DNA from: Eutreptiella sp. 'Long Island Sound 2002'
Lineage: Eukaryota; Protista; Euglenida
Assembly (NCBI GenBank): GCA_964036045.1
Contig: OZ038378.1
Span: 77,872,001-77,936,000 of the forward strand
Length of the DNA: 64,000 nt
Reading direction: 5' to 3'
Under the pieces are notes generated by a model. The model was given only the letters and a program-made list of their open reading frames with translations. It had not been told where the DNA came from and searched no databases. Shown here piece after piece: positions 1 through 64,000 of the stretch. Each line of letters starts with the position of its first letter. The first letter of the stretch is position 1. The position numbers were made by a program, and so were the translations under genes.

Positions 1-1430
1 GGTGAGTGGGCGGCCTCATCTCCTTTCGCCAAGGCCCGGTGGTACGAGGCCACGGAGGTTGCACAACTCCCCGTCATCTGCAACAAGGAAATAGAGCCCG
101 TGAAGCAATATGCGTCCGTCCTCCTTCCCGTACCTGAATTGATCTGGTTATTTATGGAGTTGAATGTCCCCAAGGGCGGCTTTTGGCATGTGTCGGAGTT
201 CACGACCCGCCGGGGGGCCGCGTACACCGCTGCAACGGGCCTCCCATTCCCCCGCCCCATCCCTTCACATGAGCTCTTCATGGACACATGGAAGAAGTTG
301 GTCAAGCCGCTTGCGCTAGATTGACCTGTGTCCGTGGCAGATCCCCCCAAAAGCGGCCGCTCTTGGCCGTTGCATTTGTGGGCCCCCTACATCCAATGGT
401 GTCCACCCGTTGTGGACACAATGGATTGGAAGCCGTCGCTCACTTTCCTCCTCCGTGGGGATGCCTACCCGTGCGCCGGCGGAAGTTGGACCCAACTTTC
501 CGTTGGGCTCCTCAACCACGGTGCACGGGGCCGAGCACCCGCCTATGTACGGGTGATTGGTATGGCCGTATGCTGGGATAAGGACATGGCCGCGCTAACG
601 ACAATATGGTCCAAGAACCTACAGGTTTACGGTCGTCTTGTTCCCTTTTCGTTTTTGCGGTAATTTCTCAAGGTTAATACGTAATATTTCGCAAGTCGTA
701 ACGCCTACTGAAAACTCAATGTAATATTAACCTCGAAAAATTCATTCAAAATTAATTCCCGTTTCTTTGTAGACGTTGCAGTTGATCCACGGCTGCAACA
801 AGTTCTACTGGGGCACCAAGTGGGTGCCCGCTGAGTTGGTCATCGGGGGTCACCAACCCTTCATGACACGCCTCATTGGTGTCTCCACATCGCCCATGTT
901 GGGCTCAACTTACAGTATGGTTGTGTGGGGCAAGGTTTCGGCGGTGTGGGTGAAGGCGGGGATCCGCCGCACATTGGAGGGGGAGGCGGTGGCCCGTCGT
1001 CGCTATCGGGAGACGGGCCTCAGCTTGGAGAATGGGGGGTTCGTAGGAGACCTGCATATTGTGGTGGAGCGGTGCTTGGTCTTCGTATGCATCGTCCATT
1101 GTTGCATTGTCATGGGCCACCTCCAAGTGGCCTTCATTCAGGCCCGCCTAGGGTACCTTCCAAAGGACAACACCGTCACCGTGCAACATGTGCTCTACCG
1201 GGCTCGCACGGGGTTGGGAGCCTCGGCTCTGCCTGATTGAGAGGAGGCACGGGTGTTGTTCCTCACATCGGAGGAACTCGGGCCACTTTTGGCCTACGCC
1301 CCGGAGGACGATGAGTGGCAGGCGGTGGTTGCCATGCGGGACCTCCTCCGAGAATTGTACCGGGATACCCCACCGTGTGCTGACCTACGGGCCGCGGAGG
1401 TTGCGCGGGCGTAGCGCTTGCACCGCCTCC
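1..1430 (+). pseudogene. RAG1/Transib-like DDE transposase, two exons (1-624, 773-~1430), decayed
   Basis: Exon 1 is one frame from base 1 with a TGA at 322-324; exon 2 continues after a phase-0 intron, with stops at 1238-1240 and ~1412. Motifs in RAG1-core order: LRGDAYP (D at 460), VIGMAVCWDKD, VIGGHQPFM (H at 851, one base from D), GSTYSM, CIVHCC (cf. DALHCD), PD*EEARVLF (cf. GNFARKL), MRDLLRELY. The segment with the third acidic residue was not found. Confidence 0.6.
625..772 (+). other. Phase-0 GT-AG intron in the transposase
   Basis: CTACAG|GTTTAC ... TTCCCGTTTCTTTGTAG|ACG. The interval is AT-rich, and removing it joins KNLQ to TLQLIHG without a frameshift. Confidence 0.75.
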
Positions 1431-1884
1431 TCGTGGCCGACCCGCCCTTGGGGTTGGCCATCTTGAGGGGGTTGAGGGATTGGGAGCACGGAAGGGTCTG
1501 CTCGGAGGTGTAGGTGGGTGCAGGGAGGTTCAAGGCTGGCGAGCGGGCCAGGTTAGGCCATATGGGATACACGGGTGCAAAGGATGAGGGGATATGGGCA
1601 GGGATGGTGGGGGGTGATTGGGAGGGTGAGGAAGCGGTGAAAGAGAAATCCCCCCCCCCCCCCCCAATGCCAACCCCCCACCTCAAAACCCACAGTCATG
1701 AAAACTGGTGACAAGAAAAGCTCCAGAGGGCATTTGGAGTCCGATGACTCATCCCAAGGGCCCATCCACCCCCCACCCACAAGAAATGCCGCCCCCACCC
1801 CAAGCCCCCCACCCGACCACAAAGGCCACCCCTGCCCCCAAGACAACCCCCGCCTCTCAAAGGGGGGGGAATGGTGCCGACGAC

Positions 1885-2075
1885 CCACCTGTCGGCACCA
1901 AAGTGCACGTCCCGTACCCCACGAGCGTGGAGGTGGGCACCGTCACCGGTGTGCACCACAGGAAAGCGGGGTTCGTTTGCATGGAATACCCAAACGACTA
2001 CACGGTGGCCCATGGCGTCCTATTCTCCACCCTTTAAGGTGCCCAAGAACACTTGGACTGTGTTCGCAAGGGCAA
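1885..2075 (+). pseudogene. Small Tudor/KOW-like beta-barrel module after a Pro-rich linker
   Basis: PPVGTKVHVPYPTSVEVGTVTGVHHRKAGFVCMEYPNDYTVAHGVLF*GAQEHL follows a G-x-x-V-x-V ... G-x-V ... V-x-Y strand pattern. Fold is inferred only. Confidence 0.35.
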
Positions 2076-2286
2076 GGGGAAAGCCCCCCCCCCCCTCCCC
2101 CAGCCTTTGGGCCAGCCTGACCCGAAGAATAACACACTGACTTACTCCAAGACTAACCCTCCAACAAGCCCCAAAACTAACCCTCCGAGTAACCCCAAGG
2201 CACAAAACAACCCCACTCCTAACCCTACCCACGACTCAACCCAACCATTGTGGGACCCCTAAAAGGGGTCTCAAGAGGTGTAACCT

Positions 2287-2304
2287 ACAGGTGGTACCAC
2301 CTGT
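2287..2304. repeat. Perfect 18-bp palindrome ACAGGTGGTACCACCTGT
   Basis: Read directly; 6 bp lie between it and the inferred element end at 2280. Confidence 0.9.
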
Positions 2305-2839
2305 GGTACATCTGCAACATTGGCATTGGAGGCGGTAATGAATATTGGAAGTCATTGAAAAGATATTTGGTGTGCTCTTGTGTGCTTGTCGGGATTTTTA
2401 GGGAGGGTTAATTTTTGGAAAATTGGGTTACTATATGACAGGTTAATATTAACGTTGGCGACACTTTAATTTTTAGTATTTCAAATATTAAAGGAAAAAT
2501 TGAAATCCAAAACTAAACCCGAGGACCATTTGAAAATTTTTTTTCCATGGCAGCAAGTAGCCCCCCCCTCCCCCAACTCCCGGCCGAAAATGACACCCGA
2601 TCCCGTAAGGCACCCCTTCGGGGTAGAGTTTCTCCCGCCCCCCCCCCCAAAAAAAAACGGTCAACTTTGGTTAACGCATTAAGTTTTGACCCACTCATTA
2701 AACATATTGGGTTTAACATAGGTCTCTAGGGTGAATATTGACATGGGTGTGGGATATATTGGAGAGCTTCTTGTCTTTGCAGCAATTCTATGTGATAGCC
2801 GTGCGACAATTCAGGAGCTGGATTCCTTGTACATCATGG

Positions 2840-3190
2840 GCGGGCTAGATGGATGAAGGATATTGTCAATCAGGTACCGGTTGGGTTGGAGAAAGTGAAG
2901 TGCGAGGAGAGTGATGACGATGTGGATGAAATCCGCGAGGATGAGGACGATGCCTTGGACCCTTAGGAGAGAAGCACACCAGCAAAAAGGAATAGACAGA
3001 GCTAGCAGCCGGATGCCAGGGATGGCAGGGATGACCGCTCCAGTTCCAGCAGTGGTGGTGGCAACAAGCCCTTCAAACCACCAGGTGCCCTAGATTCGTT
3101 CCAAAACAGGGTGAAGGTTGCAGCCGCCACCAAACAAAAGCCCAAGGCGCCCGTAATAAGACCTAATTGGCGCTGCAAGAGTGTGTTTCT
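2840..3190 (+). pseudogene. Degenerate acidic/low-complexity ORF remnant, probably from a TE
   Basis: One frame reads WMKDIVNQVPVGLEKVKCEESDDDVDEIREDEDDALDP*ERSTPAKRNRQS*QPDARDG...KPKAPVIRPNW with two stops. No family recognised. Confidence 0.3.
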
Positions 3191-4959
3191 GTTGCTTTGA
3201 CTTTTTTGGCCACTGCGTTCCACCAAGCAGTGGTCTGCGACATGGTTTTTTTTGAGGTTTCGCTCGAAGAGCGCTCTGCAGCGAGTCCTTGAGCGGATTT
3301 GCACTTTTACAGTGCTATATTCATGCTTTTTTCTATATTATTTCTCATCAACAGTACACACTACGTGTTCTTCAATATGTATCCATTCACAAAGTTTGTT
3401 ATCTTTGTTACCGAACCGGGTTTGGTCACCAATACAATACTGCTTGACCATGCCTCCTTGTATCAACGTACTATACAATGTCCACTCCTTGCCTGTGTTT
3501 GCTTGCTACCCTGCAGTTTTCATTTCTTAGGTGATTCATAGGTTGCCAAGCAAGCACACACCACCAGCGTGTTGGGTGGTGCCAAACAAGCACTCCACAA
3601 TAGGAGATGGTTTCATTCAGCATAAAACCCTCAATACATAATGGTGGTTTGTAAACACTACAGAGGTATGTCACCGGTTGGGGGGGTTTTTTCAACACTG
3701 GGTTTTCCTCACTGCACTATGAAACTTGCATGTGGAACATCAAAGATGTGATTGGACCCTTAGGTCGGAAAAACACAATTCCCCCAAATAGGGGTTAGGA
3801 CAGCCATTTCAAAGCGCATTGCTCCACAAGGCCTTTTTAAAAATTGTGATTTTTCACTATGGGCCGAACCACTCTTGGGGTTCAGCCGACCACTTGCTTC
3901 AAACCACCTAACTCCGGAATGGCAATGTCGAGACATCGGCGAAAAAGTTGAAAATGACCCATTTTGCGTTAGAATGAGCCCCCCCCCCCCCGCCGCAGCA
4001 AAACACCCATACATATATGCATGCATGTAGGTACCTATGTACATACGTATGCAGGTATGTATTTTTGTTGTTATTGTTGCCGTTTTGGCACTGAGCACGC
4101 GCTGGCGAGAAAAAGTGACGGACACGCCCTCCTTGGGCAGAGTGCAAGGGAGCAGTCCACAAAGGGGGGCATTCACAATGGGGTGAGGGGGAAGGATAGC
4201 GTGCCTCCAAACCTATGGGGCCCTGGTTCCCCGACCCCCCACGAGGGTTTGCTTGGAACGCTTCTGTTACTCAGTCGGGGTGACAATGAATCAGAATTGC
4301 TCCCTGGACACTGGCCCGGATAGGGTGGTGCGCGGGGGACTTTCGTGCAGGGGATCGGCGGCTGCGCTGGAAGGCCACACGCCTCACACCTTTGGTTCTA
4401 GTGAGCGCCACACAGTGGGGCCAAGGCATGCTTGACCTAATTGCCTGCCCTGTCGGCCCTCCAAATGAAAACAAACGCGTTTATTCATGGATTTTGTGTT
4501 TTGCTGCTTCCGCCCCATTTGGGCCGCTTTTCGATGGTTTTTTTTCTCCTTTTTTGTGTGTTTTCTAGGGGTATATGCATTTTCCATTTCTTGTTGCCCG
4601 CCATTGCACTTTTTTGTTTTCACCAAAAATGTATGTTTTACCTCGCGGGCAATAGAATTTATGTAGAAGGGTGTGCATGAGTTGCAAGTGTCCTCATAGC
4701 ACGGAGACAAGAAACAATGGAAGTGGTGTCAAAATACACGCAATAAATCGAGGAACTGAGAGGATGGCACCCGAATGAGAGCAGTAAGGGAACTCCAACG
4801 AGCATGTCTATCAAATGCATTGGCAAATGTGCGGAGTTGCGGGTTAACTAGAGTTTCCGGCCGTGGCTTTATTCTACAACACGGTTGTGTTGATACTAAT
4901 TCAAGTCTCTCAAGGCATGAACAGGGGGGTAGGGTTGTGACAATCTTCTTGAGGAAGAG

Positions 4960-5703
4960 TTGTTGGTCAGGTTCTGGCATGGTTCTTTCAGGGATCAAGG
5001 GGTCAAGGGTGTGGGGTTGAGGTTTCCGTTTGCCAGAGGGGAACGGGAGATGTGGTGTGATTCTTCGGCAGCAATACGGGTTTCTAGGCCTAGAGGAAAG
5101 GATGTCAAGTTGTGGTGTCCATTGCTGGACTACTGTAATCATAACCTCTTTCTCTCTCAGTCTTGCGTCTTCTTATGCATCCACTTTGGGTACGGCACGC
5201 GGATGGGTATGAGTGAGTACGCCTGAACTCCGCTGCCAATGCGGTCACTCACTGGTAGACCAATGGCACGCACATCTTTCATACCGGGGTCACCCAGGCC
5301 GGTAACAAAGTCGGCAGGGCGGAGGGTAGGGGTTTCTTCTTTGACGATCCCTATGCCAACCCCCTCCATCCCCAAAGCCTCAGCCTCTGGCGGTGCACCG
5401 GCATGGATGTCATCTTTCTTCAACCCAAAATCTGCACTACTCATGTTTGCCTGTTGTGGCAACAAATTGCACGGGGACATCACCACATGCACCAATTGTA
5501 CGTGCAAGGTGCACACCTTGTGCACGCAAGGTGTCCACTGCTCCAAGTGCGTGTGCCGTGTGTGCAATGAACCTCCCACGGATGACCTGCGGTCACGCAA
5601 GACATGGGTGCACGGAGTGCATCACACACGTGCACTGCACATGGCGTTTCGTGTGGAAGTGCTATCTCAGACATGCACCCCCCGGCCCAAAATGGTCGCG
5701 TAA
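4960..5703 (+). pseudogene. Degenerate ORF with tandem PHD-like Cys/His fingers
   Basis: ORFs 4960-5226 and 5239-5703 share a frame, separated by one stop. ACC...CTNC...HTLC...CSKC fits C4HC3 spacing, followed by CRVC...KTWVH as a second, decayed finger. Confidence 0.5.
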
Positions 5704-6339
5704 TGGCCCTCCAAGAAGTTTAGGCGCTATTTGAAACCCCAATGGTAGGTCTGCCGCCCATGGTTGCGGTACCCCAAGGGTGTTATGTAGTGCTTTGCAT
5801 GCAAGGATAGGGACTTGCAATGAACGCCGCAGTTGGCATGTTCTTTCACTGTTCCGATGCGCACCCGTGCATTGCCAGTGAGCCAGGCTTGCCGTACACC
5901 AAGTTGCGGGCAATGTGGGAAGGTGGCGGTGCTTCGGCCGCTGTTATAGTCACATTGCCGGTACTAGTTCGCAATGCCGCAAGGTTCCAACCACCAGTGT
6001 TGGCTCCTTGGAGTCGACCATGCATGGAGCGCCCAGCGCGATGCGGATGGCTCCGCGTGGGCCCCTGATTTTTGACATAAATTGTAACTGCATTCAATAT
6101 TGCAGGGACTTCGCCCCCCCCCCCCCCTTTGCTGCAGTGCCATTATGGGCCACGGTTGGTTTTCGCTAACCACCTTTGGCCTTGTGGGTTGGGTTGTGTA
6201 TGTTCTTCAATTTGCGTTACGTTCAAGGATAGCTATGCAAGCATTTGAGTCGCGGCTATTAACAGTTTGCTGGATTCCGTTGTGGGGCCAGGTTTTGCAT
6301 TCACGGGGCTGCAGGGATTTCTGTTGCCGTCGTGGACAT

Positions 6340-6660
6340 GACAATAACCGTTCACAACCCATCATCAAATACCAGCAACCATCCAGAGCTCATCACCAAA
6401 TAACAACAACCATCAAAAGCGCAACAGCAAGTAACTACAACCATCCACAGCCAATCAGGAAAGACCGGCAACTGTGCGCATGCTACGTGGAAATAGCAGC
6501 AACCATCCTAAGCACATCAATGAATACCAGCAACCATGTAGAGAGAACAACCACGCACAACACATCATCAAATGACATAATAGAAAACCATGCAAGAAAC
6601 AAACCACAACAACCAAACAAACAAACCAATGAACAATAACAACAATCACACAAAGTGCAG
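6340..6660 (+). repeat. CA-rich degenerate minisatellite (CAACCATC-like core)
   Basis: Recurrent ACAACCATC/GCAACCATC units. Confidence 0.6.
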
Positions 6661-7747
6661 TGATAAACAAGGCTTCCAAATGAAATCACAATAAAAAAAA
6701 TTGGAAAGCATGCAATAGTATGTAGGAAACCTCCAAAGTGGAGTCAAGCCCGCCCCCACCCCCACCCCAAATTTTCTATCAAATACCCTGAAAAGGCTTT
6801 TGCCATTGGTATGTGTGAAATGAAACCAAAAAATTAAAAAACACCGAAAAAGCAAAAAAAATACAAGAAATGTTGTTCCCATGGATGTGCCCGTCAACCC
6901 GTCAAGAGCCTTGTTGACGGATGTTTATGCCTTCATTTGGCCAAGAGGCGCATACCGGTGGAGTGTGGGCCATGGGCCCGCCGTCTGGGTTTCGGCTGCC
7001 AGTGATTGCCCGGGTCTACATGGGAGCGGGTGGGCGGGGAGGCTGCTTGGGGCGAGCTCGTTCCCTGTTGGGAGGCCGTAACACCGTCACGACTTGCAAG
7101 GGTAGTCGTTACATGCAGAGAGGGCGCGGGAAGCCGTATGATGTGCATATGTGGATATGTAGGTTTTGTGCATAGCAACCAGGGGCTGTACCCGTGAAGG
7201 GCTGCACGTATTCACAACTTGAGTAAACGCAATGACGGCTCAAGGCGGAGCTAGGCCGGAGCGCCCAAACAATCCTAGCTGCAAGTCCGTGGGCTATTGC
7301 ATGTGCGGTATTGGGAGGAGGGCGCAGGGTGCACGTGGACAGTGGGGGTGCTACGGCGGGGTATCCCCGGATAGAGTATTACGAAGGGGCGTGACCTTGT
7401 TTGGCCGCATGTGTGTTGCTTTGTCTCTTGGTTGCTACTGTGCAACCATAGGGAGTGCCCTTGCTTGTTGCTTCTTGCTGTGCTGCTTCATTGCCATGCC
7501 TTGCCCCTTTACCCCGGGCGATCCAATGGGCCAGCGCTCGCCGCGGTTGCTAACGCTAAAGCCTGGCAGTCGCCACCACTCTCAAATCCTGGTTGGCCGG
7601 TACCCGTGGTCCCCGAGATCCTCCGTCATGTCGTGGGCCACCTCAGGCAGCCTTGGGACCCGACCAAGGCACGAACCACCTGTCGGTGCAAGTTTACGTG
7701 TAACTCTAGTAGGAGGCATGAGAAATGGCTATGAGTATGACTACGAC

Positions 7748-7800
7748 CATGTATGTATGTATGTATGAATGTGTGAATGGATGGATGGATGGATGTATGC
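7748..7800 (+). repeat. (ATGT)n and (ATGG)n microsatellites
   Basis: Read directly. Confidence 0.9.
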
Positions 7801-9616
7801 ATGCATGGGTGATTGCACTAGAACGCACTGCATGGTTGCGCTAGGGCAAGGCACTGGTTGCCATTAGGGCGTCGGGCAGTGCACCCCTACATAGCTCCAC
7901 ACTACGCCTCAGCGCGCCCCCACATTGCACACCTGCGAAGTCCGAAGCCGCGTCTTTACGCGCTCCCAGCGACGTCCCATGCTATGCCGCTGCTCGTTCC
8001 CGCACTGCTCCCCCGTGCGGCCCCACATGGCGCGCCCGATTGTATTCCCACATGCATTGCAGTGCAAGGCAGGGCCGTGCGGGGGGGGCCCTTAGGATAG
8101 TGCAGGTGTGCGGCTCGGCATGTTTTTTTTGTGCGGTGTGCTTCTGCGTAGGGGTACGATGTGGGGCTGCTCAAGGGCGCAGTGCAAGCTTGCACTGGGG
8201 GGTAGCGCTGGGCCGCTCAAGAGCGCAACACGGGGCCGTCTAGGGCGTAGCGAGGGGCCGCGTAGGGGCGCAGAGTGAGGTCACGGTATAGCGTAGCGTG
8301 TGCTGCAAAGGGTCGTAGCTTGGAGTCACGGAGCGCCGCAGCGTAAGGCCTCTCCTATGTTTGTGTGGCACGCCCCTGCGTGGCCCCGCAAGGCGCCATG
8401 TGAATGGTTGCACACTCTGCTTTTGGGCACCACCGAGCTAAGCCCCCGCACAAGTGCATAGTAACCCAAAGGACACAAGGACACCCCTGTGCCATCCATG
8501 CGCTCTCTAGAGGCCCTGTACACTCCACACGGCGAGCCTCATCGCCCCACGCTCACCATACCCTGTGAAGCCTTTCGGATGCCGCCCAACGACAGCAGCT
8601 ATGCCGCACCATGAGACCGCAAATATAGACCAGCCCCATCGTCCCCTGAGGTGTATGTCTGAGCGGGCTTGCTGCCACTGTACCTACTCTCATATCCTAT
8701 AATGCAAGGGTCCAAAGGGGGATGCCAGTCACCCCGTGGCATGAGAGGCACACCTTGTGAATATCGGTGGCTAGGATTCGGGCCAGTGGGTGCCGTAGCT
8801 TGGTTATCAACTCCTTGCAGGGGTGCCCACCAAAGGTTCGCCCCGGGCCGAGGTAACTAGGATAACCTCGTCCTGCCCACATACCATGCCCTGATGAATT
8901 GACGCTTACCTGGATTGAATGGCCAGCTCCCGCGGTTTTGCCACCTTACGTTCAATGGTGACCAGGTTGTAGGTTTGGCAGCCAGTTACGACGTGGCATG
9001 CCGCCTTGCAGCATTGGCCTTTGCCTCATCCACCGGACCTCTCAGACAGGCATGGTGTACAATCGGCCAACTCGGGCCACACTCAACACGCCACTTCGCT
9101 TGCCAAGTCCCGCCATGCACCAACCGTTGCACTTAGGAGGCCTTAATTGCCCGCACTGGTGACCCTCAAGAAGTCGAATTTGTTACCCCGAACTGGGGTG
9201 TTTTTTTAGGGTATGAAATGCAGGGGGGGGGGGGGGCTCACTGTTTCAATTTATGTTTTAAAAGGCATTTTTCGAACCATACCAACGTTTCAATTCTGAA
9301 TAGTCAATTTCAAACCCCAAATCAGCCAAATTCCAAAAATGAAGCGTAATTTCGCCACTCCCTTGAAAGTGGCCGATGTCATACCCTTTTTTCATGCATT
9401 TTTTCACTCATGAAACGGGAAATCTCGCCACTCCTTCATTCTGATGATTGGATGCCCTTATTGTGTATTTGTATATTTGTGTGCTAATTTGATTTCATTT
9501 GTACCGAAGTTTGGGCCTTTGATGAATTTTATGAACGTTTCGACAATCTTGGCATGCAGTATGTTCCCTGTTCTGGGGCAAATATGTGAGTATTTGCTGC
9601 GAGGTGACCACAGGAC

Positions 9617-11640
9617 TTGGAACCGGCACTGCTGAGGGTGGTTGTGGCAAGTCGTGAGTTTCAGAACGTTGGTGACCTCATGACGGATGTTGCCTATGCG
9701 CGCTCTGCAAGGTTATTGGTTGTCTGGGCCGTGGCAATGCGAACTTACTGCCAACGCACGACAACAAGCAATTTGGCTTTGGCAAAGCATGCAGAATCAC
9801 CAAACGGCAATGTGGTTTGACAACTGGGTGAAAAAGAATTTTGGGGTGGACCCGTTGCATCCCGACCACTCCATAAATTGCACAGTTGTGGCCGTGTTAC
9901 ATTTGCCCTCGCTACCAGCGTTTCCGGGTCATGTGTCACTAATTCATGCCGTCCAAACAATTGGGGCACGTGTTGATGCTTTCCAACTGCGTCACGTGGA
10001 TTTGTTTCGGCTGCTTTATGCTCTTTCTTACATGATTCAGCGTACCGTTCTTAGAGTCCCCCTGGACATTGTGCGGCAAAATGTGCTATCTCTCCGTTGG
10101 CAACCAATGATGCTATCTCAGCTACGGTGTGGAATTAAACTGGATCACTTGACACTGCTACATACAATTCGGCATGTGCAGCAGGCAACTCGTCATGATT
10201 TACGTGTATGTGTGTGTGGATATGACAATTCACTATGAGCTCTTGAATGTATGGGCAGAGTTACATTTCCTGGAACTTTGAGTTGCAGTGGTCAAGCCCC
10301 CACCTCATCTACTGGTTTTGGCACCCCTACAAGCATATGATCACCATGCTTTACCGCAACTTTATGCCCATTATCTTTCTGATCGAGAGAGTACACAGCG
10401 ATTTCAAGGAAGGGGACGCAGTACCAACAAAGGTGAAGCTCCTTCATATGGAGAAGACAATACTGGCACTTTGTCTGAATGCTTGCACTTACCTACTAAG
10501 AGTTCAGGCAAAACTTGATGCATTTGCTGTGGCGGCGCAGAACGCACCATTGACGGACATGCAGTCTAAAAGCAAGGAGCTCCTTTTGGGGTTGAAGGTG
10601 TTGTTGAAGCAGTATTGCCGTGCTGCACATCGGGTTGATGTCCTCGTGAGGAACTGCAATTGGGCTGGTAGAGATCCCGGAAGTGGCAAAATTGCCTTGG
10701 CAGTGCTAGAGTCCTTTTTGTTGGTTATGCTTTCTTTGGTGGGGGATCAATGGGAGAATGTGCAGTACATCAAGACATTCGTGGCTACTGTGGTCACATG
10801 GCAGCGTTGGCACTCTCGAACGCTCGGTTGTATTCACAGTGAGGAATATGGCGAGGCAATGTTGAGCCCGTTGTGTGCACAGTGCCGGATATGGACCACC
10901 ATCGCATCCCTGAGTGGCACCTCCGAAAATTTTGCAACGTTGAGTCACACCCTGAAAGGGAGGAAGAACATGCGCTTCTCACTGACGGAGAAGTGTGTGA
11001 AGCGGTATGGGTCCAATCTAAGAAAGTTTATTCTGAGTGTGTCTGTTGCATCCTTGCCCATTGTACAATGGAAGCCGCCACCCCTTCAGGTAGTAGAAGC
11101 AGTTGTGTTGCGTAGTGTAGATGACCTTCGTTTTCCTAGAACATTTGCGGCCGTTCCACCACGCAGCGTTCTTTTCAGTGTTTTCCACAAATATATTAGG
11201 ACCCTCCTTCGTAAGAACCCCCCAAGCGATGACTTTCTTACGGTTCTACAGCAAACAGTGCCTCTGTCAACAATTGTTGGGCAGCGGAATGCGGATATCC
11301 AGAGAGTGATGCAAATTACCCGCCCGCCTAAGCCCAAACCCAAACCAAAATCCAAACCAGGGAAACAAGTTGCAAAACCAGCTGCCTCTCATCCCTGCCC
11401 CCCCCCCCCCCAGACACGGTGGACCCATCGCCAAACCCGCCCCAAGGAATCCAAAACCGCCAGCCAAACTTGGCCCACAGCAACCAGTACCGCGGAATAG
11501 GGTGCGGCATCCGAATCGGGGGGGGGGGGGGGCAGGTGCGGACAATGCGAGTGATGACAAGGACGACCGCCCCGAGGTGGCCCCGTTTGCAGTCCACAAT
11601 GACAGTGATGACAATAGTGTGTCGGATGATGACGACATAG
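9617..11640 (+). pseudogene. DDE-type transposase (RNase H fold, xxH-containing; DUF6589/KDZ-like by resemblance), frameshifted
   Basis: WFDNWVK (D1); VCVDMTIHY (D2, alternate frame at ~10215); YWFWHPYK (conserved H); IHSEEYGEAMLS (E); Pro/Lys-rich then acidic tail. Spread over ORFs 9617-9820, 9687-10238 and 10247-11500. Confidence 0.55.
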
Positions 11641-12143
11641 TAGCCATTCTGGATGAAGAGGAGGTTTTTGGATAGGATACTTCACAATGGGACTGACATA
11701 CCTGTTGTCTTCACAATGTACCAGATAATGTCCCTTGATTGTGGTGTTTTTGCATGGAGTGGCGAAATTTCTATGTTTCTAGCATATTTTGGTTTCAGAC
11801 GCGAAATTTCGCTTGCTTTCGGGTTTTGTGTGTTTTGAGCCTGTGTCCTACAGGGTACTGTTGCGTTGCTGCCACTTGTTCCACTAATGTGCTATTCATT
11901 TTTGTGTGTGCTCCCAACTCTCATGATTTTATGTATTACACTTTGCTGAGAATGTGATGATCTGTGATTTCAGCTGCTCTCTGCAGTATTCTTGGGTTTC
12001 CCCTTGCAAAGGCTATAACTTAGGAATAACTGGTCCGGAAACAGCCAAATCACCATTGTCTGTCAATGTGCTCCATGCCTAGAGCACCCTGATTTCCTCG
12101 ACGTCTGTCATGTCATCTATACCCCCAAAAATCAAAAACCAAT

Positions 12144-14840
12144 GTGCCTGTGGCCCCTGAGCCACCCTCTTCATCACAACCCTCGCAGGGGTCCTCCGAG
12201 GGCCCCAGTCAACGGAATCCACACAGCCGGGGGAACAAGAAGGCACCTTCGAAAACAATCACTCTAGCACATGCCGTCCAAAAACAGTGGTGTTATCCCA
12301 CAACGTCCTGCGGGTGGATATCAACCGCGTGCATGGGCAAATCCGGAAGGTCAGCGAGACCAGACTGAATCTGCGGTTGGAGGATTTGGCAAGGGTACCT
12401 CCCGTGGGGATCATCAAGGGATTGCTGGCCTCGCCTGACAATCGTATATTGCTGCACGTGCACCTACACGTCTGTCGTTTGTGTACTGTCCTGGGGACCA
12501 ATTTTCTTCTGTTATTGCCTCAGTGGGCGGCTCCCGGATTGTTGGTCAGCATGTCTTTTGTGCGGCAAGGAGACTAGCCAGTGAACGTGAAAAAAACAAT
12601 CTGGACCCTTTGAGATGGCAACTAGAGCTTGAGTGTATGGTTCTGAAGTGGGATACTCCCTTGCACCAGAGGAGACGCCTGGCCAGCCACCAGGAGACAC
12701 CACAACTGTCAGGCACAAGCGCATGCATGAGTGAGAGGGCAGTGCTGCTGATGGAGAACTTAGAGGAGCCTAAGAATGCTGATCTCAGTCTCACTGACGT
12801 GTGCCGCCAGATGTTGGAGGAGCCTGGACGGACAACTGATGAAGGAAGCCTGTTGTGTGATTGTTGCTCTGATGCGCATTACTGTCCTGGGCCCGAAAAA
12901 CTTTGGTTGCATACACTATAGGATTTTGTGGCACAACGCTGGCTACCTTTGGCTAGAATGATTGAGGCAACTGGCTATACAGCAATTGATTGAATACACA
13001 ATTTCGAGAACAGGAGCATCCCCTTGGCAGTTGGATCATTCATACCATTGGAGGGGCTCATTGGACCATACCTTGCACAGTGTGCCAGATACATGGAGAC
13101 TCCACGAGCTATAGTTGCAGGACTGGCTAAAGCGGCACGTGAATGCCAGACGGAAATGCGATGGGGTTGGATTGTTATGCATCCTAACTATCCAGAGGAG
13201 TTCGTTGACCCATCCCGTAGTATGTTGTGCAGGCATCCTCAAATGCACTATGAAATCATCGAATTTGTTGATAGTGGCAAAATATCACGTCTCAGGTGGA
13301 AACATGGTCTGGACACCCAGTTTTTCTCTGTAACGGGAAATACATCCGAGATTGCTACGCTCCAGCGTCATATCAAGGGAATTGGTGCATTGAAGTCCCG
13401 CTATGCAGAATGGGTGTACACTGATGACTTGCCTATGCCTCCCTGGGACTGTGTGTGCAAGGCTGAATTCTGGACATCCTCAAAATATGTAGACTTTAGA
13501 AGCCACCTGGCCGGACCTCGTAATTTCTTTGACATTGCCAGCTCCGAAGGGAATGTGGTTCACTTGAAGACAGTTTCTGGTTCTGGTGCAGATGCTAGTG
13601 GCGGTGAGTCCCCCTTTCGGCTTTGTCTTCTGAATCCTACCACCATTCCGAATGCTACCGTCGTTCGGTTACTGTTCATACTGGTTGTCATTGAGGTTCC
13701 AAAAGGCTGGTCAATGGGTCTACCACCTCTTGCTGTGCGACATGTGTCAATGGGGAAACCATTGGTGGTTGCTGGTGAATTGGCGGACGTTCGAATCATC
13801 ATGAGTCAGATGCAGACTGACCTAGCCGAGGAGGGAGTGAATCAGGTGAGTGTCATGGTGTACAACACTGGCAGCCGCATTCCGAATTTCACTATGATGC
13901 AATCATTGATGACAATTGTCATGTTGACTCCAATTCCAAGGAAGATACATTGTCCCCTGTGAATTGAACCCCCAAAACATCAAAATCTCACAATCGAGCG
14001 AAATTTTGCCACTCCCGTCATTGTGTCCAATTTGCACCATCTGTTTAGCTGCCAATGTACTTTACCTTCAGTGAAGGCCCATTACCCTGTATCCTGTGTC
14101 CTGAGGCTGTTCAATGGGTGTTGGAAGTTCTGAAAGTCTCGATGAATCTTACAAACCGGGTGCTGGTGGGGACTTGCTCTCCAAATCTAGCTGTTCAGCT
14201 TTACATTCGTCTCAAGTGGGAAATTTCGGTTGTATTTGGTTTCCTCAAAGCTGCGGTTGATGAGCTACCTAAAGAAACTGTTGAGCACACAGCTGGTACC
14301 TTAAGAGAGGCTGACTCTCTAGCCCCGATCTACTGGGAGTTTGTGTTGCCACAACTGGATAAGGGTGTGCCTGTCGACAGGACTGGAATGCCTTATGTAC
14401 CTGATGACCCTGATGAACAGGACTGCATGGATAGTATGCCGGACGGGGATGCCAAGCCCAAGGGAACCCCAAAGCCGAAGGCATCTAAGCCAGAGCCCAA
14501 GAAGGGGACTGCCAGCAATCCCCATGGTGTCGATGCAGGTGGCAGTGCCGAGCCCCAAGCAACGCCTACGAAAAGGCCCGGATCACCCTCTGTTGAGGCT
14601 TCAGCGGCGCAAGATGATGAGGAGCAGACACAACAGCAGAGTCAGCAGTTGGTCACCCCAAGCAAAGGCAATACACATCCACTGTTTGAGCCGAAAGGAC
14701 CGTCACCTTCACCAGAGGGATTGGACAACTTTGCGAATTTGGTGACTAGTGGGACTGCGCCAGCCGCGCAGCCACAACAGCAACCTCAAAAAGGAACGTG
14801 TTTGGGGAACAAACGACGACGGTGCTTTAATCTTGTTTAG
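12144..14840 (+). pseudogene. Cargo ORF of the 9-15 kb element, function unknown; possible intron at ~13.95-14.07 kb
   Basis: ORFs 12481-12921 and 13024-13962 share a frame with two stops. ORF 14055-14840 resumes after an AT-rich gap and ends in a low-complexity tail. ORFs 12144 and 12287 may be a frameshifted N-terminus. Confidence 0.5.
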
Positions 14841-17800
14841 TGTTGATTCCTATGATGAAACATTGTTGACTGCAGAACCGCCATCCTCTGAGCAGTTGAC
14901 TTGAATTTTAATTTGTATCCGACTTTATTTGATTTGTTATTCCGACTGCCCCTTTGTCGGTGTTGGCACATGGAATTGCCTTTTGTAGGCTACATTTGGT
15001 AGTTTTTGTGATGTATGTTTGTGTATTCATTGATTATACAGCGTTCCTTATGGTTCGAATCGTATGTCTGTGATATTGTGTATCAATCTTGTACTGTGGC
15101 AAGCAGGCAATGCACTGACAGTATTCCATACGTCATTATACCGCATTTTGCCAAATGTGGCGAAATTTTGCGTCTCATTGAAATTCCTTGAAAATGGGGG
15201 TCTGTTTCACCATGCATCAATGTACCGTTTCATAGAGTGTCGTCTGTACACGACCGAAATCCTTAAGTGGACAATGCAATTTGTCCTTGAGTGCCATTAT
15301 TTTGAATTTGAATGCGTGTTTTGGATGGTTTGCCAGTGTCCTCAATCGTAGGCAAAAAGGTCCAACTGGACAATATGGGGCATGATTTCAATCGAAAATG
15401 TCACCACTGGTGCGCTGTGTGCAATTAGTGGGTAGTAATTCACCATTTTTGCACCCCATGAATGGCCTTCACGTCGCAGACCCCCCCCCCCCCCCCCCAC
15501 ACACACGCTATCCTTGGTGTGCTGGACCGCTGCTACCTGCACATAGAACATTAATAGAACCTCACGCTTGCCTTCACCACCAGGCCATAGGCACCTCCAT
15601 CCTGCTGCCACCGCCCCTGTCATGCACCGTTACTCGCTCGCACATCCACCATGTTGTTCTCTCTCACATGTAACCTCGTGTGCCCCCCACATCTGTGCCG
15701 AACGCAATTCAACCGCCAATGCCTCCGACACCGTGCCACAAGGCACAAGTGCATTGGTCACGTAGTTCGGCTATGTACATGCCTGCAGGCAAGGTCCTGC
15801 CAGTTCTCTTTAGTGGCCAAGGGATGCCCTTGTACCTCCTTTGAGTTGTTTTAGGGGTTAGGGGGAGAACCCAATACCTGCATGAGTTGTTGTAGGGGTC
15901 ACGGGACACCCCGGTACGCCCACTAATTTTCTAACGGGGCCCGTGGGAGGCCGCCATACCTCCCTGGGTTGTTGTTGAGGCCAAGTGACACCCCTATACC
16001 TGCACAAAGTTTCTCCTGACGTTAGCCCCTATGCTTCCTTGAGTTGATCTTGGGGTCAAGGGGCACCCGTGTAGCGGCTGCGCTGTACCCGCAGAGTCCT
16101 TATCCGTATCCCCTTCAACCTTCAGGAACTCCGCACTAACATCTCCGGCCGACAACATTCCTCCCCTGCCTCTCAAGGGTGGCGCACGCCGTTCCATCGT
16201 CGCAAGCTTTGCCCTCCATGCTGTTGTGGCCCTGCACGGAGCCACCCGGCTCACGTAGCCTCTACCCACGGGCTTCGCTTGACACCGGCGGTGTCATCAT
16301 GTGGACACGTGCCTGCTCATGTGTTCGACTGCCGTAGCCAGGCCGCCAGTATAGATCACGGTGTCATGGGAATCCCCTGCCACGGTTTGGGCGTTGTTAC
16401 ACTTGTTGGGACGACCCATGACACCTCATTGTTTCAATTGGCAACCCGGCGCACGGTGTAGTCTTACTTTGTCCCAAGCGGCGGCGCTAATGCGCACTAT
16501 CAAGCCGGCACGACTTGCCATGTCACGAAGGCCGTCATACTACACCCGCCGCTACCGCACACACACGATTGGACGAGGCCACGTCCAGTATGCTGCCCCA
16601 TCATCACGTGCACACATAACTCGCTGCAGGGCACCTGGTATGTGCTCTGCCCAGACACCCGTATTGTGCCGTACGCAAACCTTGCCATTGCCTCATTGCA
16701 CCGCTAGTCCTCCCCTTTGATTCCATAGCCATAGCATCCGAGAGGCACCATCCAGCGCTGCCCACCATAGAAGCAAGGGAAGTACTGCGGAGGGAACATA
16801 CGGGCTGCGCACACCGTCCACTTGTACTTACTGCAAGTCAAGCCGAATCACCTTCCACGCGCTTGAAGACATCTGTAGTGAGTGTCGTAGTGCCCACGTG
16901 GCTCCGGGCCACCCCCTGCTAGCCCTCTCGTGACAGGGCCGACAAAGCGGGACACAGGCGCATTGGTGCACCTACATAGGCGCTATGATGCCATATCCGC
17001 TGCAAAGAAGCACAAGTACCGACCGGAAGGGGACACAACCACCTCCATAGTGCTAAGACCACAGGTCCTGCCATACATCACTGCAGGCCTCGTGGCAGTG
17101 ACGTAGCGCACTCACCACGGCAAGAACTGTGGCACTTGGTGAGGAGACTCCGTAGCGCGTGGTCCCACGACGCCGCTGGGGCAAGGCCTGGTTGCCCACA
17201 GGGGCCACCCGAGAGGCAGTCAAGCAATCTCGGCCACCACATGGTTTTGAGTTGCGGTCTTCCTCCCACTAGCATCTGCCCGCAGTAGCCCCGCAAGACC
17301 TCCACCATGACATCCACCTCTGCTTGTGCGGGGCACTCTGTAGACGTGAGCACGAACCGTTGCTCACCGGACCTGTCCTCCACCACGGGCCCTAGCTGTA
17401 GAGGATCCAATCTGAGACGGGCGTCCGCCGACGCACTATGGTTCCCACCTGGCAAGGATAGCACCATCATCGTAACACAAGGTACATCGTCTCCCTAGAG
17501 TAGTGCAGATTGCTTGGGTCCCACCAAGCGCACCATGCATCCCGTCTCCCCCGCCACCTGGATGACTCTCTGCAGTCACCGATCATAGAAGCACGGCATC
17601 CCTTCATTCAGCAACATTGCCATTGCCATGACGGGCAGGGAGCATAACGGCTGCTAGAAGACCTGAAGCACACTACCCGGCGAACCCATGACACGCCTGA
17701 GTGCAGGAAGGCCGATATATACTTTGAGCGATGGCTCATCGTGGCCATCGGAGTTGTGCCCCATGGTACCGCGGATAGTGGCACACGATTGCGCGGACAC

Positions 17801-18749
17801 TTCCCTGGACCGTGCACGGAATTCGCCGTGCTCCCGAGTCTCCCAAGACTCTAACCACGTACTGCAGGCCAGCGTTGCAGCCGCGATCTACTGGGGATAC
17901 ATGGGCATGGCCTCGTTGTACGTAATGTGCGACTGTGATACCATCAACGCGTGCAGCGGCGCTCGTTGAATGGCCACATGAAGATTACCCTACAGGCCAT
18001 CGAAGTGATTCCACAGAGGTAGCTACCGGACGCTGCCAGCGGGCGGACATAATGGCGTGTATTCTCAGAGGAAGGAGTACGTCGTCCTTGGCCGATCGCT
18101 CGGCGGCAGCTGCATGATCCCTGTGAGGCGATGGTTCCTCCGGGCGTGTCTGCCTTCACCCAACAGTATCATGTCCCCCAAGATCAACTTGGCTTTTTTC
18201 CGGCCTTCTTTGCGATGCAGCTCGCACCACCGCAAAGAGCCGCCGTAGGTAACCTCGGATCACCCCAGCCATCAGGATCCAAGACATCCACATTCCAAGA
18301 CATGAACTCCACGGCCGTGTCGGCGAGTGGCAGATCCGCCGTGAACGGCTCGACCTTCGCACACAGCGACCGCGGCACTTCCGCATCCCGTTCGCATGTT
18401 ATGCGCATGTGGCCCGTGTCTCCCCCCCCCCCCCCCGCCCACAAAATATGCAGGGGAGTGATGGGAACACCAGGCGAGCGACTTTCTGCCGCCATCGTCG
18501 CATGGTTTGCATGGTGGGGAGGCGACCGTCTCTCGCACGCCATCATGGCCCTGTGTGCGGGGCCATGGTGCACCGTTCCCAGGGGCACCACTTCATAGGC
18601 GCCAGCCAGCGGCTTGTAGTCCATAGTATGCGCAGCCGGCAAGTCCCAAGCCGTCTCTCGGACACCGTGGAGGGCATGCATGGATGGCACATGGGGCTCC
18701 AGCATTCCATTCTCGTTCCGTACCAAAAGAGTCGCCTGCTCCCTAGGCA

Positions 18750-19250
18750 ACGTGAGGTGTATAGGCGGACCCCTGGTGTGAGCCGCAGCAAAAACCGGGT
18801 CCTCGACCAAGACGGCCGCTACGCGCGAGCTCTGCCGTACCAGCCAATGGAGGCCCCCCCCTACTCTCCGCAACAACCCACGCAACCCCTCCACCACGCA
18901 ATTCGGGGCATGCTAGTTGACGAAGTGGAAAGTTCGTCCTCTCGTGGTACAAGGCTTCTTGGGCCCTGCACATATGAACCCCAACGATAGACGCGTGAGC
19001 CACGTGAAGCGCAAGGTCAGAATCAGGCGTGTGCAGCAGGAACACTGTAGCGCCCACAATATCAGGCTCCGGGACTGTGCAGTTGATAGCGCTTGTCCAC
19101 GCGCCCACCACACCTACATTTGTTACCCCGTCTTGCTGGGGAGATTCGCCGGACAAAGTGACCCTCGCTGCCATTGGTGCCTAATAGTACCTTTAGGGTT
19201 CCAGCCACGGCACCTCCGAGTGCTAACAATCACTCTCCCTAGGGCCGCTC
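18750..19250 (-). pseudogene. Probable degenerate RNase H domain of the LINE
   Basis: QQDGVTNVGVVGAWTSAI (cf. N..aEl.A), VAWVVAES (cf. vvDS) and GLHWLVRQS (cf. i.wv.sH) lie after the RT. The match is weak. Confidence 0.35.
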
Positions 19251-20499
19251 AATTAGCCGCCGTTAGCTTTGAGAACAGCGCTTCTCTTGGCCCATGCACG
19301 TCGTGCGGTCGCCCGTATGTTTCGCACCTGCAAATATGGACCCAAAGGCCCTGAGCTCTGTAACGACTTTCGTGCTCCACTCCCCCATCGAACCGTGTGG
19401 CCGGTGAACCACCACCGTCCCCTGTTCCACCGCTCCACCTTCCCGCAGCAACGTGACTGTGACACAAAGGTCGTGCGGCACATTGACCATCGTGACGTGG
19501 GATGCGGGTCTCATCTGCGTCACGGGCCGGGGGTGTTGGCAATAGCAAGACGATGGCCCACTCCGCACGTCCCCACACCGTCGCACATTCCCCGTGGAAC
19601 GCATCCTCCCCGTGTACCACCCACGGAGATCGGGGGGTGTACGCCACCCCCTGCATGCGACGTGAGGAGAGGCACCGACACCGGGTCCTCTTGTTGCCGA
19701 TGTCTGTCAAAGACATCCCTAGTACGACCATCAGGGAAGCAGGGGGAGTGAACGGCATGGACGTCCCTAGGCAATCCGGCTTCCAGTATTGGTTTTTGTA
19801 GCCGCCAACCACATATGCATCACCGGTGGCGGATATCTTCGTGCGCTTGGTGGCCTTCTTGTGACGCACCGGGTGGAGGAGACGGTGCACTGGCAGGCTC
19901 GCTTTGAGGCCCATCGAGCTGTCAACCATACCTGACCCACCATGATAGGGCCGACTCCCGTAACTGGAAGATGCAGATGGTCTTCGTGACAGTCGCGCTG
20001 CCCATTGCCCTGGCACAAAGCACGGAAGCCCTGCATGAAAGAGGTTACTCGTGGGGTCCGTCATGGACCTCACCGCCATCTTTGTGCGCGGCCTAGACAG
20101 CACATAGATGTCCCGACCCTTAAAGCTGTAGGACCGGGTTGCCCACTGCCGTCTAGCCCACTGCACTTGCAGCCAGTGAGCGTGCGCACACGCGTATACG
20201 GAGCACGGCATGAGAAGACCGATCCCGAGCGTTCCCATCGCTCTGAGCAAACGGTCAATCGATGTATCCCCGGCATGCGATGCAAACGCCGCCCACGGAA
20301 CCATGAACTGTCCGCACACCCCGTAGTGCCCATGCAGGTCGTCCACCATGGCCTGCAGTTCGCCCTTGACCACAGCTGAGTGATGACGCGTGAGCTGGCC
20401 CACACTAGCCACCACAGAGTCGCAGCACACGGCTCGGACATCACCTAACGGAAGCCCCTTGCCGGACTGGACCGCCACGTTGGACAGGTCCCGGGGCAG

Positions 20500-21700
20500 G
20501 CTTTCAAAGTGCAAGGCCTCAGCCTTGATTGCGGCATTCAACCGCACAACCCCTGTTGTAGCGTCGGACAGATATGGTGCCGCGTAGCACACCATGCCAC
20601 CAACGACCGCCGCCATCACCTCATGGGGCACCAACACGGGCCTTGGCGTGCTCTTGCACCACCCCAAGAGAGCCTGGCAGCGGAGCACGTGCGTCTCCTT
20701 CTTGGACAGCAAGCCGTTAGGATCAAGCCGGAGGCCCCAGTACGGCACCTCACCGTGGACCGCTAGACATATCCATGGCGCGACCGCATTTTCCGGGTCC
20801 AAGCGCACCATGATGGAGTACATGCTCGCCGTGGTGGTGTGCGCGCACTTGCGAACATTGACAGACATGCCCATGTCCGCCAAGTATGGCGCAATCACCT
20901 CAGCGTACTCCAAAAACTGTCACAGCGTATGCGCTATCAGCGGGAGGTTGTTGCAGTATGCGTGAAGTATTGGTGGCACGGCGTGGCGGGCATCATCCTG
21001 CGCCTTGCAGGCAAGGCACAGCAGGAGCGGCTCCAGGAGAAGGAGATAGAGCACAACGCACTTTGCACTGCCCTGCCGCGAAGGAGGCGGATGCTCGGGG
21101 TTGGGCCGTGCGGTATGACAATGCGCACGGTGGAGCCATAGGTGACCATGTGGAAGAGTCTAATGTGCTCCTCCGGAACCCCCATGTGGCGTAGGAGGAG
21201 GGCTAAGGCCCCATGCGGGGCGATCTTGAAGGCCTTGGGCATGTCAAAGGCCAGAAGTTGGTTCTCCTCGTGACCACGTTGTAGCTTGAGCTGCGCAAGG
21301 AAGACTGGCGCTGCCGCTGTAGAGCTCGGCATTGCCCCGAACTACCAATCTGCCACCACCCCCTTGCGGCCTAGGACCGCTGTGAACCTTCGCATGAAGG
21401 GGGTCACGAGCAGTCTCATGTCCTGCTGCCCCAATGCTATGGGTCGGTGTGCGTCCAAATCCCTTGCGGCCGTTCCCTTCGGCATCAGCCATATGATGGC
21501 CTCATGCCGCAATTCCGGGACTTTCGCGCCACGGAGAATGGCCCAATAACCATGCACAAGGAGGCCCTGCATAGGGTCCGACCACTCCGCGATGAGGGCC
21601 GCTCTGAACGTGTTGGACCCGGCACCGTGCCCTCCACCACCGCCTGCTTCACGGCGTCCTTGAGGTTCCGCAAGGTGTAAGCTTGCAATGATCTCCACCC
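20500..21700 (-). pseudogene. LINE reverse transcriptase domain
   Basis: WLMPKG...HRPIALGQQD, FDMPKAF...PH, QGSAKCVVLYLLLLEPLL, AYCNNL (YxDD reading YCNN at 20947-20958), GMSVNVRKC, VPYWGLRL. Confidence 0.9.
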
Positions 21701-22469
21701 ATCACACACTCCTCGGGGGATGTGGGTTCGGAACCCTCCCTCAAAGGCCTAGAGATTTACTGGTCGCTTGGCATACATCGCCTCCCAGTACCTTTGGACT
21801 TCTCCAATGACGACCGAGGCCTCCATGAGCTCTTTCTCCAATTCATGGACTCACACGGACCACAGGCTGCATAGGGCGTAGCTGACAACGTTGATGGCTC
21901 CCCGGATTGATGCCCACCGCGGCTGCACATCGGGACCCTTCCCTGGCATTACTCCTTGATGGACCTACGTTGGTTGCTTCCAAGGACACCTCGCAGCTCC
22001 TCCACCCATTGGTCAAGTTGCCTAAGCCGATCATCCAGCGCTTCCCGCAAGTCATCCATTGTGGTGGGGGACAGGTCCGGATCCACCTACCTCAGGTGCT
22101 GCACCAGGGAAGCAGCCTCCCTTGAGGCAATGCCATCCGCCTCCGCATCCCTCCTCTATGGTTCCCAGGCTCGCCACGAGAGGGCCTGCCTCAGTTTCCG
22201 CTTGTCCATACGGGTGCTGCGGGTCCACGCCCGAGGGCATGCGCATCCCCGTGACACGCGACACCCCGTCACAGAAGGCGCAGAGCAGGTCAAAGATGGC
22301 CAGCACTGCCAAAGTGTCCATGGTGCCCCCATCGCGGTCCGACGAGAGCCACGTCTTGAGGGTCGGGTCATCGCAGGCCTGCAGCACGTCCGCTGCCGCC
22401 ACCCGGAGCCTCGGTGAGTCCGAACGTATGGAGTGCAGTCAAACTTGGGCTTGCGAGTAGGCCATGCGC

Positions 22470-23250
22470 GTGATCCTCTCCTTGGCACCCACCGCTAGCA
22501 GGATACCCAGGACCACCGGACCATGGTCCCACCCTAGCGCCGTAGGAGGGCTCCCTTGCGCCAGGTATGAGCGCTCTCGCATGGCCCACGGAACCACCGG
22601 CGTGTTGAGCAAGAAGGAGTCCAACTTGCATCTATCGCATGTGGGTTGACGGTCTTCCTCCACGGAGTGCCCCGCCCTCAAAAACCCACATTGCTCCCAC
22701 ACCGCCACGAACCTCTTTGTGGTAGGGTGTCCCGGGGACTCTAGCCTCCCCCCTGATTAGGGGTCGGCCGCATGACGCCAGCACTCTTGTCCGCCACATA
22801 TAGGACCACGTTGGCCCAGACTAAGGCCTTGGAAGCTCAGGAGTCCCCGCCACATCCTGGGCCGTGGACATTCATGACGCTCAAATCCCACTAGCGGTGG
22901 CCACAACGAGGGCCATGGCCTTGCCAGGGACATTGTCCATTGTCCACCTCGTCTTGAACTTCCTCCGATGCGAACATGTCCGCCCGAAGGGCAATCAAGA
23001 GGCCGCCCCGCATAGCAACCGCCGGCCTCGCCATGGGGACCACCCCAAGAAAGACATGATACCCATGGTGCCGCCACCGGTTTTCCATGTGCGTACTGCC
23101 TTGGGGGACCTGCAGGCCTGTCTTCTGAAAGAGACCAAGGGTGGCTCCGTCAGCTTGCAGTATGCCCCCTGCCACCGCCTCACTATCGAGCATGCCCGGG
23201 GTAGCGGGCACACCATCATCCCGAAGGGAGCCTTGGGCGTTCCATGACAC
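22470..23250 (-). pseudogene. LINE apurinic-like endonuclease (APE) domain
   Basis: MSWNAQG, LFQKTG (QET motif), GGLLIAL, NVHGP, PTCDRCKLDSFLL, WDHGPVVL (SDH motif). Confidence 0.8.
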
Positions 23251-25790
23251 CGGGGTCGTGACGTCCGAGGCGGGCTCCTTTCATGGCAACGCCGAAGGGT
23301 TAGGGTCTCCGTCCGGGTTCTGCCCTCCAAAGGGGGCTCCCCCGGCGCCGCCTGCAACAGGTGGGGGACGCGAGGCTCCCGCGCCATGACCTGGCACTGA
23401 GCCACGTCCTTTCCCACCCGATGACGGCGCTGTGGTGGAGCCCACATCACTGCTCGACGCCGAGGTCAACGAGGGTGCTTGCACAGCATCGGGGCTGCCG
23501 GGTGGGTCCTGCCCCCCACGGAGCTCCTCCGTGCCACGGGCACTTGAATGTGGATGTGAGGCCGCCGCGCCTCGACCTAGTGCCGAGCCACGAACTTTTC
23601 CTCCCCACGAAGGCGCTCTGGTGGATCCCATCGCAGTGCTCGATGCCGACGACGAGGAGGCTGCTTGTGGTCCTAGTTGCTTCACCCCAGGTGGCTGCGT
23701 CAGCGTCATCGGCCCGGCCCTGGCGGCCGCGAAGGGCCCCATCCGCCCGTGGGGTATGACACCCATTCCCACCGCCTCAGCTTGCGCGCGCCGGGCCGTG
23801 TCCGATCCGTGGTACTTGGCGAGGTGGTCAATGACATCCCTGGGATTGAGGTGGCTAGGCTTCAGGTGGCGTCCCGCCCGCCAATGGCACTAGCCTTCCC
23901 CATCCAACCGGGACCACAGGCAAATGTTCACCACGTCAGAGGCCTGCCCCGCGGCGAGGCATCCCGCGCAGCGGGCAAGCACCTCGCACGTGTTAGCGTA
24001 CTTACCGAACGACCCCTCAACGCATTTCTTCGGGCCGGCTTTGGTGCCGCCTTTGCGACCGCCTTCGCCGCTGCGACAGCATGTGCAACCGGCCGGACCA
24101 ATGACACATCCGGCGGCGGTGGCAGATGCAACATTCCCGCTGCGGGAAATTGCATCTCTAGCAGCGCCACGCATATCCTCGCAGGCAGAGCAAAAACAGA
24201 AGAAAGCAAGAGTGGATGAACAACAAAGTGCCATCGACGTGACGCGGTCCTCATCGCCGTCAAAGGCTTTTCTGGCTCTGAAGTTCTGGGTGCTGCCTGC
24301 TCGTCTTTTGTGCCCTTTTCAATGATGTAGAATTGTTTGTCGACCTATCCTCGCAGGCGGAGCAAGAACAGAAGGCGTACTTTTCCCGGTCGCCCGCTAC
24401 GGTCCACTGGGAGCTCGCAGACGCCCGGGGCCAGGGCGCCATCTCCCAGGCATGACCAAGTGAAAGGTGTCCCCGCCATAGCTCCCGCGGTACCGGAGCG
24501 CCGCAACACCTACCAGTGTTCCCCTGAGGGAGACAGCAGTGTTGCCTTCACTACCCAGAGTCCCTAGGTGCAGGGCCTCCAGGTCTGCTGGGCGGAGCAC
24601 GAGCTCTTGCACTCCCCTGCAATCAAACAGACGTAACGCGGAGGAGTTCGGCTCCTGTGCTGCAACAACCCAGTACCACGCTCTCGATCCACAGTGGAGG
24701 CTGTTGCTGGACATCCTCACGGCCATAGCGTGTCCGTGCGACGCCGCACACATGGTGGCCGCGTCCTCCTGCCGCCACATGTTGTTTGGAACCACTGGCG
24801 AGACGTCCCGCCCCTGGATTCGTGGCACCGTCGTCACCGCAACCAACACGACGGCCCCCGGCGGGATGCCCTCGGGCTCACACCTCCGCGCCCGGTGCAC
24901 AGGGCCCACGAAACGCATGTGGTCCTGGACGACCCCAAAGCTAGCAGCCCCCAGGGAACACCGCCGCACTAGGTTGTCCTCCGTGACATGGATCCTGTCC
25001 ACACCCCCTTGTTCCACACACACACAAACCCAAAACCCCGTGCCCTCGAGAACCACCACTCGCCCAACATCCGCTTGCCCCACGCCATGGGTGGGCGCTA
25101 GATCCTCCAGCCGCAACCATTGCCGGGCGTCCTGCTGCCATTGTTGGGGGGCGTACGGCCGCTGCCTCAGCAGCACATCACCGATGTGCTGCAAGGACAC
25201 CTACATGACGAGTGACAGCCCCCCGGGCGCCGCTGCCAGGCACATCGGGCGTGCTGCATCCTCGCATCCGGCATCCCCGCCTGGTGCCTGAGGTCAGCCA
25301 CCATCAGCGGCGCTGGGGGTGCCGGGAGGGAACCTAGCACCGCCGCCGGGAGTTCTCCTTGCGAGGGCAGGCGCACAATAAGCCCCATGTCCCTGCTGAG
25401 GACCCTCGCCGCCACCCACCTCCTGTCCGTCGCCGACAGAAGGTTGCCCGGCCGCGGCACCCGAAGGAGGGTACCAACAGCGGATAGCAACGCCATACAC
25501 CGCAGTCCGTGCTGTTGCCCTCCGGCTGCCGCACCTGCGCCGTCCTGCTCACCGTTTGCAGGTCCTCCGCGCCTGGCCACGTCGGCCCCCGTCCCCCCGG
25601 CGCCATGCGCAGGGTCCTGACCGCCGTGTCCCACGTTTGCGGCCACTCAAGTGAGTGGCCATCTAGTGGCGGCGGGTACAGCGGGTCCACAGCCATGGCA
25701 ACAGAAACAAGAAACAGCACCCTCCTGCCGGCGTCAAAGTGCACGCTTGCGCGCGCATGTGTAGCTGCGCCTGCCAGATCGCCGTGTTGA
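23251..25790 (-). pseudogene. LINE ORF1-like region: globular part at ~24.4-25.6 kb, then Ala/Pro-rich linker
   Basis: Long GC-rich minus-strand ORFs 25167-25646, 24397-25200, 23928-24263 and 23281-23772 lie directly upstream of the APE start. Confidence 0.5.
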
Positions 25791-27259
25791 ACTCTTAGGC
25801 TAAGTTGAACCAAGGTTGAAGCGGTGAAACCCGGCATTTGGACACAACTTTTTTTATCCCACACGAAATGCACGTCACCATACTCAAAACACTTTCTGGA
25901 CACTACAGTTTTCCAAATGGGCCAGGATGACATCGATGAGATTACAGATTGATTGGCCATGCTTACTTTGTGCGTATGCTACTATGCGCCCTTGCTCCTC
26001 ACTCTGGATATCGTGCCGGCTAGATTGCTACACATTGAATATATGACCGCACCACAACCTTATAGGAGATCACATGTTGGGGTGGAATGCTCAGGTTGAA
26101 CAATATCATTCACCACATATTGTCGTCTTTGAATGTGTTTCTTGGTTTGCCTCTATTTGTTTTGTATGCTAGTTGACCCGGTGCAAAAGTGGTTAAAGGG
26201 AGCTGGGAACGTCTCACCCAAAATGTGCACCAAGGGTTGAACCTTGTGGAATAGACTCCAGTTGCAGGCAAACAGCCCAGCACAAACACCGCCTGCCGAT
26301 TCTGAGGCCATCCACCCTTGCCGGGGTGATCCGCAAGTCAAACAATGGTGGGGTTGCTCGATCATTCATATAATCGAACCCATAAGCAGCGGTAAGTGGG
26401 TTTTTTTTGTTCAAAAAATGGGGGTTTTTAGGTACACCGCAGGCTGATTTTTTGGTACGCACCAGACTTCAAGCCAGTAGGATCTTACAGAGTAGTGAGC
26501 ACAGTTGTGAGGGGTGATGGAGGTTCCTGGGTGCTGTAGACATCAGTCCTCATTGATTGTTGGAAACACTTATCCACTCTGTACAGCCTTCTGCAACACA
26601 TTGCATTCATTGTTAAATGCCATCGACTACGCGTACCCTCACATGTACCCTCGACAGCCGTGATCCCTTGTCAGCACATGACAACAGCCAGACCGCAATT
26701 GCTTGTCATCTACGTTCATTGTTGAGCCAACCAGCTCCGCCGTGCCATCCTTTTGTCCATGCAGGTCCCTGCCAATGCCCTGTCCTGCCCTGCCACCCTA
26801 ATGCACACATTGGTGACTACTGTGCAGTGGAACCGAGCTGCCCCATGTGCCAAGGCACAGCACACTACAGCGCGACCGCCATCAAGTGGGTTCAGTGCAA
26901 TCCATTGACCCGACCTTTTTGTAGGTGCCCAGACTTGGTGACATACTGAATATTCGCCTCTAACCTTTTCTGTTATGTCCTGTCCTATTGCCGTTGTAAA
27001 AAATTGCTGTGGTTTTTGGGGCTTGTTTGCTGTAAGCATGCCAAGAGGGCTGTAGGCTGTGTGTGGTGACCCTCAGCATAGACTCGTCAAGTTGGGACAG
27101 CATCGCTGTTTCAAAAGGTCCTGAAACGCCAAGCATTCTGTTAGAAGTCATATGAATCATGGTATCGGGAAACCAGTACATCAATGGCACCCAATGGCTG
27201 TGTTTAGAGGCCCTGTATGCAAATACCATTGTATTTACCAATTTCAGAGCTAAAAAAGA

Positions 27260-27337
27260 GAGTGCATGCTTGTGGTTGCATGTGCAAATACAGCTGGGGA
27301 GTGCATGCTTGTGGTTGCATGTATAAATACAGCTGCC
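27260..27337 (+). repeat. 39-bp tandem duplication
   Basis: GAGTGCATGCTTGTGGTTGCATGT(GC/AT)AAATACAGCTG at 27260 and 27299. Confidence 0.9.
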
Positions 27338-27459
27338 AATACAAACATCCAGAGCAGCAAGCCGAGTTGCTTCCCGTCAAAGGCACTTGCTCCTTTATAT
27401 TGCACTGTCTGGCGCCGCTGTCCTGCCCAAGTGGTGCCCCCCTCCCTTTGATTTTAGCA

Positions 27460-27800
27460 GGGGCGCATCACCAGCGCAACCTGGTGAATACCAAAAAACC
27501 CCCACGTTGTCCCAAAAAACCCCCCGTTTTGGCGCAAAATGTACCAAAACACCCCCCGACTAAAATGTACCAAAAAAACCCCAAAATGTACCAGAAACCC
27601 CCCCAGGGGGTTTTCTGGCACATTTTTGTGGGTTGTACGGGTTTTTTTTGGTACATTTTCGGGGGTTTTTTGGTCAATTTGTTTTGGGTTTTCTGACACA
27701 TTTCGGGGGGTTTTATGATACATTTCGGGGGGGTTTTGTGGTGCGTTTTTGGGGGTTTCATGGTACAATTATGGGGCTTTTATGAAACAGTTCAGGAGGT
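27460..27800. repeat. Foldback array of ~20-bp subrepeats, centred near 27605
   Basis: Left arm repeats AAAATGTACCA(A/G)AAACCCC; right arm repeats its reverse complement GGGGTTTT(T/C)TGGTACATTT. The same unit recurs at 27810-27860 and 28430-28625. Confidence 0.75.
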
Positions 27801-30800
27801 TTCAAGTGCACATCTGGGGGTACATTTTGTCTGGTTTTTGTCGGATGTTTTCTGGGATTTTTTTAGTATCCTCCAGGAGTGAGTTGGGTGTGGGAGCCCA
27901 GGCAGGGTGTTAGGTGCATACTCAGAACCGTCAAGCCCCCCCCCCCCCCCAATCGTATATCCAGGTCTGCTTGTAGTGCATGTTGGTGGTCCGTTCAGGC
28001 AGATCTCAAGCATGGAGGTAGGAGAGGGAATGGAAGGTCACGGAACTACATGTGATTGTGCACTCAGTGTTTTGCTGAGCAATGCTCTTTGAATGTGTGT
28101 TGCAGGGGAACGCGGTTGATAGGCAGTTGGTGCAGGGGTCAATTGCCGTCTGGTTTAGGGATGTCTGACAGGGCTGGGTGCAGGTTTATGGCTCTGGTTG
28201 GGGCGTTGGTTCTGGGATGGGGTTTGGGACATGTTTAGGGGATGCGCATGGACACAGGGTTGGGATGGGGTTTGGGATGGACAAGCTTCAGCAATGGGGT
28301 GTAGGATGGGGATGTGAGAGGGATGGGGGCGTGGGTTTGGAACCAAGTGGACGTAGGGTTGCCACAGGGTTCCAGAACAATGGTAAACCCGTGGGGGTGT
28401 TTGGGGGTGTAACCTGGTATTTTCGTGGCGTATTTTTGTCGGTACATATTGGTTTTCTGGTGTTCCAGTGCGGCGACGTCAGTAGGGGGGTTTTGTGGTT
28501 CAAATGGGTGTTCCTTGGTACATTTTTTCGGGTTTTTTTGTACATCTTTGGGGGGTTTCTAGGTGGCTGGCGGGTTGCTTTTGGTACGAAATGCGGTTTT
28601 TTGGTACGAAGTTGGTTTTTTTTTTGAAGGCACCACCAGCGCAACCCATTGTCCGCCCCTTTTTTTTCCGCGTTTTCCCCCAGCATTCCTCCACATCCCC
28701 GTTTCCCCCGGGCACCCCAGTACCTAGCAGTCGTGTTTTGGAAGTTCTCACAGGAAATACCCTATTTTCTCACATCAACTTGAGCGAATCAAAGTGCAAG
28801 TAACTTTTCTTTTATTTTCCCCCATAAGTGGTCATTTTGTTCAAGGAGTCATGCAGGAAGGTTCCGGAAAGGAACGATTTTGGGCGCCGTTGGTCATGGA
28901 CAAGCTCAAATGCGGCTCTTCTCCGTACTGAAAGGCATTACTGCACATAGCGTAAGAAACAAATGCTCAACCACCCAAACGTCTGCAAACCGCAGAGCAT
29001 TGCAAAGGCACTGTACAAGGAAAGATCATGGGGCACACCAACATGCATCTTCAACCCATCTAAAGCCATAACAATTGACATTTTGGTTTGTTTGCACCAC
29101 ATATAGCCAACACCGATGCGCTTGTGGTGATGCGCTTGTGCACAGTTGGTGCTTTTGGGTGTCTGTGCATGTGGGCGTGGCATCTTAAAATTGCTAGTTT
29201 TTTTTTTCCAAATTAAGAAGGACTGATGATTATGAAAACTCGTTAGAGAAAAAAAGCACTATCCAAAGCATTCGATGAACAATCCAGTCACCATTCTGTG
29301 CACAAAGCCATGTGTACCTGTTTTCTTCCATACATTTTGATCTATTGCCCTATCAAGGGAGGAGGGCTTCATGCAGGTAAGATACGTTGTCTATACAACA
29401 GGGAATGTATTGTTCATGTATATTTTTTCACGAGTAATCCAAGACCACGCTTTTTTGTTGATGGACTCAAAGGTTGGCCCACTAGGTGATGCATGATATT
29501 CTTCATGCATATTGGTCTATCATACATTGCACACTACACGGCATCCTAAGATCTATCCTAGGCAACACCTAAGCAACATTTTGCACGACACTTTTCGCCC
29601 ACTCTGTATATAACCAACACCACATCTACCGATTTGAGAAAGTAAGGTTGGTACTCATGTGTTGCGGACATGTGTCGGAATCAATTTTCGAGTTCTTATA
29701 GTTGTTTACGTAATGTTTGTGAAAAAATGTAACTTTCGGATGTGGTAGAGAGTTTTCATTTTGCCATGTCCGATGGTCCCGACCAAGCACTTCGTCTAAT
29801 TTCGATTGTTTTAGGTTAGGGCCGTTGTCTCACCCAAAACGTTTTTGGCGGTATGAGGGTCAATTTTTGGTGACATGGTGCTGTACAAATTGTTGGTTTT
29901 CTCGTGAAATACATTTCTGGGCGTCTATAAAGGACCCGGTCCGTCCGAGTTTTGAGAAGTTATTTAATGTTTCGTAGTTTGTAGAGCGAAATTGTTTTAC
30001 GTTTGTTGTGTTTAGGCACCAAATACCAAGACACACAATGGGCCAACCTTGGAAAGCGGGCACTTTTTTGTGTTCAAATGATGCCGTTCCTTTTTTTTTT
30101 TCCGGGGATGAGATGGTTCTAGTTGTTTGTAAGGAAACAAACCTTTGTTAAGCTAGATGTGAAAACGAAATTTTGTCATTTTTGGTTCAATCAACTTATC
30201 AGCCAGAATATTGACTCTCGAGGTCATGAACTTACGAAAACAATAGTTTTTGGGACAATTGACCAGGGACAATTTTTCCTTCACGGAGCACAAATTTGTT
30301 TTCATCAGTAACCAAGAAGAAGAGTATACACAAACTTACAACGATCCAAGTATCTCCAATTGGGTTTGCAAAGTCAAGTGGTGGTGTCCATCTTTTCCTA
30401 TTGGTAGCCCTAATGGCTTTATCGGTAGCCGTCGGTGCCCTCCAACCCACGGTTAGCCGATAGCCAATAAGACCCTGCCTTTGTGGCTTTTGGGGGTGTG
30501 GAGCTTTTAATTCAGGCACAGCCAGCAGTCAAAAGTTGCGAACCAAAAAAAGTTTCATATGCTGTTACTTTGCCGTAGCGATGATGCGGGTCATATTTCC
30601 CGTTTGGCGTCCATCGGGTTATAAAATTGGATTGTTATACTACTTGAATGATATGAAGCTCGGCTGATGTGGAATGAAGTTCCAGGCCTATAAATTGGAT
30701 CGTACGGGCTCTCAAGGGCGCCCTGTTTTGTAGTTGAGCACTGCGCATAAAAAAAAAGGTAGAGTGGCATTGCTAGGGATTATTTTGGAGAGAAAAGTTG

Positions 30801-33800
30801 CAGAAGTTGCAAATGAGAATCCGCTTGTTGCAACAAATAGTTTTTAGTATGACTTTAAATACAAATGCATTCTACGCTAGGTGGCTAAGATACGTATCAT
30901 AAATAGGTGTCTCTTGAGCTTTGCTAAACCGTTGTGCAATACGGTGCTTAAGGAACATACCAAGGATCCTAGGTTAATGTTTCAACTATTTAGCATCTTT
31001 GATCGCAAAAACCCTTGCGTGGGAGCCATTGTGGTATGCTTTTACCGAAAGTATCATCTATGGTTGGGAATGGGTTTGAGTGATTCGATAAAAAAATGGG
31101 TTATCATCAAGTATCCGACCAGCAAAGCCCGCTATGTCAACCAGTAATTGTCGTGAACTACGAAAAGCGGTTGCGGAGATTTGGGATGGTTATGATTCAT
31201 CTCTTGTTTCAAATTCATGCACGATCAAGAGGGATTGGTAGCACTAAGGAAAGGATGATTCATTAAAATGCAAGATCACAGCGGTTTTCGAATCCAATTC
31301 GCAAGCCTTCAAATACTATGTTTCGTAGCAGAGCACCAGAACAACTTCATCTTTGGTTATAATATGAAGATGACAGCCCAATCGTTTTTTTCCGATAAGT
31401 AAGTGCCAAACGATTCGTTCTAGGGAAGCTTCGACGAGTACCATGGATAGTAAGTGACTGTTATAATTATCCAAGCCGGCAATCAAACCAAAGCGGGTTG
31501 GTCACGGGTGCCCCCATTACTGTTAGTCTTGTGGTGGTATTTCGGCGAACGGTGCTCCATAGTAAGGGATCTTTTGTACCTCGCTGCCTTCATGCTTTCC
31601 AATGCGGCGGACATCCCACCTAAGTGGAATTGGAATAGTGAAAGTACTTGAAAATAAAATTTTGTCTTTTCGCAGGCAAATTTTCCCCTTCCAGGCCAAA
31701 ACACATTCTTCATCCTTAGGGCGCCTTAGGAATACCCCGTTTGCAATTCAATACTGCTATCAGGGGCAGATCGCAGTGAGCTAAAAATCCATGAAATACA
31801 ATGCTTTCAAGGTTCGTTTGCGTAAAATATTTCTTAAAGTTGCTTCCAAGGAAAACAACGGCAAATAACCCTAAGAAGGCATTGTTTGAAGGTTGAGTGC
31901 GTCAAGCCTCACACACTCACGAACTTTAGTGTGATCAACAGGTCATGTTTTGTGCAATGGCAACAATAACGCCATGTATGATGGCATATGTCATTTCATA
32001 CTCTAAAAGTCCAATTTCCAAGCATCTTAACAGCATGGCTGCCTAAGCACATTGTGTTTCCTCCTAAGTGTGCGCCATTTTGCAAAAAATCATGCTTATT
32101 TTCAAGACGCATAGTTAAGAAACTCCCTGAGGGTGTTCATCTGCATTCTTTTTCGTCCAGTTAGGGCTCTTTTGCACTTGCTGTGGACGTCAAATCAAAA
32201 TTCCGCACAAGCGTTACTGGAAGAAGACACGTGTAAAAGAACTTGTTGAACATTATTGAAAAATGGTTCACCATACACCCTCCGCGTGCTAGGGCTCTTG
32301 CACTTAAGGAGATATTGTAAAATTTTTGAAAACAACGTTGATTGTGCCTTGCATTGAGTAACATGTTTCAAGGCTTATCCACGCACTTACAGTCGTGGAC
32401 CATAGTAGACGGCCCATTCTTCCCTTATGAGGCTATAGAGAAACGTAGGATGTATTTTGGCACAAACATGCATGCCGACCAGTGTGACAAAGAAACAGGT
32501 ACCAGGGCCGTGGAAGGATGTCTTACATTGGGCTGAGTGGGCGTCACAGCACTTAAGCTCACAAGATCGTCATATTTGCAGGTAGTCATCCTCAACTTGC
32601 GGAACCGAAAGACCTTTTGCACTTTTTCTCAAATTATTCTTGAACATTGGTTCATAGACTCAAGCAATGTGATACGGGCTCTGTTTTGAAAAAGAAAACA
32701 ACAATTCAACTTTCAAAAAACGGTCAAAAAATGGTCAAAATGGGCAAGACAATGGATATCTAGCCAGTCCAATTATGGGATATGTCTATTACATGAACAA
32801 AAAGTAGTTTTTTTCCCATGTGGGTGGTCGGGTGCGTTGTCTAAAGTAACAAGGCGTAATTTAGGCGGCCTAAGTCATTTGTGCACCGCAGAGTCTAAGT
32901 GTTCTCAAGCTGAACGTTGAATTCCGGTGGAGGCCTGGAGGCCTAATTTTCTGAACTTCACTATTTTGGATTTATTCCCTGATTGTCCCGAGATATTTGC
33001 TAAAAACTTAGGCATGCAGATTGTAATTTCGCACGGCTTCGCTCGAATTTGAATTTGCGCCCAACTTGCACGAACTCATGGACCCCTCCAAATGTGAATT
33101 CGCAACTTCAAAGTCGAATTTCAACCGAATTAGCTTGAACCCACCCATAGGTGGACCTAAAGATTACCTACAATTTTTCGATTTATCTCTTTGCATAAAG
33201 GTATTCCATATGGAACTGGTTGTCATACAACCACAACATTTGAAAACCAAGAATACCAAAAAAGCACCTACAAACCCTTCCCTGCATCTTTCAAACGCCT
33301 TTTAGAAAAAAAGCAACAAAGCATGCACATTCACCAAGCAATACACGAACAATGACATATGAACAACTTATGGTCCCTATTCGGCCTTCATTAATTGCAA
33401 TCGTCAACACAACCATACCACTGGAGGTGGGCTAAGAAATGAAATTACAAATAAAAGAGGAACATAAAGCTTGATTCATGGCACCAGCGCCGTCGCCGGC
33501 ATGGCCGCATCGGCAATTTGGGGACTGTTGATTGCCCTATTTTTCCAAAGTCTTTGACAGTTGAAGCCTGTTACTTTGTACAATCATTGTTCATGATAAG
33601 ACCGCATTATCCCAGTTTCTGTGCTGGCGCGATTTTGTTCGTCAATCTGGCACACGAAAAATCGCACCGGAAGCGAAGATGGAGCAATGGATGGTTGCTT
33701 TTTATGGTGAACTAAAGTTCTGCCAAGTTTCAGCCTTTAACTCCAAAAGAATGTCCAGAAATTGGCGGAACAAACGTCAATAAAATCGCCGATGCGGCGC

Positions 33801-33819
33801 AGGCGCCGCCGACGTGATT

Positions 33820-33945
33820 TTCAGCGAATTCGCAGACCGAATTTGCAACGAATTTGCAATGCTGTGAATTTTACGGCAAATTTGCAGCGAATTCGCAATC
33901 CGAACGAACTCGCAGCAAAATTGCCGAATTCAAACCCAAATCTTC
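33820..33945. repeat. Cluster of CGAATT(C/T)GC palindromic motifs
   Basis: GCGAATTCGC, CGAATTTGC and related copies; a looser cluster lies at ~33040-33140. Confidence 0.6.
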
Positions 33946-34025
33946 ATCCGTATAAGAACTATTCCGTACTCTAAAGTAATTCCGTTAGCCTCTGACCGCA
34001 TGTTTTTTTTTCGATTGCAACGGAG

Positions 34026-34307
34026 GTAGGTAGGTAGGTAGGTATCTTCGGGAACTCGGGATGCCTCCTTTGACAATGCAGTAAGAATGTCTTATTGAGG
34101 GGGCATCCTGTCACTCCCACTGCGCTAGTTCAGGGGCTTGGAAAGGCAGTGTCGCAGCGACCCAGTCCAGGTGTCCCGGGTGGGAGAGTGTCCCCACATG
34201 TGTCCTTGGGTAGGGCCACATGCCCCCTCCTTTGGGCGGCAGCTCTAGGGGCCTGCCCAGTCGTTTGGAATATCTCTCACCAAAGGGGGCATTGCTTCCG
34301 CAATTTG
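34026..34307 (-). mobile_element. 5'-truncated retrocopy with a (TACC)n tail and a 7-bp TSD
   Basis: Homologous to 58152-~58450, including the tail. Flanked by AACGGAG at 34019-34025 and 34308-34314. Confidence 0.8.
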
Positions 34308-35223
34308 AACGGAGATTTTTTGGTGGATGGCAAATCTTTGCATACCATTTTTTGTTTGTTTGCTGTTTTTTGTTTTTGAGTTTTTGGCACGCTAAGTACA
34401 GATTCTCAGATGCGGGTTTGTCCTGTGATGGATCTAGTCTTGCTAGTGAAAGTGCGCCACAGTTGTAGACAGGCGACTCATCGTTCTGTGTTTTTTCCCT
34501 CTCCATCTGCGGCAGCTTCAGAATCAGAAACTCCTGTTGGAGCCCCTTTGCGGAGCCTACAATCACGGGCAATGCACAAACCTGATTGGATACCTTAACA
34601 AATCAGCATGTTCAATAAAGACGCCAGCGCAGCACAGCACAGCACAGCAGCTGAAAGGACAATAAAAAGGAAAGGAAACACATTACATAACCAGGCAATG
34701 ACCACGCAAGATCTTCTATTCTTTTTCTTTCACGCATCCTTGTGGCAAGATCTGTTTACTATGCTGCGCGCGCGTGCTAACTATCCTACGCTTGCCCGTT
34801 CGTCCCGTGGCCAGACTTATTCCATTCCGCCCCCACTTAAGCTTTGAGACATATGGAGGCAACCAGCGTGGCCCATGCCCCAAACAACGGGCTGAGGGCC
34901 TGTTTATGGTCTCAGCACATAAAGAAATATTCCCAGCCTCATATCCAGACGTCCATCGAGCCACGTAAAAGTCATGTGTCGACTTCAGTACTTACATTTT
35001 TTTGTTGGGGGCTTGCCCTGGGCCTCAAATTGTTGCCAAAGACAAGGCGTGCACTCATGAAGTATCAACATACGTCTAAGCGAACACACACCCATGGACC
35101 AACAGTGTAGAGTCATGTATACTGTTTGGCGCTGTTTGGGACAGTGAACATACTCTCACTCAAGTTCATGAATGTTTCTATAGAATTACACGTATTGTAC
35201 CCGTTGGTTACAGGCCGTCACAC

Positions 35224-35402
35224 GTTAACGATGTTGATGGGCCCGCCAGACGTCAGCACACTGAGGTATTCCTTCTCTTCCGGGGAATCCTCATAGAAGA
35301 CCCGAGGTGCTGCACTATTGCGCAGGCAGGTCAGCCAGGACATCCCGATCCTCACGCTTGGCGCTGCGCTCGAGGTAGAGCGGGAACACCCCATTTACCA
35401 CG
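35224..35402 (-). other. Isolated GC3-rich exon-like fragment, possibly frameshifted
   Basis: Pyrimidine-rich CCACCTTCCAG acceptor, then VVNGVFPLYLERSAKRE and, in a shifted frame, IGMSWLTCLRNSAAPRVFYEDSPEEKEYLSVLTSGGPINIV. Candidate GT donors follow. Product not recognised. Confidence 0.35.
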
Positions 35403-36030
35403 CTGGAAGGTGGTACCAAGGACAGTAGAGCTACAAACAAGGACATGCCCCACTTGGCCTTGGTTTGCTGTTGCCCCCCTTCAAAGTTTCAGAGCACCAC
35501 TCATCGCAAACTGGGGCCCATCCTTTTCCAGCTGCCCCAACTTCGTGTGCCTTGGGGCTGGGGCAGTTTCCATTCGTTTTCCAGCAGTCCAGTTATGCCC
35601 ACAGTGTTGTACGTCAACTGACCCAGTCTATCGAAAACATCTGCCATAACTTTGGAACCTCGAACTGCTCCTCTGTGGTTTATCCGAATCCACCTGTGGC
35701 ATATTCAAAATCATGATGCGTTTGGACCCATATCCCAGGGCGACAGTCATCGGCAGTCCTCAGATATTATCTGAGACCTTCAGAAATTGTTTTACTTGTA
35801 CCTAAGTGGGCCACAAGCAATTAACGAAGGTCGGCCTTGGTTAGGTCCGCCTTACAAAATTTGAACCTTTACCATTCGGTGAATTATGCCTTCATCAAGT
35901 GAGTCACGCGCCAAAATGGACGCAACAAAGTGATTACTGTATAGAAATCATCGTAAATCACCGCAGTGTTTTACGAACGATCCCCTCCATTGGTCCTAAG
36001 CATCATATTTACAATACAATGGCGGAGGAA

Positions 36031-36410
36031 CACCTAGGATTTTATGAGGTACGGGAATCCCGTAAATGAACTGTCCAAAAACTGCCACCATCGCGATTCA
36101 CGGCCCGCCGCAACCCCATTTTGCCGAGGTTTCGGTGATTTGTGCCAAATCTGTGCGCATCTGACGTGATTTAGATAGCGCAATTGGTAAAATACGACGT
36201 TATCTAGCTGCTGTGCTGAAATAACGCCGATTGCATTACCGGATGTCGCGATAAACCAAAAGTACCGCCATTTTTGCCCTTTTCTTTCCACTTTTGGGCC
36301 AGAAACGGTTATTTTAATGATGTCCTTGCGGTGTCACTAGATTTGAAATTGATCAGGTTTGTCCCTAGTGCCCCGTGAGGCTAGGCAATCAATGATTTGT
36401 GCCTATGCAT
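36031..36410 (+). repeat. Left terminal inverted repeat
   Basis: Reverse complement aligns with ~39120-39500. The translations agree: LRYLNHVRCAQIWHKSPK (minus) versus RYLNHVRCAPIWHKSPK (plus). Confidence 0.9.
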
Positions 36411-36477
36411 GATTGTAGTATCTTCACTAAGGAGACATGCCGTCAGCGCGCAAAGGAACCACTGAAAATTGTTACCG

Positions 36478-38269
36478 TTACCATGCATTGACACACTGCA
36501 CCAAACGGAAGCAGGCACAAATGAGTTCAAAGATCAACATATTGTGGCATGTGCATCCGTACGCAGGTAGAGTTATTATCTTTCCCCCCCGGCTGCAATT
36601 CATGGGCACCAACTGTTCCTCCGCCCAAAATGCCAGCTTCAAGGCTTGAACCCCGAGAAGCACTTGCAAAGCGATAGGGCATTTCCAACGGGGTTTACTC
36701 GGCCGCATGCTAACCACATCCTTGACGCCCTGGTGAGTGTGCTCACCGCCTTAGGTTGACAGCACCTAGGGAGCGTAGAGAAGGTATAATAGGTATAACG
36801 CATAATAGGTTGCCTATTGCCGCAACGGATAGACGGGGTGTACAATTATGCTACCAACCTGTAGATTGCCGTGCCTCAACGAGCGTGCTTGATAATGAGC
36901 CAAGAAGTAATGGCATTGCACAGTCAACCGCTCTTCCTGAAGATGCAATACCGAGAATAGCTCGTGCAATCGCCGGCAATGACGGTCTCGTGCCTTGACA
37001 CATTTTGGTGCCGTGGTGATTAACTGTAGGGCAGGTCTCCTCAATTCACGTAGGTAGAACTGTGGCCGCTCCTGTTGAACGGACCTACTTCGCGGAGTGA
37101 CGAATGTAACCTCCAGCCCATCAGCCTGTTTTGGCAGTAGTTCATAGACCTCTTGCCAAAAGACGGGATTTCTCAACAAAGCCCGAATGACAAAACATCG
37201 CGGCTTCCATGGATTTGGATGGCTGCCGGGCCCACTCTCTAGTGGTGGCACATACGGCGAGTCTTTGGTGTGCTTCTTGCATATCGCTCTGAATTGTTGT
37301 ATCAATCCTGCGGGCACTAGCCCGGGGTGCTTGGCATGTTGGTCTTGTAACCAAAGATCTATGCCATATAAGCCCATATTGATGACAACCCCCTTTGTAC
37401 AATGTGACACATCGTACCCCACATCAAGGTCCGACTCAAAGATCTCGAAGGAGTCCGCTAGAGGGGTGGAAAAGAAACTCCAGGGCCGCTCTGGTTCAGG
37501 ATTGTACCCGAAGAGTTTCCAGTCTTCCCTGGGCAGCGGACACACACATGCATTGGCATGTCCCGGTTGCTCCAATGTCAGTAGCTATCCCAAACAACCC
37601 CAATCCGGGTAATGTACAATGCGGTAACGATGTCCATGCAGTTCGCCGTCCCTTGCTGCCTTTAAGCCTTCTACGAGTCCCAAACGGTCTATCCGTAGTT
37701 GCAAGTGATTGGGATTCTCCTTCCCAATGTACTGCCCAACCCGCAGTATCGAGTCCAACTGATGGGGCCGGCGTGGAAAGGGCAAAGTTGGGCAAATGCT
37801 CACACAGCCGAGCGGCTCATGCGCATCAGCCTTTGCCCTGTTAATAAGCACCCAGTTAACGTGGGTATTCACCAGGTAGATGCAATCTATCTCGGTTTGC
37901 TAACTGTAGGTACAAAGCGACAGCTCGCCATGAATCAAGCCGCGCCATTCGTGTCGACAAATGTACCCCACCTACGTTGTTCACCATTTCCTCTTTCAGC
38001 TTGGTGACTCTACCGCGATACGCACCAATGCTCTTCTCCTTGCAAAAATCATTAAACTTTGCGCATGTCACTTTAGTTCGTACCATGGACAAAAAATTCT
38101 CCAGAACTTTCTCCGATGGCGGATTGCGTTGTGCTCTTAGTCGTGTGACAATTAGGGGTTTACATTTTTTTTTCTTGATTTGTGCTTGGGGCTGCCTTCG
38201 GACTTGCGTCTCAAGACATTGTGGCGGCTTGCGAGGTTCCTTTGTGTTTTTTCCGAAGGGCAGTGCCAA
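36478..38269 (-). pseudogene. RAG1-core/Transib-like DDE transposase, two exons, with a frameshift and premature stops
   Basis: Basic N-terminus (37856-38269), then KADAH (D, ~37826), VGQYIGKEN, HYPDW (D, ~37604), CVC, DVSHC, CHYFLAH (H-x4-H) and, after the intron, LST*GGEH (E, ~36743). Order matches RAG1 D600/D708/E962 and the Zn ligands. Confidence 0.75.
36766..36858 (-). other. 93-bp phase-0 GT-AG intron in the transposase
   Basis: CTACAG|GTTGGT ... CTTCTCTACGCTCCCTAG|GTG. Splicing joins GNLQ to VLST*GGEH in frame. Confidence 0.75.
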
Positions 38270-38339
38270 GGGAGTGTGGGTCTGACCATTACAGCATTTC
38301 CAAACCTAATGATGGCATATGTGCCAATACATTTGTTTG

Positions 38340-39200
38340 GAGCCTTTCTTTGCACCCTCTGGTTCAAGCTGTTGAGTAAAGAGCATGCACAGGCACAAAT
38401 TGTTCATTGTCTAGCCTCACCTAGCACTAGGGACAAACTTGAACGACTTGAAATCACACGCACGGGCAAAGATAGCACTATAATTGACATTTATGTGTTC
38501 AAAAGTGCAAATATAGCTGTTTTGGGCCTTTAGTGGCACCCTCTGCGCCATAACCCAAAGTAAAGGCCATGCACCGTCACAAATCATTGCTTGCCAAGCC
38601 TCACGTAGCACAAGGGACAAACTTCATCAATTTGAAATCACACGAAGGCACGACGGCATCACTTTAATCAATATTGACGTGTTGGAAAGTTCAAATAAAA
38701 ATGCTTTCGGTTTTCTTCTGCACCCTCCGCGCCATAACCTTGAGTAAAGGGCATGCACGGTCACAAATTGTTGCTTGCCAAGCCTCACTCAGCACAAGGA
38801 ACAAACTTCATCAATTGGAAATCACACGAAAGGGCACGTGTATCACTATATTCAACATTTATGTGTTCAAAAGTGCAAATATAGCTGTTTCCGGCCTTCT
38901 TTTGCACCCTCCCGACCCCAGGCTTGAGTAAAGGGAATGCGCAGTCACAAATCATTGCTTCCCAAGCCTCACGTAGCACTAGGGACACATTTCATCAATT
39001 TGAAATCACACAAAGCGCGACCGTATCACTTTAATCAACATTTGTGTCTTCAAAAGTGCAAATATACCCGTTTTGGGCGTTTTTTGGCACCCTCCGGATT
39101 ATTCTTCTTGGGGAAAGGGTATGCACGGGCACAAGCCATTGCTTGCGCAGCCGCCGAGGGCACTAGGGACAAACTTGATCAATCTGAAACCTAGTGATAC
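38340..39200 (+). repeat. 184-bp tandem repeat, ~4.7 copies, upstream of the transposase start
   Basis: The (T/A)GAGTAAAG..CATGC anchor recurs at about 38373, 38557, 38741, 38925 and 39109. The last unit overlaps the TIR. Confidence 0.9.
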
Positions 39201-39500
39201 CACAAGGACATCATTAGAATCATCGCTTATGGCCCAAAAGTGGCAAAAATGGGCAAAAAGGGTGGTATTTTGAGTTTATCGCGACATCCGGTAATGCAAT
39301 CGGCGTTATTTCAATACGACAGCTAGATGACGTCATATTTCACCAATTGCGCTATCTAAATCACGTCAGATGCGCTCCGATTTGGCACAAATCACCAAAA
39401 TCTCGGCAAAATAAGGTTGCGGCGGGCCGTAAATCGCGATTGCGGCAGTTTTTGCACAGTGCAGATACGGGATTCCCGTACCTCATTAAAATGCTAGGTG
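39120..39500 (-). repeat. Right terminal inverted repeat
   Basis: Inverted counterpart of 36031-36410. Confidence 0.9.
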
Positions 39501-39894
39501 TCCTTGTCTTCTTCGTTGTTGGCTTCTTCTTCTTTTTTCTTCGTTGATCCTCTCTTTCTCTGCATCGACACTGCGTTGTCTTCGCTTCCTTCATTCTTTC
39601 TTACTTCATTCTTTTCCCTCAGCACCTGAAAGAATAGGAGGGACAAAAGATTCAATACAATACAATAGAATACAATAAATAATAATACTTCAAAAAAGAC
39701 AGTCACATCAAGCCTGCTTACGTTCTCATTTCGTTTTGAAATTCCCATTCCACCATCCACAGTGGTGGTTGCGGTGGTGTCGTAGACTGGCCTCGGACAC
39801 CCATGTTAACCATGTCGTACGATTCTTTCGAATCAGTTAAATGCCGTTAAGGTGCCATATATGGCTCCATCTGCTAATCTTTATTCAGAGCTAT

Positions 39895-42466
39895 TGAAGC
39901 GGTACCCAGAACCCCATGACCATGGTGGGGTATACAACCGGTCTCCGTGTGCCCACTAACCCCATGTACGGAGGAAAAGACGCCCGGTGAAGCCCGGTGA
40001 GAGCCCGGCAGGAGCGTGTCCCTTGCCGTAAAGCCCCCGTGACGGCATTCCGGCCACTTGGGGCATGTTACCATGTACCGGCAAACTGCCATTTGCCGGT
40101 ATCTTACTATTTCACGCCAATCTGCCCCGCACCGCCCTCGGCCGTTGATTCGGCAACCTAACCCTAACAACAGATGTAGGTAAGACGTGTTTGTGTGAGA
40201 GATCTGGGCATTTCAGCTATTAGCGGCCGCATCGGCAACCGATGCGTCGCCCGCTGAGATTTACACATTAGAATATCAGGAATCAACGGGGTTTTATTTT
40301 CATATTGTTTCCGTAAATTTTCATGCTTCCGTTCTGATAATCAATGTTTTGACTGCTGGCGGTTGGCTCGCGACTTTAGCGTAACTGCCAGTTTAACTGT
40401 TATTTACAGACATTTTAGCGCAATCCGTGACGAAGACTCTAAAGTCTTCAGGAATTGCATTGATGCATCTGCAATTTTCACATTGTACACTCGCAACCTT
40501 AATCCGAATTTTTCAGGATTTCGAAATCGGATTTTCGACTTCGACATCCCCGCACTTGATTTGACCTCTTTCGAGTGGACCTACGTGCTTCCCTATGCAC
40601 GAATCAACTTTCCTTTTGTCTTGCCCTCCATTTGTCTTAGAGATATGGGCAAAACAAAGTTGATTCGTGAGGCCACTTGTGAGGGTCATATCTCGTGCTG
40701 CTTGCGAGGAATGACAATAGGGAAGCATGTGATGTATTCACAATACTCCCGACGTAATTTACGAAGCTTTATACGCCCTGCGTCTCCACACGTGCGCGCT
40801 AGCGTAATGTATCATGGTCAAGAGGGTAGAGTTTGCGTTATAACTCTTTGGCCATGATATTGCGTGCGTTAAGATAACTTTCGAGTGTAGCGCGCGAGTG
40901 TTGGTGTTGCATAGGAACTTTCCTTGAGTTCCTATGAGCGATTGACACAAAGTTATGACCTTGGAGGGGTATGACATATCGTGGGGGGAGCTACCTTTTT
41001 GGGCAGTATGTGGTATGTGCCATGTGTTGTATTGCGTGCCCATTTGGCGGGTTTGGCTAAGAGCGATACACCCACCAATGGACCTCATATTGCACGAGGC
41101 CCTTTCTTATACTCCCCACGATCAATTGCAAGCCTAACCTTCGTGGAGGGAAGCTTGTGTGGCGATCCCAAAGCGATGCGTTGGGAGCAAGGTGTGTGTT
41201 TTGCAATTTTCCATATTTTCATGTGCCCACTTGGGAAGTAGCGCTCGTGACCTTTCAAAGCGCCCCAAGTGGAGCACATATGTGGAATCGAAGGTCATTG
41301 GTGTCAAGTCATTGTGTTTAGAAGGATTGAGCGATTACTCAATCCAAGCCGAAGATATTATAATATATTTGTGCGCCTTTCAAGGCCCTTTTGGGTGTTT
41401 TTCCGCCAATATTGCTATTTTTTGCCCGTCATGATGTCAAGTGGCGACCGTGTATCTCAACGTTGCGCTCAATTGACATCATGACCCAAGTATGTTCTGA
41501 GGGTACATACTTCGGTGCCCAACATATCTTGAACCCGGCGAATAACTCCTCCTGGGATTGGCATACCGTGGCCGCCATGTTGGCAATTTGGGACTATCCC
41601 AAATCATGGGCTCACTTGGCGACCCTGCCATTCCCAAAACCGGAGGAGTTGGGCGATGCCCAAAAGATACGTTGGACGCATGTGACTTGATACCAATCCT
41701 ATGGCACACTCCGGTCCAAGTCGGGCATGTGCCTCATTTGCCCCGACCATGAGTGTGCGCATTTTCGGCCATTTTGAGCAGTTTTCCATATTTTCTGCCC
41801 GCCGTGCACCATGTTCAGCCTCCTCGTGCACGCCGGACTCATGGAGCAATGGACCATATATGACATGGGTGTTATGGACATTGGTCCCCATGGTTCACAC
41901 ACCACGTGGGCGAAGCGGAGCAACCTTCGTTAGGGTGCTAGCCCAAAGTGAGTGTGGACAATTTTGCCATTCTGGCATTTGTGGACCCAATTGGGATTGT
42001 CACCACGCCGAGTGGCATGAAGATCTTTGGAAGCCAAGGGCATGGGAGTCTCTGTTGGAATCCCGGTGGATCGCGTATGGAATGGCGGATCTGATGTCCA
42101 AGCCGGCGTGGAGATATACTATTGGGAGCACCCCCGAATTTTGGCTCATTTCGAGCAGCCAAAATGACCCCCTTTTGGGACCCCAATTTCACCCCCCCGT
42201 GTGGTCAATTGGCGGCCCCATATCTCTATGCCCATGAGGAGCCCGGACCTAATTTCAAGTTGTACACTCAGATATGTGTCCTAGGTCCCGCCTCCTGTCC
42301 TGTGAGCCATTGGCCTTGCCCTGGCAGGGCGAGTCACGCGTGGGAATGACGCCAATTTGGGTGATTTTGGCATCATGACCCCACTTGATGAACCCGTGGT
42401 GCCCTGATGCCGAGACCTCAGAGGGAACCAGTTTGGGTGAGGGCTCCAGGGAGTTGGTACTCGAAG
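39895..42466 (+). repeat. 5' LTR (probably truncated at its 3' end)
   Basis: Starts TGAAGCGGTACCC. Colinear with 53147-55718 at a constant offset of 13252 bp, with scattered substitutions. Confidence 0.85.
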
Positions 42467-42488
42467 CAATCCCCAGTGCGAAGGCGGC

Positions 42489-45400
42489 ATGCCCGGGAGC
42501 TTCGAGCTCCGCGAGGACATGGGCGAGGACCGCCTGCGGGCAGTGGAGGAATGGCTGCGGGCGGAAGGGTATGAGTACCGCTTCCGCCGCAAGCGCTGGA
42601 GGACCTGGACCCGCCCGGACAGGCCCGGCGAAGGGCTGCGCCCCGACGGGATTGAGGAGGACGAGAAGCCCAACGAGTACCCGTCGGGCGCCTCGATCAA
42701 CATCTCCATGTGGGACATGATCGAGAAGGAGTTCCCGGAGCTGGGGAACGAGCGCCGGCTGCAGGGCAGCAGCAGCAGCGGCGCGTCTCCTGGGAAGGAG
42801 AAGCGCTCCGCCGGGGACAGGAGGCGGGACAGGAAGTGGCGGGAGTACCAGGAGTCCCTGGCCGCCGAAGCCGCCCAAGGCGCCAGGGGCGGAAGCCCAG
42901 CCCACAGCCCCAAACGGGCCGGTGGAGGTCACCACCCCGGCCACACCACCCTCGGCGACTTCCTGGAGGTCGCCAAGCAGGCCAAGGCCAAGCCCCGTCC
43001 GCTGCTCCTGAGGAAGTCAGGCCCCAGCAGCGACGTGGAGTCGGCCCACCGCGGGAGGATGCCGGCCGACCAGGGCAGCTCCAGCAGCAGCGTCGCTCCC
43101 CACCAAAGTGATGTGGCGCGCGCCTGCGAGCGCACCTGTGGGGTGCCCTGCAACCTTCGGGTTGCCCGGCAACGGGCCACGCAGCAGAACGCTGCCGTGG
43201 AGGGCGCCGTCGGCATCGCCCATGAGGAGGCCACCGAGTGGGGCAGAGGCATCGACTTCCACGCCTCGACCGTGGCAGCCATCGCGGCCGGTCTCACGGC
43301 TGCGGCCGCCCATGAGGCAGTTGCTGCCCGGATCAGGGGTGAGGTGGCGGCAACCGCCGAGGAAGCCCGCCTGACCCAGGAGGCAATTGCCTGCAAGGAG
43401 GCCGAGGTGAAGGCGCTGGAAGAGGCGCTTGCCCAAGAGAGGGCAAAGAAGGAGGCGGAGGAAAGGGCCCACGCCAAAGCGACGGCCAAGGCCCAGGCGG
43501 ACGCCGCCAAGAAGGACGCCATCGAGGCCGCGCGACGAAAGGTCGCTGAGGAGAGGGCCAAGAGGGAGGCGGAGTTGGTGGCGTTGGAAGCGGAGAAGGC
43601 TCGGCTGCAGCAGGCCCGGGAAGCTGAAGCGGCTCGTGCCCGGGAGGAAGCCGAAGGGCGAGCTGCCGCAGCCACAGCCGCCGCAATGGCGGAGGCGGAG
43701 GCCAAGCTCCGCCGCGAGACTCCCCCGGGAGGATCCCGAGTGGAGACCCTTCGAAAGCTTTTCGAAGGGGATGCCTCCTCCAAGATGGCGCTGCATCCGG
43801 AGGAGGTGGACACAGGCAGCAGTGGGAGCAGTGGCCCCACTGCCCATGGACGGAGGAAGGGCAAGGGGAAGACCCCCGAGAGGTCACGGAGGCCAGCGGG
43901 TGGACACCCCCACGACAGCGACCCCTTCTTCACCGCCAGCGACGAGGATGAACGAGGCCGCCAACGTGCCGAGGAGTGGCTGGCGGAGGAGGCGGAGACG
44001 TCCCCATGGAGCCGGAAGGTGAGGATGAGGATCTCCCTCCTCCCTACGGGAGCTCGGAGTCTTCCGAGACCGAGACGCCCAGGTGGGGCGACATGGACGA
44101 GGATGACGACATGGACTTCGACATCACGATGAAGCGCCAATCCTTGGACCCACCGAGGCGACCCGGCGGAGACCCACCGGGACCCCCTGGCGGAGGACCA
44201 TCAGGACCCCCTGGAGGACGCCCACCAAGTGGACCCCCTGGAGGCGGACCACCGGGCGGAGGAGGACCCCCTGGACCGGGCGGACCCGGCTGAGGCCCTC
44301 CTGGAGGACCCCCTGGAGACCCCGACGACCCACCAGGGAACGGCGACCCGGATACCACCTGGCGGTGGATTGTCTACCTCCGCAGGAGGGTCCAGTTCCT
44401 CGAGCGCGAGGTAGACACGGGCAAGGGCGAGATGACTCGCATCGCCAGGGTCGCCGCGCGCGCCCAGAGAGAGCTGGACATCGCCAAGATCGAGATGGTC
44501 AAGAGCGCCAGCGTCGCGACCGCCACCCAGAGGCAGCTGGACATCGCCAGGGCCGAGACCAGGCAGCTGAACAAGGTCATCAGCGGCCTGCAGCAGAGGT
44601 TGGACCTGCTGGAAGCCCGTGGGAGCGTCGGCAGCGACCACCCACCCCTGGAGTCTGGCTCGTCAGACGACGGCTGGGGACCCGGACCAGGTCCAGGCAG
44701 ACTCCACGCCCCCGGCGGAGCCCCCGGGAGTCGCCCCAGCGCCAGTGCCCCCTCTCTCACCGCCCCCTCTCACCACAGCGCGGGCCGCCGCAACGAGCGC
44801 GTGCCGCCCGGCAGTGGCACTGAGGATTGGCGTGATGAGTGGCTCAGCGCGGAGTACCACAACCGCCGTGCTCCACCGCGGACACCGGTACGCCCCCGAC
44901 GCCCTGCACCAGCCCCGGAGCCAATTCCAATGGCTGGTGGACGTTCTGGTGGACTCAGGGATGAGGTCCCCAGAGGAGACGTGGAGTGGGATGTCGGCGG
45001 AGGTGAGGACCTGGACCTGGACCTGGAGGAGTTCGACATCAGCCCGCCGCGTGGTGTACGACGGGAGGCCGCTGAACGCAGCCGCCGGTGCGTGATGAGG
45101 AGGCGTACATGGAAGGAGTACGGCGTGAACATCTGGGTTCAGCGTACATGGAGGAACCACGGCGTAGCCACGCGGATACCGGGGAGGAGATGGAAGTGGC
45201 AGCCGTGGGAGTCCGTGGGAGAGGCCGATGGGAACCTCGGTCGACCTCGCGGCCGGCGTTCATGGTCTCTAAGGCCGCGGATACCGCCGTGTGGGAAGAC
45301 TTGAAGGACATCAAGCCCCCCATGTACGATGGCAACCCCCTCAACCTCGACCGCTTCTTGGAGAAGCTGGACGATTGGGGGGTGACCGTAACTGAGGACA

Positions 45401-46737
45401 TGGATCCCGCAGATGCGGAGAAATATGTCTTCAGACGGTTCAGTTACCGCCTGCCGGAAGTGCTCCAAGAGCTATACTTCGTGGCGACCAAGGAGGGGAA
45501 AATCAAGACCCTCAAGGAAGCCAAGAAGTGGCTCAACGAGCAGGAGCGGGTGGACGCTCCGCAGGTGGCTGCCAAGCGCTGGAAGTTCATCAAGCTTCAG
45601 CATGATGGACGGGAGATCCGCCTACGGGACTGGCGAGACTTCCGAGGGCAATACACCCTCTTCCGCCGCAACGTGGAGGACTGGAACGAGGGTGACGAGC
45701 AGGCTCGCCTGCTCTCCATGCTGCCGGAAGCATGGATCAAGAGGGTCACCAAGGAGGAAGCCAAGAGGGCCAAGTCCAACCACACGGTCAAGATGATGCT
45801 CCCCAAAGAGTATCATATGAACGTGGTGGCTTGGACGAGGAAGAACGTGGCCCGGGATGTCAAACGGCACTCCCTGCGGAACGCTCTCCTCATCACCGTA
45901 TCGGGCGATCGCGAGAAGACCGCGATGCTGCGCCTTGACGAGTGTGACGTGAGCGGCCAGACCATCCGTCTGCAGGCCATCCCGGCGCGGATGAGCTGCG
46001 ACGAGATCCTGGAGTGGGTCGGAGAGGAGGTGCTCAAAGAGTACCGGAACCTCCACCACACCCGCGGGTTGAGGCCCGGCGACCGTGACGTCAACTACGT
46101 TGGCGAGGGGCCTGGCGGGGAAGCTGCCATGGACCCAGCGGGAGCCGATGGCGATGAAGCTCTCGTCGACGATGACGACGACGATGAGCCCGCCAAGATG
46201 GCCGTTTGTGCCTTTGTGGCCCACAACGGCGCGGGGAACAACCGGGGAAGCTGGAAGCCCCTGCAGCCGGGTTGGAAGAAGAAGGAGAAGAGGGACCCTC
46301 GCCGCATTGGCGACCCTCCGCTGTCCTTTGGGGAGTTCCTACGAGCTCACCCACAGGGCTGTTTCGTGTGTTATGGGAGGAAGAAAGGCTTCAACCATGA
46401 CCACCGAACATGCCCCACCCACCAGGCCGACACGGAGGCCTACAAGAAGGCGCACGGGTCGAAGAAGCGTGCACCTGCGGGTATCCGGGAGGCCAAAGTG
46501 GAGGTCGACAAGGACGAGCTCTCAAAGCTGATGTCGGTGGGGACCGAGTTAGCCAAGGAGATCCAGGAGATCAAGAGGAACTGGGTCCCCAGGTCGGACA
46601 ACAAGAACAAGGAGAACAACCAGAATGACCAGAACAAGGACAAGGACAAGAAGCCTAGGAATAGGGGAAGGAAGAAGGGTGTCAACGAGGTTGATGCGGA
46701 GGAGAATACCCCTACTTCCACAACCGACGCCCCCTAG
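42489..46737 (+). pseudogene. gag: Very long gag region: Ala/Glu coiled coil, Gly-Pro repeats, capsid-like domain, Zn knuckle
   Basis: ORFs 42489, 43976, 44432 and 45088 are linked by frameshifts and a stop. KPPMYDGNP capsid motif; CFVC-x8-H-x4-C knuckle at 46360-46413; TAG at 46735. Confidence 0.8.
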
Positions 46738-47049
46738 CGGAGCCCCTGCAGCCAAGGGCCCGAGCTAGGGCGGTCACAGGATGGTGTCGTGGGAAGCGCC
46801 ACACCATCCCAGTCGGGAGTCGATAAGCACAAAGGAACTGCCGCGGGCGGAAGGCCCGGTCCGGCACCCAGTCGCGGTGGCCAGGTGAGGGCAAGTGAAG
46901 GCACGAACCCTTGCACCCGTCCATCCTTCGCGACCAAGAACGTGTTTGATGTACTTCAAGATCTATCCGAGAGCATCGGAGGATCACCCAGACCGCAGCT
47001 GGATGCTGCAGATGGGCAGCCTGAGCCCATTGTCCACGGCCTACACGAG

Positions 47050-47500
47050 TTGCTTGTCGAACTTCTGGAACGGCCGGAGATCCTGAGCTTGCGCGCCGTG
47101 CGCCGAGTAGGGCGTGAGCGGCAGTTGCACCTTAAGGTCCGTGCCTTATGCGGGGAAGTGGAAAAGGTCTTCGACGTGTTGGTCGACACGGGAGCGCAGG
47201 TCAGCTTGGTCAAGGCTGGCCTACTTCCGCCAGAGTGTTTGACCGACAGTCGGAAACCTGTCAGGCTGAAGGTGGCGAATGGCCAGTACATGGTGGGAGG
47301 CACGAAGGAAGCGGCAATTGGGCTGCAGTTCGTGAACCACCGTGAGCTGAGCCGCCCAGACCTCGGCAAGGAAATCCTCCTGCAAGGTCGCTTCTACGAG
47401 GCCGAGATAGACTGGGACATGATCGTTGGGTACGACTTCATGATGGAGACGGACTCCGGCGTCCTCCCGGCCAAGGCCTCAATGACCCTGTACCAGGACG
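47050..47500 (+). CDS. pol: Retropepsin aspartic protease domain
   Basis: VLVDTGAQVSLV (DTG at 47185-47193); later MIVGYDFM. Confidence 0.92.
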
Positions 47501-47616
47501 ACCAGCTCTGGTGGCTTTCGTCACCTGAGCACCATGTGGAATGCCAATGGATCCACCCCGAACGCAATCAGCTCGAAGTGGCCGCGCTGGACACTGAGCC
47601 AACTGGTCCTGCAAAC

Positions 47617-48048
47617 CAGGAGTACGGCGTAGTGCCGGAAGTGGCGAGCCGAGTTGTCACGGACCTGGGAGCTTAGGATCTGGCCCTGGATGCGTTCTCT
47701 TCAGGAACCTCCGCCCATCTGCGGGTTTGTGAGAAGTACTGGAGCGCACAGGACTCCGCCTGGAAGAAGCACTGGGGTCCGCATCAGGGCTTGATGTGGA
47801 TCCATTGCCCTCGATGGGACATTCCAAGGGCGATAGCGAAGGTTCGCAAGGACCGCGCCAAGGCAGTGCTGGTTGTTCCTATGGGATGCACCGAGGAGGA
47901 AAGTACCCGACATTGGGTAGTCTCATTGACCAACATGACCTTAAACAAGGTCGTCCTACCGGCTGAAGAGAGTGTCTATCAGGACGCTAAGGGACAGCCC
48001 ATGCCAGCCCAGAGATGGCCTACGGAATTCCACTACGTGGATGGGGGC
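47617..48048 (+). pseudogene. Phage-Dam/DIRS-type DNA N6-adenine methyltransferase-like domain within pol
   Basis: QEYGVVPEVASRVVTDLGA*DLALDAFSSGTSAHLRVCEKYWSAQDSAWKKHW...LMWIHCPRWDIPRAIAKVRKDRAKAVLVVPMG...HWVVSL...VVLP. In frame with PR and RT, with one TAG at 47674. Confidence 0.7.
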
Positions 48049-48559
48049 CTTGATCAGGCCGACACCACGGATTTCGTGTGTGTCAACCGCATCGTAGCGG
48101 AGCCATGGCGGCAATGCTTCGCGGTTTCCCCTGTTGACATCGGAGAATCGGAAGACCCCCTCATTGAAGAGGAGTTGGATCTGGTTCAGGGGTATATGGA
48201 TCAGCCCTTTCACGACTGGGGAAGCCCGCGTGAGGGCAAGAGCCAGGACAAAGCCTGGTGGGAAGTGGACTCGATCGTCTCTGGTTCTTATGACGGGGAT
48301 ACCTTTGTAAGGAGGGTACTGGACCACATGTCCAGCCAGGACGAGCCAATTGGAGGCAACCCACCCACCTACGGCGACCTATTCCGAGGCAAGACCAGAG
48401 ATGGTCCTTTGGGCCACCTGGGAGGACCACCTGAGCCGAAGCCGAGCGGGGTCGCTACCCCTCAAGTAAGCTCAGTGGTCCAGGTGCCCGGTAAAGCCAA
48501 GGCGGAGTCCGATGATTGCCCCAAGATCCAGGCATTGAGGGCCAGGCTGAAGCAGAAGT

Positions 48560-49585
48560 ATGGGGACACCTTCTTCAGCGGAAAGCCTGTGTTTCCCCCA
48601 CCGGTGCGTGGACCGTATGGCGAGGCCAAGATACGACTAAAGCAGGACCCCCGTGTGTATCGGCACCGGGAGTTTGCCCTGAGGGGCGAGACAAAGGAGG
48701 CCATGGAGAAGATCCTCCGTGACTTCATCGAGAGAGGCTGGCTCGAGCCGTGCCAGTCCGAATGGGCCTCTCCGTGCTTCGTCGTCCCCAAGAAGGCGGC
48801 CGGTGAGTGGCGGCTGGTGGTCGACTACCGCCGCCTAAACGCCCAATTGCAGCATGACAGCTAACCGCTGCCCCTCATTGAGGACATGCTGCAAAAACAA
48901 CACCGGCGGAGGATCTTCACGGTGATTGACCTGAAACATGGTTATCATCAGATGCCTCTCGCCGAGGAGTCCCGTGCCTGCACAGCCATGAGCACCCCAC
49001 TTGGACCTCTCCAGTGGAAGGTGATGCCCATGGGTGTTACCAACGGCAATGCGGCTTTTCAGCGGATGCTGGAGAACCTGCTTGAGCCGGTGCGTGACTG
49101 TGCGGACCCCTTCCGACGTGATCATCGCGTCCGGGGACCCCAGTATGAGCTACGAGGAGCTCTTGGAGGCACATGAGAGGGACGTCACTCGAGTGCTGGA
49201 CCTTCTGGTTCGGCACAAACTCACAGGCAGCAGTGACAAGGCCACCATTGCGGTAAGCGAGGTGGTCTTCGCTGGCCACGTAGTCGGGAACGGGCAGCGA
49301 AAGCCCATACCTGGCAAGGTGGCTGCGATCGAGCACTGGGAAAAGCCCAAAACGGTCTCTGAGCTACGGGCGTATCTGGGGTTCTGCAACTACTACTCGG
49401 GGTATATCAAGATGTATGCCGAGTATGCAGCCCCCATGACGACCATGCCCAAGGGCAACCGAGAGGAGACCAAGAAGGGGTCCAAGAAGGCTCTGGTCTG
49501 GGATGCTGAGTCCGACCGTGCCTTTGAGGGGATGAAGCAGGCGCTGCTATCCGCAGTGGGTCTGCACCTCGTGGATCCTGACTGA
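48560..49585 (+). pseudogene. pol: Ty3/Gypsy reverse transcriptase
   Basis: WASPCFVVPKK, WRLVVDYRRLN, S*PLPLIED, IDLKHGYHQM, MPMGVTN, HWEKPKTVSELRAYLGFCNYY. A frameshifting deletion at ~49111-49120 destroys the xVDD motif. Confidence 0.95.
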
Positions 49586-49975
49586 GGGTTCGTCCTGCGC
49601 ACAAACGCTTCCGACTACGCCGTTGGCGCTATGTTGGAACAAGTGCTTGACGATGGGAGGCACCTGCCCGTGGCCTTCTGGAGCGGAGTCCTGGCGGAAG
49701 GCCAGAGAGGGACTTGGACGCCCCGAGAAAAGGAGGCGTATGCCATCGTCATGGCTCTCAGGAAATGGGGTGGGTACATAGCCCTCCATCCCGTCACCGT
49801 CTGCACGAACCATCAGAGTCTGCAGTCGTGGCACAAGGAGCACGTGGACACCCCCTCTGGTCCCGCCTCCCGACGGGCAAGATGGCATGAGACCTTGGCC
49901 AAGTGCGACCTCACGGTTGTTTATATTCCTGGTAAGGACAACAGTGTGGCGCACTGTCTCAGTAGGTGGGCCTAT
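49586..49975 (+). pseudogene. pol: Ty3/Gypsy RNase H
   Basis: TNASDYAVGAMLEQ, REKEAYAIV, TNHQSL, YIPGKDNSVAHCLSR. Several conserved Asp residues are substituted. Confidence 0.92.
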
Positions 49976-50339
49976 CCCGCCAGCAAGGGCATGACGGATA
50001 TCTCTGCCCATGGCGATGAGGCTGAGACCGCTGAGGCCAAGAAGATCATTGAAATGCAGCGCCTGATGGAGGAGGAGGGTGTTAAATGCTTCGTCGTCAT
50101 GGCTGCGGATGCCCCCCTCGGATCGAGGATGGGCAGAGCGGTCAGAGTACTCGCCCCTGATGGAGCTGAGTCCGACAAGCACCTCTTCCCTGAGTCCTGC
50201 CTCCAGGACGACTGGACCGACGACTACGCTAAGTCCGAGGCCTTTGCGGCCGAGTATAGGGCTGTGACCGACCCTGATGACGGGCAGAAGTGGCCGAGGG
50301 GCTGACTGAGGAAGATGGCAAGCTCTACCAGAGTCCCGA

Positions 50340-51686
50340 GTGCACGAGCTATGTGAAGCTGGGAACCACCACATGCTGCATCCAGGGGTCAAGAAGCAAG
50401 CCCTTGACATGCAGCGCCGGTTCGAGATCGACCAGATCAATCTCTACACCGCCATCAAGAAGGTCAGGAAGGGTTGCTCGCTCTGTCAGGCCTGCAATCC
50501 CGATAACCGGAAAGTCAAGCAGGAAGCCCAATGGACCCCGGTTCCTGACCAGCCCATGGAGAGCATGGCCATGGACGTCTTCTCCATGCCCGAGGTGCAC
50601 ATTGGCAAGGAGACCTTTGACTGTGTGGTTCTTTGTGTGGATCGCCACAGTGGCTACGTAGTAGCCGTTCCGGCACGCAAAAAGGGGTTGCTTGCCAAGG
50701 AAGTGGCAGTCATGATGATTCGTCATTGGCTGACTTTCTTTGACATCCCCCGCACCATTTGCAGTGACCGAGGGCCCCAGTTCACTGGTGGCTGGTTCAA
50801 GGCTATGTGTACCCTCATGGGAATACGTCATGCCAAGAGCGTTGCCTATCTCAGCCGGTCTAACGGCCGGGCTGAAGTGGCTGGATGGGAGCTGTTCGAG
50901 AAGCTGCGCAAGATTCACATCACCAATCCACGGCGGAACTGGTTTGAGGAGATGTGGCCTGCCCTGAAGGCGCATCATGACACCCCCACTCCGGGTGGTT
51001 TGTCCCCTCACCAGATTCTGTTCGGCAGGGACCCCCTGGGTCGGGGACTCCCCTTGTCTGGTGATGGTATGGCCATGGACGCCAAGGAGTTCTTTGCGCG
51101 GCAAGAGGCAACGGCGCGAGACATCCGCCAGCAGCTCGAGAAGGAGCATGCTGAGCGTCAGAAGTCCGCCCCAAGCTCGACAGCGCAGAAGTTCAGGGTG
51201 GGAGACCCGGTGTGGGTGATCAGACCCCGCCCTATGGGCACCCAACGCACCAAAACCTGGTTCACACCCGGAGAGGTGGTCCGCAGGATTGGTGAGGACA
51301 CCTACCGCATCAAGGTGGGTCACGGACAATTCCGGGAGCGCCACGAGAGTCAACTCCGTGTGCGGGAAGCCGACCTCCGTGGCCGACATGTGTCCCTGGA
51401 CTATGCCGCACATGAGGCTGATTCGGACGACGACTATGCTGAGCAGGACGACTATACTGTGGAGAAGATCCTGGCTCAGCGTCCGAGCGCCTCGGCACCC
51501 GGAGGCCTGGAGTTCAAGGTTCGTTGGCGAGGCTATGGGCCGTCCCACGACACCTGGGAACCCGTCTCCTCGTTCGTGCCGCGGATTAACACTCCCTTCA
51601 TGGGGTACATCTGCAAGCACAAGACCAAGATCCACGTCTCGGACTTGGCGGCACTCACCCGGGCGATTGCAGCCAGGGGTGCCTGA
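50340..51686 (+). CDS. pol: Integrase (HHCC, DDE, GPY/F) with C-terminal chromodomain; ORF open over 448 codons
   Basis: HHMLHPG...CSLC; MAMDVF, CSDRGPQF, SNGRAE; FRVGDPVWV; chromodomain from 51453: YTVEKILAQR...EFKVRWRGYGPSHDTWEP. Confidence 0.95.
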   Translation: MHELCEAGNHHMLHPGVKKQALDMQRRFEIDQINLYTAIKKVRKGCSLCQACNPDNRKVKQEAQWTPVPDQPMESMAMDVFSMPEVHIGKETFDCVVLCVDRHSGYVVAVPARKKGLLAKEVAVMMIRHWLTFFDIPRTICSDRGPQFTGGWFKAMCTLMGIRHAKSVAYLSRSNGRAEVAGWELFEKLRKIHITNPRRNWFEEMWPALKAHHDTPTPGGLSPHQILFGRDPLGRGLPLSGDGMAMDAKEFFARQEATARDIRQQLEKEHAERQKSAPSSTAQKFRVGDPVWVIRPRPMGTQRTKTWFTPGEVVRRIGEDTYRIKVGHGQFRERHESQLRVREADLRGRHVSLDYAAHEADSDDDYAEQDDYTVEKILAQRPSASAPGGLEFKVRWRGYGPSHDTWEPVSSFVPRINTPFMGYICKHKTKIHVSDLAALTRAIAARGA

Positions 51687-53135
51687 TCAGCGCCCTGAGC
51701 TCTCCCCTGATGCGTTTTGAGCGCTTGTGTGGTCGACGGATCGTCCCTCACTTGCTTGCTCTCTTCCATCTTCCGGTGACCTGCCATCAGAGTGGCCATA
51801 TACCCCCCCCTGCTGAATCCAGAGGAGGATGGCCCCTCTCTTCAACACTTCCATTCGTCACTTCCCCCCCTGCTGAATCCTTGGGAAACCAGGTAGGGTG
51901 ACTGACCTTCACATTTTCTGAGCTCTTGGGGCCTTGAAGCCCATACGACGTTGCGCAACGGATGCCGCTGTCATCGGCATTGCGATTTTTTGGTGTTTGG
52001 TCTGGTTCCATGGCACTTGCGGAATCCAGACCAGTCGACGTGTGTCTGCAGACTATATATGGCCTGAACTCAGGCGTTTTCCTGTCCACCCTCCTGCATA
52101 TGCCTTATCCTAACCGGGGCGTGGTTTGGCGCTCTGTCCAGAGTGTGTTTACACGCCTATTACCCCGCTTATTGCTTGTCTTTCTGTTCCCCAGGATATG
52201 TGCATCTGTATGTCAGCCCATCACTGAAGTATGGACTGTTTTTCCCCCCAGATGGGATGCGAATCGACTGGAAGGCGCCCTGAGTCGCCGTTTACATGCT
52301 CTTACATAAGGTCCAGCCTGGACCAGTACCTAAGTACAGATTCTTCTGTTTGAGTGCTCGTGATACTGCGATGTGCTGAAATCCTGATGGCGCCAGGCGG
52401 GAAGCCCAGTTGCCTGAATGCACTCCCAGCGGTTCGCCACTGTCAGTCCCAGTGTGAGCCTACCGACTCGCAGACGCACTTGCAGTCGGGTGGCGGCCTC
52501 CGGTGCTCCTGACCTCGGTCAGTCTGCCTGGGAAACTGGTGGTTTGAGGACTCGACGCCTCCACCCACACTGCATGAGGACTCCCTCATGTATGTCCTTC
52601 GTGGTAATAGGGCGAGGGAAAAGACGGCCTTGATGCCCGATCCCTTAAGGAGGAGCTCGTTTGGCTGTACCACTCTGGACTCCCGTCGTGGATATGGACA
52701 TGGTGCGCCCGAGGAAGGACCCGTGGGGACTCTCCCCCAGCCGGCGGGCCTTGGGAAGCTTTGGGTAGCCTGATGGATCTTTCTGGTCGCTTTCGACCTG
52801 TGGGACCACCTCGGTCGTCATGTGACGCCTCTGTTGGCCGTGTATGCCACTGCCACTGTGGTAGTGACCGTCGCAGCCGGCACCCGGTGCGCCTGGTATG
52901 GGTTAACGGGTCCTTTGGATGCCGAACAATCGCCGCCAGGACCCGGGACTTGATACCTGATATTATACTTGCAGTTACTAACAGCTACAGCACCGTACCT
53001 GTCTTACTGTGGGATTTGGGCAGCCTAACCTGCGAATCAGCCTGAAATGAGGATGTGACACCCCCCCTTCAGGGGATGGTCCTGGGTACCCGCTGCCATG
53101 CGTGGTGTTATTGAGCCCCCCCCAGGGTTTGCTCT

Positions 53136-53146
53136 AAGGAGGGGGG
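53136..53146 (+). promoter_or_regulatory. Polypurine tract
   Basis: AAGGAGGGGGG lies immediately before the TGAAGCGG start of the 3' LTR and is absent before the 5' copy. Confidence 0.85.
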
Positions 53147-55718
53147 TGAAGCGGTACCCAGAACCCCATGACCATGGTGAAGTATACAACCGGTCTCCGT
53201 GTGCCCACTAACCCCATGTACGGAGGGGAAGACGCCCGGTGAAGCCTGGTGAGAGCCCGGCAGGAGCGTGTCCCTTGCCGTAAAGCCCCCCTGACGGCAT
53301 TCCGGCCACTTGGGGCATGTTACCATGTACCGGCAAACTGCCATTTGCCGGTATCTTACTATTTCACGCCAATCTGCCCCGCACCGCCTTCGGCCGTTGA
53401 TTCGGCAACCTAACCCTAACAACAGATGTAGGTAAGACGTGTTTGTGTGGGAGATCTGGGCATTTCAGCTATTAGCGGCCGCATCGGCAACTGATGCGTC
53501 GCCCGCTGAGATTTACACATCAGAATATCAGGAATCAACAGGGTTTTATTTTCATATTGTTTCCGTTACTTTTCACGCTTCCGTTCTGATAATCAATGTT
53601 ATGACTGCTGGCGGTTGGCTCGCGACTTTAGCGTAACCGCCAGTTTAACTGTTATTTACAGACATCTTAGCGCAATCCGTGACGAAGACTCTAAAGTTTT
53701 CAGGAATTGCATAGATGCATCTGCAATTTTCACATTGTACACTCGCAACCTTAATCCGAATTTTTCAGGATGTCGAAATCGGATTTTCGACTTCGACATC
53801 CCCGCACTTGATTTGACCTCTTTCGAGTGGACCTACGTGCTTCCCTATGCACGAATCAACTTTCTCTTTGTCTTGCCCTCCATTTGCCTTAGAGATATGG
53901 GCAAAACAAAGTTGATTCGTGAGGCAGCTTGTGAGGGTCATATCTCGTGCTGCTTGCGAGGAATGACAATAGGGAAGCATGTGATGTATTCACAATACTC
54001 CCGACGTAATTTGGGAAGCTTTATACGCCTTTCGTCTCCACACGTGCGCGCTAGCGTAATGTATCATGGTCAAGAGGGTAGAGTTTGCGTTATAACTCTT
54101 TGGCCATGATATTGCGTGCGTTAAGATAACTTTCGAGTGTAGCGCGCGAGTGTTGGTGTTGCATAGGAACTTTCCTTGAGTTCCTATGAGCGATGGACAC
54201 AAGGTTATGCCCTTGGAGGGGCATGACATATCGTGGGGGGAGCTACCTTTTTGGGCAGTATGTGGTATGTGCCATGTGTTGTATTGCGTGCCCATTTGGC
54301 GGGTTTGGCTAAGAGCGATACACCCACCAATGGACCTCATATTGCACGAGGCCCTTTCTTATACTCCCCACGATCAATTGCAAGCCTAACCTTCGTGGAG
54401 GGAAGCTTGTGTGGCGATCCCAAAGCGATGCGTTGGGAGCAAGGTGTGTGTTTTGCAATTTTCCATATTTTCATGTGCCCACTTGGGAAGTAGCGCTCGT
54501 GACCTTTCAAAGCGCCCCAAGTGGAGTACATATGTGGAATCGGAGGTCATTGGTGTCAAGTCATTGTGTTTAGAAGGATTGGTCGATTACTCAATCCAAG
54601 CCGAAGATATTATAATATATTTGTGCGCCTTTCAAGGCCCTTTTGGGTGTTTTTTTGCCAATATTGCTATTTTTTGCCCGTCATGATGTCAAGTGGCGAC
54701 CGTGTATCTCAACGTTGCGCTCAATTGACATCATGACCCAAGTATGTTCTAGGGGTACATACTTGGGTGCCCAACATATCTTGGACCCGGCGAATAACTC
54801 CTCATGGGCTTGGCATACCGTGGCCGCCATGTTGGCGATTTGGGACTATCCCAAATCATGGGCTCACTTGGCGACCCTGCAATTCCAAAAACCGGAGGAG
54901 TTGGGCGACGCCCAAAAGATATGTTGGACGCATGTGACTTGATACCAATCCTATGGCACACTCCGGTCCAAGTCGGGCATGTGCCTCATTTGCCCCAACC
55001 ATGAGTGTGCGCATTTTTGGCCATTTCGAGCAGTTTTCCATATTTTCTGCCCGCCGTGCACCATGTTCAGCCTCCTCATGCACGCCTGACTCATGGACCA
55101 ATGGACCATATATGACATGGGTGTTATGGATATTGGTCCCCATTGTTCACACGACACGTGGGCGAAGCGGAGCAACCTTCGTTAGGGTGCTAGCCCAAAG
55201 TGAGTGTGGACAATTTTGCCATTTTGGCATTTGTGGACCCAATTGGGATTGTCACCACGCCGAGTGGCATGGAGATCGTTGGAAGCCAAGGGCATGGGAG
55301 TCTCTGTTGGACTCCTGGTGGATCGCGTATGGAATGGCGGATCTGATGTCCAAGCCGGCGTGGAAATGTACTATTTGGAGCACCCCCGAATTTTGGCTCA
55401 TTTCGAGCAGCCAAAATGACTCCCTTTTGGGACGCCAATTCCACGCCCCCGTGTGGTCAAATGGCGGCCCCATATCTCTATGCCCATGAGGAGCCCGGAC
55501 CTAATTTGAAGTTGTACACTCTGATATAGGTCCTAGGTCCTGCCTCCTATCCTGTGAGCCATTGGCCTTGCCCTGGCCGGGCTAGCCACACGTGGGAATG
55601 ACGCCAATTTTGGTGATTTTGGCATCATGACCCCACCTGATGAACCCGTGGTGCCCTGATGCCGGGACCTCAGAGGGAACCAGGTTGGGTGAGGGCTCCA
55701 GAGAGTTGGTACCCGAAG
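53147..55718 (+). repeat. 3' LTR, part shared with the 5' copy
   Basis: Direct repeat of 39895-42466; homology stops after CGAAG. Confidence 0.88.
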
Positions 55719-58700
55719 GGCATAGGGTCAGTTGCTTCGTCCCTACCTCTGGCGGGTCCGGACGAGGGGTCAATTTTGGAGATTTTTGAGCTAATGTCAG
55801 TTCCGGCTGAAACAGCGCATTTTCAGCTACCAGCTCCTGGCGGATATTGGCGGGGCCATATCTCTGGCTCAGAGAGGAGTTGGGACCTGCTGTTAAGGGA
55901 GCATATGGAGCCAGCGTCGGTCTGCCTTGGTGCCCCTTGGTTCCTAGGAACTCGCCTGTGGCCGGGCGGGACACCTCCCCTATTGGCAGGGTTTCAGGGT
56001 CCGGACTGAGCAGGGCATGGGTTGTGTTTGAGCCCCCGCCCCCACCAGCCACTGAGAGGGTCAGACCTGGGATTGGGATATGAGTTGGGACTGAGTGTCT
56101 ATTGTCATGTGCTGCTCTTACCCCAGTCCAGTCTTAACCTCATGTGTACATATCCTGATGTGTTGCTGTACATACTTTTGTTCCCTTGTTTCAGAGTGGC
56201 AAGGATCCTGAAACGCTTTGTCTCATGACACGAGCGTAATTGATGTCCCTGTGAGCGCAGTGCTTTGCCTGCCTGCTTGCTTGTGCGTGTCACCGCAGCG
56301 TCCCGTGGCCAGGCCCCCCACGGGAACGCGTCAGTATTAGCGGTACGTACAACCCCTGGGTGAAAAGACATTGGTCCCTGAAAATATATGTTCCTATCAA
56401 CACGTATTCCGAGTCTTACATATGTGATACACCCATCATTCCCCGCATTCATACATCAGTCAACAAATATGTCCAATTATGGGTGCTCGCAATGCATATC
56501 ATGTTTGATAGCCGGATTCATGGTCTACAGGTCTGAAGGTCTACAGCCAAATGTCTACAGAAACGGTCTACAGAACTGTATACGATTGGCTGGGCTGGCC
56601 AATATTCCTAGTGTGCGTACCTAGGGAACTACCTATATCCACGGGATTTATTCCTCTTGGAGTCTTGGCCGCATTCCCTCGGACCCTGTTTTCCTCACTC
56701 TCTGTTGCTCCTATTTCTGGTTCTTTCCGAACTTCCTTATTTTCCCTGCTTGTGAAAAACTGTGTTTCCAAAAAGCAAAAACATAATCCCGCCTTGCAAC
56801 CCTCACATACAGGAGACACACGCATTGCGAGGAATTGTGATCTCAGTCACGTAGGTCCGGACTGACAGGGACAGGACACCCGTGCAACATGGTATACAAT
56901 CCTGCGTTCCTCGTCCTCTGTGGCCGCTGTATCAAACCTGTGTGCCCTCTACTCTCTTGATCATTAATTAATACAATCCCCACCATTGTGCTTTACAGCT
57001 TGCGCTCCGGGGGATTCCTGTCCGTCTGCCTCGTCTCCATCCTGTGGTAGGCAACACCCCCTTTCAAGAGCCTGCGCGGATGGCTTGCCTGCAGTATCAC
57101 CTGGGCAGAGGTGTCATCTGCTGCCTTGGGCCTGCTTTGGCCCCTGGCAGACAAGGAAGTTGCTCGGTATGTCTGATCGTGCGCTCCTGGCAGACTTGCA
57201 GGGCCAGGTAACGATCTGGTACGGCCGCCTGTTCGTCCCTCGGCCCACTGCTCAAGCAAAGGTGTCACCCGGTACGGCTGACAGAGCGTGTCTCCCTGCC
57301 GTTGCATACCTTGAAGGCATCATCACCCGCATCTCACCCGTGCGACCTCAAGCCGTGTGGCTCCGGATGCTGACGGATTGGAGTCAGACCAGCGCATCAG
57401 GCATCGGTTGTTCTGCACACATATATACCGTTCATGTATAGCAACATATATGGCCCGGGGGCCTCTTGTACACTGACGGACATCCCGACGCAATCATACC
57501 TTGCTAGTGCTGCAAGGGTGTGCACAACGTGTATCTCAGCCGGGGCTTTAAGGTCATGGGCCCATTTGGTCGCCGTTCCCGGCACCAGCGTAGTGGTTGA
57601 CTGCGGAACGTGCTCACCCCAGAGCACCGCTGTTAAAAAAACGTGTGTGTTCATTATGGGCCCTTGCAGTTCTCCGCATCTTGGTCATCTGTCTGGTCCG
57701 TATCCCCAGCCCAACTTGTCTCTTCTTTCCGCTCTCCGGCTCGTCCTTAGTGGACCCGTACTCCGGCCGGCTTTTGTTTCCCTGGGACCCGGCAGAACGC
57801 AAGTCCCCCTCGAATGCCGTGTGGCCTTGCCACACACGACCTGACTTGTCGTGCTTTCGTCTCCCGAACGTTGTATGTCCACCTGGTTCATGATATTCAC
57901 GACGGTCGGATTCCACGTCTGCTTCCTACCCAGTCTCCCCCTGGTGCCCGACCCGTAGACCGCAGCTATTGCTTCATCTTCACCTCCGGTTGCTTACCCT
58001 TCTTCTTCTTTCTATCCTCCTCCGCCCATTCCTCCTCTATCAACCATCGCGCCCACCGCAGCTGTTTCTCGCCTGGCACACCTGCTCTCTGTCATACCGT
58101 CCACCCCATCACCCTTGGGGGAAGGGTGTATCCCCAGGGTACATACTCCCAGGTAGGTAGGTAGGTATCTTCGGGAGCTCGAGATGCCTCCTCCGACAAT
58201 GCAGGAAGAACATCTCATCAAGGGTACATCCCGTCCCTCCCACTGCCCTAGTTCAGGTGCCTCCTAAGCCACTCCTGCAGGGGCTTGGGAAGGCAGTGTG
58301 GCGGCCACCCGGTCCATGTGTTCCGGCTGTAAGGGTGTCCCCACATGTGTGGGTAGGGTCACATGCCCCTTCCTGCAGGCTGCAGCTCTCAGGGGTTGCC
58401 CAGCCGTTTGGAGTATCTCTCACCACAGGGGGTATTGCTCCCGCGAGTGTACGGTACGATCGTCTCGGCCCTGTGGCTTCAGTTGCGGGGCCCCGCTGCT
58501 TGGCAGGGAACCCCCTCATCGGCTGTGTGCGGGCTCGGCTGTCACCGGTGGGTGCCATGGCTCCAGGTGACGTTTGCCATGGTCCTTGATGCAGCCCAGC
58601 CAGGCTCAGACCACTGGCATTGGAGCACTGCTCCTGCTACTAGGTGGGTAGGTAGGTCATCTTGGGACTGGGGTCGCCCCCCACTGGGGTCTTACCAAGA

Positions 58701-59109
58701 GGCTTTTGCTCACCCGGCCACGGTCCTACTTCACGTGCCCCCACAAAGCGGCTCCCTCTCATGAGGGAAGGGCGCGGTTGCCGCGAGCAGTACCCGACTG
58801 CTGGTTCTGCCCAGAGAGGTAACCCATGTTCGACCGAAGTCTCACATTCCTCTCCTTCGGGCAGATGATACGTGGCGGACGGGCCCATTGCAGATCCTCA
58901 TCAACCTCCGCATTCCGGGGACCAGGGGCCTGGAGCCAGGCCAAAGGCCCTGTCCTGCAGGCATCCCCACCTGGGTTGGTTTTCAGGAGGCGTGAGACGA
59001 CTTGAAGAAGCACGTGCTACGGGACTCGCATGCCCGGACGCGTGCTCACGCCTCCTGACTCGGCTGAGCTTGCGCTCTCCCGGGGGGCTGGGGGCTTGGT
59101 GCTGTTGGT

Positions 59110-59910
59110 CAATGTTAGTTGGTCGGTTGCGTAATGGTAGGGTTGCGGTGTTCTGTCGTGTCCGTGGGTATGGTGGTCGGCGGGTGTGGCGCATTACGGC
59201 GTGGCGTACCCGTTTGATGCCGTCCCTGTTTCGACCCGTGCACGCCTGCCTGGTTTAGTGTTGGCTGGCTTGCGTGTAGTCTGTTTATGGTCAGGTCGCG
59301 GCAGCAGCTGCGCCGTGGTTGGTGTACGGTGGTCTTGGCCGCCTCATGGTCCGTTTGGTTAGCCGGGGTCCCGTCGTGCTGCTGCCGGATGTTGTTCCTG
59401 TACCCCGTTCGTTCGTGTCGGCGCCGGTTAGTCGCGTCTTTGGTCGTTCTATTGCTGCTTAGTGTAGTGTGTTGATGTTGGTTGGCCGGTCGTGTACTGG
59501 TAGAAGTGCGGTGTTCTGTTGTGTCTGTGGACATGGTGGTCGGCGGGTGTGGCACACCATGGTGTTGCCCACCCGTTTGACGCCGTTCCCGTTTGAACAA
59601 ATGCACGCCTGGCTGGTTTAGTGTTGGCAGGCTCCGGTGTGGTTTGTTTAAGGTCAGGTCGCGGCCGCAGCTGCGGTGTGGTTGCTGCGCGGTGGTCTTG
59701 GCCGCTGTATGGTCAGCTTGGTTAGCGTGGGTTCCGTCGCTCTGCTGCCGGATGTGGTTTGTGTAGCCGGTTCGTTTGTGCCGGCGCTGGTCAGTCGTGT
59801 CTTGGTTCGTCCAAATGCAGTGTAGTGTGGTGTGGTAATGGTGGTTGGTCAGTTACATATTGGTAGAGTTGCGGTGTGCTGCTGTGCTTGTCGGTGTGGT
59901 GGTCGGCTAG
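59110..59910 (+). repeat. ~363-bp diverged tandem repeat, ~2.3 copies
   Basis: ATGGTGGTCGGCGGGTGTGGC at ~59170 and ~59533, with a partial third copy at ~59896. Confidence 0.85.
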
Positions 59911-60559
59911 CGTGGCGCGACACGGTGTGGCCGGTGCGGCCGATTCGCCTGGGTTCCCCGTGTTTTTCGCCGGCCACGTAGATTGTTGCGTGCTGACTGG
60001 CTTCTGCTCTTGACCCCTCGGTGACCACTACTGCGAACACATTTTAAAATTGGTACGACATGCACTGCCCCGCCCTGGAGCCAACGTTGCATGCACAACC
60101 CGTCATCTTGTACATCACGATGCCCGGGGCTTTCCTTTCCGTCTCGCTTGTGCTGATCGTATGTACACCCCCGTCGGTGGCAAAGCCCCTTCGGTTTGCT
60201 ATCCTCTTCGGTGCATCCCCTTGTTCCCTATGGGACCCCCGGGCTGTTGTGCCTGCGTGGTGGTGCGGTGTTCGTGCTCGCGTCCGCTGACCAGTCGCCT
60301 TGATGCGGTTCGTGCTGTGCCGGGCTTGTTTTGTACCTAGCCGTGCTGTGCTTTGCGGCTCCTGTGGTGTGTGTGTCAGTTTCTCAGGGCGGTTGCCGGA
60401 GGTCAGGGTGGTCTTGCTTGGTGGCACGCCGGCCTTTAGCGTCGCGTGGCGGTTCTCTAGGCCCCCCGCCGTCGTCGCCGCCACAAGCGTTCTGTGTTCC
60501 AGGCCCTGGTGTTCAACTTTCTCGGAGGCCACGCGCATTGGTGCTGGAGTCACATTCGT

Positions 60560-61360
60560 CCCTCAACCCCCTCCCCTTGGATATAAAATGCACGCAGGTT
60601 GTTCGCCCTGACGTCCGGTCCCCATGTGCGCTGCCATGGGCGCCCCGTGATCTGGTGCCCTGGTGTATGATTCTGTTGGTGGTCATACGTACCGGCGGTA
60701 AATTCGGCCTTGGACCCCTGCCCTGGGAGGTAACATTCTCAAGGCTGATGTGCTCTGTCGTCGGAGAGCCCCGTATTGGCGTGGGGCTTGGGCTCGGCGT
60801 AACGGTCCTATGTTCCCCGGAGGGAGCCGGCAGGCTCGTGGGTCCCGTGTGTTGGGCCCCTGGCCCACCTCTTGTCTGGCTTGTGGGAAAGGGAGGTCAG
60901 GCGGAAGGATAGGTCAGTGTCGGGGGCCCCCTCTCGCTCCTTGTTGCTGATAGCTTTCGGCGCTGCGGGGAACGTGCCCCTCGCAACATTCTGGCAGGTT
61001 ACGCGCGCTGAAGTTGCCCCAGTGGTGCCGCTGTGGGCGCCTTGTGACCTGGTGCCTTGTTGTATAACTTTCTTGGAGGTGATGCGTGTCGGCTCCCGTG
61101 GCACATTCATCGCTTGATCCCCTGCCCTTGGAAGTAACGTTCTCGAGAATTATGTGCTCTGACGTTGGGGGATCCCGCATGGCGCGGCGGGGTGCGCTCG
61201 GTGTAATATTCCCGTGTTCGCCGGCGGGCCCGCGGGTCTCGTGTGTTGGGCTGCACCCCTTGGTCCACCTCGTGTCCGGCTTGTGGGAAAAGGCGGTCAG
61301 GCGGAAAGATAGGTCTGTGTCGGGGTCCCCTTCCCGTTCCTTGACGCTGATGGATGGCGG
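60560..61360 (+). repeat. ~400-bp diverged tandem duplication
   Basis: Paired anchors at 60648/61044, 60713/61116 and 60895/61296 (GGTCAGGCGGAA.GATAGGTC). Confidence 0.8.
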
Positions 61361-62009
61361 GGGCGTGGAGAGCATGACCCCCGCCCGGGATACATCAGAG
61401 GAATCGGTTCAGTGGGGCCATCGGGTTAGTGTCCGCACTCTATAGCACGGGTTGTTCGGCTGCCAAGGCTGGCCCGCATTCGTTGGCGGCCGCTGCACAA
61501 GTCGGGTAGCCCAGTGCCACTCTCGCCGGTGCGCCCAATCGACAGGCGTCCGCGGGGTGCGCTGCGCGGCTGTGCGTCGTCGCGGTTTGCGGGGGGCCCT
61601 CCCGGGCAAGGGTGGCCTGCCCGGGGTCGTCACGGCTTATGGCTGGACTGTCAGCCGCTGGTTTGACGCCCATCGTCGGGGCCTCTGGTGGGCTGAGGCG
61701 GTCCCAGGGGTGCCGAATTGCCTCCCCATCAGCGGGTGACCATCATGGGGCCCGTGTCACGGGTGCGCGGCGGTGTGTTGTCTCGTATCGGCCCAGCAGT
61801 GCCCCTCTGGTTCTTGGAGGGTCCTCTGGCCGGTCGCCGCGACTTATGGGGTGCGGATAGCCGCCGGTGTGGTGCCCTTCCACTGCCGGTGACCAATTGC
61901 AGCGGGCAGGGCCTGCGTGTGCCGTGCTGCATGGGGTGCGGCAGTCCCGATGGTGTCGCCTCGCTTGTTCGTGGGGGCGTGTTCCCGGTTTCGGCTCGCG
62001 GTGAGTTAG

Positions 62010-62960
62010 GGCCCTGGGGGGTTCCCAAGAGGTTGCACGAGGGCGCTGCAGAGGGCACTGAGGATCTCGTGCACAAGGGCTCCGTGCGTTGCTTGGGCTT
62101 CCGTCTCAGTGCGGATGGTGGGCAGCAGTCTTCCGCCCAGCGCTAGCGCCCGGATCTGGTGGATCGCGAAAACGGGGCACAGGTTCCCGTAGCGGGGGTC
62201 TCCGTCGTTCGCTCGTGCTGGCAGATGGCCTCCAGTTGCTGTCGGCCGTCCTGGTGGAACCTCCACGTCGCCGACCATTCCTCCGTGTGTGGCCAGCGGC
62301 GCTGAGCCCACCGCCAGAGGCAGTAGAGGGCATGCCCCGGGTGGCAGCTCTCGGTTTCACCTGACACGACAGCCGTCAGGAGGTCTCGGGGTTGGTTTTG
62401 GGGCAGGCGGGTGAGGCCGTCTGGCAGGGCTGCGCTCGCTGGGAGCATGGAGTCGACGGCTTCCAGGCTCCACTGGCACTCCTGCAGGTGCGGGGTGTTC
62501 CGCACCTGGTAGTAGGGGCCACTTTCCAACACGATCATGGAGATGGTGCTGGGGGCATCTTCGCGTCGTGGGGGTCCAGCGCGTGCCGTCTCCGCCACTG
62601 GTGGCTATCACTCCACCATGTCCCTGAGGTTGCGCCCCCTGTCCGGGGCTGTCCTGCTATCCCAGTCCGCCAGTCCATTGTACGGTGGGACGTTGAGGGC
62701 GTTAGCCCTCGGTTGTGGGGCGGCCCGTTCCCGGCCCCCGGTGCTTGGCGCGGGCCTGGGCTCTGTCGGCGGCGCAACGAGCGTGTGCGCCCAGCCCAGG
62801 TGCGGGACCCACGCGCCTCCCTGGTCCGACTGGTTGAAGTGGAACCACCACATCCAGGCGTTGACGAGGTCGTCCACGATCTGCATCCCGAGCTGACGAG
62901 TGCCTGGAGCTGCCGCACTGAGATGTCGGTGGCTGCGGCGCTCGGGAGGGGGACCATGGT
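62010..62960 (-). pseudogene. Ulp1/C48-like cysteine protease domain, frameshifted
   Basis: DISVRQLQAL / MQIVDDLVNAWMWWF...WVPHLGWAHTL; MIVLESGPYYQV (P codon CCC, one base from His); EAVDSML; RQQ...NLCPVFAIHQI. These give the H-D-C order. Confidence 0.55.
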
Positions 62961-64000
62961 GAAAAGCCTGTTTGGGTTGGCATCCTGGAGGTGTCTCCGG
63001 AGGGCTGCCACCAGCTCGCACGGGGGTGTGTTGGCGTGGATGTCGTAGATTGCCTTCAGTTCCTCTCAGTTATGGTGGTCTGGGGGGTTTGGGGGGGCAT
63101 GCCCTCCCGGTCCTCGTCCGGTGTGGTGCCAGCTGGGGAGGGGTTCCCTTGGGCGGTGTCAGGGTGTTCCTCAGGTACACCCCCTGTGGAGGCCTTTTGT
63201 TGCGGGGACGTGGGATGGAACGCAGTGGTGGGCGGGGGGCCATCGGACTCCTGAAGGCCGGAGGCCTCTGTGATTTCTTCGTCTGCTCCCGGGCCGCCTG
63301 CGCCGTGCACTTGCTGTTGTGGTGTGTCCCTCGTGTCCCGGTGGTTTGGCTGCGTCACAGCTCTCGGGGAGTCATGGGGTGCCGTTTGCCTTGGGGGCTC
63401 CGGGACCTCTTCGGACCGTGGTCGCCGGTTCCTGAGGCGTGTCCCTGGGAGCCCGGGGACCCAGGGATGGGCCAGATGTTGTGCCTCCGCATGGCTGCAC
63501 GGACGCGGAGGGCCGCGCGTTGGTGCCGCAGCCACTGTAGCCCCTTCATTTCATCTGAACTATTGGTCCCCATATGCGCCATGAGCCAGGTGGCCACGTA
63601 GTGCCACTGGCTGGGGTGGTTCATGGTGGCGGAGGGTGAGAGCCGTGCTGCCCGATGGCCGAAGGCAACGTCCGCCATGGTGCGGGTTCCATCCTTGAGG
63701 TGGCGTGAAGTAGGCAGCCATCAGATGCTGACTCCCAGGGCGAGCTGCTCCCCTGTGGTGGTCCTGGTGATCGACAGGTCCGGGTCGTGTGCAGCCGCCT
63801 GTTCCGCGTGGGTGTTGGGGCGGCGGGCGTCGCTTTCCGAGCGCGCTTAGTCCAGATGCCCCCGCCCCCAGGCTGGGATGGCCCACGATGGCTGTTCAGC
63901 GAGCTCGCTAGCGGTGATGGTGCCCGTCTCCAGACGCGTTTCGGCCCCTTGGGCGCTGTGCCGGGGCGGTTCGTCCGGGGTCTGGTCCGCTGCGCCGCTT

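Follow-up and report, generated by a model that had tools for sequence, protein, structure and literature searches.

Within the pol gene of a chromodomain Ty3/Gypsy element, between protease and reverse transcriptase (RT), lies a methyltransferase-fold domain homologous to Dam (PF05869) that reads HCPR where relatives have the motif IV sequence NPPF/Y, and whose families with histidine at this position probably form a single clade. Our preferred reading, held at a little under even confidence, is that the domain is a non-catalytic module that, instead of writing 6mA, would bind the RNA or the RNA:DNA intermediate of the element itself. The element spans 15.8 kb of the window (the whole 64-kb stretch of DNA analysed) and contains the following features:

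39895–42466, plus strand: 5′ direct terminal repeat (LTR) of 2572 bp, starting with TG, 3′ end approximate; blastn self-match of 96.5%
42441–46737, plus strand: long 5′ coding region, divided in the ORF list into three pieces without stops (563, 336 and 553 codons)
47122–47511, plus strand: aspartic protease, DTG at 47185; weak Pfam matches (gag-asp_proteas/RVP, E 0.01–0.04), aligns to the proteases of relatives
47617–48048, plus strand: Dam (PF05869)/PCIF1-like N6-adenine methyltransferase-fold domain, 144 codons; assigned from Pfam, homologue search and fold
47689–47697, plus strand: D-x-F motif (D-A-F), retained, on the presumed SAM-binding side
47803–47814, plus strand: HCPR where motif IV would read NPPF/Y, from the alignment with relatives
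48151–48372, plus strand: helical module of ~75 residues (WW.D...G.Y..D.FV.RV.DH...PPT), common to His-type families and mostly missing in NPP relatives
48784–49420, plus strand: reverse transcriptase (RVT_1, E 4e-18), end approximate, broken by a stop at 48862 and a frameshift near 49115
49589–49903, plus strand: RNase H (RT_RNaseH, E 1e-21), with a stop at 49583 just 5′ of it
50331–50873, plus strand: integrase zinc finger and core, D,D(35)E spacing (rve, E 8e-8)
51453–51563, plus strand: chromodomain (Chromo, E 3e-9, above the cut-off)
53136–53146, plus strand: polypurine tract, immediately 5′ of the 3′ LTR
53147–55718, plus strand: 3′ direct terminal repeat (LTR), the second of the 2572-bp repeats of the blastn self-match

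The domain order PR-RT-RH-INT, with a DDE integrase that carries a C-terminal chromodomain, is that of chromodomain Ty3/Gypsy elements, as are the direct LTRs and the polypurine tract, and the RT, RNase H, rve integrase and chromodomain from this copy all pass their Pfam cut-offs. The chromodomain has Y, W and Y at what we take to be, after HP1, the aromatic-cage positions. The LTR pair is 96.5% identical, with 89 substitutions and no gaps; the TG start is present, and we found neither a clear 3′ LTR end, nor a clear primer-binding site, nor a target-site duplication. Pol is interrupted by stops at 47674, 48862 and 49583 and by frameshifts near 49115 and 50305, so this copy is dead. The 5′ coding region gave no significant Pfam match; its last piece (553 codons) contains a Cys/His knuckle, ends at a TAG in frame with pol and is gag-like, a label that we infer from its position.

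A sequence-only reading of this DNA had described some 145 codons in frame between the DTG protease and the RT, and had likened them to Dam and to the methyltransferases (MT) from DIRS elements. Both observations hold: the segment comprises 144 codons, shares its frame with the upstream protease and the downstream RT, and has one in-frame TAG (47674–47676) exactly where it had been placed. When the isolated segment was compared to Pfam with an X at the stop, the check proposed at that time, Dam PF05869 was the sole match (E 6e-4 to 1e-3, 19–20 bits), which is weak because it falls below the curated cut-off of 28.1 bits. A search of the segment against 1.84 billion representatives retrieved 143 proteins (E<=0.001), several of which exceed the Dam cut-off (e.g., P0297, with 39 bits, and P0409, with 44 bits); of the 77 members of the alignment, 40 match Dam at E<=0.001 (best 9e-17). 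Additionally, the first-ranked cluster in the ESM atlas (score 0.94) has Dam on 14% of its members. Among the distant relatives (<55% identity, motif covered, n=78), the position of the window's His is occupied by Asn in 53, His in 24 and Tyr in 1, with NPPF or NPPY in 37, which bears out the claim that HCP stands at the NPP position. Sequence comparisons thus argue strongly, although transitively, for homology of the segment to Dam PF05869, the direct match being weak. Searches with the domain against PHROGs returned no match, those against PDB sequences (single and profile) returned nothing meaningful, and a tblastn against phages gave one match only, with an E of 0.3. Among the relatives, P0385 shows the order RT-RNase H-Dam, as in DIRS, linking the domain to the DIRS MT. 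Another protein, P0393 (719 aa, on a 2.5-kb contig; its source gives Genlisea aurea), combines Dam (with NPPF), an aspartic protease and a C5 DNA methylase; this EpiLTR-like order in a land-plant record is perhaps due to contamination.

An AlphaFold2 model of the domain, for which the input alignment contained many NPP relatives, reached a pLDDT of 94.5. Methyltransferases fill the match lists of both structure searches: the best Foldseek matches were human and zebrafish PCIF1/CAPAM (E 3e-4, TM 0.64), followed by KsgA, and the wide VIA search also placed CAPAM first (Z 9.2, rmsd 3.4, 130 aligned), tied within 1 Z with KsgA (Z 8.6) and T4 Dam (Z 8.2). The predicted fold is therefore that of a class I SAM-dependent N6-adenine methyltransferase, as anticipated from the sequence. 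In both searches the model came closest to PCIF1/CAPAM, the cap-specific m6Am RNA methyltransferase (PDB 6IRW, 6IRX), but with 9–12% identity, and CAPAM has NPPF, WW and helical domains. The modelled fold does not decide the preferred nucleic acid, and RNA as the ligand is a lean and not a result, because of the tie of KsgA and T4 Dam with PCIF1 and because no PF05869 structure came up in the PDB sequence searches.

In the D/N-P-P-F/W/Y motif of N6-methyltransferases, D/N is catalytic and needed for activity and the aromatic residue stacks the adenine (PMC8287941). HCPR in the window departs from the [DN]PP[FYW] pattern of active N6-adenine methyltransferases, and does so throughout the family, as the proposed conservation check revealed: among 228 family proteins whose sequence includes this position, 174 have HCPR, 5 have NCPR and none has NPP. 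A metagenome relative, P0238 (~70% identity), likewise has HCPR. The His-type group extends further, with 21 rows among the distant relatives plus the window; these correspond to five to six families, whose motif variants are HCPR, HC[KN]P, HA.R, HGS[LP] and HG[AE]-like, and six representatives are 23–46% identical to one another. His is invariant in the His-type rows (22/22), whereas Asn occupies this position in 53 of the 56 other rows; the following Pro, Pro and Phe are found in 47, 54 and 41 of these 56 rows, respectively, while the same three columns are variable in the His-type rows. Conversely, the D-x-F motif is retained in both groups (D in 18/19 and F in 17/19 His-type rows, versus 50/52 each in the others). 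Two rows from the NPP clade carry HPPF or HPMF separately from the His group. None of 14 other His-type proteins matched Pfam Dam at E<=0.05, and these comparisons show that the His-type families mostly escape Pfam and that surveys based on Pfam thresholds undercount such elements.

The His-type families probably form one clade. In a quick tree that included the motif, the His group was one side of a branch with an SH-aLRT of 100; it remained whole, with an SH-aLRT of 92, when the motif columns were dropped from a MAFFT alignment, although a query-anchored alignment treated likewise left it in two, with weak support. A protease tree did not resolve the His group on one side (2 changes; 1 change in 24% of bootstrap trees), but the His-type proteases were the nearest by path (1.0–1.1 versus at least 2.6). 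An independent shared character that supports the clade is the ~75-residue module downstream of the domain: it was found in the three His-type families whose proteins reach far enough (3/3; E 1e-12 to 4e-4), whereas NPP relatives that continue to the RT lack it except for the first helix. The module has no Pfam match and, when folded together with the domain, showed a pLDDT of 41–64 and gave no confident model. Additionally, nine NPP-type proteins have DTG 117–207 residues before the domain, and P0379, P0396 and P0407 run on into an RT, which places the PR-Dam order before the His change.

The association of a Dam domain with Gypsy elements, implied by the sequence-only reading to be new, has precedents beyond these PR-Dam-RT relatives with NPPF. 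DIRS MT domains and captures of DNMT by Gypsy elements were known earlier (PMC3783388, PMC5890265), and Fernandez-Moreno et al. found DAM domains in Ty3/Gypsy elements, chromovirus-like ones included, from chlorophytes, Euglena, ichthyosporeans, an ochrophyte and Pyropia, with chromodomain LTRs accounting for 30.9% of DAM-TEs (bioRxiv 10.64898/2026.05.21.726589). Our element resembles the chromodomain DAM-LTRs (the DAM-chromovirus-like clade from Chlorophyta and the DAM-LTR from Euglena) in its Ty3/Gypsy pol, PF05869-type Dam, DDE integrase, chromodomain, high copy number and five-to-six-stranded alpha/beta fold. With a domain homologous to Dam PF05869 in the pol of an LTR element, it agrees with the DAM-LTRs, but lacks their conserved Asn-Pro-Pro pocket: HCPR is fixed here and the whole His-type group is devoid of Asn-Pro-Pro, which is present in almost all the DAMs from the preprint. 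Its screen used a threshold of E 1e-5, at which this domain (19–20 bits) and its group would likely escape. The main text of the preprint makes no mention of a His-type or inactive clade, nor of the order protease-DAM-RT, and its supplements may already hold His-type sequences; our literature search found no description of the group. Thus, the Dam-in-Gypsy architecture is already described, and the clade of His-type families, given the additional module and the evidence of selection, is apparently an undescribed variant. Two other assignments were rejected: EpiLTR, since neither pol nor six long natural copies nor the five ORFs that separate pol from the 3′ LTR gave a DNA_methylase match, and DIRS, since the element has a protease and an rve integrase, whereas DIRS elements have a tyrosine recombinase and neither protease nor DDE integrase. 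The DIRS1 MT is from the same domain family (Pfam Dam PF05869) and also lies within Pol, but follows RNase H (PMC3783388, PMC4738411), while in our element, which has a protease, an integrase and direct LTRs, the domain precedes the RT.

As the preprint proposes for its own elements, the domain could be a regular DAM-LTR enzyme placing 6mA on newly made cDNA, so that the host AMT1 would maintain the insertions in permissive chromatin. The architecture agrees with this, and in three species 6mA is more abundant on DAM-LTR insertions than on other LTRs (bioRxiv 10.64898/2026.05.21.726589). However, the preprint argues for activity from the conservation of Asn-Pro-Pro, which none of the 228 family proteins retains, and its own E. 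coli assay saw no rise in 6mA from heterologous eukaryotic DAMs; we consider this explanation very improbable for the element. Of the two functions first proposed for the domain, the marking of new copies with 6mA thus appears unlikely for the His-type lineage, since motif IV is lost, whereas that of a non-catalytic binder is the one we favour.

The domain is not a one-off insertion, which we rejected on account of the 80 relatives at 65–95% identity retrieved in a first search, of large clusters (1138, 2069, 646, 320 and 64 members in five of them alone) and of its presence in 30 out of 30 proteins spanning protease and RT, among 389 aligned family proteins; this last set is biased, because the domain itself was the query that retrieved many of its proteins. 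As the sequence-only reading had supposed, therefore, it is fixed in a Gypsy lineage, and the comparisons indicate a high-copy family with related proteins in the thousands. Naturally uninterrupted proteins show the order protease-Dam-RT-RNase H-integrase(-chromodomain) in a single frame. In contigs from four runs that span the segment, indels are not frequent and the TAG at 47674 is absent, so that this stop is private to our copy. The sequence occurs in three coded organisms and in metagenomes from estuary and sediment (0.23–0.58 of its words), and three estuary metatranscriptomes contain 0.06–0.12 of the words; a scan of metagenome contigs for the domain gave 2 short loci, at chance level, which were left unused.

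Within the domain, the variants shared between subfamilies comprise 9 silent and 3 replacement changes (pN/pS 0.10, P 2e-4 versus neutral), and those private to this copy 3 silent and 6 replacement (pN/pS 0.59), from a total count of 21 variants among 40 of 63 table rows, with the stop row excluded; the contrast between shared and private variants is not significant (Fisher P 0.09). On this sample, the shared variants show purifying selection on the domain. Selection against replacement changes could be explained by folding alone, if the domain were a vestige that must stay in frame and fold for protease processing and RT function, with no ligand of its own. Moreover, divergence between His-type families is greater in the domain than in the protease (34% versus 57% identity to P0305), which fits a relaxed constraint and a merely structural role, and motif IV is variable after the His. 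Nevertheless, a useless domain of 144 residues could be deleted in frame, yet it is kept in all the proteins of the biased PR-to-RT set and in families of as little as 23–46% identity, which also retain the His and D-x-F, and it is accompanied by a new conserved module; we give such a vestige about one chance in four.

A further alternative is that the domain is an active methyltransferase with a changed chemistry, in which the His would be a hydrogen-bond acceptor or a base acting on another acceptor, such as another base, ribose or protein (e.g., the element's own). This would agree with an invariant His exactly at the catalytic position, which could count against a non-catalytic reading, with the retention of D-x-F, and with silent variation inside the codons of HCPR: two of the shared silent changes (47811 and 47814) lie in its Pro and Arg codons. 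The clade-specific module could likewise provide a new specificity. On the other hand, the three residues after the His differ freely between families (CPR, CKP, APR, GSL, GAE), unlike in an active site, and no N6-methyltransferase with a His-type motif was found in the literature, as far as the passages cited here extend (PMC4738411, PMC8287941), so we regard a changed chemistry as rather unlikely, at some one chance in five.

The preferred reading of a pseudo-methyltransferase maintained by selection follows from the absence of both D/N and the aromatic residue in the His group, from the precedent of METTL14 and from the view of Iyer et al. on the DIRS1 MT. METTL14 lacks both residues and is inactive but still binds RNA (PMC8287941), and Iyer et al. 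placed the retroelement MTs, including that from DIRS1, in the PCIF1 clade as likely inactive proteins that perhaps bind template transcripts (PMC4738411). The parallel with METTL14 (a retained methyltransferase fold, a degenerate motif IV and RNA binding) is an analogy only, because METTL14 is an inactive MT-A70 subunit from an unrelated clade, and a partner catalytic subunit is not known here. Under this reading, the domain would have been captured by an ancestor with the order PR-Dam(NPPF)-RT; one of its lineages would then have changed the Asn to His, lost the Pro-Pro-aromatic residues, which position and stack the target adenine, gained the module of ~75 residues and diversified to give the five to six families. 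Made as part of Pol, the domain would enter the particle with the RT; the retained D-x-F side would continue to accommodate SAM/SAH or serve to stabilise the fold, contacts to an adenine or to the cofactor would come from the invariant His, and the domain would tether the RT to its template in the manner of METTL14.

A wider proposal, which we deem doubtful, is that through the Asn-to-His change, the loss of the PP-aromatic loop and the gain of the module, an apparently undescribed clade of Gypsy elements repurposed an adenine methyltransferase that it had captured. The product would be a reader of adenine or 6mA/m6A carried by the transposon, or else an enzyme with a new chemistry, and selection would have preserved it in five to six Pfam-invisible families and thousands of copies. 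If so, what retrotransposons gain from Dam domains would be binding and not methylation. Whether retroelement Dam domains are enzymes is contested, as they have been considered likely inactive relatives of PCIF1 (PMC4738411), while the 2026 preprint argues that they write 6mA but found no activity (bioRxiv 10.64898/2026.05.21.726589). A very successful lineage whose domain stays under selection even though the catalytic motif is gone offers a natural control: if the His-type copies show the 6mA or the benefit in expression that NPP elements have, catalysis by the element would not be the cause.

Several other characteristics of the window are worth recording. The 5′ coding region is unusually long for a Gypsy element, with ~900 extra codons 5′ of the gag-like ORF (42441–45304) that belong to no Pfam family and comprise a charged, coiled-coil-like ORF of 563 codons and a Pro/Gly-rich piece. 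The TAG that closes the gag-like ORF (46735–46740) is directly in the pol frame, and either stop read-through or a separate pol start is possible. Outside of the element, none of 84 flanking ORFs matched Pfam and no tRNA gene was found within the 64 kb; a 556-codon stop-free frame in a GC-rich block on the minus strand (19252–20919), also without a Pfam match, looks by eye like a decayed non-LTR element. A 184-bp tandem satellite adjoins the 5′ LTR (36030–36410 and 38321–39501), with an inverted partner some 3 kb off. Both LTRs run through a TGGTAC stretch (42450–42470 and 55702–55725), which resembles the start of a primer-binding site, and differ beyond it; a second element may follow the 3′ LTR, or the LTRs may end in a non-canonical way. 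Lastly, an imperfect inverted copy of the first ~20 bases of the LTR is discernible by eye at 53076–53098, about 50 bases 5′ of the polypurine tract.
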